Below are positions 1 through 64,000 of a stretch of DNA of 64,000 nucleotides, piece by piece. The DNA is taken from the NCBI GenBank assembly GCA_001600695.1, contig BCKQ01000009.1, positions 328,913-392,912 on the forward strand, in the 5' to 3' direction. The notes beneath the pieces are model-generated. The model searched no databases and was not told where the DNA came from. It saw only the letters and a program-made list of their open reading frames with translations. A program made the translations under genes and the position numbers. Each line of letters starts with the position of its first letter. Within the stretch, counting starts at the first letter, position 1. The stretch comes from Ascoidea asiatica JCM 7603. Taxonomy: Eukaryota > Fungi > Ascomycota.

Positions 1-994
1 AGAAATATGTAAAAATAAAGAATATAGAATAAGAAAAAGAAATTCAATCAAATTCAGGCAAGTAAGATCAGACGTGAACATAAATTAGTATAAATGAAAC
101 GTAAGCAACCGATAAAAACAAAATTATCACAAGTATGGTAAATTGGGGAGAGGAATCTGCAAAAATTTCAATAGAGCAACGTTTGAATAAAAATCTGTCT
201 AGCTAACTTTCACATTGCCTTTTTTCTGTTTCCAGCCTCATTTCCTACCATCATCGTATTTGCAGTAGATTATGAGTATAAAAACTGTGTTTCCCAAAAG
301 TCAATTTTCTTTTTCTCTTTCATTCCCTCCTTTTCATTTAGTTTATCCTTTATTATAGTTTCTTGTATAAACACAGTATACTATGATAGTGGTGTTTGAT
401 ATAATTTTACATACTTTAATTCAGATAGACTCCAATTGAAAACGTCGTATCATATAGTCTTTGGAAACTATTTTTTTATTGACTTTACTTAAATTATGAA
501 AGTAATTGTTTTACTTTTATTTTCAACATTAAAATCACCTGAATTTTTACTTATTCTAACTTTCATTATTAATTGACAATCTTAAAATTCAAAATAATAA
601 TTTTATAATTTTAACTAATTTTTTATTGATATATTAACTGATTTTCTCTGTTTTTTTTTTGAAATTTTGTTTCAAATACTTACACATCTGAATATATGTA
701 TATTTAAAGATCTGTATACCTGTTTCTTTACAAACTCATTAAAATATTAACAAATCTTCCAGCTTTGTGATATTTGAATTTTGCTAACAACACCTCTGTT
801 AAACGGAATACAGCATTTACCAGCCTAGCCAGGTTGTTATACTTTTATTACTTTACTAACGTTACAGATTTCTATTTTTGACTATTATTTTCCAAAGTAA
901 AATACAGATAATACTTGTAACTTTACTTTATAGCATTATTATAATCCTTTTACTTCTAAAAATCAATTCCAATATTCACATTATTCTAAATTAA

Positions 995-3814
995 ATGAGT
1001 TTTCAAAACAAGTTTATAAATTTTAGTCAATCAAGTTCTATTTTATCACCTAAATCTTCAATTCCATTACCCGAAACTACTATCTATTTACCATTACCAC
1101 TATATAATAATAATAATAATAATACTAGTAATATTAATAATTTTAATAATAATAATAATAATAATTACATTGATAGTAATATCAATAATAATATTAATAA
1201 TACTAATAAAAATATCGATAATACTAATATTAATAACAGCAATAATAACTACTTATATAGCAAGTACCACTATAATAACAATATAAACAATAACTTTAGC
1301 AACAATATAAACTACAATCTAAACTACAATAACGGTATTTCACTTATGAATCTAAATCAAAAATTAAATCAAGCGGTAAATCAAGAATTGAAACAAGAAA
1401 TAAATAAAGAAGCAATTCAAGATTCAAATAATATCCAAAATCATGAATCGAATGTTGAATTAACTCTAGAATCTAATCAAGATCCAAAAAGAATTAAAAA
1501 ACAGAGAACCAGAAGAGCATGCGATGCCTGTAATTCAAAAAGAACGAGATGTAATGGTGGTAATCCTTGTGAACGTTGTATAAGAACAAATAAAAATTGT
1601 ACATATTTAAGAGATGAAAAAAAAAGAGGTAGAGCAAGTGATAAATATCCAAAAGATCCAAAAAAAAGAAAATTTCAGAAAATGATTTATGATGAAGAAA
1701 TGCGTAATCGTTCAATTCAAGTAAATCCTTCAAATCAAATAAATCCATTAAATTCTTTAACAAGTACAGAAAATAATGAAAATCCTGAAAATTTTAATAA
1801 CACTTTAAATTCTTTAGCTTCATTTATACCTCAAGAAAATAGCCTTTCTACACCATCTGATTCATCTAATCTGCCCAATCTACTTAATCCTTTTAATAGT
1901 ATACATCCTATAGCTCAAACAAATGAACCAATATATTCACTACCAAACTTAAATTCTCTGCCAAATCCTTTAAATGAAAATCCAATTTCTTATACAGGAA
2001 GTGATAAATTATCTGATATACCCTCTGTTTATTCAAATTTTTCCGGTAAATTTAATTCAAATAGAAATAGTTATTTTTCGACTTCAGAATCTTCGAATCC
2101 AACAACTTTCTCAAATAACGAAAACAGTTTCAAACAAAATAATGATTTTTCTAGTAAATATGATAATTTTTTGCCTATAAAACATTCCATACCACCGATT
2201 ATCAATCTAAAAAATCTATCTGTAACAAAAGGCTTAAAATATAAATGTTTATTAAATTTTGCTCCAGTATTGCAAAGTATAAATATTCCAAATGAATTAG
2301 CGAATGAATTGCTCGAACATTATATGAAAGATTCTCCACCCCCGTTGAATGTACTTCCTTTACTTCGTCCAAGAGATTTTTTGGTTGGAATAGAAGAAAA
2401 TGAAAAGCAATATAGATATACTTCTACTTCTCTTTTAGCTTCCATAATGTGTTGCTCGGCTTTTGATCTTGATCATCCTTTAATAATTGGAAGTAAAAGA
2501 AATGCAATAATCTCAACCTTTCACACTTTAGCAAAAAAATTACTACCTTCCGAGTATTTATTAGAAGACTTTAAAATACCTCCTAGTATACCTGATCATA
2601 TAAGAGCTATTGATGAAGTCATATCATTAATGATGCTTCATTATATTTCCTTTTATAAATCTAATTTTTCAGAAACTTTAGTGTTTTTGAGAAATGCAAT
2701 TTCGTTAGCTCGATCAATTGAATTGAATAAAGAATTACCAATTTATAATTTAAGTGTTCAGTTAGATGCTCAAAATAACTCAGAAATAATTGGAAAGTCA
2801 ACTTCCAACTCTGCTTTAATCGGAGAAATAATCAAAGAAGAACGAAGAAGGGTTTGGTGGGGCTTATACATTTTTGATCGACAATATTCAATGTGCTTTA
2901 ACACTCCCTTACTGATTCAAGATGGCCAATCATCTGACTTATATCAACCTTGTGATAATTCTCTTTGGTACTCGAACGAAGAATTTCCAATCACATTACC
3001 GCCAGAAGAGTTTGAAAGGCGACCTAAGGGTATTTCATTTGATTTGATTGGACCTGGTGCTTTTGGATGGTTATTACCTCTTTATATGATAGTTGGAGGA
3101 ATATTAGACTTAAGATATCTTGCTGTATCAAAATTTCAAAGAGGATTAATAAAAGAAGATAAAGATGATGAGGTTTTAGCATCTTATAAAGATCAATTAA
3201 AAAATCATTTAGTACTTTATTCTGAACGAATTTTATCACTAAAGGCTGGCAATATTATTGATTTTCATTATGCTTGTGTATTCAAGAATGTTGTTTCTTA
3301 TTTCTTAGCTCATGATTTCTGTAGCTTTGATGTTTCAACCATATTGAATTGCAATCCTTATTCAGATGTTGAAATGACTGAAGAAGAACTAGTTGAAAAA
3401 GAAAACAGTGAAATGCAATGGTCGGATTATGGTAATGCCAGTCTTTCAATTTTATTTGAGTATGATAGTCGCTTGAAATCTTATACTTTTTTTTTAGGAT
3501 TTTTTCTTTTTATTGCCGCCTTAGATACATTGAAAATTTTAAATCAGGCGCACTACAGTCGTTATGTTAAAACAGTAAAAAGAGTGCGACCTGGTGTCAA
3601 TGTCCTAATCAATTGCATTGAAAGTGCTACCATATCTTTACCTGCTGACTTCTTAAGAATAGTAAGGAACTCTTTAAGAGAAGCTGTAAGGGATGCTGAC
3701 AATTTAATATTATTGAATGACTATAGACCTCAGCTAGAATCAAACAGGGAAAAAAGAAATCAGGCTCTTTCTATTTTTACATGGAAGAAAGATGGATATG
3801 GGCTACGAATATAA
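995..3814 (+). CDS. Zn(II)2Cys6 transcription factor, XlnR/Xyr1/AraR-like
   Basis: Binuclear cluster CDACNSKRTRCNGGNPCERCIRTNKNC followed by KKRGRAS; fungal TF middle-homology motif EERRRVWWGLYIFDR; XlnR-like blocks FGWLLPLYMIVGGILDL and ILFEYDSRL, and C-terminus SIFTWKKDGYGLRI; Asn-rich N-terminus. Confidence 0.9.
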   Translation: MSFQNKFINFSQSSSILSPKSSIPLPETTIYLPLPLYNNNNNNTSNINNFNNNNNNNYIDSNINNNINNTNKNIDNTNINNSNNNYLYSKYHYNNNINNNFSNNINYNLNYNNGISLMNLNQKLNQAVNQELKQEINKEAIQDSNNIQNHESNVELTLESNQDPKRIKKQRTRRACDACNSKRTRCNGGNPCERCIRTNKNCTYLRDEKKRGRASDKYPKDPKKRKFQKMIYDEEMRNRSIQVNPSNQINPLNSLTSTENNENPENFNNTLNSLASFIPQENSLSTPSDSSNLPNLLNPFNSIHPIAQTNEPIYSLPNLNSLPNPLNENPISYTGSDKLSDIPSVYSNFSGKFNSNRNSYFSTSESSNPTTFSNNENSFKQNNDFSSKYDNFLPIKHSIPPIINLKNLSVTKGLKYKCLLNFAPVLQSINIPNELANELLEHYMKDSPPPLNVLPLLRPRDFLVGIEENEKQYRYTSTSLLASIMCCSAFDLDHPLIIGSKRNAIISTFHTLAKKLLPSEYLLEDFKIPPSIPDHIRAIDEVISLMMLHYISFYKSNFSETLVFLRNAISLARSIELNKELPIYNLSVQLDAQNNSEIIGKSTSNSALIGEIIKEERRRVWWGLYIFDRQYSMCFNTPLLIQDGQSSDLYQPCDNSLWYSNEEFPITLPPEEFERRPKGISFDLIGPGAFGWLLPLYMIVGGILDLRYLAVSKFQRGLIKEDKDDEVLASYKDQLKNHLVLYSERILSLKAGNIIDFHYACVFKNVVSYFLAHDFCSFDVSTILNCNPYSDVEMTEEELVEKENSEMQWSDYGNASLSILFEYDSRLKSYTFFLGFFLFIAALDTLKILNQAHYSRYVKTVKRVRPGVNVLINCIESATISLPADFLRIVRNSLREAVRDADNLILLNDYRPQLESNREKRNQALSIFTWKKDGYGLRI

Positions 3815-4397
3815 TTATTTCTTAAATCATATAAATGAAATTTCCTTTTTTTACCTTCTAAGCCATAAGTTATTTGGTCTGATAGAAAAAGTATTTAATT
3901 AAAAAAAATATAGACTAAATTCTCGTTTCTTAATAAAAGAGTCTAGATTAATTATTATAGTTATATCTACATATTTGATGGTTTATCTTGGATCTTAGGA
4001 ATCGTTGGGTGAATATATTGTTATTATGACTCTGGATATAAGAAATTCAAAGAAATCTAGAAAAATTCATGTTTTCGATTTTGGTGGTTATTGAGATAAA
4101 TAAAGAAAAATTTCCGATTATATTTCTATTATTTATTGTCTATACTATATATCAATATAAATAGCTAAAAAAATTTTTTAATAATTTTTACACGAGGAAA
4201 TATAATTTTGAGTATTTAATATAACTCTTTATAACTAGCAATTTGCAAATCAAGCTAAAAACAGGTTTATATTTACCGAAATTCAAGTTAAAAGACTAAC
4301 CAAGCTAAGAAAAGAGGCTAAGATTGAAGTATAAGAAAAAGGCAGATATTTTTATAGATCTCCTAATTATTAAGTCTTATTTTGTTACTAGCAAAAG

Positions 4398-5819
4398 TTA
4401 TTCAAAGTTTGGAAATTTTTGCCCATATAAAATTAGAAGATCTTTTTCATATTGCTCAAACGTCATCAATACTTTCTCACTTTCTTTAAGATTCTGAAAA
4501 TTCTTTTGAACAATTAAATTTAATTTTTCTTTGCATTTGTCTGGCGAAAAATTAAACATATTCAAGCGATTAAATTTTTCATGAATTCTTTTGTGTCTAT
4601 TTTTCCAATCATCTGCTATAATATCCTTCAAAATAGAAATATCATCCGAAGACCATTCTTTGAATCTATTTTTATGAGTTCTTAAATACCTCATTTGAAT
4701 AGATTGCCAAGTATATTTATTATTGAATAACGTTGAAATCATTTTCCAAGAATACTTAGTTTCTTCTTTATAGAAAATTAGCATTTCATCATCTTCTTTT
4801 GTCCAACGTGTTTGTCTACTGGAACTTATTTTTGCTTGCAATTCTTTTCTTTGTCTTGAGGTTCTTTGGTAAGTAGTTCCAATAGATTGATCAGTTTGAC
4901 TTCTTTTTTTGATTTTATTTGGCTTGAAGTTATTAAATCTTTTAGGTTCATTTGAGATTGATTTTAAAGTTTCTTTTGAATTTTGATTATTTTGATTATT
5001 TTGATTATATTGATTAAATTTTTGCAAGTTTGAAGGAAAAAATGATTCGGATTTTGACTTTAAATTTTCATTTAAAGTATCTATTGTAAGAGCTCCAGCA
5101 GATCTTGGAATATTATATTCATAATCTGCAACCTTTTCTTGAGGCAAATCAATATTTGTAACTGAGTGGTTGGGTGAATTAAAGATATTTTGCAAAACAT
5201 AATTTTCACTAATATTTAAATCGTTATTTGAATAGCTATTAGTTTGAAAAGAATTTGAGGTTGATGTATTTAATGGAGAAAATAATGAGTTGGAAGCAAA
5301 TGATAAATTCAAATTAGAATTAAAAGCTGAGCTTGAATTTGTTTCGGCGCTAACTTTTTGGTGATTCATTTTGGAATCATTGTTTATTTTTTCTTCAATA
5401 AAATAATTTGGAAAGGTATAAGACCTAGTGTATTGGGGTTGAAATTCATTTGAAATATTGGCGTCAATAAAGTTATGGCTGATTTGATTAATTTCTGAGT
5501 TAGAACAATTATTATGATTTAAATCTTTAGAGGAAAAAGAAATCAAATCACTGTTATATTTTCGGGAGTTATCTCTATTTGCTTTTAAATCATTGGCGCT
5601 TAATGGAAGAAGTGAAATATCATTTTGATAATTCTCAAGATTTGAGACTTCATACTTTTGTGCATTTGAATTTGAAATAAAAGTTTTAGAAGAATTAGCT
5701 TGTTTATTTGGAAATGTTGATCTCAATGATTGACTACTCGATAAAGCATCAGAGTCAAATAGAACTTGATTGAAATCATTTAAAGCGATAAAATTTGAAA
5801 AGCTTGAATGGTTATTCAT
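4398..5819 (-). CDS. Myb/SANT-repeat protein (resembles Candida Adf1/Aaf1 adherence factor from recall)
   Basis: Two C-terminal Myb-like repeats: RWTKEDDEML..SWKMIS..TWQSIQMRYLR and EWSSDDISIL..DWKNRHKRI; low-complexity N/S-rich N-terminus. Confidence 0.75.
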   Translation of the reverse strand: MNNHSSFSNFIALNDFNQVLFDSDALSSSQSLRSTFPNKQANSSKTFISNSNAQKYEVSNLENYQNDISLLPLSANDLKANRDNSRKYNSDLISFSSKDLNHNNCSNSEINQISHNFIDANISNEFQPQYTRSYTFPNYFIEEKINNDSKMNHQKVSAETNSSSAFNSNLNLSFASNSLFSPLNTSTSNSFQTNSYSNNDLNISENYVLQNIFNSPNHSVTNIDLPQEKVADYEYNIPRSAGALTIDTLNENLKSKSESFFPSNLQKFNQYNQNNQNNQNSKETLKSISNEPKRFNNFKPNKIKKRSQTDQSIGTTYQRTSRQRKELQAKISSSRQTRWTKEDDEMLIFYKEETKYSWKMISTLFNNKYTWQSIQMRYLRTHKNRFKEWSSDDISILKDIIADDWKNRHKRIHEKFNRLNMFNFSPDKCKEKLNLIVQKNFQNLKESEKVLMTFEQYEKDLLILYGQKFPNFE

Positions 5820-6241
5820 TTTTGTTACTTGAAGGAAAAAACAAGCTAACGATGTATATTTTTATTGATGTGAATATATAAACCAGGATTGAAAAAAAAG
5901 AGAAAAAAAAATTAGTTTTGAAAAATTAATAAATGTCGTGAACGAAAGAAAGCAGGATTGATCAACAATATGACATTAAAAGAAAATAAACAATATAAGT
6001 ACCAATAAGCTTTAGCCTACTGGGATCAATTTAACATTTCATGAGATCTATAAATTCTGAAACTTATCAAGTTGTTCCGCCAAAGCGGCGTCATCTCTAT
6101 TTGCAAGAGAAATATGTATGAAGGTAAAATATTGGTGATTGCAATATTAACTGCTGATGATACATCAATGTTCAAAAATACTTCAATGTTATACAGTACT
6201 GCACAGCACCATTTAAACGAAAATTATTGGGTTATTGCGAT

Positions 6242-6748
6242 TCAATTTAGTGAAAAAGTGTTGCTTCTTCCTTGAGTTCTGAATCTCTCTTTATATTTGG
6301 CTGCTCTTGAATCCTGTTTAAGGGAAGTAGAGCTTCCATTGCTGGGTTGGCGTATGTATCCATTATGATTGTTGGCTAAAGCTTTCAAGGAAGTAGTACT
6401 GGACTTCTTGTACATATCTTGTAGAGAGGCAGAAGCTTGTGTCTGTTTTCTTGCTATTGGCTTGAATCTTTGAATCGGTTCTTCATCACCACCATCATTT
6501 ATCTTCAAAGGTTCTGTCTGTGCTCTTCTGTTCTTAGTAGAATATGTATTTAGCTGTCTCTGTTGTTCTAATGCACTTCGATCTTCAAGCCATTCTGGAA
6601 GTTGAATTGTATTATCTAGATAATATTGAACAATAGACTTGTGTATTACAGTATCTGTTTCTATTCTACCATCTTTTTCAGTATGACCACCAACTGTAGA
6701 TATTTTGGAAGTGACTTTTGACCAGAAGTTCCCGTTCATCGCAGTCAT
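6242..6748 (-). CDS. MSO1: Sec1-binding exocytosis protein Mso1
   Basis: EKDGRIETDTVIHKSIVQYY...LPEWL matches the Mso1 Sec1-binding motif; SLQDMY motif; size fits. Confidence 0.8.
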   Translation of the reverse strand: MTAMNGNFWSKVTSKISTVGGHTEKDGRIETDTVIHKSIVQYYLDNTIQLPEWLEDRSALEQQRQLNTYSTKNRRAQTEPLKINDGGDEEPIQRFKPIARKQTQASASLQDMYKKSSTTSLKALANNHNGYIRQPSNGSSTSLKQDSRAAKYKERFRTQGRSNTFSLN

Positions 6749-7365
6749 TTTTATTTTGGTTTTAGATGTGATATTAAAATAGATAATCTTAAATGAAAAT
6801 AGAAAAAATTTAGTTTAACTGTCAAATAAATAGTTCAGAAATAGTAATTAAGCTACATTGAAGATATGTGTTTGCATTCTTATGAAAGAAACTCATTGAA
6901 ACTCATGTTTAACAATAACAACCTGTAACGTTCTTTTTTTGAGTTTTGTGCGAGCGTTAACGTAGTAAAGTGAAAGAGATTTAGGTAACTTTAACTCAAC
7001 TTTATGACCATACCCTGAATAACATGAACATTTTTGATCTAACCTCCAATATTTATGGGTAAGTTCCTGTATCTATATTTGGTTTCCCTAAAAAAATCAC
7101 GATTTATGGTCAAAAAAGTAGCGGGCGCCTTTTGAATTATCTAGGACATTTCATAATTGGAAAGGAACGGTTTTAAGCTTATTCTGTTGATTTGCTCAAT
7201 TAGTTGTACGCGATTGAAAAATTGTTCAAGATGCAAATATTACATGCTTAACTACATTTTAATAGATTTCAGAGTAAAACATTAAAGATTATTGATATGA
7301 TATTTACAAAAATTTTGAAAACCTCTTGAGTTGTACTTTACATAATTTGATTTTATTGAAATTCA

Positions 7366-7986
7366 TCAGACATAAAAGGAAACTGATTCATCCTTTAGTA
7401 AGTCAAAAGTTTCACCATCTACAGTTAAAGTCCATTCATGAATTAACAATGGCTGTTTTTTTTCCTTATCAGCAACTAATTTTACAATTCCAGCCTTTTT
7501 TGAGCCTTGAACTTTGAAATTTATATTTATAATACCTTTGAATTGATTTAGTTCACCATTAATCCAAGGAAACAAACCACCGAAATCGATTCCATCACCT
7601 AGAATATCTCTTGCATTTTTTGATCTTCTTAAAAAGTACATAGTAGAACCAATTATTGGTGATGAAGATTTTTCATAATTAATTATTCCATAAAAAGAAG
7701 CAGCTATTATCACAATAAACGCCATCAATTGCTTCCTATTTTTCCTTTGCTCTTTGAAAGGATCGGGAAGCTCTCTATCTACTGTCATTTTAACTCCTCC
7801 TTTTGAAATAACTTCTTGATTTTTCATTTCATTTGAAGTGATAGTAGTTGATGACTGCTCTCTTTTCAAAATGGTGCCATTGCTTATATTTATTATTGAA
7901 GGAGATAATTTAAAGTGTGAAAAGCCTACAAAATTTCTTCTGTATAATTTAGAAGATTCTAAAGCTATTTTTTTAAAACTAAACAT
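7366..7986 (-). CDS. COA1: Cytochrome c oxidase assembly factor Coa1
   Basis: Mitochondrial presequence-like N-terminus, VDRELPDP, one TM segment, NYEKSSSPII..TMYFLRRS, PWINGELNQFKG. Confidence 0.88.
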   Translation of the reverse strand: MFSFKKIALESSKLYRRNFVGFSHFKLSPSIINISNGTILKREQSSTTITSNEMKNQEVISKGGVKMTVDRELPDPFKEQRKNRKQLMAFIVIIAASFYGIINYEKSSSPIIGSTMYFLRRSKNARDILGDGIDFGGLFPWINGELNQFKGIININFKVQGSKKAGIVKLVADKEKKQPLLIHEWTLTVDGETFDLLKDESVSFYV

Positions 7987-8123
7987 TTTTGAATTTGATA
8001 TTTATTCTTTTAATAAGCGATCTTCACTTGCAATTAAATCAGAAATATTTCCTCCCTTAGAATAAACAAGAAACATTGTTTTCAAATCCCCATTAGTTTA
8101 TGTTCTCTCTTTGAAGAGGGCAC

Positions 8124-8132
8124 TCACGTGAC
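8124..8132. promoter_or_regulatory. Cbf1-type E-box in the divergent COA1/MSH1 promoter
   Basis: TCACGTGAC (reverse complement GTCACGTGA) is an exact RTCACGTG consensus in a 370-bp bidirectional intergenic region. Confidence 0.55.
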
Positions 8133-8358
8133 ATACTAAAATATTTAGAGTTCGGATCACTCTTCTTTCATTAATTGAAGCTATCCCAGAACTATGGGCT
8201 CCTTCACTTTTTAGTACTTGTGAAAATTGGGAAGCGTACCTTAAATTCTTGAATGATTTTTCAGAGAGTTTCCAGTTGATCAAAGGTAACTCGTTGTAAC
8301 TTATATCTTTTGGTATTTAAGCCATAATTCAATAGTCAATTGATATGCCTGTTTTCTA

Positions 8359-11300
8359 ATGTTTTTGAAACAGCCTAGGGTTTTCAACAATATAGTGAAG
8401 ATATCTAGAAAAATTAATCTTTCTAATTTTAAATCATCTTATTCTACAGCTCAAGAAATTTCAAAAATAAAAGATGATATCAAAGTAGAGGTTTTGTCTT
8501 TTGATGATCTTCCATCAATAATACCATTAACCCAAGAAGATTATCAATCTATAAAAAAAGAAAAAGCTCCAAATGCGAGTAGATCCGATTCTCTTTTAGA
8601 ATACTCTGGGACAGTAAGGGTAGTGAGATGTATAATGGATCAACATCCAGATAAAGTTGTTTTAACAGAAGTTGGCTCATTTTTTGAATTGTATTTTGAA
8701 AATGCTGAATTTTATGGACCAAAGCTTAATTTAAAACTAGGAAGTAAACAATCAGTAAATATGGCACCTGTTGCTTTCACAGGGTTTCCGAGTTTCAATA
8801 TTGTGAAGTATTTAAACATATTGTTAAATGAATTGAATCAAAGTGTTGTACTAGTAAAACAATATTACAACCCTGATTCTCATGAATCCAAGTTGATTGA
8901 ACGAAAAATACATAGGATAATAACTCCAGGTACTATAATTGAAGAGGACCTACTTAATAAAGAGGTAAATAACTATATCCTCGCAATAAAACTACCACCT
9001 GAAGGAAATTTTATGCGAAATGATATTAAGCCAACTATGAAAATCGGTTTAAGTTGGTGTGATATTTCAACATCTTCATTTTTTGTTATGGAGACTACTA
9101 TCAAAGATTTTATGAATGAACTAAATCGTATAAATCCGAAAGAGGTTATTATAGACTCAGCATTACAAAAATTTAATCTAGAAGGTGGCAGAGTTTTTTC
9201 AAGCGAATTTATTGGTTTGAACAAATTCGTTGTTACCTATTTCAATTCAGCAAAGTTTACAAAACTTATTTCTCGTTATTTTTTCATGTTTGAAAATGTC
9301 AGTGAGAGTGCTGACTTGAAAAGTAATGAATCAATTTCTTATATTTTCAAAGAATTCAAAGAAACTATCAAATATTCATCTTCACTTTTGTTGTCGTATA
9401 TCGAAACTCATTTTCCTAATAATTCTGATTTCTGCTTTGCTAAGCCTGTACAACAGAACCCCGAAAAATTCCTCTTAATTGATTCAAGGGCAAGAAGTTC
9501 TTTAGAACTAAATGAAACCTATAGGGACGGGAAACGAACAGGGAGTCTTTTTAATACTATTAAACGAACAATAACTTCTTCTGGGACAAGATTGTTAAGT
9601 GACTGGATTAATTCTCCTTTATATGACTACAAGCAAATTAATTTTAGATTAAAAATGGTTGAATTTTTTTTAAAAAACAAATTTTTAAGCTCTATCTTAA
9701 CAAAAATTTTGAAAGAGTTATCGGACTATGATATTTGTAGAATATTGGTTAGTTTATCGTTTATTTCATCAAATACTTCTCAACTTAATAACTCTCCGGC
9801 AGTACTTGTCAACGATATGAATTTGAAATTGGGTATTAATTACATTAATTTGGCTAAAGCGTTGGAAAAAATAGAAGAAATTAAAACTCGAATTACTGAA
9901 TTTCTTTCTGAAAATTGTATCAAGCAAACAGCCTTAGATGATTTGGTTAATGGAATTGAAATCCCTCATGAAATATTGACTATGATTGATGAAACATTGG
10001 ATTTCGAAACTTTAATCAAAAACAAAGTTGACCAATTAAACAACACTAAAGATGAAGGAGGCGAAATTTTGGATCTAAATAATATTTCAGTGCAAAATAA
10101 TGATGATGATTTTCTAAACTTGACTTGGACTGTTAAAAGAAATCCCAAAATGGCAAAGCTTACTTCGATATGTAAAATGCATAAAAAACTTGACCGTTTG
10201 CTTTTGGAAAAAGATAAGTTATATAATCAGTACAATGAAATTGTATCAGAACATTCTTTGGTAAAAAAAATGTCATTGAAAATAGAAAGCAATCAGCCAG
10301 TGATTTCGTTCATGTTCAAGGGGGCTGCTTCAAAAAAAGCTCTCATAGCCTCATCATTCAGTGAAATAAGTGACAAAATTGGAAAAGAACATTTAGTTAA
10401 AGATTTTCGGTTATCGAAGGCAATAACAACAAAGGATTGGGATATATTAGGTAATGAAATAGTTAATCAGATTATACAAATAAAGAAGGAGGAACAAAAA
10501 ATTCTTTACTCAATTAGAAAAGATATTCTTTTGAAAAGTGAGCTTTTAAGAAATTGCGCTTTACAAATAGATCAATTAGATATCCTAATATCATTTGCAG
10601 CTTTGGCTCAAGAATTTCAACTTGTTAAACCCAGAGTAACTAAAAAAAATGTTCTTGAAATCACTAATGGACGTCATATCTCTGTTGAAAATTCATTGAG
10701 AGGCAAGTCAATTGAATTCATAGCTAATGATTGTGTGCTCAATGGTGACTTGGTTGATGCTTCGAGTCGAAAACTTGGATATGTTATTTCAGGACCTAAT
10801 ATGGGTGGTAAAAGTACTTTTTTGAGACAAAACGCAATTATAACCATAATGGCTCAAATAGGTTCGTTTGTTCCAGCCGATAAGGCTTTAATTGGCTTGG
10901 TAGATAAAATATTTACAAGAATTGGTTCTGCAGATGACATATCTAACAATCAGAGTACTTTCATGGTTGAAATGAGAGAGACAAGTAAAAGCTTGAATTT
11001 TGCTTCTAAAAATTCGCTAATCATCCTAGATGAGATTGGACGAGGAACTACTACAAACGAAGGAATTTCTATTGCTTATGGTATCTTGAAATTTCTTGTC
11101 AATAAGCTTAAGTGCAGATTTTTATTTGCCTCTCATTTTATTAATGAAATTGATTATTTGATTCTGAAAGATGCAGAAGGAAAGCAATTGAATAATTTAT
11201 TGAGATTCAAACAAACAAGATTCGTTGAGAATGAGAAGTTTCCGAAAGGTCATTATGATCGTCATTTAATTGATGGTATTTGTAGATATTCATTTGCTGA

Positions 11301-11385
11301 TAAAGTAGCGAAGGATGCTGGCATTCCTGAATACGTTTTAGAGACGTGTAAAGAATCCATTAAAATATTAAATAAAAGAACATAG
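8359..11385 (+). CDS. MSH1: Mitochondrial MutS homolog Msh1
   Basis: Presequence-like N-terminus, mismatch-binding VGSFFELY, RIITPGT, Walker A SGPNMGGKST, STFMVEM, Walker B ILDEIGRGT. Confidence 0.93.
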   Translation: MFLKQPRVFNNIVKISRKINLSNFKSSYSTAQEISKIKDDIKVEVLSFDDLPSIIPLTQEDYQSIKKEKAPNASRSDSLLEYSGTVRVVRCIMDQHPDKVVLTEVGSFFELYFENAEFYGPKLNLKLGSKQSVNMAPVAFTGFPSFNIVKYLNILLNELNQSVVLVKQYYNPDSHESKLIERKIHRIITPGTIIEEDLLNKEVNNYILAIKLPPEGNFMRNDIKPTMKIGLSWCDISTSSFFVMETTIKDFMNELNRINPKEVIIDSALQKFNLEGGRVFSSEFIGLNKFVVTYFNSAKFTKLISRYFFMFENVSESADLKSNESISYIFKEFKETIKYSSSLLLSYIETHFPNNSDFCFAKPVQQNPEKFLLIDSRARSSLELNETYRDGKRTGSLFNTIKRTITSSGTRLLSDWINSPLYDYKQINFRLKMVEFFLKNKFLSSILTKILKELSDYDICRILVSLSFISSNTSQLNNSPAVLVNDMNLKLGINYINLAKALEKIEEIKTRITEFLSENCIKQTALDDLVNGIEIPHEILTMIDETLDFETLIKNKVDQLNNTKDEGGEILDLNNISVQNNDDDFLNLTWTVKRNPKMAKLTSICKMHKKLDRLLLEKDKLYNQYNEIVSEHSLVKKMSLKIESNQPVISFMFKGAASKKALIASSFSEISDKIGKEHLVKDFRLSKAITTKDWDILGNEIVNQIIQIKKEEQKILYSIRKDILLKSELLRNCALQIDQLDILISFAALAQEFQLVKPRVTKKNVLEITNGRHISVENSLRGKSIEFIANDCVLNGDLVDASSRKLGYVISGPNMGGKSTFLRQNAIITIMAQIGSFVPADKALIGLVDKIFTRIGSADDISNNQSTFMVEMRETSKSLNFASKNSLIILDEIGRGTTTNEGISIAYGILKFLVNKLKCRFLFASHFINEIDYLILKDAEGKQLNNLLRFKQTRFVENEKFPKGHYDRHLIDGICRYSFADKVAKDAGIPEYVLETCKESIKILNKRT

Positions 11386-11734
11386 TTTTTCTCAAATCAA
11401 TGTAGTTTTAAGAATACAAGAAATTATTGAATTCAGCCCATCTTGCTCCAAACAAAATCCAAATAATTAGCGACATTAGCCACATATTAACAATAATTCT
11501 AGTTTTGGAAATTCCGCCTTTTTTTGGGTGATCCAAAATTTAAGCACAGCACCGGTTCAAATTCCGTGCAAAACTATCGGAATTGATTGTTTATCTAAAG
11601 AGAAGAGAAACTGTAGAACCATAAAGCATTAATCAATCATTGACAACATAAGTAACTAAATTCCCTTTATTGAAGTCTTGTAGGATATTACTTTATTTAG
11701 GAAGTTCTTTTTATAAATTTATACAATAAAACAG

Positions 11735-12521
11735 ATGGATTACATCAAAAAAGCTATATGGGGTCCAGATCCTAAAGAACAAGTGAGTTACAAACTTTCT
11801 TACTTTAAGTTTAACAATATTCTTATGTTTAATCACTAACTTTTTTTTCTTAACTTTATAGATGAGAAAATGCAATAGTTTGCTACGTAAAAATAAGCGA
11901 CAGTTAGACAGGAGTTTGGGTGGATTGGCCCCAGTTCAAAAAAAGACAGAATCTTTAATCAAACAATCTGTTAAGAAGAATGATATGAAGAGTGCAAGGA
12001 TTTATGCAAAAGAATTAGTGAATGTTAAGAAGCAAAAGGGCAGACTATATAAAAGCAGAGCTCAATTGGATAGTATAACTATGAAAGTGAATGAAAATTT
12101 TACCATGATGAAACTTCAGGGGAAACTTGGAGAAACGGCAGGCATAATGAGGGAAGTTAATTCTTTAGTGAGATTACCGGAATTAACTGGAACAATGAGA
12201 GAATTAGAAAAAGAGCTTGTTAAAAGTGGAATAATAAATGAAATGATAGAAGATGCTGTTGATAATCTTGGTGAAGATGAAGACTTTGAGGATGAAGAAA
12301 TAGATGAACAAATAGACCAAATCATAAGTGATCTAACATCCGGACAATTGAATAAAGTGTCACCCGTTCCTGATACCAGACTCGATATGAAAGAACAAAT
12401 TACGGAAGAAACACCTTTGCAAAATGTGAAAACTCCTGAATTGATAGGGGCTCAAGGAGAAGAATCAAATGAAGATGAGATTCTAAATGAGATGCAAGAA
12501 CGCTTGAAAGCTCTTCAATAA
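11735..12521 (+). CDS. VPS24: ESCRT-III subunit Vps24; join(11735..11782,11862..12521)
   Basis: Exon 1 encodes MDYIKKAIWGPDPKEQ, the characteristic yeast Vps24 N-terminus; it splices in phase 0 onto the Snf7-family ORF (MREVNSLVRLP, C-terminal MQERLKALQ). Confidence 0.95.
11783..11861 (+). other. Spliceosomal intron in VPS24 (79 nt)
   Basis: GTGAGT donor at 11783, CACTAAC branch site 11834-11840, pyrimidine tract, TAG acceptor ending 11861. Confidence 0.93.
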
Positions 12522-12980
12522 GAACACCTTTTTTTAATTCTAATTGTTTTAAAACGATTATAGCTGATAGATTTTTTTCTACTTTTGAGCTTTTGTATCA
12601 ATCTGTACGCTTTCTTTGTAGTGCTATAAAACCAGAAGGTAGCTGGTGCATACATATTTATCTCTTCTCCTAGAAAGTTATTATATGGGTTGTCCTTTTA
12701 TATTCTCCCGTAAACTTTATAGCTTTCAATGAAATACTAACTGTAGCAGTTAAAAGTCCTAATGTTGTCTCAAAATATATATAATTACGTAATCAAATGA
12801 TTAAGTTCTGTCACACGATTCAAAAATATTGGTACGGAACCATACAAAACATCTGTTACCGTTAGATCAGGGATAGATAATTGATGTTTGAAGATCCTCA
12901 ACGCATAAAAACAAGATATGCAAATTATTCAAATTCTTTGGAATATTTACTTCATGAATAATAACTAATTTTTTCTAAAA

Positions 12981-14819
12981 ATGATTGGATTATCAAGAAG
13001 GTGGTTAAGGCAATTATCGTATCTATTAAATTTCCTTTTTTTTCTGGGGTTGATGCTAACACTTATTGATATATTTTATGCCAACTTGTTACCTAACTCA
13101 ATTCATCAACTTTTACCAAATGATCAACCTGATGATGTAATTGTCGATATAGAATTTAAGAAGTGTTTTAAACTTACAACAATTGAAAACTCCTGCAATA
13201 TAAAAGATAAATCAGGGTTGCAATGGGAAAAAATAGAAAAGGATTTATTTTTAAAAGATTCTTGGATAAATAACTATTTTATGTTCAAAAAAAGTATTCA
13301 AACCGTCACTTTGCTTGATACTACTTCTGGTTTTAGTGCTTTAAAAGATAAAAAGATTGTCTTGGACCTTGCCATTTTGGGTCCTGAAGATTTAAAAATC
13401 AAAGGCAACACTCAATATCCTTTCAAAATACTTGATGAGTTTAATTCCCATATTTTAAATAAACCCAGTTCTCAAAAATCATTACTAAATGCAAGGGGAC
13501 TTGAAGAGATCTCCAAGTTAGACAATATAGAAGATGATTCAAAAACTTTAAAAATGATTATACCTAAAATAAAAGATGTTAATGCTCTGGGTTGGCAAAA
13601 GAAAGAAAATGGTTTATGGGTTAAATATGGATCATATAGTGAAAAGAACTCTGTAACGGGGGTGGAGGTTTTAATGGGAGATGATGTGATTGAACCAAGG
13701 CCTCGTTGGACTTTAATTGAACAACCTCTTATAACAAAAAATGGAAAGTATAAGGCTTTTGTAACATTTAAAAAAGGAAATGTTCCTAAAGTTGAAACAC
13801 CCATACTTAAAGTCAACCAGGAGGGAAAATTCAAAATTCTTCAAGTTGCCGATTTGCATTTTTCAACCAACGTAGGTGATTGTAGAGATCCATTTCCTGC
13901 TGAATCTGCAAAAGGGTGTAAAGCTGATCCAAGAACTCGTGTTTTTGTTGAAAAGATTTTGGACATAGAGAAACCTGATATGATCGTTCTCACGGGAGAT
14001 CAGGTTTTTGGAAATGCAGCACCAGATGCTCAGACTGCTCTATTCAAAGCTGCATCATTATTTATCAAAAAAAAGATACCATTTGCAATAACGTTAGGAA
14101 ATCATGATGATGAAGGTGATCTAAGCCGTAAAAAAATGATGGATCTTGCATCCTCCTTACCATATTCAGTCTCGCAAGTAGGTCCCTCCGATATTGATGG
14201 ATTTGGAAATTACTTATTAACTGTTCAAGCTCCCAATACAAAACATCCTGCCATTTCATTATGGTTTTTAGATACTCATAAATATTCCCAAAGTCCTAAA
14301 ACGAATCCTGGATATGACTGGATTAAAGAAAATCAACTTAATTGGGTATTGAAAGAAAATACAAAATTAGAAGAATCAAAGCAACTGTATACTCATATAC
14401 ACCTATCAATGTCATTCTTTCATATTCCTCTTCCAGAATATAGAGAAATGGCAGATGATAAGTTAGTTGGAACATTCAAGGAAGGAATTACAGCTCCGAA
14501 ATATAATACAGGAGCTAGATCTTTATTTGGAAAACTTGGGGTTAGCATTATATCTGTAGGGCATGATCATTGCAACGATTACTGTTTATATCACACCACT
14601 AAATTGAATGATGAAAGTGAAAATAGTATGTGGTTATGTTACGGAGGTGCCGCTGGTGAAGGTGGGTATGCTGGCTATGGTGGTACATCTAGACGTGTTA
14701 GAATTTTTGACATTGATACAAATGCAAATGATATATATACTTGGAAAAGAGTGGAAGGAAATGAAGGAGAAGTTCTTGATAAACAATTGCTTGTTAGCGG
14801 CGGGTCTCCAATATTATGA
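12981..14819 (+). CDS. DCR2: Dcr2-family calcineurin-like metallophosphoesterase
   Basis: N-terminal TM anchor; motifs FKILQVADLH, TGDQ, GNHD, FHIP, GHDH, CYGG..GEGGYAGYGG. Confidence 0.88.
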   Translation: MIGLSRRWLRQLSYLLNFLFFLGLMLTLIDIFYANLLPNSIHQLLPNDQPDDVIVDIEFKKCFKLTTIENSCNIKDKSGLQWEKIEKDLFLKDSWINNYFMFKKSIQTVTLLDTTSGFSALKDKKIVLDLAILGPEDLKIKGNTQYPFKILDEFNSHILNKPSSQKSLLNARGLEEISKLDNIEDDSKTLKMIIPKIKDVNALGWQKKENGLWVKYGSYSEKNSVTGVEVLMGDDVIEPRPRWTLIEQPLITKNGKYKAFVTFKKGNVPKVETPILKVNQEGKFKILQVADLHFSTNVGDCRDPFPAESAKGCKADPRTRVFVEKILDIEKPDMIVLTGDQVFGNAAPDAQTALFKAASLFIKKKIPFAITLGNHDDEGDLSRKKMMDLASSLPYSVSQVGPSDIDGFGNYLLTVQAPNTKHPAISLWFLDTHKYSQSPKTNPGYDWIKENQLNWVLKENTKLEESKQLYTHIHLSMSFFHIPLPEYREMADDKLVGTFKEGITAPKYNTGARSLFGKLGVSIISVGHDHCNDYCLYHTTKLNDESENSMWLCYGGAAGEGGYAGYGGTSRRVRIFDIDTNANDIYTWKRVEGNEGEVLDKQLLVSGGSPIL

Positions 14820-15048
14820 TTGATTATTTTAATATGTGGTTTTAGCCTAATCGAATTTAAAATATTTTTGTTTTAATTAGAAAGTCGTTAATATACGAAG
14901 AATCTAATTACTAAATGTTGACAGTGCTAAATTTTAGGCTTGAAAAATAAAAAAATTTTACATTTCCTTAACATCAAAAAGTTTATTATTTGGGAAATAA
15001 GCAAAATTTCAAAATTAATGTTATATACTGTTTATATACAGCAAATAG

Positions 15049-17757
15049 CTAAAAGAAGATAAGACCGGTAAAAACCGTTATAAACCCAGACAATAAAGCA
15101 AAAGAAAATGATTTCGTGAAAATAGGGATTCCTATTCTTGCTGAATTACTTTCATTTTGATCATCGTGATTATTAAAAATAGAAGTAGAACCATAAGTTA
15201 AACTTTCCTCAGTGTCGCCTACCCATGAACTTTGATAAACAGTTGAGGTGTGGTCTATTGGTGGCTCAGTTATTATAGCTTCTCGACTAAATTGCAAGTC
15301 ATCTTCTATTGGCTTATCAGCATCATTATCGGATAATAACAATTCAGGAGTATTTTCCAACTTTTTTTCTTTTCGGAAACTGAAAAAATATTTTTGAGGA
15401 ACTCCAACAATATCATTTTCTGTTTTATAGCTTCTTTTAATTAAAGAAACAGTGTCATTTGAATAATAACTTTCTCTTCGAGAAGAGTCAAAAGGTTCTG
15501 GAAAACGAGGACCTGTGTAAGTTCCCCTTCTTCTAATTTCTGGTTCAGCATCATTTAAAATGTAAAAACCCCAACAACCACACCAGCAATCAGGAATTAA
15601 TGAATGTAAAAATTCAACTATTAAACATACAATAGCATCGATTAAACTAGCCTTGGGATGGATTAAAGCTAAAATCAACCAAATTAATGATTCAATTAGA
15701 TTGTGAATTTTATCTAAAATTGTTGGGCAATCACATCCACAAAAGGTATCTTCCAAAACTTTCAAAACCCAATCAAGAATATCAATTAAAATATCCAGAA
15801 TAAGTTTAATACCATTTATTCCAACATTTATCAATCTTATAACGATTATTAATATACATTTCAAAATATCTAAACCATCCTCAGCTAATTCACAGATGCA
15901 ATTACAGAGTTCATTAATACCTCTATGTCCTCCTTCATACAAGTGATGAATAATATGTATGAATTTTAGAATTAGATGCCTTTTATCTTTATGTAACTGT
16001 TTGATTATATGCTCCAAAAATTCTTTTATTTGACTTTTATCACATTCACCATCATAAATATCATAATAATCAAAATCTGTCCAATCCATACCTATTTTTC
16101 CTCCAGCTTTATAAATAATGTAATTATGCCATATATCATTTTGCTCAGGAGTCAATCTAATATGAGTTTCACCTTCATCATCTTCATGAACTTTAGAATG
16201 TTTTTGATACTCAAAATTATTCAAACCTTTGTCTTTCATGAAATTTGCTTTACCATTTTTTCGTTGTCTTTGCATTTTAGCTTCCTTATAGTCAGTTTCA
16301 CCTTCTTTTAAAAAATCTACTATTTTCTTTCTAGTTGACTTTTTCAAATCATCATTACCGATATTATTGAAATCATCACTATTATTTTTATCTTTCATAT
16401 TATCTAAATCTTCAGAACGATTAGGATCATTCATACTATTTTCAATACCTGAATCATCATTTGTATTAGATGATTTTCTAGAATTCTTTATTTTTTGACG
16501 GTTTTTAAATCTTTTTGTTGGTTCGACTATATCAGAATCATCCTGAATTGAATCATAGTCTATCTCGTCAATTTTTTTGAATTTGTTTCTACCTTTTCTA
16601 TATTTCTCTTGAAATTGGGACTTTGAATTCAAATTTTTCTCTTCAAATTCGGATTTAGATTTTTCCTTTTTCTTCTCTTTGGCTTTTTGTTTTTGTCGAT
16701 TTTTTTTATTCTTTGGCAAAATTTTTTTATCTTTCTCGAAAGATATTAAAGAATCAAAATCCGACATATCTTCAAACTTATGGTTGAAATCTTCAGTATA
16801 TTTTTGATCTAATTCATTAATATTATTTTTTGCTTTTTTTCTAGAATTATTATGCTTTGATTTAACCTTTGAAGGATTATCATTGTTGATTGTTTGATCA
16901 GAAATTTTTTTATCAAAATTGTTTAATTTTTCATGAAGGCCATAGCCAGTACCTAATTGATTCATACTGGGTTTACTGTTTGAATATTCATTTGGTATAT
17001 TTTTGTTTTTTCTGTTAGTGTTCATTTGTTTTTGTTTCTGAACTTTTTTAGATTCTTTTCTAGATTTGCCCTTTTTAACAGCATTTGATTTTCTAGAGGT
17101 TTTCATCCTTTTGCTATCAGTAAGAGCTAATATCTGCAAGTCTGAACTGTCATTGTCAATAATAATATTACTATCGATATTCGGATTATTATTTTGGTTT
17201 TCAAAGTTATCGGAAAAATCAATAGTTTCATCATTATTATCACTTTTATTTTCATTATAAATTGGTTCCATTGGTTCCATTGTTTCTGTTGATTCCCTTG
17301 AGTTATTTAAATCATTGGAAATAGATTGATATTGATTAGAATTTTGAGAATTTAATTTTTGTTCATTATATATAGTAAGTTGATCCAAATTTGTTAAAAA
17401 GATACCATTTGGATCAAAAGAACTTGGTTGGAAATTAGATTGAATAAAAGCTTTAATATCTTCTTTGAGTGATTCTGGATCTTTATTTTCAGACCATTTC
17501 ATTATTGTTTCATGATTTAAATGAATATTATTTTGATTTTCATTAAATTTATCAAAACTTTCATCTAAATGATTTTCATTTGAAATTGAGTTGAATAAAA
17601 TATCATCAATAAAAGTATTATCAGTAGAAAGTAAATTTGATTCTAGCTGAATTTCATCTCCATTAACAAAAATTTGACTTATAAAGACTGATTGAATTGA
17701 AAAAATATATAACAGACGAACAAATAAATTGTCTCCTGTTTTTCTTGACCTAACCAT
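15049..17757 (-). CDS. Orphan secreted, putatively GPI-anchored protein A with Cys-rich 18-aa-repeat helical core
   Basis: 902-aa ORF with N-terminal signal peptide, long charged disordered region, core homologous to the divergent neighbour, and hydrophobic C-terminal tail after NESNSA. Confidence 0.85.
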   Translation of the reverse strand: MVRSRKTGDNLFVRLLYIFSIQSVFISQIFVNGDEIQLESNLLSTDNTFIDDILFNSISNENHLDESFDKFNENQNNIHLNHETIMKWSENKDPESLKEDIKAFIQSNFQPSSFDPNGIFLTNLDQLTIYNEQKLNSQNSNQYQSISNDLNNSRESTETMEPMEPIYNENKSDNNDETIDFSDNFENQNNNPNIDSNIIIDNDSSDLQILALTDSKRMKTSRKSNAVKKGKSRKESKKVQKQKQMNTNRKNKNIPNEYSNSKPSMNQLGTGYGLHEKLNNFDKKISDQTINNDNPSKVKSKHNNSRKKAKNNINELDQKYTEDFNHKFEDMSDFDSLISFEKDKKILPKNKKNRQKQKAKEKKKEKSKSEFEEKNLNSKSQFQEKYRKGRNKFKKIDEIDYDSIQDDSDIVEPTKRFKNRQKIKNSRKSSNTNDDSGIENSMNDPNRSEDLDNMKDKNNSDDFNNIGNDDLKKSTRKKIVDFLKEGETDYKEAKMQRQRKNGKANFMKDKGLNNFEYQKHSKVHEDDEGETHIRLTPEQNDIWHNYIIYKAGGKIGMDWTDFDYYDIYDGECDKSQIKEFLEHIIKQLHKDKRHLILKFIHIIHHLYEGGHRGINELCNCICELAEDGLDILKCILIIVIRLINVGINGIKLILDILIDILDWVLKVLEDTFCGCDCPTILDKIHNLIESLIWLILALIHPKASLIDAIVCLIVEFLHSLIPDCWCGCWGFYILNDAEPEIRRRGTYTGPRFPEPFDSSRRESYYSNDTVSLIKRSYKTENDIVGVPQKYFFSFRKEKKLENTPELLLSDNDADKPIEDDLQFSREAIITEPPIDHTSTVYQSSWVGDTEESLTYGSTSIFNNHDDQNESNSARIGIPIFTKSFSFALLSGFITVFTGLIFF

Positions 17758-18133
17758 TTTCTTTAATTATACAAAAATATAGACATTGTCTTTCATTTAA
17801 ATGAAATATTTTTTTAAAAAATATGAATATTAATAAACGAATCGAAAAAACTATATATTATTAACAAATAATTCCAGCTACAAAGACATATAATAGATTT
17901 AGTAAGGCTTGATATCTTCTTTTTGATGGTTTATTCCCAATATATTTTATCTTTTTTCCAGTCACCAGTATTGTAGTGTTTCTGACTTTTGTTATTGTTG
18001 TTTTCTTCATAGTTCCCATAGTCAATGGTATCAGCAGTGCCAACAGCGCTTGTTTCTGTCTTGGTGCTCATATTTTGTTTTTGCATTAGAATCAAATGAA
18101 AATTAATGAGTGATTAATTGACGATTGACTGGC

Positions 18134-18147
18134 TTTGTGACACAAAA
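18134..18147. promoter_or_regulatory. Palindromic Ndt80/MSE-like element
   Basis: TTTGTG-A-CACAAA(A): GACACAAAA on + is a full gNCRCAAAW match; GTCACAAAG on - is a near match. Confidence 0.5.
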
Positions 18148-18830
18148 ACAAAAGAATAAAATTGAAGAAAATTAATTACTGTAAATACAGCTACAGTAAG
18201 TTAGAGTAAGTGTCCTATGGGTAAAAATAACAATTCAACTCTAATTAAATACTGTATTAATGCTATTGTTTATTTTATTATTGCCAATTACAGTTCGTGA
18301 GTGGCGTAGAGGAGGGTGCCTGGTACTGCGTTAGTGGCTCAAGATTACCAAAACCATCAAAATCACCAAAATCACCAATGAAACAATTCTACAGCATTGC
18401 AAATAAGATTGTAGATGATTTTAAAGTACATTTCCGAGATGGTGTTCCTACTGAACAGCGTAATTCCCTAGGTCATGGGTTTCCTGATAATCCAAGGTCA
18501 CCAAATATAAATAGTGTCGAAGTGTGATTAATAGGTGTTGATGTCTTTGTGGTGTATCTTTCTCCATTACTATACTGAAATTAGCTGTAAAAGAGTTCTA
18601 TATATTATGATTATCCTAATTCTGGTGTTTAGTGAGTTGATGATTATGAGGTTTTTACCGAGTTTTCGAGATAACTGAAAATTTGAAGCATGCTTCATTA
18701 CTTTTGCTACTTTCAATATATTACTTTGAGAAAATATTTGAACTTTTTCTAAAAAGAATTCCTAAAGTTTTTTGAAGGAGACTATTTTTTTTTTTTAATA
18801 AGCAAAAACAAATTGAAAAGAAAATCAGCA

Positions 18831-20942
18831 ATGATTGAAGTTCGAATTTATCACTTTACTTTTATCTTTGTTTTTTACTTCTCATTTATTTCTTTTTCTC
18901 TTCCTGTTTTGGATAATATAAATAATTCTACAAATTTAATTTCAAATCAAAGTCTGAGAAATTCTAATACAAATGAAAATATAATTGATCACACTAATTA
19001 TAATCTTAATGATCGACTTTCAAAAAGAATCATTTCTTCAGAAGATTCTAGTGAAATTTCTAGTGAAATTTATGTAGGTGAAGGAAATCAAAATGAAGAT
19101 TCTCCAGATTCAAAATCTATGATTCTTTCATATAATGATCATGTAAAAGATTTAGGCTCGACACCAAGTAGAAAATCTACCGCTATTAATAAAGACAGAA
19201 AACTTAATGGAAATCTTAAAAAACCAATCAAAAATAACAACCAACTATCCCAATCCAAAGATAATATATCTCAACAATCTCCTTCTTTAAATAATAATCA
19301 AAATAAACAGGATTTCAAACAACCAATTCTTAATCCACAAACAAATAAAGAAATAAATCAAAAGCCTCTCAAAGAAAAATTGTCCAAAGGTAAAGATAGT
19401 AAAGAAGCAATTATATATAATCCAACTTCTGAAGAAAAATCGAAGCATGTTAAACAGATTAAAAAGTCAAAAGATATGATTGATGTTATTGAAGAAGTTG
19501 AAAAAAAATATTTTAAAGATAAAGGTCATTCCAGTTTTTTCAAAAGATCAAAAAAATCTAAGTCAAAAACTGACCAACTTCAACCAACCTCTTCTGAACA
19601 TAATAATGCTGATTATGGTAAACCTCTTGAGCAAATAGATCAAGAACAATGGAAAAATTATATATCTTATGATGGTAAGATTGATGGAAATATTAATTGG
19701 AGTGATTATCAAAAATTTGATATATTTATGGGTGAATGTAGTAAAAAAAAATTAAAGGAATTTATTTGTGCTTTATTAGAAGAATTAGAAGAAGAAGAAA
19801 GAAAGATTATTGCTTGTATTATCGATATTTTATGTCATTTGAATGAAGGTGGAAGAAGAGGGGTAGAATTATTAGTCGATTTAATTTTATGCTTAGGGGA
19901 AAAGGCTTTAGAAGCTTTGAAATGTATAATAGTTTTAATACATCGTTTAATTCAATGTGGTATTGATGGAATAAAAATGATATTACATTGTATATGTGAA
20001 ACTTTACAAATAGTTAATGAAGATTTGGAAGAGAAACTTTGTGATTGTTTTTGTCCAAACAGAAAAAAAATTATAGATAGTTTTCTTTCAGCTTTAGTAT
20101 CTTGGACTGCATATGAGTGGAATTATAGAACTGAAATTATCAAGGGTTTAAGACATTTTTTTAAAATTGATAAAGATTGCTGGTGTGACTGTTCAGGCCA
20201 TTTCAAGCAAGCGATTGAATATTTTCAAAGCTTTAGTCTTGATGAAGAAGGTAATGAATTCAATAACTCAAGTATGGATTATATTGATTATTATTTAACT
20301 TATGGACCGGATCCTAGATTTCAAATGAAAAGAGCTCGAAATAATATTGAAATTGATAATGATCTAAAATCTCAAAGTGTGGAAACACAAAGCAATTCAG
20401 AGTTTGATCGATTGGTTATGGATAAATATAAAGATCTTTTTAGAAAATTAAGATTAGATAATAAATCATTTGGAACTTTAAATGACGATCAATTTGAAGT
20501 TATGCAAAGTCCAGAAGAAATAGTTTCAAAAGATGAAAATAAGCTTGAAGATGAAATTATTTTAGATGATTACATACTTGAAAAGGATCTTATTCTTGAG
20601 GTATCATTAGAAGATAATGACAAAGAGGCTTTTCAAGATCTTGATTTATTTTCAGAAAAATTCATGGAGGAAAATTTACTGGTTTTAGATTCAAAAAATG
20701 AAATAAACAAAGAAAAAGAAATTAGCATAAAGAATCAATCAGTACCAAAACAAAGCAATCTAACTTTTTTGAAAACGCCTAACATCAGCCAATTCCAGCA
20801 GTTTCACTGCAACGAAAATGATACTCATTGTATAAGTGCTAATAAAAAGATATCCTCTTTCGGTATTTACTCTTACAATTATAATTTTTGGTGCATAATA
20901 AGTTCTACTCTTTTGATTGCTCTTAGCTTTTTGATTTTTTAA
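18831..20942 (+). CDS. Orphan secreted, putatively GPI-anchored protein B, paralog of A
   Basis: First ATG is at 18831 (the track's 18813 start is TTG); signal peptide IYHFTFIFVFYFSFISFS, shared core WKNYISY..GEC..EGGRRG..LKCI..GIDGIK..CDCFCP..DCWCDC, hydrophobic C-terminal tail. Confidence 0.85.
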   Translation: MIEVRIYHFTFIFVFYFSFISFSLPVLDNINNSTNLISNQSLRNSNTNENIIDHTNYNLNDRLSKRIISSEDSSEISSEIYVGEGNQNEDSPDSKSMILSYNDHVKDLGSTPSRKSTAINKDRKLNGNLKKPIKNNNQLSQSKDNISQQSPSLNNNQNKQDFKQPILNPQTNKEINQKPLKEKLSKGKDSKEAIIYNPTSEEKSKHVKQIKKSKDMIDVIEEVEKKYFKDKGHSSFFKRSKKSKSKTDQLQPTSSEHNNADYGKPLEQIDQEQWKNYISYDGKIDGNINWSDYQKFDIFMGECSKKKLKEFICALLEELEEEERKIIACIIDILCHLNEGGRRGVELLVDLILCLGEKALEALKCIIVLIHRLIQCGIDGIKMILHCICETLQIVNEDLEEKLCDCFCPNRKKIIDSFLSALVSWTAYEWNYRTEIIKGLRHFFKIDKDCWCDCSGHFKQAIEYFQSFSLDEEGNEFNNSSMDYIDYYLTYGPDPRFQMKRARNNIEIDNDLKSQSVETQSNSEFDRLVMDKYKDLFRKLRLDNKSFGTLNDDQFEVMQSPEEIVSKDENKLEDEIILDDYILEKDLILEVSLEDNDKEAFQDLDLFSEKFMEENLLVLDSKNEINKEKEISIKNQSVPKQSNLTFLKTPNISQFQQFHCNENDTHCISANKKISSFGIYSYNYNFWCIISSTLLIALSFLIF

Positions 20943-21339
20943 TATTTTGAGTTTTCAATATTTTTGTTATTTTGAAAGTTTTGTTTTTTTAATTTTTTGT
21001 TTTTTCGTATTATTCACTATATTATACATATATATAAATTATATACAGCAAAATATATTCAATGAGCTTATTTGATAAGTCTTAAATACTTTACCGATAA
21101 GGTAAATTTTTCAAGATATAAAAAGATCTAAATTAATCTAATGAGAATGGCAAAAAAAAGTTTTTTATAAGGGGGGTAAACTATCAAGACAAATAATCAT
21201 AAAATATAAAGCTACAAGTTTTTTTCTCTTGAGCTGATCAGAGAATATTTTTTATAAAAAAAAGTGATAAAAGAAAAAATTAATTTAACCTTCACATTAT
21301 AACATCAAAAATAAATTTTTGTGATTGTCATTGAAAACA

Positions 21340-22260
21340 TCATAGTGTTGGCTGCCCAACCAGAAAAACCATCACTTTGAATTCTGGAATCGTTGTTTTT
21401 GTTTGTGTTTCCTTTGTTTTCCCACCATTTTTCTTATCTTCTGCGATTTTAGCCATAGTTCTTCTTTTGATTTTTCTTGGCCTTTTGAAGTTCATGTCAT
21501 GCAAATGATTATATGGTTTCTCAATTGATGATTTACTTTTCAGCACATTTTTTCTCTCCGTTTTTCTCTGATAATCTCGTTTTATAAATTTTGAAGATTG
21601 ATTGTTGATATCCGGTTCCCTAAATTTAGCAATAGATTTGATTTCTTTGATTCTTTCAACATCCTTTATATTTGCTGCAACTTTTTCATTTTCTTTGACT
21701 TGATTATTCATATTTACAAGAACCTTTGGGTTGATAATTTTTTCAATGTTAGTAGCAAAATCATTAAAATTTTCTACATTATTTCCATATAAATCATTTT
21801 CACCAATTCTTTTGGATATTTCTTCTTCTGTGAGGATATAATCGAAGTCTTCAAAATCGAGTGATTTTAAGCTTCTTTTATCGAAGTCGAATGCAACAGA
21901 CTCAGAATTATTGTTTTTTTCAAACCTGAGTGTGTTTAAATCTATATCATCATTGATATCGGTATTATCAAGTAGTTCAATAAAATTTGAAAATCCATCG
22001 TCAAACAGTAAATTATCATCATAATTCAATGGAATATTACTAAATGAGTAGTCATTATCCTTCCTTATATTCAATTCTTCCGAACTATCAAACTTATTTG
22101 AGTTGCTCTGGTCAAAATTATATTCATCCTTTTTATTTTCCGATTCTTCAAAAGCATCAAACTTGTTTGCAATAATTTGTTCAAAAATATTATTATTTTC
22201 ATCCAGCATCTCATAGAAATTAATAGGACCTGAATTTTGATCTTTTGAGAGAAAATGCAT
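21340..22260 (-). CDS. Hypothetical protein with acidic N-terminus and basic C-terminus
   Basis: 306-aa ATG-initiated ORF, too long for chance in AT-rich DNA; no family recognised. Confidence 0.65.
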   Translation of the reverse strand: MHFLSKDQNSGPINFYEMLDENNNIFEQIIANKFDAFEESENKKDEYNFDQSNSNKFDSSEELNIRKDNDYSFSNIPLNYDDNLLFDDGFSNFIELLDNTDINDDIDLNTLRFEKNNNSESVAFDFDKRSLKSLDFEDFDYILTEEEISKRIGENDLYGNNVENFNDFATNIEKIINPKVLVNMNNQVKENEKVAANIKDVERIKEIKSIAKFREPDINNQSSKFIKRDYQRKTERKNVLKSKSSIEKPYNHLHDMNFKRPRKIKRRTMAKIAEDKKNGGKTKETQTKTTIPEFKVMVFLVGQPTL

Positions 22261-24989
22261 ATTAAAATTTCGTCTAGAATAATGATAAGAGTAATTATCA
22301 AAAGAAAATAAATTATTAGGTTCTTCAAAGTATTAGTAACTTCTGAAAAAAAATTTTCAATTTGAATTAATTTATATCGAGGGATATAAAGAACTATTTA
22401 TATCAAAAGAGCAGCATAAATGTAATTATTAATGAAAAGTGAAAAAAAAATTCTTCAATTGAATGATAAAATAGCTTTATGGAAAAAAACCAGATATTCA
22501 TGTTAAAGACAACTGTTAAACAAAAAATTAACTGAAAGTATAAGATATATGTTCAATATAATTCAAAAATAATTTGGGACATCTGAAAGATAATTGAAAA
22601 CAATCAAACCATAATCTTGAATTTCTGTACCAAAAACCTTTCGACAATAACTAATAACCAAAACAATTTTACTAATTAGGAAAGTGAATTTAACAAATTT
22701 TTAATATTAATAAATATTTTTTTTTTTTGAGAATCAAGAGTTTATTATTTCCTATTTTGACAGATTTTTATTTTGAATATGCGAAGTAAGATATTATAGT
22801 GAAATAAGCCAAAAAACCAAAAAAGCTCAAAAAAATCAAATTAAAAAAAAAAAAATTCAAAAAAAAATTATAAAAACCAAGAGAGAATTCATAATATTAT
22901 GCATTGACAAATCGAATAACGAAGGTAAATTTTTTAAAAAGTATACAGCTCCTTAGATTTAAGACTAGTTAAAGACAAAATGAAGTTTATAAAATTCAAT
23001 GGATAATAATGATTCATAGAACGTACTTATTATACATAATTCTTAATTGATATTTCCTCAATAAGAAATAGGGTTTATTAGGAAGAATGGCTTTATGTGA
23101 ATATAATTGAATGCAAATGTATAAATTTGATTAAAATAGAACATAATAGAATAAAAAAGAATACAATTGATCTAACGTAGTTTGAAAATCTAGTAACACT
23201 ACTTTATCATTATTAATATAAATGAATAATTTGAAATAATTTGTTTTTATAGTAATAAATAAATAAATAGACTTTATAAATATGGTACAATTGATAGATG
23301 TTAAAAGAGTCTAAATGTCGAACTCAGTACGTAAATTTCATTGTGTGAAGATAGTAAAAGAACGTCTTTTTTACTTTAATACTATTATCATTATCATTAT
23401 CACCAATATCAAATGATTTAAACTCCTTATACGTAATATGATTATTTTAAAAAATTTATCAAGTAATTGAGACAGTGTTTAATACTGTAATGATTTGAAT
23501 TATGATTGATAGGGAAAGAAATAAATATGAAAAAGGATTATTATTTTTCCCAACAGGTAGTGTAATAAGTTTAATAAATGTACAATTAAGAATATAATTG
23601 ATTATCAAAGGAGGTTCTAAATTTCTCAGCTGTTCTGATTTTCATGAATGTTCTAAGTTTCAGAAATCCTCTTGAAGTCTTTGAAGTTTTATCATGTTCA
23701 AAGATTCCTCAAGTGCCTCAAATTCCTCATATCCCTTCAAGGAATAAATAAAATAATCACACTCAAAACCTGAAAAACAGCAAATGAATAATACTGAATC
23801 AAATTAAATACGCAGTGGATATAATAAGAGTTTATGAATACGGAGACCGAGGTGATTGAAATCATTTACATTAAACCTATGTTTCTGTCATTTAAGTCAC
23901 CATTATTTGAAATAGGAGTGTCATAAGTAAGTAACTGATAATTCTTTTAGCATCGTTATATCGATAGCAGTAGATTAAGCACTATCTGAAGCAGAAACTT
24001 AACAACTGTTTAGTAGGATCTGGGTGGTCTTAGATTAGATCTATCTTGGAACAATTAATTTACGAAAATTTTCATTCTCATTATTGTAATTAGTATTAGT
24101 ATTAGTATCGATATTTTTATTAGCAGTAGTTTTAGCATCAGTATCAATGATTATCAGATTACCAAGATTAGACCTTCTTTTAAAAAAAGTGAGATTATTT
24201 AGACCACAATCACAATCACAACCACAACCACAAAGTGCTTTTGCCTGTTCCGGCCTCGGTGCATATTGAATTGGTGCACCGGTCTCACTAGCGCACAAGA
24301 CTCGCGCGTGTATTTTGGGATCGGCGTCGGTGGCATAGACCCCTGGTTTTTGGTGATTGAGGGCTGGTGTTTAAAATATTGTGGCTGGAACTTTTGCGTT
24401 GCGCTGTGCTCTGTCCCAGGATACGGATGCCATTATACCCGGATTGGTTTCGGATCAAACGGATTCACTCCGGACCTTGGCGGGAGTCAACTGCAGAAAT
24501 GCTATACGAGCAGCGTGAAGTTACTTCGCTACCGGCACCACCAATTCTAGACAGCCATAACTGTTAAATAGAATTCATACAGCTTTAACTTTACCCGTAA
24601 CGTTACAATACTGATAGTGACACAAGAATAATAACGACAATTATTATTGCAATTTGTTTTATTGAATTTACTTTATTATTAACTACCTAATAACAATACA
24701 AATACTAATCCATTACATTTTTATTAATTATTATTGCTTTAATTCTTCTAACTTTTCCAATCCTATTTTTTTCAATTATCCAGATAAATCAACCATTTAT
24801 TTACTCTCCTTTAAAAGTATATTCCTATTGTCCTTATTTTCAGCTAAAATTTACTGGAATGCTATTTCAATATTCTTCATCTTTTTGCATTTCAATGGTT
24901 ACAAAATCTTTACAATTCAATTCCATTTCATTAATATTATAATCAATCAATCAATCCATTATATAATTAATTAATCATTATATAAAAGA

Positions 24990-26258
24990 ATGTCAAGTAC
25001 GATATTAGGTGTATTTTTTGCAATCACCGGAAATTTATTTATAGCATTATCTTTGAATATTCAAAAATTTGCTCATAAAAGATTATCTGAAAGACAAAAT
25101 GAATTGAATGTAGTAACTGAATTAAATGAATTGAATGATTTTAATGAAGTAAATGATGAGGATTATACCCCAAGTACTCCATTACTATATACATCATCAT
25201 CACGACTGCAGTCTTCTTTATATTCTAATCAATTTCCTAATCAATTCCCAAATCAATTTTCAAATCAATATACTTCTTTTGAATCATCATCTTCATTATC
25301 TTCTCCTTCACCTCAAAATTCCAATTTTTCTTTTCCTTCAGTAACTCCAAAAAATAGTAAAAATCAAAAAAATAATCTAAATGTTCAAAATAATTACTTA
25401 AAAAGTAATTGGTGGTGGTTAGGAACAATAATAATGACTTTTGGTGAATGTGGTAATTTTATTGCTTATGGATTTGCTCCTGTTTATATAGTCTCTCCAC
25501 TTGGTATTGTGACAATAATTTCAAATTCTTTATTAGCTCCAATTGTATTTAAAGAAAAATTTAATTTAAAACGGTTTATAGGTACTTCAATTGCAGCTTT
25601 TGGTGTTTTATTTATTTTTTTATCTTCTTTAACAATTAATCAAATAGATCCTCCAAATCCAACTCCAGGTCCTAATGAAGATCCAATTCAATATGTTAAT
25701 CAAACCATTTATTCTTTAACTTATTTATTTTATCTATTAATATCTTTAGTTTTGATATCTTTATTATTATTCATAATTCATATTATAAATCAAAAAAATA
25801 TAAATTCAAATTTAACTACAAGACTAAAATCAATTTATGTTTTTAGTAATTTATTACTTGTTGCTGTTTTTGGATCTCATACTGCAATTTCAACTAAATG
25901 TATTTCAATGATGTTATTATCAAAAGATCTAAATTCGGATTTAGATTCTAATAATGATCTATTACCTTCTTCTTCTTTTCTTTTAAATCCTTTAACTTAT
26001 TACTTATTAGCTATATTAGTTTCAACTGCAATTCTTCAAGTTAAATATTTGAATAATACTTTACAAATTGAAGACTCTTCAAAAATTGTTCCAATTCATT
26101 TTGTTTGTTTTACAATTACTGTACTTGTAACTTCTACAATAATATTTAAAGATTATAGAGATAAAACTATTTTACAACTCTTATCTTTTTTATTTGGTTG
26201 TTCATTAACTTTTTTTGGAGTATTTTTAATTTCAAGTAATGATTCAAAATCAAAATAA
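24990..26258 (+). CDS. NIPA-family (DUF803) Mg2+ transporter
   Basis: GNLFIALSLNIQK, YLKSNWWWLG, GECGNFIAYGFAP..VSPLG, QVKYLN, VPIHFV; multiple TM helices. Confidence 0.9.
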   Translation: MSSTILGVFFAITGNLFIALSLNIQKFAHKRLSERQNELNVVTELNELNDFNEVNDEDYTPSTPLLYTSSSRLQSSLYSNQFPNQFPNQFSNQYTSFESSSSLSSPSPQNSNFSFPSVTPKNSKNQKNNLNVQNNYLKSNWWWLGTIIMTFGECGNFIAYGFAPVYIVSPLGIVTIISNSLLAPIVFKEKFNLKRFIGTSIAAFGVLFIFLSSLTINQIDPPNPTPGPNEDPIQYVNQTIYSLTYLFYLLISLVLISLLLFIIHIINQKNINSNLTTRLKSIYVFSNLLLVAVFGSHTAISTKCISMMLLSKDLNSDLDSNNDLLPSSSFLLNPLTYYLLAILVSTAILQVKYLNNTLQIEDSSKIVPIHFVCFTITVLVTSTIIFKDYRDKTILQLLSFLFGCSLTFFGVFLISSNDSKSK

Positions 26259-26754
26259 AATTATCATTTAAAATTAAATAATATTAAATTAATTCAAGAT
26301 AATGTTAGATAATAATCTAAGATAAGATATAATAAGTCAAGACAATCTAAAATAAAATATGATAAAATATGAAAAGTATTTAAAAAAGACTATTTTTGCA
26401 TAATTTTCTCCTTATTGTCATTTTCATTTACATATTTTTTTTAACTTATTCAATTCAAGCTTATAACCAGTCACATATACTTCATTTTTTTTTTTCAATC
26501 CATTTTTTTGTTTCTTTGTTTTTATGTTCTTTTGTTTTTCTGCTTTTGGGTTTTTGTTTTTTTTCTATTTTCATTGTTTCTTATACATTAATTATGATTC
26601 ACCAAAATTTCATTTTTTCATATTTTTTTTATTTTTTTATATTAATATTAAATAAGTAAGGTTAAATATATATATTATAGATTTTGCATTCAAAAATAAA
26701 ATATCTCAATAAACAAAATATTTCAATAAATAAGAATTTATTCATTTCTTCTAA

Positions 26755-26819
26755 TTTATTTTATTTTATTTTATTTTATTTTATTTTATTTTATTTTATT
26801 TTATTTTATTTTATTTTAT
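26755..26819. repeat. (TTTTA)n microsatellite, about 13 copies, just past the RRS1 stop
   Basis: Perfect pentanucleotide run read directly from the sequence. Confidence 0.95.
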
Positions 26820-26823
26820 ATGT

Positions 26824-27519
26824 TTATTTTTTTTCAGCATTAATTAAATTTCTTTTCATTTGTTTCTCGTTTTTTTTGATTAATTTCATTCTTTCTGCAC
26901 GTTGAAGAGTTCTTGGATTTACTAACTCATCACTAGTATCCTTTACTTTATCTTCAACTTCGACAAGCCATTGATCATCAATTTGTTTATTTTTACCTTT
27001 GAAACCCCATTTTGGAGTCCAATCTCCTTTATCTTCATCATAAACATATTTATCTTTTTTAGTTTTAGAATTAATACCCTTTTTAAGAGCAAATTGTTCC
27101 CATTTAGTAAGGGTTTTAACTTTAGGTAATGGTTTTTCTCTTGGTAAATCTGTAGTTGGAACAGGTAGTTGAATTAAAGTCATTGAAGAATCTTGACCTG
27201 TTGAATTTCCAGATTTTTCTGCAGTTCGTTTTATTGGTAATGATAATAATTGATTTATTAATAGCTGTACATTATCTCTAGAAACATTTTTGATATAATT
27301 ATTTTTTATATCATCAGAAGAAGATATTTTTTCTTTTTCTAAAGGATTTGGATCAAAAGCAGCAAGATTTCCTAGATCATATACTACTGGAATTGGTTTA
27401 TCTACTGTTACAGGTTTTCTTTAAAAATTAGTTAGTAATTATTAATCTGAAAAAATTAAAAAGAAAAGAACAAAAATAATAATATAATCAAAAACTTACA
27501 GTTTACTTTCACCAGTCAT
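26824..27519 (-). CDS. RRS1: Ribosome biogenesis regulator Rrs1; complement(join(26824..27418,27500..27519)), 204 aa
   Basis: Spliced N-terminus MTGESKLKPVTVDKPIPVVYDLGNLAAFDPN, then LPREKPLPK, TKWEQFA..KGI, W.PKWG. Confidence 0.95.
27419..27499 (-). other. Spliceosomal intron in RRS1 (81 nt, AAG acceptor)
   Basis: GTAAGT donor at 27499, TACTAAC at 27437-27431, AAG acceptor; the next CAG and TAG alternatives both give immediate stops. Confidence 0.9.
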
Positions 27520-30500
27520 TTTTAATATATATATATATATATATAAATATAGTTTATTGATATTCTGTTTTTATTTAATTATTCTTTATCAATCAGATAA
27601 TTCGATTTCATTTTTTTTTTTGGTTAAAGTTAAACCTAACAAAATTTATATTTTGAAATATATTTTTGTGCATTTGAAAAAAAAAAAAATTTCCTTGAAA
27701 AAAATGAGCCGCGAAGGCTGCGGGATAATGCAAAAAAAAGGAAGACCCGAAATACTGGTCTCAACTGCATATTTTCGAATAAAGTTCTTTGATTTTCATA
27801 AAATAATTTAAAACTTTCTTGTTCAGCTTAATTCAATCTAAATATGAGTAAAAAGAAACGAACTGAAGATTCAAATCATTTTCTATGAAAAATAAATATC
27901 AAGGAAGAAAAAAGTAAAAGATTGGAGTAGTTGTTGTTCAGTAGTGGTTTTTACAGTTTTACATAATTTTTACAATTCCATTAAGATTCATTCACTTTGA
28001 GATAGTATCTAGAATATTTCAATTTTTCAATTTTTCAGTAACTTTTACGACCAGAGGCCAGTAGTTTGAAATACTCCATCAAAAATTTTTTACTGAAAGA
28101 ATAAAAGAAATCAGTAGCATTCTATAGAACAATTCACTTACTTACCAAAAGAGTCATTAATATTTTTGAAAAAAAAAAAAGGTCAAAACATTCAAACATG
28201 TTTATTTTCTATTTGTAATAAATTGATTTCAATGGTTAATAAATAAACAAAGAGGTTATTGAGTTTTTATTCCTGTCTTTTAAACACTTTCTAATGGAAA
28301 TTTTTCAATTGCTTTTCTTTTTTTCTTTTGAATTTATTTTCAATATACTTACTGTACGTAATGAAGTTGATATTCGAGGCAGGGTTATTATTCCGAGGTA
28401 TTTTCGACCAAAAAATATTTCTGTTTTTTGGTTAGTAATTGAAATGTCCTTTTGTGTAGCACTGCCTCGAACCGGTGCAGTAAAGTGGCGCAGTACTACA
28501 TAGAAAAAGGGTTTAAAATCCAGTCAATTTTGATAAGTGAATTGTTTGAAGTTAAATTTGACATTGGAATTGCAATTGTTTCTGAATAATTCTTTGGCTT
28601 TTATTGAGTTGTAAATTTGTTTATAATTTATTTTAAAATATTGCTTTAAAATATCTCATCTCACGTTTTTTCTCTTTTGAATTCTTTCAATTATTTAAGT
28701 ATGTAAAATTGTAGGAAATTGAATTCATAATAATGTTAAAACGATCTTCAAAGGAATAAATCGGCTAAATTTGGAAACAAAATTGAAAAATATTAATTAA
28801 AAAATAAAAAAAAATAATTTTTCGGGTGTATTCTTTTATTATTTTCGTATTATTGTAACAATCAATTATTCAATATCTTTGATAGTTTTATTGAAAATTT
28901 TTTTATTGTAATATTGAATGAAAAGTAAAAACATTTTCTTAAACTTTTTACTCAGTAAACTTTTTTTCAATGCCGAACGAGAAATTGCAAAAAAAGTAAA
29001 AAAAAAAAACATTTATTAATAAACAAAGAATAACCAAAAGAACTAATGAAAAAAAAACGTTTGAAATTGTTTGTCATAAATTAATTATTTCAGCCAGGTG
29101 ATGAGAAAGATGAAGTAATTGGCTCATTTGAAGTTTTAATTGCATTTTTTTTCTTAAAGCTTTAAGTTCAAATAAATATGCATTTGAATAAGTTTTTGAA
29201 GTTTTATTCTACGTAATCTCATGAAAGAAGTTTAATACAATACATACAATAATTTTTTTTACTGAGAAAGCTAATAATTTTACTAATGATAATTTCAATG
29301 ATTTATTATTACGGTATATATTATGGTGGAATAATTAATAAATTCTTAGTATTTCCCTGTAAGATGCTGCTATATCACTTTATCTCACTCATATATCAGT
29401 TAAAGTATATACAAAAGAGAAAACTAATTACAATTCTTAAGTACTTAATAATTTTGGGGGTGTGGAGCAAGGTTTTTTTTTTTTTATTTTTTTGGCATTC
29501 TTTTTTTGATATATTCTTTTCCATTAAATTTAATGTAAAAGAGATCAGCAAATGAAATTGTAGCAATAGTATAATGAGCTTTGAAAGATATTTCTAAAAA
29601 ACTACTTCAGAAAGCTCTTAAAATATTTAGTTTGATTTAATGTTAAATACAATTTGTAGCTTAAATTTTATCGTCATTTAGGAATATTTCTAGAGCCGTT
29701 GATGAAAATTAAAAGTGGTTGAAGTAACAACACCAGCTGCTCTATTGTAAAGCCTGTAACAATAACAATAACACTACCAAATTATCATTGAAACAATCTT
29801 TTTTTATTTCTCTCAATACTACTTTCAAATATCTTTTCTATTCTTTCCACAATCACCTGTTTTAATCAAATGCAAAAAAAAAAAAAAAAATTTACTAGTA
29901 ACTTGAATAATGAATAAAAACTTTTAACATAACTTATTGTATTAGTTTGACATATTTCATTCAAAATTTTCTTAACAAACTAAAACTCCACCTTTCTCAT
30001 ATGAAACCATTTCCGAAATTTAATTTAAATAATAGTACTTTGATAAAACAAACTTTTTTTCTTTTAATTCTATGCAAAGAAAAATTTATAAGTTTGAACT
30101 ATTTTATTACCTGTTCGGAATGGCAGGATTCGGAAAATGATGTAAAGTAAACATTAAAATTTAAAGCTTTAACTAAAGTTTTTTTGGTAAAAATTTCAAA
30201 CTCTTAGCCTTTTACACAAGAATTTTTTTTCTTTTCTAAGAAAAAACAATAGTAACTGAATTCAGGTAGAAATAACAATGTTATTACAATCAATTCAAAA
30301 TATTTTCATAAACTATTTTATTCAAAATAAAAACAAGTAATGGACAATACAGGCTGTCAAAAACACATTTTATTTTTAGGTTTTCATTATTTATTTAATT
30401 CTTTTCAAAATAATGTCAAACTTTCTCAATTTTATATTATTCTTATATCAATTTTCTTTCAACTTCAAATTAATATAAAAGGATGATTTCTTATCCTTTC

Positions 30501-30608
30501 CTTCTTTTTTATATTAAATCACAAATTTAGAGTTACTTATCATCACTTCTAGTCTGTTATCTATAAATTTATTCTTTTTAAATTCTTTATCATTTCGCTT
30601 ATTTAATA

Positions 30609-32270
30609 ATGTCTTTTGATTCTCCAGTTGATACTGAATCTTTAGTAAAGAAATTAATTCTTGAAAATACTTTTAAGAAAAGTCAAAAAATTGCTTCTGG
30701 AAACAATAAAACATTTTCCGCAAAAAATATCAGATTAACTAATTCTTTAGAAAGTCCAATTAGTTTTTCCGTTTCTAAAGATGAAATTCCATTAAAGGGT
30801 CTTCATCCAAAAGTTACTTATCAATTAATTCATGACGATTTAAGTTTAGATGGTAATCCAACTTTAAATTTAGCTAGTTTTGTTAATACATATATTCCAG
30901 ATGAAGCTAAAAAACTTATTGAAGAAAATATGGTAAAGAATTTTGCTGATAATGATGAATACCCAATTTCTATGGATATTCATAAAAGATGTATTTCAAT
31001 TCTTTCTTCTTTATGGCATGCTCCAGATTCTTGTGCTGAAGCTATTATTGGTTCCGCCACAACTGGTTCTTCTGAAGCTATTATGCTTGGTGGTTTAGCT
31101 CTTAAAAAAAGATGGCAAGCAAGAATGAAAGCTGCTGGAAAAGATATTTCAAAACCTAATATTATAATGGGTGCTAATGCTCAAGTTGCTTTAGAAAAAT
31201 TTGCAAGATATTTTGATGTAGAAGCAAGATTGATTCCTGTTTCTAAACAAAGTAATTATTTAATGGATGTTACAAAAATTGCAGAAAATGTTGATGAAAA
31301 TACTATAGGTATTTTTGTTATTCTTGGTTCCACTTACACTGGTGGTTTTGAAGATGTTTATGGTGTTTCTAAAGTTTTGGATAAAGTTCAAAAAAAGACT
31401 GGATTAGATATTCCAATACATGTTGATGGTGCTTCTGGTGCAATGATTGCTCCATTCATGTTCCCAAATTTAAAATGGGATTTCCAAATTCCAAGAGTTT
31501 ACTCTATAAATACTTCTGGTCATAAATTTGGTTTAACATCTGCTGGATTAGGTTGGATTGTATGGAGAGCAAAATCATATTTACCAGAAGAATTAAAATT
31601 TCAACTTAAATATCTTGGTGGTTTAGAAGAAAGTTTCACTCTTAATTTCTCAAGAACTGGTTATCAAGTTGTTCATCAATATTTCAATTTCCTTTCTTAC
31701 GGTAGAGAAGGTTTTCATAAAATTTTTAGCAATTGTTTATCAAATGCAAGATTATTATCAAAATTCTTGGAAGAAACTCATTATTTCGAATGTGTTTCTG
31801 ATATTCATAGACCAAGAGGAATTTTGCATTTAAGTGATAAGCAAAATAAAAGAATTGAAAATGAATTAGCTTTGGATGGTGACCATGAAAAATTCAATCC
31901 AGGATTACCAGTTGTTGCTTTTAAATTCTCCGAAGAATTTACTGGTAAATACCCAGAAATCCCACAATCAATGATTTCTAATTTGTTAAGAAACAGAGGT
32001 TTCATTGTCCCCAATTATCCACTTCCAAAAGGAGAAGAGCATACTGATGTTTTAAGAATTGTTGTCAGATACAACTTGAATTTAGAATTATTAGATAAAT
32101 TAATGACAGACATTGTGGAAATTACTGAAGTTTTGATCAATGCCGCTGATACTGTTAAGAAGAGTACAAAAGGTAACGACACTAAAAATACAGAAATGAT
32201 TTACGACATGTTATTATCTATTGCCAGTGCTGGTTTGGAAAAAAGAATTCATCCAAGACCAAAATTATAA
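30609..32270 (+). CDS. GAD1: Glutamate decarboxylase (PLP-dependent)
   Basis: LDGNPTLNLASFV, TTGSSEAIMLGGLA, IHVDGASG, PLP-lysine motif NTSGHKFG. Confidence 0.95.
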   Translation: MSFDSPVDTESLVKKLILENTFKKSQKIASGNNKTFSAKNIRLTNSLESPISFSVSKDEIPLKGLHPKVTYQLIHDDLSLDGNPTLNLASFVNTYIPDEAKKLIEENMVKNFADNDEYPISMDIHKRCISILSSLWHAPDSCAEAIIGSATTGSSEAIMLGGLALKKRWQARMKAAGKDISKPNIIMGANAQVALEKFARYFDVEARLIPVSKQSNYLMDVTKIAENVDENTIGIFVILGSTYTGGFEDVYGVSKVLDKVQKKTGLDIPIHVDGASGAMIAPFMFPNLKWDFQIPRVYSINTSGHKFGLTSAGLGWIVWRAKSYLPEELKFQLKYLGGLEESFTLNFSRTGYQVVHQYFNFLSYGREGFHKIFSNCLSNARLLSKFLEETHYFECVSDIHRPRGILHLSDKQNKRIENELALDGDHEKFNPGLPVVAFKFSEEFTGKYPEIPQSMISNLLRNRGFIVPNYPLPKGEEHTDVLRIVVRYNLNLELLDKLMTDIVEITEVLINAADTVKKSTKGNDTKNTEMIYDMLLSIASAGLEKRIHPRPKL

Positions 32271-32682
32271 TGGGCTTTAATACTTAGTTTATAAGCAATT
32301 TTTTTCAGTTATTTTTGTTTTATTAGATTAGTTAGAGTAAAAAAATTAATATATATTTGTACAAATTTTTTTTAAAAAAATGTGTAAAGATTAACCTAAA
32401 AATTATTAAAAAATTGAACATTCAAATTAAATGAGTTTTCTAAATTATTCATAAACTCTATTTTCAATCAAGTTGAATAGAAAAGACATGCTGTAGATTT
32501 GAATTACTTGGAGATTTTCTTACTAATTTCTTACTAATTTCTTACAATTTGTTACCTCAATAATGCACTTAATTTAAATTTTTCATATAAAAGATTTTAA
32601 TATATAATTTTATTAAAATGACTGCTTTCACATAAAAAAAATGATTATCCGTATATTTTAGTGTATATATGAAAATTTGTGC

Positions 32683-35210
32683 TTATAACTCATCGTGGTT
32701 TTCTAAGTCTTCTTTCAGTTCAATTTCTTCTGGACCTTTCTCTTGAGGAATCTCATTTTTAAGATTCTCTTCATTTTGGCTGTCATTAGGACCAGTAGTT
32801 TCTTTTTCTTCAGATGTATTGCTGGTAGATGTTTCTTCTTCAGAAGACCCTGCTTCAGACTCGGTTTTATTTAATTCTCTATCTCTTTTTTTAATTCTTG
32901 TATTTAAAAGCCTCTGTATTGCTTTTAATCTATATTGATGTTCTTTGGTTAATTTTTCTTTCAAATCCACTATGTCTTGGATCTGTTTTCTAACTTTTTC
33001 TAATCTTTTAGTTTTGGAGATTATCAGTGATGTTTTGGTATGATCATAGTCATCATCATCATCATCAAAACTAAAATCATTATCACTATTAGCATCTTCA
33101 CTATCAGCAGAAGATTCTTCTTTGCTTTCTGAGTCAATTAGATTATTTATATCCGTTAATGATTTTACCAAATTTTGAACCAGCTTATCAATATTTAAAT
33201 CAAGCATCTTAGTTGCACTAGTAGAAGCAACTCTTGAATTATCTTGCTCAAAATTAGCAGATGTGAAATTATTACTGAGATAATCTACTCTCATTCTATC
33301 TATATCCTCAGTAACATCTAACATATATTCTTGTAGTTTATTATTTTCATTTAATCCAGTTTTATACACATCCTGTAATTCTCTTACTGTTAAAGGATTT
33401 TCAATAAAAGATTTAATTATTTTCACATCAGAAATTTTCTTTTGAATATCTCTTACTTTTAATTTTAATATTGAAATTTGATCAAAAGATTGATCTTCAA
33501 GCCATTCTAAATAATTACTTATCATTTTTTTAAATTGATTTAAATAGTTTATGTTTTTTATTGATTTGTTAAAGTTGGGAGAAGTTGAAGATTTTTCATC
33601 AGAATCAAACTCATCTTTTATGTCATCAATCATAGAACGAAGAGAATATAATTGACTTTCCAAAATATTTAAATTAGTAAGTTTTTCATTTCTGATTTTG
33701 TCCTTTCTTGAAATTGTATTAAGTCTGTTTATTGATTTTACAATCTGAGAAGAAGTTAAAGGTTGAAAATCAATATATTTGGAAATGGATGGAAGTTGAA
33801 TTCTAAATGTTTTATCCCGTTTAAAAACTGAAGATTTAATCTCAGTAGAGTTATTATTAGTACTATTGGAAGGAATATTGTTTTCTTCTTCTTCCTCATC
33901 TTCTTTACTGCTTTCATCAAGGTTTGCCTTTTTTAAAATCTTTTGAAGAAAACTTTTATCATTATTAACATAATTACATTTTGCTTGAACTTTATTCAAT
34001 TTAAATAATTTGTTTTCATCCAAATCAAAATATCCATAATATTTTAATCCATCTTTTTTAATACATTCAAAAAATCTTGGATCATTTTTATAAGAATCAA
34101 AAGATGATGAGATATTATTAAAAATTTTTGATTGAAATGAAAGATCATCTTCTAATAAAGTTATCTCAAAATCTAAATTAGTATTATTAAATAAATTGGT
34201 TAATTCAATTTCATAATTTACTGAATCTGAATTTATAATTGTTCCTTGTGGGAAAATAATTTGTTTTTTATCATCATTAATTTTGATTGAATAATCATGA
34301 AAAGAATGTTCAATTATATCCATTTCAATAGATTTAAACATTTTTGAAATTTGAACACCTCTTAAAGAAGTTCCAAGAGCATTTGATTCATCTGCATTAA
34401 CATTTTTTGTTATCATATTTGGTTTAATATTTTTAGTTAAATCATTTAATATATTTTGAATAAAAGGTACTCTAGTTGAACCTCCAGTTAAGATTATTGA
34501 ATCAATTTGATTTAAATTTTTAGAAACATTTAATAAAGGATCTATGAATAATTTATCATAACCTTTGGAATTAATTATATTTTCAAATTCAACTCTTGAG
34601 ATTGAAGATTTAAAATCAATATCTTTATATAAAGATTCAGTTGATATCTGAGCATCATTATTTGCACTTAATATTAATTTTAATTTTTCAGAATTTTGCC
34701 ATAATTTTGTTAAAGTTTTTGAATTTGAATTTAAATCAGATGAATTTATTTTTGGATTACTTGATAAAAATTTTTTTTTAAGTAAATTAAAAATAATTAA
34801 AGTTAAATCTTGACCACCAATTAAATTATAATTATAATCTTCAATTTCAATAATTAAACTATTAGTTGATTCATTTTTAGAAAAAGATACTAATGATGAT
34901 TGAGATAATGATGATCCTACATCATATATTATATGATATTGTTTTTGATTTGAAAGTTTATTTATATCTAAATTTTTAGTAGCATAATTAACAGCAACCC
35001 CTAATGAATCATCAATTAAACTTATAGGGGTTAAACCTGCAATTTTAATTGAATCTATTAATGAAATTCTTTGAAATTGATTAAAATATTTTGGAATAGC
35101 TAATGAAATTGAATCAATTATAGATGGAGTCATTGAAGAACCTCTAGATTTTATATCAGATATTGACATTGCAATTAATTCTTCAATTTCAAAAACTGAA
35201 TTAGGTGATG

Positions 35211-35241
<31 letters not shown>

Positions 35242-35652
35242 TGAAATATCAAAAGATATTGAATTTCTTTCCTTATTTTTAAATAATTTAATACTTGGAT
35301 GATTTGATAAATAATTTTGAATAATTTTAGAATCTTCTAAATTTTCATTATTTCCAATTAAATGTTTTAAATTAAATAAACAACTTGTTGGAAATCTTGA
35401 ACATAAAGAACTTGCAGAATATCCATAAGATCTTTCAAATTCATTTTCATTTTTAGATATTTCTTTTATTGATAAACCTGAAGGTTCTTTTCTTTTTGAT
35501 TCTGGAGTTAAAATTATTTCAAAAGGAGCATTTGGACCAACAACTATAGATTTTGTAAAATCATTACCAAAATCAATTCCAATTAATGCAGATTCAGTTA
35601 TTAAAAATTTTATAAAAAATATAAATAAAAAAGATATATTTAATAATCTCAT
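32683..35652 (-). CDS. LHS1: ER-lumenal Hsp70 / nucleotide exchange factor Lhs1 (Grp170)
   Basis: Signal peptide, IGIDFG, SKRKEPS, LTGGSTRVPFIQ, NVNADE, C-terminal HDEL, about 990 aa. Confidence 0.93.
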
Positions 35653-36129
35653 TTTAAATCACGACACATGAGAGATGATAATAAGGTAATTTCTTCGAAC
35701 TATAATTTCAAAGAATTGAGAAGTTGAAGTGTTGAAAAGTTGAAAAGTTGAAAAGTTCTTTGCAATTATTTATATACAATTAAATTGTTTTGAATACGTT
35801 TCTGATCAATTAATGAGATTTGAATTGCAATGAATATATTGATTTAAGACAGATGAAATATGAAATAAAATAGGTATGCAAAGGACAATCTGGCCAGAAT
35901 CTTGTGGCAAAGGAAGAAAATATGAATTTGAAGTATGTCATTGATCAGCTCAATGAAATTTAGAATATCGAGAAGAGGAAGAAACCGAAAAATAAAACGA
36001 GATCCGGGTAATGCTGCCGTAGTTACTTGTTGGGACACTGTAGATCACTCTGCTGGCATTGTTAGGACACTGCTTATCCTGGGGGTATAAACAGAATAAG
36101 ATTTTACTGGAACTGAAAGAGCCAAAAAG

Positions 36130-36154
<25 letters not shown>

Positions 36155-36160
<6 letters not shown>

Positions 36161-36954
36161 CTTTTTTGGATCATCTGTTATATTTTGAAAATTTCTTTCT
36201 ATATAATCATCACATCCATATCTATTTGTGGTGAAATCCAAGATATTAATATTACCTATTTCTGCTGATTTTAAGATTTCATTGTATTCTTTTGTTGTTG
36301 GTCTATCTGGTTCTTGTATAGTGACTTTTGAATGTCTTATTCTTATATCATCAAAAAGTTTACTACTTGCAATTTTAAATTCTTTAGGGTCTAATTCTAG
36401 AATATCTTCATTTTCAATTTGTATATTTTTTTCTTTAGATGTTTTTAAAACTCTTCGATTTAAATTTTGAACTAATTTATGATAATTTTGATAATTTTTA
36501 TTATTTGTTTCTTTATTAAAAAGAAAATCATCTTCTCCCACTTTTTTTCTTAATATATCTTTATCATCTTCATCAGAACTACTATCATATGTATTATCAT
36601 GAAAATTATTAGTATAATTTTGATTAGTAGTGTTAAGATTTGAAAATTCATTTGTTAAATTTTTAATATTTAAAAATAAATTTTGATCAATAATAATATC
36701 ATCATCATCATCATCATCATCGTTCTCGTCGTTATCACCATCATCAGAACTATTAAAAGTTTTGGACGAAGAATTTAGAGAACCTGAATTATTTTTTATA
36801 GTTATGATACTTTTTTCATTATTTGAAATCGGACTATTATTTTCAGATTTTTTAATGTCTGGAGTTTTTATATTTTTTTCATCTAATTCATCACCTGCAT
36901 AAGTTAAATAAAGTCCAAAATCATCACCATCTAAAGGATTTGAGGTTATAGATT

Positions 36955-36985
<31 letters not shown>

Positions 36986-36986
36986 G

Positions 36987-37017
<31 letters not shown>

Positions 37018-37358
37018 CTCCTTTATCATCTTCTTCATTCTCTTCTTTTTTTTTTTCATCATTTTTACTAATATTTATTGAAGATTTATTTTGATTAGAT
37101 TTGAATTTTTTATTTTTTTTAAATTTTTTATTTTTAGTAGATATATTAAATAATTCATTATTATTAGGTAAATTTAAATCTAAAGAATTAAAAATATTAG
37201 CATATAAAAAAGATAAAGTTGGTAAAGAAATTTTTAAATTTTTAGAAACGTTTAATAATTGATCAAATAATAATTTTAAATATGTTTCAAAACCATTTAA
37301 ATAATTATAAAGTAATAAAGGAGAATTTAAAAAAGGTATATTATTATTGTTATTGTTA

Positions 37359-37398
<40 letters not shown>

Positions 37399-38465
37399 CT
37401 GAATTTATTGAATCTGAATTTTTTAAATTTAAATTTATATAATTTAAGATTAAATTTTTTAAAGTTATTGGAGTATTATTATTATTTTCATTATTATTTA
37501 TAAAATTTAAATTTTTTAAACCTAATTTATTTGCAAAAATAATTAATTCTTTAAAAGAATTTTTAATTAATGGATAAATGAATTTATTTTTTAATAAATC
37601 ATTAATATTTTTTTTTTTAAAAATTATTAAAAAACAATCAATTAAAATATAATAAAATAAATTTGAGAATTGAAATTGTAATAAATTTAAAGAATTATTT
37701 AAATTTTCAAAAATTATTGAATTTTTAATATTTGAAATTGAAATTGAAATTGAAATTGAAATTTCTAAAGAATTAATAATTTCAATTAAATTATCTGGAA
37801 TAATATTATATTGAGATTGAAATTTTGTAGGATTTATGAAAATTTTTAAATTTGAATTATTTAATAGAATAAAATTATAATTACCAATATATCTAATATT
37901 TAAATTTGAAAAAAGAGTATAAAATTTTAAATTTTTAGGTAAAATTTTTATAATTAAATCATCTAAATAAAAAGTAAAAGAAGAATCAAAAAATAATATT
38001 GAATTTGATAAATTTAAATTTGAAAATGAGATTAAATTTTTTAATAAATTTTTTAAATTTTTAATAGAATTTGAAGAAATAAAAATATATTTAAATAAAA
38101 TTTTATTATTATTATTATTATTATTAATATTATTATTAATATTATTAATATTCGGCACATTATTTATATTTTTTTTAAATAAAAATGGTTTATAAGTTTG
38201 AAAACCAAAAAAATTTGAATTCCAATGAATTTTTAAATCTGGAGGTATTAATTTAGATATAAAAGTTATTTTAATTCCAATTGAATTTAAACGCCAACTA
38301 ATAAAATTATTTAAAGGTGAATCACCAACTTGAATAATAATAATAATAAAATAAAAAGTTAATAAAATGAATTAATTTATAATAATAAGAATATATAAAT
38401 ATAAAATAATAATTTTAATTTCAGGTTTTATTCATACTAATTAAAACTTCAAAATTTGAGTTCAT
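36155..38465 (-). CDS. Svl3/Pam1-like ketopantoate-reductase (ApbA) fold protein; complement(join(36155..38328,38438..38465)), 733 aa
   Basis: The track start at 38158 is GTG and the frame stays open upstream. Splicing gives MNSNFEVLIIGDSPLNNFISWRL, a Rossmann-like first strand. ApbA_C-like NSPLLLYNY...ISLPTLSFLYA occurs downstream. Confidence 0.72.
38329..38437 (-). other. Spliceosomal intron (109 nt) with three non-consensus signals
   Basis: GTATGA donor at 38437, TATTAAC branch-like site 38364-38358, AAG acceptor ending 38329; the phase-1 join restores VLI-I-GD. Confidence 0.75.
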
Positions 38466-38510
38466 TATAAAAAATAATGTTTAAGAAGAAGTTAAGATAA
38501 ATCTCTTCAA

Positions 38511-39334
38511 AATATATCAAAATATATCAAAATATATCAAAATATATCAAAATATATCAAAATTGATTAAAATATACCAAAAAATAGACCAAAAAAAAGT
38601 TAAAAAAAAATATATATATATGTATGTATTTGATATAATGATGATATTAGTGGATAATATTTTATTGTGTGATTGTGATAGAAAAAAAAACAAAGGATTT
38701 CTTTTAATAAACAAACATTAATATATTAAGTGTACTTGATTAAAAATTACACAGCATTAAAAAGCTAAATAATAATAGAGGAACAAAATGAGATATTTTA
38801 AATAGAAATTGAGAATATTATCAATGAATTGGATTGAAATAAAGAAATAAAGAAATAAAGAAATAAAGAAATAAAGATAGAAATGATAGAAATGATAGAA
38901 ATGATAAAAGTGATAAGATTTTTGTTGTTTGTAAGTTCCTTTAAGATCAGGATATATTAATGGATATATTATATAATTTGAAGAAGGATATATTGAATGA
39001 TTTGATGAATGCTTTTATGTATGAAATGATAATGGAAGAATTAATGAATAAATTGGCGGTTTGTTGCAAAGAAAATGAATTTGAAATGAATTTGAAATGA
39101 ATTTGAAATGAAGTAAGAAAGTGAGAAAGAAGGAAGATGGCAATTTCTAGTTGTTGTCAGTTGTCTCCTCTGCCATGGAGCTTGTCTTCGTTATTGTCTG
39201 GCTGCAATGGAATAGAAAGTAGAAAGTGCCCCAGGAGAAGCACCAGCAGAAGAAGAAGAAGAATAATATTAAAAGCAGAGGCAGCATTCCCACCATCCCT
39301 TGCTGTTGCTGCTGTTGCTGCTGTTGCTGCACCT

Positions 39335-39367
<33 letters not shown>

Positions 39368-39684
39368 AAACGCTGACACTCATCACAAAAAGAGCTGTGC
39401 CGAGGCGGAAGACAAACAGCCGCAGCCGCAGCCTCGGCAGAACTGGAAAATAAAAACAAAGTCAGGTGATACGTATATCACCTGACACAGGTGAAACCAT
39501 GTTCATGGGCTTTGTCTTGAATGAGGTTACCCTCACGATACTTGTTTACTTTTCTTTGTCTATTGTATTAATTGTATGGAATTTTATCATTTTACACCTA
39601 CTTTTTATTTTAAAACAATGGAATAATTTCAATAATTTTATTATATTAACTAAGAATCTATTGATAATATACTATATATATTAT

Positions 39685-39716
<32 letters not shown>
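38511..39716. repeat. Cluster of short tandem repeats in a divergent intergenic region
   Basis: (AATATATCAA)5 38511-38560; (GAAATAAA)5 38836-38875; (GATAGAAAT)3; (AAATGAATTTG)3+ 39073-39112; (TGCTGTTGC)3 near 39301; (CCTTCCTCG)4 39332-39367; (TA)14 39689-39716. Confidence 0.9.
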
Positions 39717-39720
<4 letters not shown>

Positions 39721-39775
39721 AATCTAAAATAGAATAAGAAAATGAATAAAGAAATGAAAATATGAAAAGAAAATA

Positions 39776-41908
39776 ATGTCAAAGATTTCATTATCTTCAT
39801 TAAATAGAAGTATAAATAAAGTTATAAATGATTTTTCAAAAAATTATTTTGGTTTTAATAAAGCTGTTAAATTATTAAATTCAAATAATTCTAATGATAA
39901 TTCTAATAATAATATTAATAATAAATCAAATGAAATTCAAAATATTTTAAATAATGATTATTTAAATTTAATTTCTCTTTCAAATATCTATAAAACTACA
40001 TTGATTAATTTATTTTGGGAATTTAATAAAAATAAAATAAATTTAAATAATAAAAACTTAAGTAATAATAATTTAAATGTTTTTATAAGTAATAAAAATA
40101 ATTTAATTTTAAATAATAATTATAAAATTAATAAAGATTTATCAATAGTTTTAAATAATTTATCAATTATTTCAAATCATATATTATTATTTAATTATAA
40201 TTTTATTTTAAATAAACATAATATTAATATTATTAATAATAATCAATTAATTAAGAATAATTATTATAATCAATTTGAAAAATTTTGGAAATTAAATTAT
40301 TTAATTTCAAATAAAAATGATTTACATTTAAATATTAATGAAAATATAAATTCGAATAATAAAAATGATTTAAAAATTTATAAAAATTATAAATTATTTA
40401 ATGATCTTATAATCTCAATTTCTTTAAATAATTTAATTCAATTTTTTAAAAAAAATTATAATAATGAAATTAATTATAATTTATTATTAATTCATTTTAA
40501 TAATTTTAATCAAATAGAATTTAATGAAATTAATTATAAAGAAAATTTAATAAATTTTTATTTAAAAATATTTAAAAAAAAAATTAAAATTTTGGATATA
40601 AAAATTTTATTAGATATAAGTAAAATTTTAATAAATTTTAATAAAATTAATGAATTAATTGAAATTATTAATTTAAATAATTGGAATTTTAATAAATTTC
40701 CAAATAGAAAATCATATTTAATTCAAATTTTAGATTTATTTTTAAATAGTAATCAAGAAAGTAATAATGAAATGAAGTTGAAATTTATAAATGAAATTAT
40801 AAAAATATTAATAAAAGATAAAGAAAGTGAGAAGATTTTAATTAAAGATAATAAATTGAATAATAAATTTTTTAAGAATCTTAAATATAAAATTGAAAAT
40901 GATAAAATTTTATATTTTATTATAAGTTTATGTAATATAATAAGTAAAAATGATTTATTAATTAATGATTATAAAATTTTATTAAAAGATTTTATAATTA
41001 TTAATACTGATAAAGATAATACTGGTAAAGATAAAGATAAAGATAAAGATAAAAATTTAAAAGAATTTTATTATTTAATGATTGAAAAATATTTTATAAT
41101 GAGTTTAGTTAAATTTAATAAAATTTATATTGTTAAAGAATTAATTGAGAATATAGATAATGAATTTTATGAAAAAATGGAAAATAATGAAATTTTAAAA
41201 AATAAAATCTTTTATAATAATAATAACTTTAGAAATAAAAATGAAAGTTTTAAAATAAAATTTAATTCATTTTGTTTAGAAGAATTTTCAAAAAATGAAG
41301 AAAATTTTATTGCTTCAAAGAAATTAATTGAATATGTTATTAAAGATTTTAAAGATCAAAAATTTTTAATTAATGAAAAAATTAAATTAAGAAAATTGAT
41401 AAAAAGAAATAAAATTGAAAAAAATAAATTTAAAATTGAGAAATTAAAATATAATAAAGATTTAAAATTATATAAAAAATATATAAGATCAGTTGGAATT
41501 GGATTAATTAAATCAAATAATTATAATAATAATTATAATAATATTAAATCTAATTTTTTTAATTTAAGATATTCAATAAAATATAATAAAATTTTAAAAA
41601 AAAATTTTAAAAGTACAATTGGTAAAAGATATTTAATTTTATTAATTTCAAATTATTTAAAAATTGTTAAAAGATCAAATAAAGGATCATTTAATAAATT
41701 TAAATATTTATTAAAATTTATTAAAAATTTTAAAATTGAAGATAAATTTTTTAAAAAATGGAAAAAAATTTTAAATTTTATGAAATTAAATAATAGAGGA
41801 TTTTGGAGTTTAGAAAATTTATCAAAATTTAAAAAAACAAATTATTTTAATAATGATTTTGATAATAATGATTTTGATAATAATGATAATGACATTAATA
41901 ATAAGTGA
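39776..41908 (+). CDS. Hypothetical N/K/I/L/F-rich protein, possibly mitochondrial
   Basis: 2.1-kb stop-free frame in roughly 90% AT DNA; basic/hydroxylated N-terminus; no family recognised. Confidence 0.7.
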   Translation: MSKISLSSLNRSINKVINDFSKNYFGFNKAVKLLNSNNSNDNSNNNINNKSNEIQNILNNDYLNLISLSNIYKTTLINLFWEFNKNKINLNNKNLSNNNLNVFISNKNNLILNNNYKINKDLSIVLNNLSIISNHILLFNYNFILNKHNINIINNNQLIKNNYYNQFEKFWKLNYLISNKNDLHLNINENINSNNKNDLKIYKNYKLFNDLIISISLNNLIQFFKKNYNNEINYNLLLIHFNNFNQIEFNEINYKENLINFYLKIFKKKIKILDIKILLDISKILINFNKINELIEIINLNNWNFNKFPNRKSYLIQILDLFLNSNQESNNEMKLKFINEIIKILIKDKESEKILIKDNKLNNKFFKNLKYKIENDKILYFIISLCNIISKNDLLINDYKILLKDFIIINTDKDNTGKDKDKDKDKNLKEFYYLMIEKYFIMSLVKFNKIYIVKELIENIDNEFYEKMENNEILKNKIFYNNNNFRNKNESFKIKFNSFCLEEFSKNEENFIASKKLIEYVIKDFKDQKFLINEKIKLRKLIKRNKIEKNKFKIEKLKYNKDLKLYKKYIRSVGIGLIKSNNYNNNYNNIKSNFFNLRYSIKYNKILKKNFKSTIGKRYLILLISNYLKIVKRSNKGSFNKFKYLLKFIKNFKIEDKFFKKWKKILNFMKLNNRGFWSLENLSKFKKTNYFNNDFDNNDFDNNDNDINNK

Positions 41909-42467
41909 ATTCAATGGAAATTTTGTAAATAGTTGTAATATAAATTAATATAAATTATGGATAAATTATGGATAAATTTCACTTATATAGATAAAAGTAG
42001 TTTGAGAACATTTCTGACCAATCACAGCAAAGAAAAACGTAATTGCAGAATCGGGAAATATCTGCCACCGGTTTGAAGCCGATGTTTGATGGATTCCGGG
42101 CGAATTCCGGTTCTGGCGGCAAAAACAGCAAAAACAGCAAAAGAAGAAGAAGAACAACAACAACGACAGGAGAAGGAGAAGAAGAAGAAGAAGAAGAAGA
42201 AGCAGCAACAGAAACAGCTGGCACTGCTTTCACAGGAGCAGATTGAGAACTCGGTGGCGTTGGGATTGGAGACAGCAAAGAGGAAAGTAGCAGTAGTAGC
42301 AGCAGTAGAGCAATAGAGCAGTAGAGCAGCATTCAATTAAAAACAGAAATATAAAGTAGATTATTATATTCAATTTATGAATCTTATTTAAATATATTCT
42401 TACAGTTCATACTTTCCTGTGATTGAATTAAATGAATGTATTCTTATACAATATTCAATAAAAAAAC

Positions 42468-43133
42468 ATGTCTGAATATAATATAAATAATAATAATAAT
42501 GATAATAATGATAATAATGATAGTTTATTAAAAAATCAGCTGGATAATGATATTAATAATCCAGTAATATCTGCAACTCAAAGATTATCAAAAGCAGTAA
42601 CTTCAACTGCAACTGCTTTAATAAATCAATCAAATTCAAATTCAAATGAAATTTTATTAAATTCTTCTCATTATCAAAAAGCAATTTATGATACTTTAAT
42701 AAAACCTTCAAAAGATTTAGCTAAACATAATTCAAATAATTCAAATTCAAATTCTAACAATAATAATGTAAATAATGTAAATAATAATGTAAATAATCTT
42801 AACACTAATAACAAATTAATAACTAAAATAGATAATTCAAATTCTTTAAATTCTTTAAGTTCTTTAAGTTCTTTAAGTTTCTCTTTTTTAAATAATTTAC
42901 AATATAAATCTTTACAAAAAAAAGCTCCTTCTGAATTATTTCGTTCAAATTTTTCTTCAAAAGAAATTAAATATAGAGCTATTTCTCATATTCCTGATAA
43001 TTTATTAAATAATTTACCTGAAAATTCAATGATCTTAAATCAAAATTATTCTTTATTTCAAGGTTTTAATGCCTCAATTCCTCAAGTTAATGAAGAATTA
43101 TATTTATTTAAAGAATTAAATTTATCAAATATA

Positions 43134-43165
<32 letters not shown>

Positions 43166-44948
43166 TATTGAAAATTTAAATAATCCATTACCTTTTGGTT
43201 TATCTTTAAAAAAAATTAAAAATTCAGATTCTATAAAACAATTAATTTATTTTAAAAATTTAATATCTTCAAAATTAGATTTATTAGAAATTAGAAAAAA
43301 TTTAAATTCAAATGAAATTAATGAAATTGATTATAAAATTTTAAATTTAAATAAAATGAGAAAAATTTCTTTTGATAAAATTGCAAATTTAGAAAAACAA
43401 GAAATTTATTTAGAAAATAATATTAATGAAATTAATATAAAAATTAATAATTTAATTAATCTTCATAATAATACTTCCACCACCAATAATAATAATAATA
43501 ATAATTCATTGAATATTAATGATTTACAATCTACTTTAAATAATAATAATAATAATTATGAAAATGAAAATGAAAATGAAAATGAAAATGAAAATGAGAA
43601 TGAGAATGAAATTAATAATAGGGATAATGACAATGACAATGACAATGACAATGACAATGACAATAATAATGACAATAATAATGACAATGATATGTTATTA
43701 TCTGCTTCAATATATTCAAAAATTCAAAAAAATCCACCAGAAAATTCATATTCTTCAACATTAAATAAAAAAAAAAAAAAAAAATTTACAAAACAATTAA
43801 AATCTTTAAGAAAAACAATTCCAACTTTACATCAATATTATAAACCAGGTTCAAAAATTTTTGAATTTAAAGCTCATGATATTAATTCTCCAATAATTTG
43901 TTTTGATTTTGATTTACCTTTTGGTACTTTAATAACTTCTTCAATTGATTCAACTTTAAGAATTTGGGATTTATCTCAACATGATACTTCTTTATTAGAT
44001 CATGATTTTGATGATAATAATAATATCGAAAATAATAATAATAATAATAATAATACTAGAATAAAATGTATAGGACTCTTAGAAGGTCATAATGGTCCTG
44101 TAAATTGTATGCAAATGGATGATAATTATATTGTCACTGGTTCTCAAGATACTTGTTTAAAATTATGGAATTTAAATAAAATTTCTAATTTTGATAATAA
44201 TATTATACCTGAAGAAAATTTAAATTTAAATGATAATAATCCATGTATTTTTACTTTTGAAGATCATATAGATGAAATAACTTCTTTATATTTTGAAAAT
44301 TATAATCTTGTTTCAGGTTCTTTAGATAAAACTATACGACAATGGGATATGCAAAGTGGAACTTGTTTACAAACTTTAGATATTTTATGGGCTTCATCTC
44401 ATTCTTCTATTGATAATAATTCTATAAATTCTTTAAATTATTTAAATTCTTCAAATATTATTAAAAATTATCAAAAAAATTTAAAAAAAATACCATTTGT
44501 TGGTGCTTTACAATGTTTTGATGCTGCTCTTGCTTCTGGAACTGCTGATGGTATTGTAAGATTATGGGATTTAAGATCTGGTAATGTTATAAGATCTTTA
44601 ATTGGTCATACAGGTCCTGTAACAACTTTACAATTTGATGATATTAATTTAATAACTGGTTCTCTGGATAGATCAATTAGAATTTGGGATTTAAGAACTG
44701 GTTCTATAATTAATTCTTTTAATTATAATAATGGTATTACAAATTTACAATTTGATAAAAGTAAAATTGTTTGTTCTTCAATAGAAAATACTGTTAAAAT
44801 TTTTGATAGAATTGAAGAAAGACATTGGGAATGTGGTCAAGGTTTATCTGATGATAATTATAAAGGTATAATAAATTATGTTAAATATAGAGAAGGCTTT
44901 TTAGTTGAAGGTAGATCTGATGGAACTATTGGTACATGGTCAATTTAA
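42468..44948 (+). CDS. MDV1: Mitochondrial fission adaptor Mdv1/Caf4 (WD40)
   Basis: Fis1-binding region YRAISHIPD..YSLFQGF, coiled coil, WD40 repeats (DFDLPFGTL, QCFDAALASGTADGIVRLWDLR). Confidence 0.9.
43558..43690 (+). repeat. Coding hexamer repeats (GAAAAT)n and (AATGAC)n giving EN and ND dipeptide tracts in MDV1
   Basis: Directly visible tandem hexamers, in frame. Confidence 0.9.
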
Positions 44949-45465
44949 ATCTCTTAAAAATAATTAAATAAATTAAAAAAAAAAAAAAAAAAAGTATTAT
45001 ATTTTCTCTTGTGATATTAATTAAACATTTCTATTCTTTGTATATAAATTTTATATCATTTCCATTTTGGAAAATGAATATCTTACATGATAAATTACTC
45101 GACTTGTATCCCTTTCAATTTCTCAATCATATCTTTGACATCTTTTCCATTAAATGTTATTCAAAAAAAAAAAAAAGATTACAAGATTTATTATCAAACA
45201 GCCATAAACTACAAAAATAAAACAAAATTTCAATAACGTAAGATACTGCTATGAAATTATACGTGATCCTTAAGTATGAGAAAGCTCCGTGATTTTCAAG
45301 GCCTTTTAAATATTATCGGGGTTAGACTTTTCTGCTCCAGTTTCCTTCTGAAATAATATGGCTATAAATTTATCAAATCATTAAATATTGAAAATATTGA
45401 AAATATTTAGATACAAAAACTAAAATAATCAAATTGATATTAATTTTGATCTAAGATTTAAAAAG

Positions 45466-46305
45466 ATGAACTTCTTAAGATTAAGTGCAAGATCTAATGG
45501 TCTTGTGATTAGAAAAGCATCTCCTTTAATATTCAAACCATATGGATATTCTTTTTTTTCATCATCCTCTTTTATACAAAATGATTTGAAAAAAACTGTT
45601 CCTTTGGAAAATTCAAATATAAAACAAAATTATCAGAAAAAGAATCCAGAACAATTGAAAAAATTATATGAAGAATATCGTGAAAAAAAACAAAATTATA
45701 AAAATCGAACAGCTGGTTATTATGCTTCTTCATTAGGAATACTTTTTTTAACTTTAGGATATGCTGCTGTTCCTGTTTATAGAGCTTTATGTCAAAGAAC
45801 TGGTTGGGGTGGTGTTCCTATAACAGATGCTAAAAAATTTACACCAGATAAATTAATTCCTGTAGATACTGATAAAAGAATAAGAATTAGTTTCACTTCC
45901 GAAGTTTCATCAGTTTTACCATGGAAATTTGTCCCTCAACAGCGAGAAGTATATGTTTTACCTGGAGAAACAGCTTTAGCTTTTTATAAGGCAAAAAATC
46001 ATGGTGATAAAGATATAATAGGAATGGCTACGTATTCAGTAACACCTGGTGAAGCTGCTCCTTATTTTAATAAGATTCAATGTTTTTGTTTTGAAGAACA
46101 AAAACTAAAAGCAGGAGAAGAAGTTGATATGCCAGTTTTTTTCTTCATTGATCCAGATTTTGCAAGTGATCCAGCTATGAGAAATATTGATGATATTGTA
46201 CTACATTATTCTTTTTTCAAAGCTCATTATAGAGATGATGGAGAAATTGTTCCAATTAATGTAACTAAGTCCGAACCTTTAGCTTTAGCTAAAGAAGTTT
46301 ATTAA
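45466..46305 (+). CDS. COX11: Cytochrome c oxidase copper chaperone Cox11
   Basis: YAAVPVYRALCQRTGWGG, LPWKFVPQQ, copper motif YFNKIQCFCFEEQ. Confidence 0.97.
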   Translation: MNFLRLSARSNGLVIRKASPLIFKPYGYSFFSSSSFIQNDLKKTVPLENSNIKQNYQKKNPEQLKKLYEEYREKKQNYKNRTAGYYASSLGILFLTLGYAAVPVYRALCQRTGWGGVPITDAKKFTPDKLIPVDTDKRIRISFTSEVSSVLPWKFVPQQREVYVLPGETALAFYKAKNHGDKDIIGMATYSVTPGEAAPYFNKIQCFCFEEQKLKAGEEVDMPVFFFIDPDFASDPAMRNIDDIVLHYSFFKAHYRDDGEIVPINVTKSEPLALAKEVY

Positions 46306-46429
46306 GTTCAAAGATATTTAAAAAATGAAATCAATTTCTGTTTTATATAAATCCTTATAGATAAAAAATAAAAAAGTTCTAATTGTATATATTAAAATCT
46401 ATGAAAACTAAAAAAAATTAAGCATTAGT

Positions 46430-48697
46430 CTAATGTCCCTTTTTCTTTTGTTTAGTTATATGTGCTTTCAATATTTTTTGCTTATCTCTTAAAGATTTTC
46501 TTGCTTTACCTTGAACAGATCTTTTATGAATCATCATAACAAAATTTTTCTTTCTAGCCTTTTCTCTATTAGTGGTAGAATGATCACCTTCTCTTTTACC
46601 TTTACGTGAACCAAATTTCTGTCTTTCTTCTCTACCTTCTTGAACTCTTACTAATCTTTCAGCTTTATTTTCTTTATATTTCACTGGTCCAACAAGCATT
46701 TGATGATCAATTTCTTCTTCATTATTTTGTTTTAATCCCATCATTTTAGATATACCAGCCTCTAATTTCAATTCATCAAGTTTAGCAAAATCAGCTGGGG
46801 TTAATATTTTAGTTATTTTCACTGGCTGTTTTTCTTCTGTATTATCTTCTTTTGTATCATCTTTGTTCTCATCTTTAATCTCTTCAGAATTTTTGATAGA
46901 CTCAGTTACATCATTCTCATTATCAGAAGAAAGCTCAAGATCAGAATCAGAGTTTTCATCAATTTTTTCTGAAGCATTTTCTTTTTCATCATCAGAGTCT
47001 TTTATATGAATGAATTCCTCTTCATTATTTTCAACACTTACCCAATTTCCATATTCCATATCACTATCATCATCCGACTCATTTTCATCCACTTCCCAAT
47101 CAGCATCATTTTCTTCATCTTTAACAATATTATTTTTTTCATTATATTTTTCTAATAAATCAATAAAAGGAACATTGTCGGCAACTGTTCCTGCACCATA
47201 TCTAAGGTTTGAATTAGTAGAATCTTTGTTCTTTTTCTTACTTTGTACATCCATACTAGCAACTTTTCCTCTATCCTTTTTATGTAACATTTCTGGTGCA
47301 ACTTCTCTATAAAGAGAAATTAAAGATTTCGCAGCAATATTAACAGGTTTTGATTTTGAACCTTTATATTGTGTTAAATCTTTAAGTAAAGTTTCATCAA
47401 TTGCTAATGGTGCTCTTGTTAAAATTTCTCTTATTGTATTAATACCAGCGGCTGAAGCTTCTGCGGCAACACCATCAGAAACAAATTCATCTGCAATTTT
47501 TCTTATCATATCATTAACCAATTCAGGAGGAACTAAATCATGTGTAGCTTGAGCACAAGCAGCCATTATTTGAGTAACATTATTTTGTTTAGGTGTAAGA
47601 TACTTCAAAAAAAATGAATAAATACCTAAGACAATTAATTTATGAGTTCCAATTAATCTAGATATTAAATTCATAAATATAATTTTTTGATCTAAATCGA
47701 ATCTTTTTGCATTTTTACCAACAAGATGAATATTGAATAATTGATCAGCAAAACCCTGAGGATCTCTTAAAAGATGAATTGCTCCAAAATTAAGAGCAAC
47801 ACCAGTTGTATTTGTTTTTCTTTGTTTTTTTTTAATTGATTTTATAGCAGAATCAAAAGCTTTTTTACTTTTTAAAGTTTTTTTATTTACACTCATTCTA
47901 TGCATTATTTCTTTTACATCAATATCTTCATCACTAGAATCTTCATTTAAAGCATCTTCTCTTTCTTTATCAGCGCCTAAAAAGAATTTTGCACCTGAGG
48001 TAGCAACTTTTGGATTTGGATGAACAGTTGCTTCTTTCATAATTTGAACAGTAGTTTCATCTGTCCATATCTGTCTTCTCCATAATTCTCTTACAATTTT
48101 TGAAACCCATAAACTCTGAGCACCTTCTTCATCTTTAAGTAAATTAAATAAAAAAGATTGTGTTAATCGATTAATTTTAACAGCTTTTGATCCAGTATTT
48201 AAAGATTTTAAAAGATTAATTAAACTTGTATAAACCTGTTTTCTTATAGCTTTAGCATTTGAACCTGTTATTATATTTGAATTTTGACTTGCGGATGAAT
48301 AAATTGCTAATAAAGGAAATAAAGTCTCAATTAAAGATTCAGAAGTAATTACACCTTTATTTCTTAAAGTTACTAAAGACTGAATTATTTTTTCTCTTAA
48401 TTCTGGTGTTAATGCTTGATGATGATTTAATAATAAATCTCTTAAATCTGCAGGAAATTCAGCTGTTTCTTTTGGAAAACATGTCGTTACCGAAGTAAGA
48501 AAATCAACTAACTCTGTAAATTTAATAACTGATTCCGAATTCTTATCGTTTTGAAATATCACAATATCTTTTAAATGATAATAATGTTCATATTGCTGAA
48601 GAAATTCTTCCTTATATGACTGAGGATCACGCTTCACCAAATTTCTTAAAAGAATAACATTGGTGGGCAATATTGCTGCTCTACTTTTTCTGGCCAT
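46430..48697 (-). CDS. SDA1: 60S biogenesis protein Sda1
   Basis: LVKRDPQSYKEEFLQQY, HLLRDPQGFA, HDLVPPE, KILTPADF, STTNREKARKKNF. Confidence 0.95.
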   Translation of the reverse strand: MARKSRAAILPTNVILLRNLVKRDPQSYKEEFLQQYEHYYHLKDIVIFQNDKNSESVIKFTELVDFLTSVTTCFPKETAEFPADLRDLLLNHHQALTPELREKIIQSLVTLRNKGVITSESLIETLFPLLAIYSSASQNSNIITGSNAKAIRKQVYTSLINLLKSLNTGSKAVKINRLTQSFLFNLLKDEEGAQSLWVSKIVRELWRRQIWTDETTVQIMKEATVHPNPKVATSGAKFFLGADKEREDALNEDSSDEDIDVKEIMHRMSVNKKTLKSKKAFDSAIKSIKKKQRKTNTTGVALNFGAIHLLRDPQGFADQLFNIHLVGKNAKRFDLDQKIIFMNLISRLIGTHKLIVLGIYSFFLKYLTPKQNNVTQIMAACAQATHDLVPPELVNDMIRKIADEFVSDGVAAEASAAGINTIREILTRAPLAIDETLLKDLTQYKGSKSKPVNIAAKSLISLYREVAPEMLHKKDRGKVASMDVQSKKKNKDSTNSNLRYGAGTVADNVPFIDLLEKYNEKNNIVKDEENDADWEVDENESDDDSDMEYGNWVSVENNEEEFIHIKDSDDEKENASEKIDENSDSDLELSSDNENDVTESIKNSEEIKDENKDDTKEDNTEEKQPVKITKILTPADFAKLDELKLEAGISKMMGLKQNNEEEIDHQMLVGPVKYKENKAERLVRVQEGREERQKFGSRKGKREGDHSTTNREKARKKNFVMMIHKRSVQGKARKSLRDKQKILKAHITKQKKKGH

Positions 48698-49760
48698 GGT
48701 TATATATAATTATTATAGTATAATATAAAATTTAAAGATAATTCAAAGATTGTTCATGGAGAAGTAAACCGAAAATGAAAAAATCAAACATATTTTTCAA
48801 TCACAAATTTGTGTTTACCTAAAATTAAAAATATTTTTGAAATTCTACAAAAAAATTATTTTTTATCCGGATATTAAACCGCTTGCTAGGATTTACTTAT
48901 CCGAAAAATACCATATCCGTAAAATTTCCGTTTGACGGATATTATTTTTAAATTTTTTAAAATGTTTTCGGGCTCCGTTACTTTCCGATTTCATGATTTG
49001 AATCCAGCTCCGTGGATCTTTTTCGAGGGTCCAGAAGCAAAAGATTTTGGCCTGGGGAAAAAAGCCATCAAAAGTAGTCGAATTAAAAAAATTGATAGTT
49101 AATTTATGTATCATATTAAGATTTTATACCAAATGATATCATATCTACGTTGATATTCGATTATTGCTCTGCCATTTGTTTTACTGTGGCTATGCATTGA
49201 GTATTAATCATTGAAAAATTTAGTAGTTACATCCTCTAAAGATTTAAATTTCATTTCATTCATCTATTTTTTTTAAAATCATTTGCGTTATATCATACCT
49301 CGTAAATTATGATTTAATTCAATTTATATTCCTCCACTGATGAAACAGGACCGGATTAAAAGTTAACCCAATTCCATCATATTTCTTTCAATTGCTTTCC
49401 ATCAAGTTTCTAAATCTTTCTTTTTATTCTAGTCATGTTGCCATGTTAAGTTGCAAATTATACTTCAAATGGAATTTTTGTTATTGAAATTCTATTGGGG
49501 ATGATTTTAGCAATCATTTGATTTCATAGAATAATTCTTTAAAATACTTTAGAAGGTTGTTATTTAATACAATTTGATTGCTATTGAATATTTCTAATTT
49601 CAACAAAATTACCAGTATAAAATGAAGAGCTTTTAATCATTTTTTTTATTCTCAATTTCTTAAATCTCAGAAAAATTATCTTTGGGTTTCTTTCGCTTCA
49701 GTATAACTATAATTATCAATTAAACAGAAAATTAATCAAAGAATTCAAATTATTATATCA

Positions 49761-50159
49761 ATGGCAAGTCTTATCAACTCTTTAACCAGTGCTGCTGGTA
49801 GTGGTGAATCATCTTTAGCTCAAATTTTTTCTTCTTCTACAGGAGGTGGTTCTTCAGATATGTCTAGTTCTGCTGGTTCATCTTCAATTGAAAGTGCTTC
49901 AAGCTCAGCTTCAGGTTCTAGTTCTTCTGAGTCTGAATCTAGTTCCGCATCTGAATCTAGCTCTTCTGGATCTGAATCTGCTTCCGGTTCAGAATCTGGT
50001 TCAGCATCTGGCGCTGCTGCCTCTGGTAGTTCTAGTTCTTCAAGTGACTCCGGGGCATATTCTCTACGGTTCAATAAGGAAGGACCTGCTTTTTATGCTT
50101 ATTCAATGCTTGGAAGTTTTTTCTTTTTAACATTTGTTTTAACCCTTTCTGCTGCTTAG
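49761..50159 (+). CDS. Small Ser/Gly/Ala-rich protein with hydrophobic C-terminal tail
   Basis: Strong TCT/GGT/GCT codon bias, TATA-like TATAAAA near 49617, A-rich leader, C-terminal SSDSGA followed by a hydrophobic segment. Confidence 0.75.
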   Translation: MASLINSLTSAAGSGESSLAQIFSSSTGGGSSDMSSSAGSSSIESASSSASGSSSSESESSSASESSSSGSESASGSESGSASGAAASGSSSSSSDSGAYSLRFNKEGPAFYAYSMLGSFFFLTFVLTLSAA

Positions 50160-50359
50160 TTTTACTAATAAAGTATTATAATATATAAAATTTAGTACTT
50201 TGCTAGCACCTTATATTAATTAATACAATGGAAAAAATCTCTGATGTTTTTGTTCACTTAGTTTATATTTAGTATACTTTTGATTTCCATAAATATTTTA
50301 ATTTTCTATTTAATACATCTTATTAATCATTAATATCATTTATTTATCGTTTATTGTAT

Positions 50360-53300
50360 TTATTTTTTACTACTCAAAGAATCCGATATTGATGTAGATG
50401 TAGATTTTGAAGAAATAGTTTCTTGAATATCCATATCAGTATCTTCATTCAATTTCAATTTATGAACTGGAGGAAGAGTTTTCAAATTATTTTCTTTTTC
50501 TTGAGCTATAATAGATGACGATCTAGGTCTGAAACTTGATGGTTCTAATTCTCCATTATCTTTTAGTTCTTGAACTTGTCTTTCAATTGCACTTACATTG
50601 AATACATTTCGATCATAATCAAATTCCGACACTTTATATTCCTCATCATCATCAGTATCTTTTGATTTATTTTTATTTTTATTTTTATGTTCACTATCAT
50701 TTTCTTTATTTTTTCTTGCTTCACTCTCCTGTACACCTTCCATATATGTTTCCCACCATTCTTTTCTTTTTGGGCTAAACCACTTTTTCCATCCTTTATT
50801 TTTTTTGTTTCTATCTGAAAAATTAGCAGACTTATCTGTTTCTCTTTGTTTTGCAGCTTCATCAAACTCTAAAATTAATTTTCTTTGACGTTTGTCTTCT
50901 TCTGGATCTGGTTCTTCAATTTCTATAAATTCCTCACTTATTACTGCCCATCCTAACAAAGATAATAAATGAGGCATCTTTCGACGATATTCCATATGAC
51001 CTGTTACTTGCTCAGTACAATCAAAATTCTCAATACCTTGAATATTTTCAATTGCTGATAAGCCTACTACTCTTTTCAAACCTCCACCTGTTGCTCTAAA
51101 AAGGTAACCTAGAATCCAATCTTTTTTAGAATATCCATTGACAAATCTTCCAGATACAACTGATCTTGCTAATGCTAATTGATTTTTATTTGATACAAAA
51201 GGAGCACCAAAAATATAAACATTTTCAATTAGATCAAATGCTCCTTTTTTTGCAAGTTCAATAAGACAAGAATAAATCATTCTTGCACCTAAAGAAAATC
51301 CAACAAGAGTAATTGGTCTTGCTCCGAGATTTCTTGATATTAATGTATCTGCCAATATATGACCAGCTGCCCAAGCTCTATCTAAAGAAACATTCCAAGG
51401 ATTATCTATAATATAACCAAGCTTTGATAACATCATAGGCCATTGAATTGCTGACATGAATGCAATAAGAAGTGTCGAACCTAAAACTTGTTGAATGGTT
51501 TGAGTAAGAACTTCAGTAGCTAATATATTAATGGTTTGACCTGTTGATGTTAACATATCAGGTTCCCAAAATATAGAATATAAATCACCCATAACTGGAT
51601 CAACTGTTGAAAAAGGAAGTCTAACATCATCAACATTTGAATTCATCCAACCACTGACAGTAACAATTAAATTAAATCTTTTGTTATTATGCAAAGGTCT
51701 AAATTCAAATATTTTTACACTACCTTTTCTTTTCATCATACCTTGTGCACCAATATTGGCACCAATTCCTGTACCTGCAGTAGTTACCAAAGCTGTTCCC
51801 GCTCCACCTACAAGAAATGTTGATGTTCCAGTTATACCAATTGTCGATAAACCTGCTGCAATCCCAGCACCAATAACGGGTGCTAATAACCCTGCCGATA
51901 AACCAAGAACTAATCCACCACCTATTGTAGCTAATCCAACATATATTAATCTTTTTTTCCTTGCTCTTTTAGCTCTATACTTCATTATTTCTCTTTCATC
52001 TAAATTTTCATCATCATCATCTTTAATTTCTAAAGCATCTGTTATTCTTTTTTCAAATCTATATATTTCTAGCATGGGAACATTTAAAGCTTTTCCGAAC
52101 TCCATTAATAAAGTTCGAGATCTGCAATCATACATTGAATCTGAAACCAATAAAAGAAAAAGATCACATATAACTGTCCAAGCAACATCTATTTCAAGAG
52201 TTTTTTTGCCTTTAATATCTTCTGGTGCTAGTACTTTTTGGGAATCCGATTTTGAAATTGAATCATCATCATCATCATTACCATCTTTTATTTCATCATT
52301 AATTTGATTATCAATAGAACTTTTTGGCAAAGTTGGTTTTGATGATGAAGCTGGTTTTTCTTCTTCTATTAGTTCAGTTTCAGGATGTTTCTCATTAATT
52401 GTGGATACCTTAGTATTTTTCTCAAGTTCAGAAATTTTTTTTATAGGATCAATTGAGGAATTGACAGGTTTATTTAATTCAACTGATTGACTATCACTTT
52501 CACTTAGCATGATATCAGTATCTTCACTACTTTCATTAAGGGGGTTGTTAACAGTTTTAACACTAATTAAACTTGAACTTAAATCTTTTATATTAATCTT
52601 ATGACGACTTAAATTTTGAATCATTCCAATTTCTTCAGGAGTCAAATCCATATGTTTATATAGTAAATTCAATATTGATAAAGACCATTCCCCTAAAGAT
52701 TTTTGAGAATTTGATAATCTTCTATTTATTCTATAACTATCAGTTAATGATAATTTTGCTAAATTTAAAGCCATTTCAATACATATAAGATTTACAATAC
52801 CAACATAAGCAAATTTTTCAAAATCTTTTAACATTTTTTTTGTTGCATTAAGTTGATTAGAAGGAGATCTAACTAAAGGTTCATTGAAATCTAAATCCTC
52901 CAACTCTTCATAGAAATCTTCATTAGAGTAATTAGAATGTTCATTTATTAAAGAATCATTAATTGTATCATTATTTTGATTATTTGAGTTATCAGAAGAA
53001 GGAGTTGTCGGCACCAATGATTCGTTATGTTGATGTTGATGTTGAGATTGATTTTGGGATTGAATTTGTTCTAATTTTGTATTATTTACGAAAAGAAAAT
53101 CAGTTTTTGAATCCGCTTTAGCATATGAATGAGCTTGTTCTTCGCCAGCTATTCTTGTATAACCTTGAGATTTATTTTGTTGGGTATATGATGCACTTTT
53201 TTCTTTTTTCTTTTCTTTATTTTTGTCTAATAATTTCCGTATACCAGTGGTTATACCACCAATACCATTAATATCTGATTCGGAACTATTATTGGAAATA

Positions 53301-53632
53301 TTTGATTTTGATTTTGATTTACTTGGTGGAGCTAAACTACCTCCACCAAAATGAACTTCTTTGTTTTCTTCTCTTCCTGAAATTAATTCTCCTTTGTCAT
53401 TATAATAATCTAACTGAGGTGCAATTGTTGGCATTTCTTGCCACTCACCATCAGAAAAATCTTCAAAATCAGATTCGTCTTCGTTGTCTTCAACCATTTC
53501 TTTCTTTATAGATGGAGATGCAACCTCTTGTGTTTCATCGGTATTGTCATTTTTATGGGAAAGTGGGGACGAATTAGTGTCTTCTAAAGAGACATTTACA
53601 TTATTACATTCAAGGTTTTCTGCTTGCACCAT
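50360..53632 (-). CDS. MIL1: DUF726/TMCO4-family putative lipase Mil1 (YFL034W-like)
   Basis: IDVAWTVICDLFLLL, YDCRSR, GLATIGGGLVLGLSAGLLAP, DDVRLPFS, IDNPW, lipase motif VGFSLGAR, GHMEYR. Confidence 0.88.
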   Translation of the reverse strand: MVQAENLECNNVNVSLEDTNSSPLSHKNDNTDETQEVASPSIKKEMVEDNEDESDFEDFSDGEWQEMPTIAPQLDYYNDKGELISGREENKEVHFGGGSLAPPSKSKSKSNISNNSSESDINGIGGITTGIRKLLDKNKEKKKEKSASYTQQNKSQGYTRIAGEEQAHSYAKADSKTDFLFVNNTKLEQIQSQNQSQHQHQHNESLVPTTPSSDNSNNQNNDTINDSLINEHSNYSNEDFYEELEDLDFNEPLVRSPSNQLNATKKMLKDFEKFAYVGIVNLICIEMALNLAKLSLTDSYRINRRLSNSQKSLGEWSLSILNLLYKHMDLTPEEIGMIQNLSRHKINIKDLSSSLISVKTVNNPLNESSEDTDIMLSESDSQSVELNKPVNSSIDPIKKISELEKNTKVSTINEKHPETELIEEEKPASSSKPTLPKSSIDNQINDEIKDGNDDDDDSISKSDSQKVLAPEDIKGKKTLEIDVAWTVICDLFLLLVSDSMYDCRSRTLLMEFGKALNVPMLEIYRFEKRITDALEIKDDDDENLDEREIMKYRAKRARKKRLIYVGLATIGGGLVLGLSAGLLAPVIGAGIAAGLSTIGITGTSTFLVGGAGTALVTTAGTGIGANIGAQGMMKRKGSVKIFEFRPLHNNKRFNLIVTVSGWMNSNVDDVRLPFSTVDPVMGDLYSIFWEPDMLTSTGQTINILATEVLTQTIQQVLGSTLLIAFMSAIQWPMMLSKLGYIIDNPWNVSLDRAWAAGHILADTLISRNLGARPITLVGFSLGARMIYSCLIELAKKGAFDLIENVYIFGAPFVSNKNQLALARSVVSGRFVNGYSKKDWILGYLFRATGGGLKRVVGLSAIENIQGIENFDCTEQVTGHMEYRRKMPHLLSLLGWAVISEEFIEIEEPDPEEDKRQRKLILEFDEAAKQRETDKSANFSDRNKKNKGWKKWFSPKRKEWWETYMEGVQESEARKNKENDSEHKNKNKNKSKDTDDDEEYKVSEFDYDRNVFNVSAIERQVQELKDNGELEPSSFRPRSSSIIAQEKENNLKTLPPVHKLKLNEDTDMDIQETISSKSTSTSISDSLSSKK

Positions 53633-54223
53633 CTGAAAAATTAAGTTGAAATTAAAATAGTTTTTAAATTACTATATTCGAGAACATATGATATTATAGG
53701 ATATGAATATGGTGAGAGTAGTTTATCTGATTTTGATTCTATCAATTAATAATACTTTATATCGTATAGAACCAGTACTTCCAGCTTTATGCTTGGCAGA
53801 CTCCAGATGCTTGACGTAGACAGTAAACAAAGAAAAGAACAAGATAAAGGAAATAGCGCTAGAGAGTATCTGGACAGCTCGGTAGAAATCTGGGACAAAA
53901 AGGAAAAACAGGGACTAAAAAACAGCGACAGGGCAATTTAAATCCAAAAACTGGACAGATTCAAACAGGAAAACACACAGGCAGAGAAATCCCCCAAATG
54001 TGGTCTCTCATATCAGGTGATGAAAAACTGTTTGTTTACAGTTTTAGAAACAAGATCTGAAAAGATAGAATGTGTTAAGTTAAATTGGCGTGCTCTGAGA
54101 AACTTTGATTAGCAAGTTTTGAAGTATTTGGTGCCAGTCTTTCTCAATCATAAGAATCATTCACTCTTTCAACAACAATTGCTTGGCTTAATCAATCAAT
54201 TTGCTTTTTAATTTTATTAGAAC

Positions 54224-57200
54224 ATGGACTTCAGATCTATCTTGTCTTTTAATCAGTCCTCTAAACCTTCGACAATCTCAAATAAACATGATTCTAGTAA
54301 CGATGAAATTGGAGAAGATTCTATCTTGTCGATAACATCAAACAATGAAGAGAAAAGTGATGACGATAAAGCTAAATCAAACTCTCCATTAAAAGCTAGC
54401 AAATTGATCGATTTTATTTTCAATTTATCTAAGATTTTGCAAGCAGCAGCATTAGATGATGTAGTATACTATAATAATCCAAGATCAATATCTTTGTGTA
54501 ACGATTTCATAGCAAAAGACTCTCCATCTACCATTTTTGTGATCAAAATTCAATTGCCACAAAATAAAAAAAATGATAATAATTTATTATTAGACCCAAT
54601 TATACCCTCAAATGATGGCAATCAAGCAAATCAAAATCAAAATCTAAATTCAAATCTAAATGATAATATTAATATTAATAATAAATCTTCAAATTCTAAT
54701 TCCAATTCTAAATCTCAACCAAAGTATTATTTTTTACTTTTAAATCAATTAATTCCCTTAAATCAAGTTATATCTACAATAGTGGTTATTAAACAAAAGG
54801 GGTCTCTTTTAAATAACATCCCAATTGACTCTCAATTACAGATCATAAATTTACCTAGTCAACCTTCTTTGAATAACAATAACACCTTACAAAACAATGA
54901 TGATAATAATGAAAATAATGACAACAATAACGATAATGATACCAATATTATTGCTGAATCTGAAAAAAAGAGTATCTTTTCTTCAAATGATGATAGAAAA
55001 TCATACGATTCTTTGAGAACTTTAATCAATTTAGGAGTTTCTCCATATTTTGAAGCTTTAACTCAAACCTCAATTAATCCAATTAATATTAATGAAGCCT
55101 CAATTAATGATATTATAAATAACTCTGGCCAAATTAATAATCAAAGTAATAAACTAGATTCTTTGATAAATCCAAACTTAAATAATATACAACCCAATGA
55201 AGATGATAATTCTGGTGCAATTGGTAGTGCAAGGAAAAAAATAAATGAATTAATTTTATCTTTACAACATATTCAACAATCTGTTCAAACTCCAGATTTA
55301 TCATTAACTGTTCATCCAATAATTAAAAATGCAATTGAACAATGTGATCTTGATAATAATAATAAGGATCCAATTGATTTTATACCTGACAATTTATTAT
55401 CTGATTCAAATTTTCTTAATCATTTACAAAGTATAGTTAATGATTGGGTTAAATCTGTTCAAAGTATAACTAAATTATCGAGAGATCCTTCAGATGGTTC
55501 AGCTGCTGATGAAATAAATTTTTGGACTTCAATGGAATCAGCACTCTTAAGTATTCAAGATCAATTAAATTCTCCTGAAATTACTTTAACTTTAGAAATT
55601 TTAAAAAAAGCAAAAAGATTCTATGCTGCTGTTAGTTTATTAAGTGATACTGGATTAAAAGAAAGTTTAGCTGTAGCCAATAGATATAATCAATTGATGA
55701 AAGATTTACCTTTAGATGAACTACTTTCCGCTTCAATTCCTAAAAAAGTTGAAGAAGCAATAATTTTAATTATGAATCATCTCAAAAAAATAAGGGTAAC
55801 AAATTATCCAATAAGTAGGGTTCTACCATTTGTAGAGGTAATTTCTTCTGATGTAGATTTAAGATTGAAATCAATTATAAGATCTTTAAATTTAATGTAT
55901 TTGAATTACGATGAATTTATAATCAAATATCAAGAAATTAATTCGGTCTTCCAAGTATGGGATAGACAGATCAAAGAATTTACAAACTTGGCAAGAGAAT
56001 TATTAAGGAAAAGATCTGAAAAATTCATTTTTATAAGGATAAACTCAAAAACAAAATTACTAAAGGAAAGATTGGAATATGTTTCAGCTTTCAGATCTAG
56101 ACATAATGAGCTTATCACTACATTGAACAGTATCATTAATACAACTAATAAAAATTTTGTTAATTTCAAGTTCACCAATAATATTAATCCTATAAATGAA
56201 ATGGAATTTGCTTTTGATTCTGTAAGAAATGTTGATATTGCTAATACCTCATCAGAAGGTGAAAAGGCTTGGTATTCATCTGAGAAAGTATATAACTCAA
56301 GAGCACAAAAGGTAGAAACTGCAATTGTAATGATGCTAAGAAATATTCTTTCTAATGCAAAAACTGCAAATGAAATGTTTTCTGTTTTTACAAAATTTAA
56401 TTTTCTTCTTTCAAGACCTTCCATAAATGATTCTATTCAGGAATATCAAACTCAACTATTAGAAATTGTTAAAAGAGATATAAACAATTTGCATAAACAT
56501 TTTTCTAGGCAATCTGAATCCAGAAAACTTTTAAGAATAAGAGATTTACCTCCTACTGCATCTGCAATTATTTGGGCTAAGCAAGTTCAAAGAAAGCTTG
56601 ACTTTTTATTAAATAGGTTAGAGTTAATTTTAGGAAAAAACTGGACAGAATACCCTGAAGGTCTGAAAATTTTTCTTGAGTCTGTGGTTTTCAAAAAAAA
56701 ACTAGATACAAATCCAATATATAATGGATGGTTAAACGAAGTGATGAATACAAACATAAAAGGATCTTTAGAACTTAATATTTTCAAAATTGTTCGAAAT
56801 TCAGCTAGTGAACTCAATGAATCTCTTGGACTTATAGTAAATTTCGATTCTAAGTTGATATTAATATTCAAGGAAGTTAGAAATATATGCTGGCTAGGAT
56901 TTCAAGTTCCTCATTCAATTATAAACAACGCTCGTTTGATTAGAAAGGTTTATCCATTTGCAATTAGTTTAAACGAGGCACTTAAAGTGTTTTATGAAAG
57001 CCTAAATATATACAAAGAATTAAAAGAAATATCTATTTTGTTAAGAGAAAAAAAAGAAGAGTTATTCAGATTAGTTCACAATTGCTTTGAAATCAAATGG
57101 GAAGATCTTTCTAAAGCATATGATCTTTCTCAAATAAGTTTCTTAATGAATGAAGAAAATAAGTCTGTGCAACCTAATGGGAATTCTGATAATATCCAAT

Positions 57201-60200
57201 CTCGTCTTATAAATAGCAATGATTTGATTGAGAACAAATATTTAACCAATGTTCTTTCTTTGCAAAAGCAAGTTTCTGTTTTTGACACTAAACTTGATAA
57301 GCTTCAAAAATTCAAATTTAATTTGAGTGTATGTCTTGATGATATGCTCAAATGCCCTTATAATAAATCGTCCTTTGAAAATATACTCTCGACCATTCAA
57401 AAATTAGTAAATGAAATAATTCTCGAGGACTATAGCAATATTGTAACTTTAGTGAGCAAGATAAACATGAAAATTGAGAAAATTTTAATAAGTAGATGTT
57501 CTACAATTATAGTTGTATGGATTCAATTATTAAAGGGTGAGTATTATGAAAGTCAAGATGATTTTTCAGATAGCATTTTCACAAGCTTGTTAATGGCTGA
57601 AAAGGATTTGGGAGCATTTCAACAAGAAAAAAATCAAATTGAACTAAAAAATCTTATCAACTATGTGAAGCTGTTATTACCTGTTTGTAGACATGAGATT
57701 GTGCTTAGGGATGAAGCTATATCAGTTTATCCTCCCATAGAAAATGCCAAATTGCTATGGATCTATAATTTACAGAAGTGCATAAAAATCGTTCAAGATC
57801 TTCAAATTATCAGTGATAATAGTTTTGATGTTCAAGTAGATGGAAACACCTCGAATATCAGAACATCAGAAAAACTTCAGAGGACTTTCAATAAAACTAG
57901 TTCGCAAAAAAGAAACTCATCAGAAAAGAGATGTTTTTCTAGAATTAGTGAATCTTCTGCTATTTTCAAAAAGATTGAAAACTGCTTTATAATAATTGAG
58001 TCTCGTTTTAGAGAAGGAAAAAAATACATAGAGAGTTGGATAAATTTTCAGAGTTTGTACGATCTTCGATTAGAAGACGTTTATAAACAGCTCGGAACTG
58101 ATATTCTGGACTGGATTGAAGTTTTAAATGAAATTAGACAATCTAAGCAAACTTTTGATACAGTAGAAACCAATAAAAAATTTGGAACTTTTCTTATTGT
58201 CGACTATGAACAAGCACAAATGAGAGTAAATGCCAAATATGATGTTTGGCAAAAACAGATAATTTTCAAGTTCTCGGAGATTCTAAACTTACAAATGAAA
58301 GGAGTTCATAGAGAAATTTTGAATGCTAAGCAATATATAGAGAAAACAAGAATGGACTTTTCTTTGACTAAAAATATTGTTCAGCTAATTTCGAATGCTT
58401 ATAAAATCAAGGGCTCAATTTCATTATGGCAAGAGCATTTGAATCTTTTTTCTCAAGGACAAGCCTTTCTTTCTAGACATAGATTCAGGTTTTCTTCAGA
58501 GTGGCTTTACTTTGAACAAATTGAGGGAGACTTTAGCTCTTTGAGTCAAACTTTAGAGAGAAGATTGGCAACTATAGATGATCAAATGGATGTAATATCT
58601 AAACGAATTGAAAGTGAGTCATCAAGAGTTAATGAATTGATTTTTAATTTGAAACAAACTTGGTCATTAAAGAAGCCTGTTTCTGGAAATATAATACCTT
58701 CAGTAGCACTTGCTTTGTTGAAAAATTTTGAGACTCAAACTACGGATCTTAAAAGTGAAAAGGATTTATTATTGGAAGCATCCAGAATATTATCACTTTC
58801 TATAAATGAAGATAGAACTTTACTGAACCTTAATGAAGAGATAAAGGACTTAACGAATGTATGGTCCTCAATTGAGGTGCTTTGGCGTTCTCTAGAAGAT
58901 TTAAGATTACTTGATTTTGACTCAATAAATCCTAGACTGGTTAATTCTCAATTGCAACAGTTACTATTTAGAGCGCGAACTATGCCTACGAGGGTTCGTC
59001 AATATGCAGCTTTTGAAGAAATACAAAATATTATTAAAGGATATATCAAAGTTAACCCATTGGTTACTGACTTAAGATCTGATTCTATTAAACCAAGACA
59101 TTGGCAGGATCTTTTTGAAAAATTAAATGCTAGAGATCTAAAATTAAATTCTATTTCATTGGGTGACATATATAATCTTCAATTAGAGATGAATCAAGCA
59201 ATCGTAAAGAGCATTGTAGCCCAAGCTAATGGTGAAAAAGTTCTTGAAGATTCTTTAGGAAAAATAACAGAAAACTGGACAACTACTACTTTCACTCTAT
59301 TTAATTATAAAAGTAAATGCAGATTGATCAAAGATTGGAATGTTTTGTTTGAGCAATGTTCCGATGATTTAGGTGTTTTGGCAACAATGCATCATTCAAC
59401 TTTTTTCAAGATATTTGAAAAAGAAGTACTTCAATGGGAAGACAAGCTCAACCAGTTACTTACATTATTTAATATGTGGATAGAAGTTCAGAAATTATGG
59501 GTTTACTTAGAAGGAATATTTGGTGATAAAAAGTTAGATATTATAAATCTTCTTCCCATTGAATCTTCTAGATTTAACAATATTACTTCTGAATACTTTT
59601 TGATTATGAAAAGAATCTTCAAATCTCTTTTAGTTATTGAATCCTTGAATAATGAAAATGTTCAGGATAATATGCAGCGGTATCTAGATGCTTTATCTAA
59701 AGTGAAAAAATCTTTGAATGACTATCTTGAGAAACAAAGAGAATTATTTCCAAGGTTTTATTTTGTTGGTAATGAAGATCTCTTGGAAATAATTGGTAAT
59801 GCAAATGATGTGATCCATGTTGGAAAACATTTAAAAAAAATGTTTTCTGGAATTAGTGGCATAATATATGATGATCCATATATCAAAGGAATAACGTCTT
59901 CTGAAGGTGAGCAAGTTTTATTTTGTAATCCTATTATGAAGCCTTCGTCCTTGAACGAATGGTTGAAGGAAGTTGAAATTGAAACAAAAATAACTTTGTC
60001 AGTTTTGCTAGGTGAATCAATATTGGAATTTCAGAAATTTTTCAGTTCAGAGAATGAAATGGATACGTTATTTGAGTGGTTAAAAAAATTTCCTGCTCAA
60101 GTATGCTTACTAACATCCCAAGTAGTGTGGTCTGACGAAACGGAGACACAACTATTAAAAGGTGATATTTCTGGTCTTTCTGATCTAAAAATTACATTCA

Positions 60201-63200
60201 ATAATTTATTGAAAAAACTAGCTGCAGTTTCTACCGAAAATTTCAATTTAGTTGATAGAAAAAAGCTTGAAATTTTAACTATTGAGTTTGTTCATGAAAG
60301 AGATGTTATCTCTGATCTAGTAGATAATAATATTTCGTCAGTGGCTAACTATCTTTGGACTTCCCAACAAACTTTTTGGTATGACAAATCGTTAGAGGAT
60401 TATACCAAGCGACTAGTGGTAAAACAAGCTAATGTTCAATTTAACTATGGATTTGAATATTTAGGTGTACCTGATAGGTTGGTTTATACTCCATTGACTA
60501 ATCAATGTTTTTTGGCAATGACTCAAGCTTCAGCTCAAAAACTTGGTGGTTCCCCATATGGACCTGCTGGAACTGGTAAAACAGAAACGGTTAAAGCTTT
60601 AGGGCAAAATCTTGGTAAGATGGTATTAGTTTTCTGCTGTGATGAATTCTTTGACTTTCAAGCTATATCTAGAATTTTATTTGGTATTTGCCGGGTTGGG
60701 GTTTGGTGCTGTTTTGATGAATTTAATCGTCTTCAGTCATCTATTCTTAGTTCGGTCTCATCTCAAATTGAAAAAATAGAAATGGGGTTACTTTCTAATA
60801 AGACTGTAGAACTTTCTGGTAAAAGTGCCATTGTTAATAAAAATTCTGGGATTTTTATTACCATGAATCCAACTTATGCTGGAAGATCGAATCTTCCGGA
60901 GAATTTGAAAAAGTTATTTAGAAGTTTTTCCATGGACAAGCCTAATAGGGAAATAATAGCAGAGGTAATTCTTGTATCACAGGGTTTTATATCTGCAAAG
61001 GAGATTGCTTTGATTATATCTGATTTCTTCCTTGATTTGCAAAACTCATCTACTAATCAATTGCATTATGATTTTGGTTTACGTGCCATTAAATCAATAT
61101 TGATAAATTGTGGGAAAATAAAAAGAAAAGGAAAAATATCTGATGAAAGAAAATTGGCTTTCAAGAGTATAAAATCTACCATCGCACCAAAACTTGTTTC
61201 AGATGATGTTCCAATATTTACATCTTTAATGAAAAAATACTTCCCAAATTTTTCTTTGGAATCCGATGATAGCGAATACGACCCTACTCTAAATGCTTTG
61301 AAAAAAGTGACTCTTAATGATAATTATGCAGCATCCGAATCCTGGATTAGAAAAGCTTTGCAGCTTTATGACATTCAAGGAACTCATCATGGGTTTATTC
61401 TTGTTGGAAAATCAGGTTTTGGAAAAACTGTTTTGTGGAGGGAATTATTGAAAGCAATGAACCTTGTTGATCAAATTGATAACATTATTTATACAATTGA
61501 TTGTAAGGTTATGTCTAAAGAGTCTCTTTATGGTTCATTAGACTCCGCTACACGAGATTGGAGTGATGGTTTATTTACAAGTATTTTAAGAAAAATTGGT
61601 GGAAATTTAAGAGGCGAACTAACAAAGAGAATTTGGATTGTCTTTGATGGCGATATAGATCCTGAATGGGTTGAAAATTTAAATAGTGTTCTTGATGATA
61701 ATAAAATATTGACTTTGCCAAGTGGTGAAAGAATAGATTTACCGCCAAATGTTAGACTTGTTTTTGAAGTTGATTCTTTAAAATATACTACACCGGCAAC
61801 AATCAGTAGATGTGGAATGATATGGTTTGGTGAATCTTTAATTGGCTCGGATTCATTCATTAATCATTTTATAACTGAATTAAAAACATCTGCTATTGAT
61901 GATGCGGAAGATATTATTTCTGCTATTCAATCTACAGGGACAGCATTTTTGGACGTTCAAAAAAAAATTGCTTCTTCAATCGAAGATGTGTTGACGAAAA
62001 ATCTCTTTTGTGATTCTATTCAATTATCTAAACGGCTTGTGCATATAATGCCATTTGATGAAGTTCATTGTATTAATAGTTTTTTCAGCATTTTGAAATC
62101 ATATGTTAGAAAACTTCTTGCTTTCATTTCAACAAATATGACACTTCTAGGAGAAGATTTTTCTGCTTATTGCTTTAAATCGGTTATTTTGTCTCTTTAT
62201 CTCGGTTTTGCTGGTTCTTGTGATTCAAATGGAAGAAGTGAGTTTTCCTCATTCTTGTCTCAAGCCTATGATCTTGGAATCAAAGATGATAGTTTGGTTT
62301 TTGATTACGATATTTCATTACCTGAGGCTGATTGGATTCCATGGTTAACTAAAGTTCCAAAAGTGGAACTTGAAACTCATTCTATTACTCGACCAGATGT
62401 GATTATTCCAACTTTAGATACAGTAAGACATGAGGACTTAATATATTCCATAATTAATGAGCATAAAGCGTTATTACTTTGTGGTCCTCCTGGTTCCGGT
62501 AAAACAATGACATTATTTACCGCTCTAAGAAAATCTCCCAACTTGCAGAGTATTGAATTAAATTTCTCAAAAGAAACTTCTCCTTCATTATTGATCAAAA
62601 CTTTGGAGCAATACTGTGAGTATAAACGAACTCCTAATGGAATGTCACTAGCTCCCACAACACCTGGTAAATGGTTAGTAATTTTCTGCGATGAAGTTAA
62701 TTTACCTGCTGCAGATAAATATGGAACGCAACGAGTGATATCCTTTATTAGGCAGCTTATTGAAAAGGGCGGTCTCTATAAAAACAATCAATGGATAACA
62801 ATTAAAAATATTCAATTTGTCTTTGCGTGCAATCCCCCTGTAGATGCTGGAAGAAACCCTTTAACTTTACGTTTTCTTCGTCATGTTTGTTTATTAACAG
62901 TTGATTATCCTGAAAGACTTTCTCTTACTCAAATATATGAAACCTTCAATAGCTCTATCTTGAAAATAGTTCCCCAATTAAGATATGCTTCCTCTCAATT
63001 AACAAGCGCGATGCTTACTGTTTTTACTGAGTGTTCAAAGAAGTTCACACCCGATAATCAAGTTCATTATATTTTCAGTCCTAGAGAGTTAACAAGATGG
63101 GTTAGAGGTATCTATGAAGCTATAAAGCAGGTTGATACGTTGGAGCTAGATAACCTTGTCCGATTATGGGCTCATGAAGCTCTTCGTTTATTTCACGATA

Positions 63201-64000
63201 GATTGGTCGGTCTTGAAGATCGATCATGGGTGTTCGAATTATTAAGAACTGTTGTTGTGGAGAATTTTCCCAACGTTAATGCTGAAATATCTTTGAAACA
63301 GCCTATTTTGTATTCAAATTGGCTTTCTCTTAATTATGCACCGGTTCAGGTAAATGAATTAAGGCAATTTGTTAAGGAAAGACTCCGTGTATTTAGTGAT
63401 GAAGAATTGGATGTAAATCTAATATTGTATGATGATTTACTAGATCATGTTCTTCGAATTGATAGAGTTTTACGTCAACCACAGGGGCATCTTATTCTTG
63501 TCGGTCCTAGTGGTAGTGGAAAAACAACGTTAAGTAGATTTGTTTCATGGATTAATGGTTTAAAAATTGTTCAGTTAAATGTTTCTAGGAAGTACACTCT
63601 TCAGGATTTTGATAACACTTTAAGAGATCTTTTAAGAAGAACAGGCTCTTTGGGAGAGAAAATATGTTTCATAGTAGATGAGTCTAATATCAAGGAAACT
63701 GCATTTTTGGAAAGGATGAATACCTTATTGGCTAACTCTGAAATTCCTGGATTATTTAATGGTGATGAACTAAGTTCATTGATGACAACTTGCATGGATC
63801 ATTCACAATCTCAAGGTTTATTGCTAGATACTCAAGAAGAATTATACAAGTGGTTTACACAGCAGATTACTGAAAATCTCCATGTTATCTTTACTATCAA
63901 TAATCCGAATGATCCCAACTCACCTCAAATCATATCATCTCCGGCATTATTCAATAGATGTGTCCTTAACTGGATGGGTGACTGGACTGATTCTACTTTG
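54224..64000 (+). CDS. DYN1: Cytoplasmic dynein heavy chain (5' part, runs off the window end)
   Basis: ATG at 54224 is in frame with EINFW, FPRFYFVG and four AAA P-loops: GPAGTGKT (60560), GKSGFGKT (61406), GPPGSGKT (62483), GPSGSGKT (63503). Absent from the ORF track, consistent with no stop inside the window. Confidence 0.96.
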   Translation, partial: MDFRSILSFNQSSKPSTISNKHDSSNDEIGEDSILSITSNNEEKSDDDKAKSNSPLKASKLIDFIFNLSKILQAAALDDVVYYNNPRSISLCNDFIAKDSPSTIFVIKIQLPQNKKNDNNLLLDPIIPSNDGNQANQNQNLNSNLNDNININNKSSNSNSNSKSQPKYYFLLLNQLIPLNQVISTIVVIKQKGSLLNNIPIDSQLQIINLPSQPSLNNNNTLQNNDDNNENNDNNNDNDTNIIAESEKKSIFSSNDDRKSYDSLRTLINLGVSPYFEALTQTSINPININEASINDIINNSGQINNQSNKLDSLINPNLNNIQPNEDDNSGAIGSARKKINELILSLQHIQQSVQTPDLSLTVHPIIKNAIEQCDLDNNNKDPIDFIPDNLLSDSNFLNHLQSIVNDWVKSVQSITKLSRDPSDGSAADEINFWTSMESALLSIQDQLNSPEITLTLEILKKAKRFYAAVSLLSDTGLKESLAVANRYNQLMKDLPLDELLSASIPKKVEEAIILIMNHLKKIRVTNYPISRVLPFVEVISSDVDLRLKSIIRSLNLMYLNYDEFIIKYQEINSVFQVWDRQIKEFTNLARELLRKRSEKFIFIRINSKTKLLKERLEYVSAFRSRHNELITTLNSIINTTNKNFVNFKFTNNINPINEMEFAFDSVRNVDIANTSSEGEKAWYSSEKVYNSRAQKVETAIVMMLRNILSNAKTANEMFSVFTKFNFLLSRPSINDSIQEYQTQLLEIVKRDINNLHKHFSRQSESRKLLRIRDLPPTASAIIWAKQVQRKLDFLLNRLELILGKNWTEYPEGLKIFLESVVFKKKLDTNPIYNGWLNEVMNTNIKGSLELNIFKIVRNSASELNESLGLIVNFDSKLILIFKEVRNICWLGFQVPHSIINNARLIRKVYPFAISLNEALKVFYESLNIYKELKEISILLREKKEELFRLVHNCFEIKWEDLSKAYDLSQISFLMNEENKSVQPNGNSDNIQSRLINSNDLIENKYLTNVLSLQKQVSVFDTKLDKLQKFKFNLSVCLDDMLKCPYNKSSFENILSTIQKLVNEIILEDYSNIVTLVSKINMKIEKILISRCSTIIVVWIQLLKGEYYESQDDFSDSIFTSLLMAEKDLGAFQQEKNQIELKNLINYVKLLLPVCRHEIVLRDEAISVYPPIENAKLLWIYNLQKCIKIVQDLQIISDNSFDVQVDGNTSNIRTSEKLQRTFNKTSSQKRNSSEKRCFSRISESSAIFKKIENCFIIIESRFREGKKYIESWINFQSLYDLRLEDVYKQLGTDILDWIEVLNEIRQSKQTFDTVETNKKFGTFLIVDYEQAQMRVNAKYDVWQKQIIFKFSEILNLQMKGVHREILNAKQYIEKTRMDFSLTKNIVQLISNAYKIKGSISLWQEHLNLFSQGQAFLSRHRFRFSSEWLYFEQIEGDFSSLSQTLERRLATIDDQMDVISKRIESESSRVNELIFNLKQTWSLKKPVSGNIIPSVALALLKNFETQTTDLKSEKDLLLEASRILSLSINEDRTLLNLNEEIKDLTNVWSSIEVLWRSLEDLRLLDFDSINPRLVNSQLQQLLFRARTMPTRVRQYAAFEEIQNIIKGYIKVNPLVTDLRSDSIKPRHWQDLFEKLNARDLKLNSISLGDIYNLQLEMNQAIVKSIVAQANGEKVLEDSLGKITENWTTTTFTLFNYKSKCRLIKDWNVLFEQCSDDLGVLATMHHSTFFKIFEKEVLQWEDKLNQLLTLFNMWIEVQKLWVYLEGIFGDKKLDIINLLPIESSRFNNITSEYFLIMKRIFKSLLVIESLNNENVQDNMQRYLDALSKVKKSLNDYLEKQRELFPRFYFVGNEDLLEIIGNANDVIHVGKHLKKMFSGISGIIYDDPYIKGITSSEGEQVLFCNPIMKPSSLNEWLKEVEIETKITLSVLLGESILEFQKFFSSENEMDTLFEWLKKFPAQVCLLTSQVVWSDETETQLLKGDISGLSDLKITFNNLLKKLAAVSTENFNLVDRKKLEILTIEFVHERDVISDLVDNNISSVANYLWTSQQTFWYDKSLEDYTKRLVVKQANVQFNYGFEYLGVPDRLVYTPLTNQCFLAMTQASAQKLGGSPYGPAGTGKTETVKALGQNLGKMVLVFCCDEFFDFQAISRILFGICRVGVWCCFDEFNRLQSSILSSVSSQIEKIEMGLLSNKTVELSGKSAIVNKNSGIFITMNPTYAGRSNLPENLKKLFRSFSMDKPNREIIAEVILVSQGFISAKEIALIISDFFLDLQNSSTNQLHYDFGLRAIKSILINCGKIKRKGKISDERKLAFKSIKSTIAPKLVSDDVPIFTSLMKKYFPNFSLESDDSEYDPTLNALKKVTLNDNYAASESWIRKALQLYDIQGTHHGFILVGKSGFGKTVLWRELLKAMNLVDQIDNIIYTIDCKVMSKESLYGSLDSATRDWSDGLFTSILRKIGGNLRGELTKRIWIVFDGDIDPEWVENLNSVLDDNKILTLPSGERIDLPPNVRLVFEVDSLKYTTPATISRCGMIWFGESLIGSDSFINHFITELKTSAIDDAEDIISAIQSTGTAFLDVQKKIASSIEDVLTKNLFCDSIQLSKRLVHIMPFDEVHCINSFFSILKSYVRKLLAFISTNMTLLGEDFSAYCFKSVILSLYLGFAGSCDSNGRSEFSSFLSQAYDLGIKDDSLVFDYDISLPEADWIPWLTKVPKVELETHSITRPDVIIPTLDTVRHEDLIYSIINEHKALLLCGPPGSGKTMTLFTALRKSPNLQSIELNFSKETSPSLLIKTLEQYCEYKRTPNGMSLAPTTPGKWLVIFCDEVNLPAADKYGTQRVISFIRQLIEKGGLYKNNQWITIKNIQFVFACNPPVDAGRNPLTLRFLRHVCLLTVDYPERLSLTQIYETFNSSILKIVPQLRYASSQLTSAMLTVFTECSKKFTPDNQVHYIFSPRELTRWVRGIYEAIKQVDTLELDNLVRLWAHEALRLFHDRLVGLEDRSWVFELLRTVVVENFPNVNAEISLKQPILYSNWLSLNYAPVQVNELRQFVKERLRVFSDEELDVNLILYDDLLDHVLRIDRVLRQPQGHLILVGPSGSGKTTLSRFVSWINGLKIVQLNVSRKYTLQDFDNTLRDLLRRTGSLGEKICFIVDESNIKETAFLERMNTLLANSEIPGLFNGDELSSLMTTCMDHSQSQGLLLDTQEELYKWFTQQITENLHVIFTINNPNDPNSPQIISSPALFNRCVLNWMGDWTDSTL

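What the first reader, a model, noticed from the sequence alone, without database searches (positions are those of the whole stretch)
15049..20942. Head-to-head pair of paralogous orphan surface proteins sharing an unrecognised Cys-rich domain
Seen: two divergently transcribed genes about 1.07 kb apart share one architecture: signal peptide, long disordered charged region, core of about 185 aa, spacer, and a GPI-like hydrophobic tail (both end LIF/LIFF). The cores (about 15568-16131 and 19650-20198) align almost without gaps: WxNYIxY..WxD..DIxxGECxK..KEF..HLxEGGxRG..LKCI..RLIxxGIxGIKxIL..CxCxCP..DCWCxCxG. The flanks have diverged beyond recognition, which points to an old duplication with selection on the core only. 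I recognise no fungal family for it (not CFEM, hydrophobin, Sps2/Ecm33, Als, Flo or Pir). Inference: a co-regulated two-component cell- or spore-surface system, such as a heteromeric coat or a recognition pair.
Basis: partly seen in the sequence, partly recalled or inferred. Interest (0 to 1): 0.85.

Follow-up and report, generated by a model that had tools for sequence, protein, structure and literature searches.

The report
Yeast spore-coat candidate protein pair
Two neighbouring genes of a little-studied filamentous yeast encode secreted proteins of an undescribed family, found only in this yeast group, whose promoters carry the switch for spore formation, so they probably help build the spore wall.

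Summary
Observation confirmed. Genes A (15049-17757, -) and B (18831-20942, +) start 1073 bp apart and share a ~185-aa core (34% identity, E 4e-33) with no Pfam, PDB or Atlas match. The genome is most likely Ascoidea asiatica. A profile search of 1.84 billion representatives found six homologs: A. rubescens and three unnamed yeasts, two showing CUG-Ser coding (probably Saccharomycopsis). Two of those yeasts also keep two paralogs, but unlinked, and the syntenic A. rubescens locus holds only B, so head-to-head is not conserved. The core is five 18-residue amphipathic helical repeats plus CxCxCP and C[WT]CxC, followed by a KR site in every member. The Ndt80 motif CACAAA lies upstream of all six intact loci (background 14/56) but not of a pseudogene; in this genome it marks GAS2/GAS4/SPR3/CDA-like genes and not their vegetative paralogs (5/6 vs 0/7). 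Best reading: an Ndt80-induced, Kex2-processed ascospore-wall protein family (0.6); a disulfide-linked amphipathic coat is inferred, not shown. Fold unresolved (pLDDT 45); no expression data. Heteromer or recognition pair is unsupported. The scan had noted this only on this same stretch.

The parts
15049..17757 (-). Gene A, 902 aa: signal peptide, long polar/charged region, core, KR site, spacer, hydrophobic tail
17659..17757 (-). A: probable signal peptide (aa 1-33)
   Evidence: hydropathy; inferred
15562..16131 (-). A: conserved core (aa 543-732)
15766..16035 (-). A: five 18-residue amphipathic helical repeats (aa 575-664)
15724..15741 (-). A: CxCxCP motif
15574..15588 (-). A: CWCxC motif
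15433..15438 (-). A: Lys-Arg, candidate Kex2 site 45 aa after the core
15052..15147 (-). A: GPI-signal-like end (small residues, spacer, hydrophobic tail)
   Evidence: rule-based
17758..18830 (.). Shared divergent promoter, 1073 bp; no small ORF in it was judged a gene
18133..18147 (.). Back-to-back Ndt80/MSE sites: 18139-18147 (+) fits YGNCRCAAAW fully with its 5' base and 12/13 of the Sum1-type MSE; 18133-18141 (-) holds a second CACAAA. About 385 bp from A, 690 bp from B
18545..18553 (-). Third CACAAA core site, about 280 bp upstream of B
18831..20942 (+). Gene B, 703 aa, same layout; ortholog of A. rubescens ASCRUDRAFT_10031
18831..18899 (+). B: probable signal peptide (aa 1-23)
   Evidence: inferred
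19650..20204 (+). B: conserved core (aa 274-458)
19746..20015 (+). B: five 18-residue amphipathic helical repeats (aa 306-395)
20040..20057 (+). B: CxCxCP motif
20178..20192 (+). B: CWCxC motif
20328..20333 (+). B: Lys-Arg, candidate Kex2 site 45 aa after the core
20844..20939 (+). B: GPI-like or transmembrane hydrophobic end
   Evidence: rule-based

Best explanation
A and B are two old paralogs of an Ascoideales-restricted family of ascospore-wall proteins. [quoted passage not shown] (2) The signal peptide takes them into the secretory path, which at that stage feeds the prospore-membrane lumen (inferred from S. cerevisiae, PMC3084680). (3) The hydrophobic tail, probably a GPI signal, tethers A and B-type precursors; a Kex2-type cut at the conserved KR behind the core frees the core-bearing part (site conservation shown; cleavage inferred). 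(4) The five amphipathic 18-mers pack with each other or on a lipid or hydrophobic surface, and the two tri-cysteine motifs plus one further conserved Cys fix the assembly by disulfides, giving a protein layer in or on the spore wall (periodicity and Cys conservation shown; assembly is inference, about 0.35 on its own). The head-to-head layout lets one MSE serve both genes in this species but is dispensable.
For: CACAAA (Ndt80 consensus, PMC5391208) upstream of 6/6 intact family loci vs 14/56 neighbouring genes; leaving out the window 5/5, p=0.002. Strict GNCRCAAAW in 4/6 vs 2/56; without the window 3/5, p=0.003; CACAAAAA is the only 8-mer with two or more G/C shared by four promoters. The broken copy P0006 has no site. 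Control in this genome: CACAAA within 500 bp of 5/6 inferred sporulation genes (GAS2-, GAS4-, SPR3-, SPR28-, CDA-, CDC10-like) vs 0/7 vegetative paralogs, p=0.005. NDT80-family genes are present and sporulation is Ndt80's ancestral role (PMC5391208). KR 20-57 aa behind the core in all seven intact members, chance 0.18 each, about 0.001 for four lineages. Hydrophobic-moment peak at 99 degrees in all intact members; lag-18 self-similarity +0.18 vs -0.80 +/- 0.09 in shuffles. Seven Cys kept in all intact members. DIT1 not found here, as in S. pombe, which uses a protein coat instead (PMC4019487).
Against: The Ndt80 regulon is heavily rewired between yeasts and controls biofilm in C. albicans (PMC5391208). 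The two species-Y promoters hold only the short core, one just 26 bp from the ATG. Control genes were assigned by domain layout and nearest PDB hit, not by a tree with named orthologs. The DIT1 blank is not proof of absence (one search says so). AlphaFold2 did not resolve the fold (pLDDT 39 and 45), so a plain soluble helical bundle is not excluded. The long flanks are lysine- and arginine-rich, so some KR sites arise by chance.
Confidence: 0.6

Rival explanations
1. Sporulation-induced but not a coat: the core is a soluble or membrane-tethered helical bundle that binds or carries lipid, or shapes the prospore membrane (for instance the brim of hat-shaped spores), like HsbA/Mp1p or saposin-type bundles in action.
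For: Same promoter evidence. Hydrophobic face about 200 degrees wide with Gly at repeat joints; AF2 breaks the helices at three joints; weak VIA hits are short helical solenoids, Z<=6.8.
Against: No Pfam or structure match to HsbA, saposin or apolipophorin families; nothing ties it to spore shape: hat-shaped spores occur in many orders where no homolog was found.
Confidence: 0.15
2. Vegetative or hyphal surface protein (repellent or adhesin) under a rewired Ndt80, working like Kex2-processed amphipathic repellents of Ustilago (Rep1; from memory).
For: Signal peptide, KR site, amphipathic helices, GPI-like tail; the genome has 2-3 NDT80-family genes; C. albicans Ndt80 uses the same motif for biofilm genes (PMC5391208).
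Against: In this genome the motif sits at sporulation-type paralogs and not at vegetative ones; no KR between the repeats; no Ser/Thr-rich stalk.
Confidence: 0.12
3. Obligate heteromer or recognition pair: one anchored and one free subunit must meet.
For: Three of four examined species with intact genes keep two divergent copies; in species X and Y one has a hydrophobic tail and the other has none.
Against: Only one copy seen for A. rubescens; orthology of A to the tail-less type is only moderately supported (85/87; independent duplications not rejected, AU p=0.097); net charge of the repeats is not complementary across species (A -1/B -5; X -1/-3; Y 0/-7); redundant paralog pairs are the rule in spore-wall genes (PMC3744438).
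Confidence: 0.1
4. Membrane-lytic precursor (ascus opening, killer-toxin-like, or poison-antidote drive pair).
For: Kex2-type site and strongly hydrophobic helices (19-mer hydropathy up to 2.2 in A); meiotic promoter; linked pair.
Against: One or two copies per genome, purifying selection and no core polymorphism in species X; linkage not conserved; no match to toxin families or folds.
Confidence: 0.03

Closest known systems
S. cerevisiae OSW4/OSW6 (YJL038c/YJL037w) and OSW7/SHE10 outer-spore-wall paralog pairs (PMC3744438)
   Same: Paralog pairs with predicted signal peptides, sporulation-induced, redundant in outer spore wall assembly; the OSW4/OSW6 ORF names indicate adjacent genes on opposite strands.
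   Different: No sequence match (they are not among the six hits); they serve the dityrosine layer, whereas DIT1 was not found here; no 18-mer or tri-Cys core is known for them.
S. pombe Isp3 spore coat (PMC4019487)
   Same: Protein layer on the spore of a yeast without DIT1; needs a reducing agent to dissolve, so probably disulfide-linked.
   Different: [quoted passage not shown]
SPS18-SPS19 shared promoter with a Sum1/Ndt80 MSE (PMC2784042)
   Same: One MSE in a divergent promoter; the window's site fits the same two consensus sequences.
   Different: SPS18 and SPS19 are unrelated to each other and to this family.
HsbA/Mp1p, hydrophobins, CFEM, Sps2/Ecm33, Ustilago Rep1 (recalled from memory)
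   Same: Secreted or GPI-anchored fungal surface proteins with helical or Cys-rich domains; Rep1 is Kex2-processed and amphipathic.
   Different: No Pfam hit for any member above a curated cut-off; Cys spacing (two CxCxC plus one) fits neither the 8-Cys hydrophobin nor the CFEM pattern; repeats are not separated by KR.

Membership tests
Any Pfam family (CFEM, hydrophobin, HsbA, saposin, Ecm33/Sps2, Flo, Als, Pir) | HMM match above the curated cut-off | tested here: not met
   none for A or B; scattered weak hits, each in one of eight members
Hydrophobin / CFEM | Eight Cys in the family spacing | tested here: not met
   seven conserved Cys as C ... CxCxCP ... CxCxC, all-helical core
HsbA/Mp1p, saposin, ARM/HEAT bundles | Structural match of the fold | tested here: inconclusive
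   model pLDDT 45; Foldseek best E 0.75, Atlas TM<=0.40, VIA Z<=6.8; designed-armadillo sequence hits cover only profile positions 51-87
Ndt80 (middle sporulation) regulon | MSE in the promoter, conserved in relatives | tested here: met
Ndt80 (middle sporulation) regulon | Ndt80 binding and Ndt80-dependent induction in sporulation | not testable with these tools
GPI-anchored proteins | Signal peptide, small omega residues, spacer, C-terminal hydrophobic tail without cytosolic end | tested here: inconclusive
   fits by rule for A, B, P0001, P0002, P0003; absent in P0004, P0005; no predictor run
Kex2-processed precursors | Conserved Lys-Arg site | tested here: met
   KR 20-57 aa behind the core in 7/7 intact members; cleavage itself untested
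Outer spore wall proteins (Osw4/6, Osw7/She10, Isp3) | Sequence homology | tested here: not met
   six hits only, none of them
Outer spore wall proteins (Osw4/6, Osw7/She10, Isp3) | Location in the spore wall and spore-wall defect on deletion | not testable with these tools
   needs experiment

The most novel reading that the evidence does not exclude
Ascoideales replaced the dityrosine layer by a secreted two-subunit protein coat: Ndt80-induced precursors are released by Kex2, and their 18-residue amphipathic repeats polymerise at the spore surface and are locked by CxCxC disulfides. That would be a third solution for the outer ascospore layer, beside dityrosine and Isp3, with a new fold.
Probability: 0.2. 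Interest if true: 0.75.

Novelty: new variant of a known kind. Interest (0 to 1): 0.48.

Why it matters
Outer ascospore walls are understood in two species only (dityrosine in S. cerevisiae, Isp3 in S. pombe). An order-restricted, possibly ~200-million-year-old family with a conserved sporulation switch gives a concrete handle on how other yeasts finish their spores, in a group that includes the food yeast Saccharomycopsis fibuligera. The domain has no family model and no resolved fold. It is a sound new family with a testable role, not a new kind of system.

Tried and rejected
Word searches: B core gave only P0001, A core nothing, 8-row profile only known members. Atlas feature searches blank. 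Two AF2 models were low-confidence and three fold searches gave nothing usable. Paper searches for the A. rubescens identifiers and for the run accessions found nothing; the Rep1 paper was not held. A helix motif upstream of the core looked shared by eye, but is not significant in A (score 0.4) and only weak between Ascoidea B and the second type (best E 0.006): rejected as evidence. Charge complementarity of the paralogs: rejected. Recent tandem duplication: rejected. Conserved head-to-head cluster: rejected. Dibasic sites in front of the core are not conserved (none as KR/RR in A. rubescens' region just before the core). Species X, Y, Z could not be named; no synteny links their loci to the window.

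Full report
Observation. The window holds gene A (15049-17757, minus strand, 902 aa) and gene B (ATG 18831 to 20942, plus strand, 703 aa), divergent, with 1073 bp between the starts. Their cores (A543-732, B274-458) align at 34% identity with one 5-residue gap, E 4e-33, and nothing else aligns. Each has a hydrophobic N-terminus, a long polar and basic region, the core, a spacer and a hydrophobic end. Pfam gives nothing; the genome has exactly these two copies. The genome has 20.3 Mb in 71 contigs; the A. asiatica assembly has 71 records (PMC6041473) and the nearest named homolog is from A. rubescens, so the source is very probably Ascoidea asiatica (inference).

Family. A profile of three cores scored against 1.84 billion representatives gave six proteins at E<=0.001: P0001 (A. 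rubescens, 58% to the B core), P0002 and P0003 (43% and 33% to B), and P0004-P0006 (24-31% to A or B). P0002 and P0004 come from one species (X; neighbours share clusters with assembly JXWR01); P0003 and P0005 come from one sequencing run (Y); P0006 (Z) is a broken copy with an in-frame stop, a frameshift, an early stop and a lost Cys. In Y, CTG codons face Ser or Thr in orthologs of this genome 9 times of 14 and Leu once; in X they face only polar residues or Pro, 5 of 5. That fits Saccharomycopsis, which reads CUG as Ser (PMC6041473); the well-annotated Serinales gave no hit. Z is unplaced. So the family looks restricted to Ascoideales, whose common origin that paper dates to 190-230 Mya. 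One representative per 50% cluster is shown, so more members may hide behind these six.

History and layout. The tree puts B with P0001 (100/100), these with P0002/P0003 (85/87), and P0004-6 together (100/99), with A between. A and B as sisters is rejected (AU p=0.0004); an Ascoidea-only clade is not (p=0.097). The duplication is thus older than the A. asiatica/A. rubescens split; whether it is one event at the base of the order or two is open. The core is under purifying selection: dN about 0.30 with saturated dS between the B orthologs, and all 12 amino-acid polymorphisms among seven full-length P0002 variants fall outside the core (22% of the length; p about 0.05). The A. rubescens locus is syntenic (VPS24, DCR2-like, NIPA, decarboxylase) but holds only B, inverted, with a myosin I gene where A stands. 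In X and Y the paralogs have unrelated neighbours. Head-to-head is therefore specific to this species among those seen. P0004 and P0005 have signal peptides but end in basic, non-hydrophobic tails.

Anatomy of the core. After a short W..NY..DW..D lead, about 90 residues form five 18-residue repeats without indels in intact members. The hydrophobic moment peaks at 99 degrees in all seven; family-wide self-similarity is +0.18 at lag 18 and +0.17 at lag 36, against -0.24 to -0.54 at other lags and -0.80 +/- 0.09 in shuffles. Positions 3, 4, 6, 7, 8, 10, 11 and 14 are hydrophobic, a face about 200 degrees wide, with Gly at positions 17, 18 and 3. CxCxCP, two more helices and C[WT]CxC follow; with one upstream Cys, seven Cys are kept in all intact members. 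A Lys-Arg pair lies 20-57 residues behind the core in all seven and in the pseudogene. AF2 gives an all-helical chain at pLDDT 39 and 45; fold searches are uninformative. The fold is unresolved, not shown to be new.

Regulation. The site at 18139-18147 fits the Ndt80 consensus YGNCRCAAAW and 12 of 13 letters of the Sum1-type MSE (PMC2784042), with a second CACAAA on the other strand at 18133-18141. Strict sites are rare here (3 in 64 kb). Strict sites also lie 166 bp upstream of the A. rubescens gene, 207 bp upstream of P0002 and 161 bp upstream of the annotated P0004 start. Strict: 4/6 intact loci vs 2/56 neighbours; without the window 3/5, p=0.003. The published cross-species motif CACAAA (PMC5391208): 6/6 vs 14/56; without the window p=0.002. 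The pseudogene has none. As a control I took families with sporulation and vegetative paralogs from this genome. The two GAS genes without a Ser/Thr stalk (one with X8 and best hit Gas2; one without), the divergent Cdc12-like and Shs1/Cdc11-like septins, the single chitin deacetylase and CDC10 were classed as sporulation-type; GAS2 and GAS4 are sporulation-specific in S. cerevisiae (PMC3084680), the rest from my own knowledge. CACAAA lies within 500 bp of 5/6 of these and 0/7 of the other GAS and septin genes (p=0.005; 6/6 vs 0/7 at 600 bp). CDC3 was left out because its start was unclear. I made the final classing after seeing the site list, so this control is supportive and not blind. NDT80-family genes are present; DIT1 was not found, with the tool's warning that this does not prove absence.

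Mechanism. Shown: conserved MSE, signal-like and tail-like ends, conserved KR, 18-mer amphipathic repeats, conserved Cys. Inferred: mid-sporulation expression, delivery to the prospore-membrane lumen, tethering, Kex2 release, and assembly into a disulfide-linked amphipathic layer of the ascospore wall. I give 0.6 to a spore-wall role as a whole and about 0.35 to the coat detail. Rivals: lipid-binding or membrane-shaping sporulation protein (0.15), vegetative repellent or adhesin under a rewired Ndt80 (0.12), obligate heteromer (0.10), lytic or drive pair (0.03).

Comparison. It works like the redundant, secreted, sporulation-induced paralog pairs OSW4/OSW6 and OSW7/SHE10 (PMC3744438) and may do the job of S. 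pombe Isp3 (PMC4019487), but it is homologous to none of them and belongs to no Pfam family. No paper names the A. rubescens protein.

Limits. No signal-peptide or GPI predictor was available. Species X, Y and Z are unnamed.

Verdict. Real, undescribed, order-restricted family; probably ascospore-wall proteins under Ndt80; the head-to-head arrangement is incidental. New variant of a known kind; interest 0.48.

Noticed in passing
L003:10001-12939 (A. rubescens ASCRUDRAFT_10031): The public gene model looks wrong at the 5' end: it splices in an upstream exon and so lacks a signal peptide, while an in-frame ATG at L003:10726 gives an unspliced 737-aa ORF with a clear signal peptide and an MSE 166 bp upstream.
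   Followed up: yes
L012:9652-11075: Pseudogene of the family in species Z: stop, frameshift at an A-run, early stop, lost Cys, no MSE. May mark a lineage that no longer sporulates, or assembly errors.
   Followed up: partly
G000 whole genome: No DIT1-family match and a single chitin deacetylase; the outer spore wall may differ from that of S. cerevisiae.
   Followed up: partly
G000:C4:1223941-1224879 (L044): GAS4-like gene with a strict MSE at -345 but no hydrophobic C-terminal tail, so apparently not GPI-anchored.
   Followed up: partly
window 14819-24990 versus L003: Local rearrangement: A. rubescens has myosin I between DCR2 and B; the window has gene A there, B inverted, a 306-aa orphan (21340-22260), and no myosin match anywhere in the 64 kb.
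   Followed up: partly
window 21340-22260: 306-aa acidic-then-basic orphan with no Pfam family above cut-off and no match in the syntenic A. rubescens locus.
   Followed up: partly
G000:C9:298294-299277, C4:1355309-1356058, C12:522137-522661: Three NDT80/PhoG-family loci; the C12 match contains stops (introns or a broken gene).
   Followed up: no
window 40001-42000: G+C falls to 10% with strong skew in and around a 710-aa low-complexity ORF.
   Followed up: no
P0014 (variant of P0002): An 817-aa variant frameshifted near the basic cluster behind the core, losing the hydrophobic tail; single contig, may be an assembly error.
   Followed up: no
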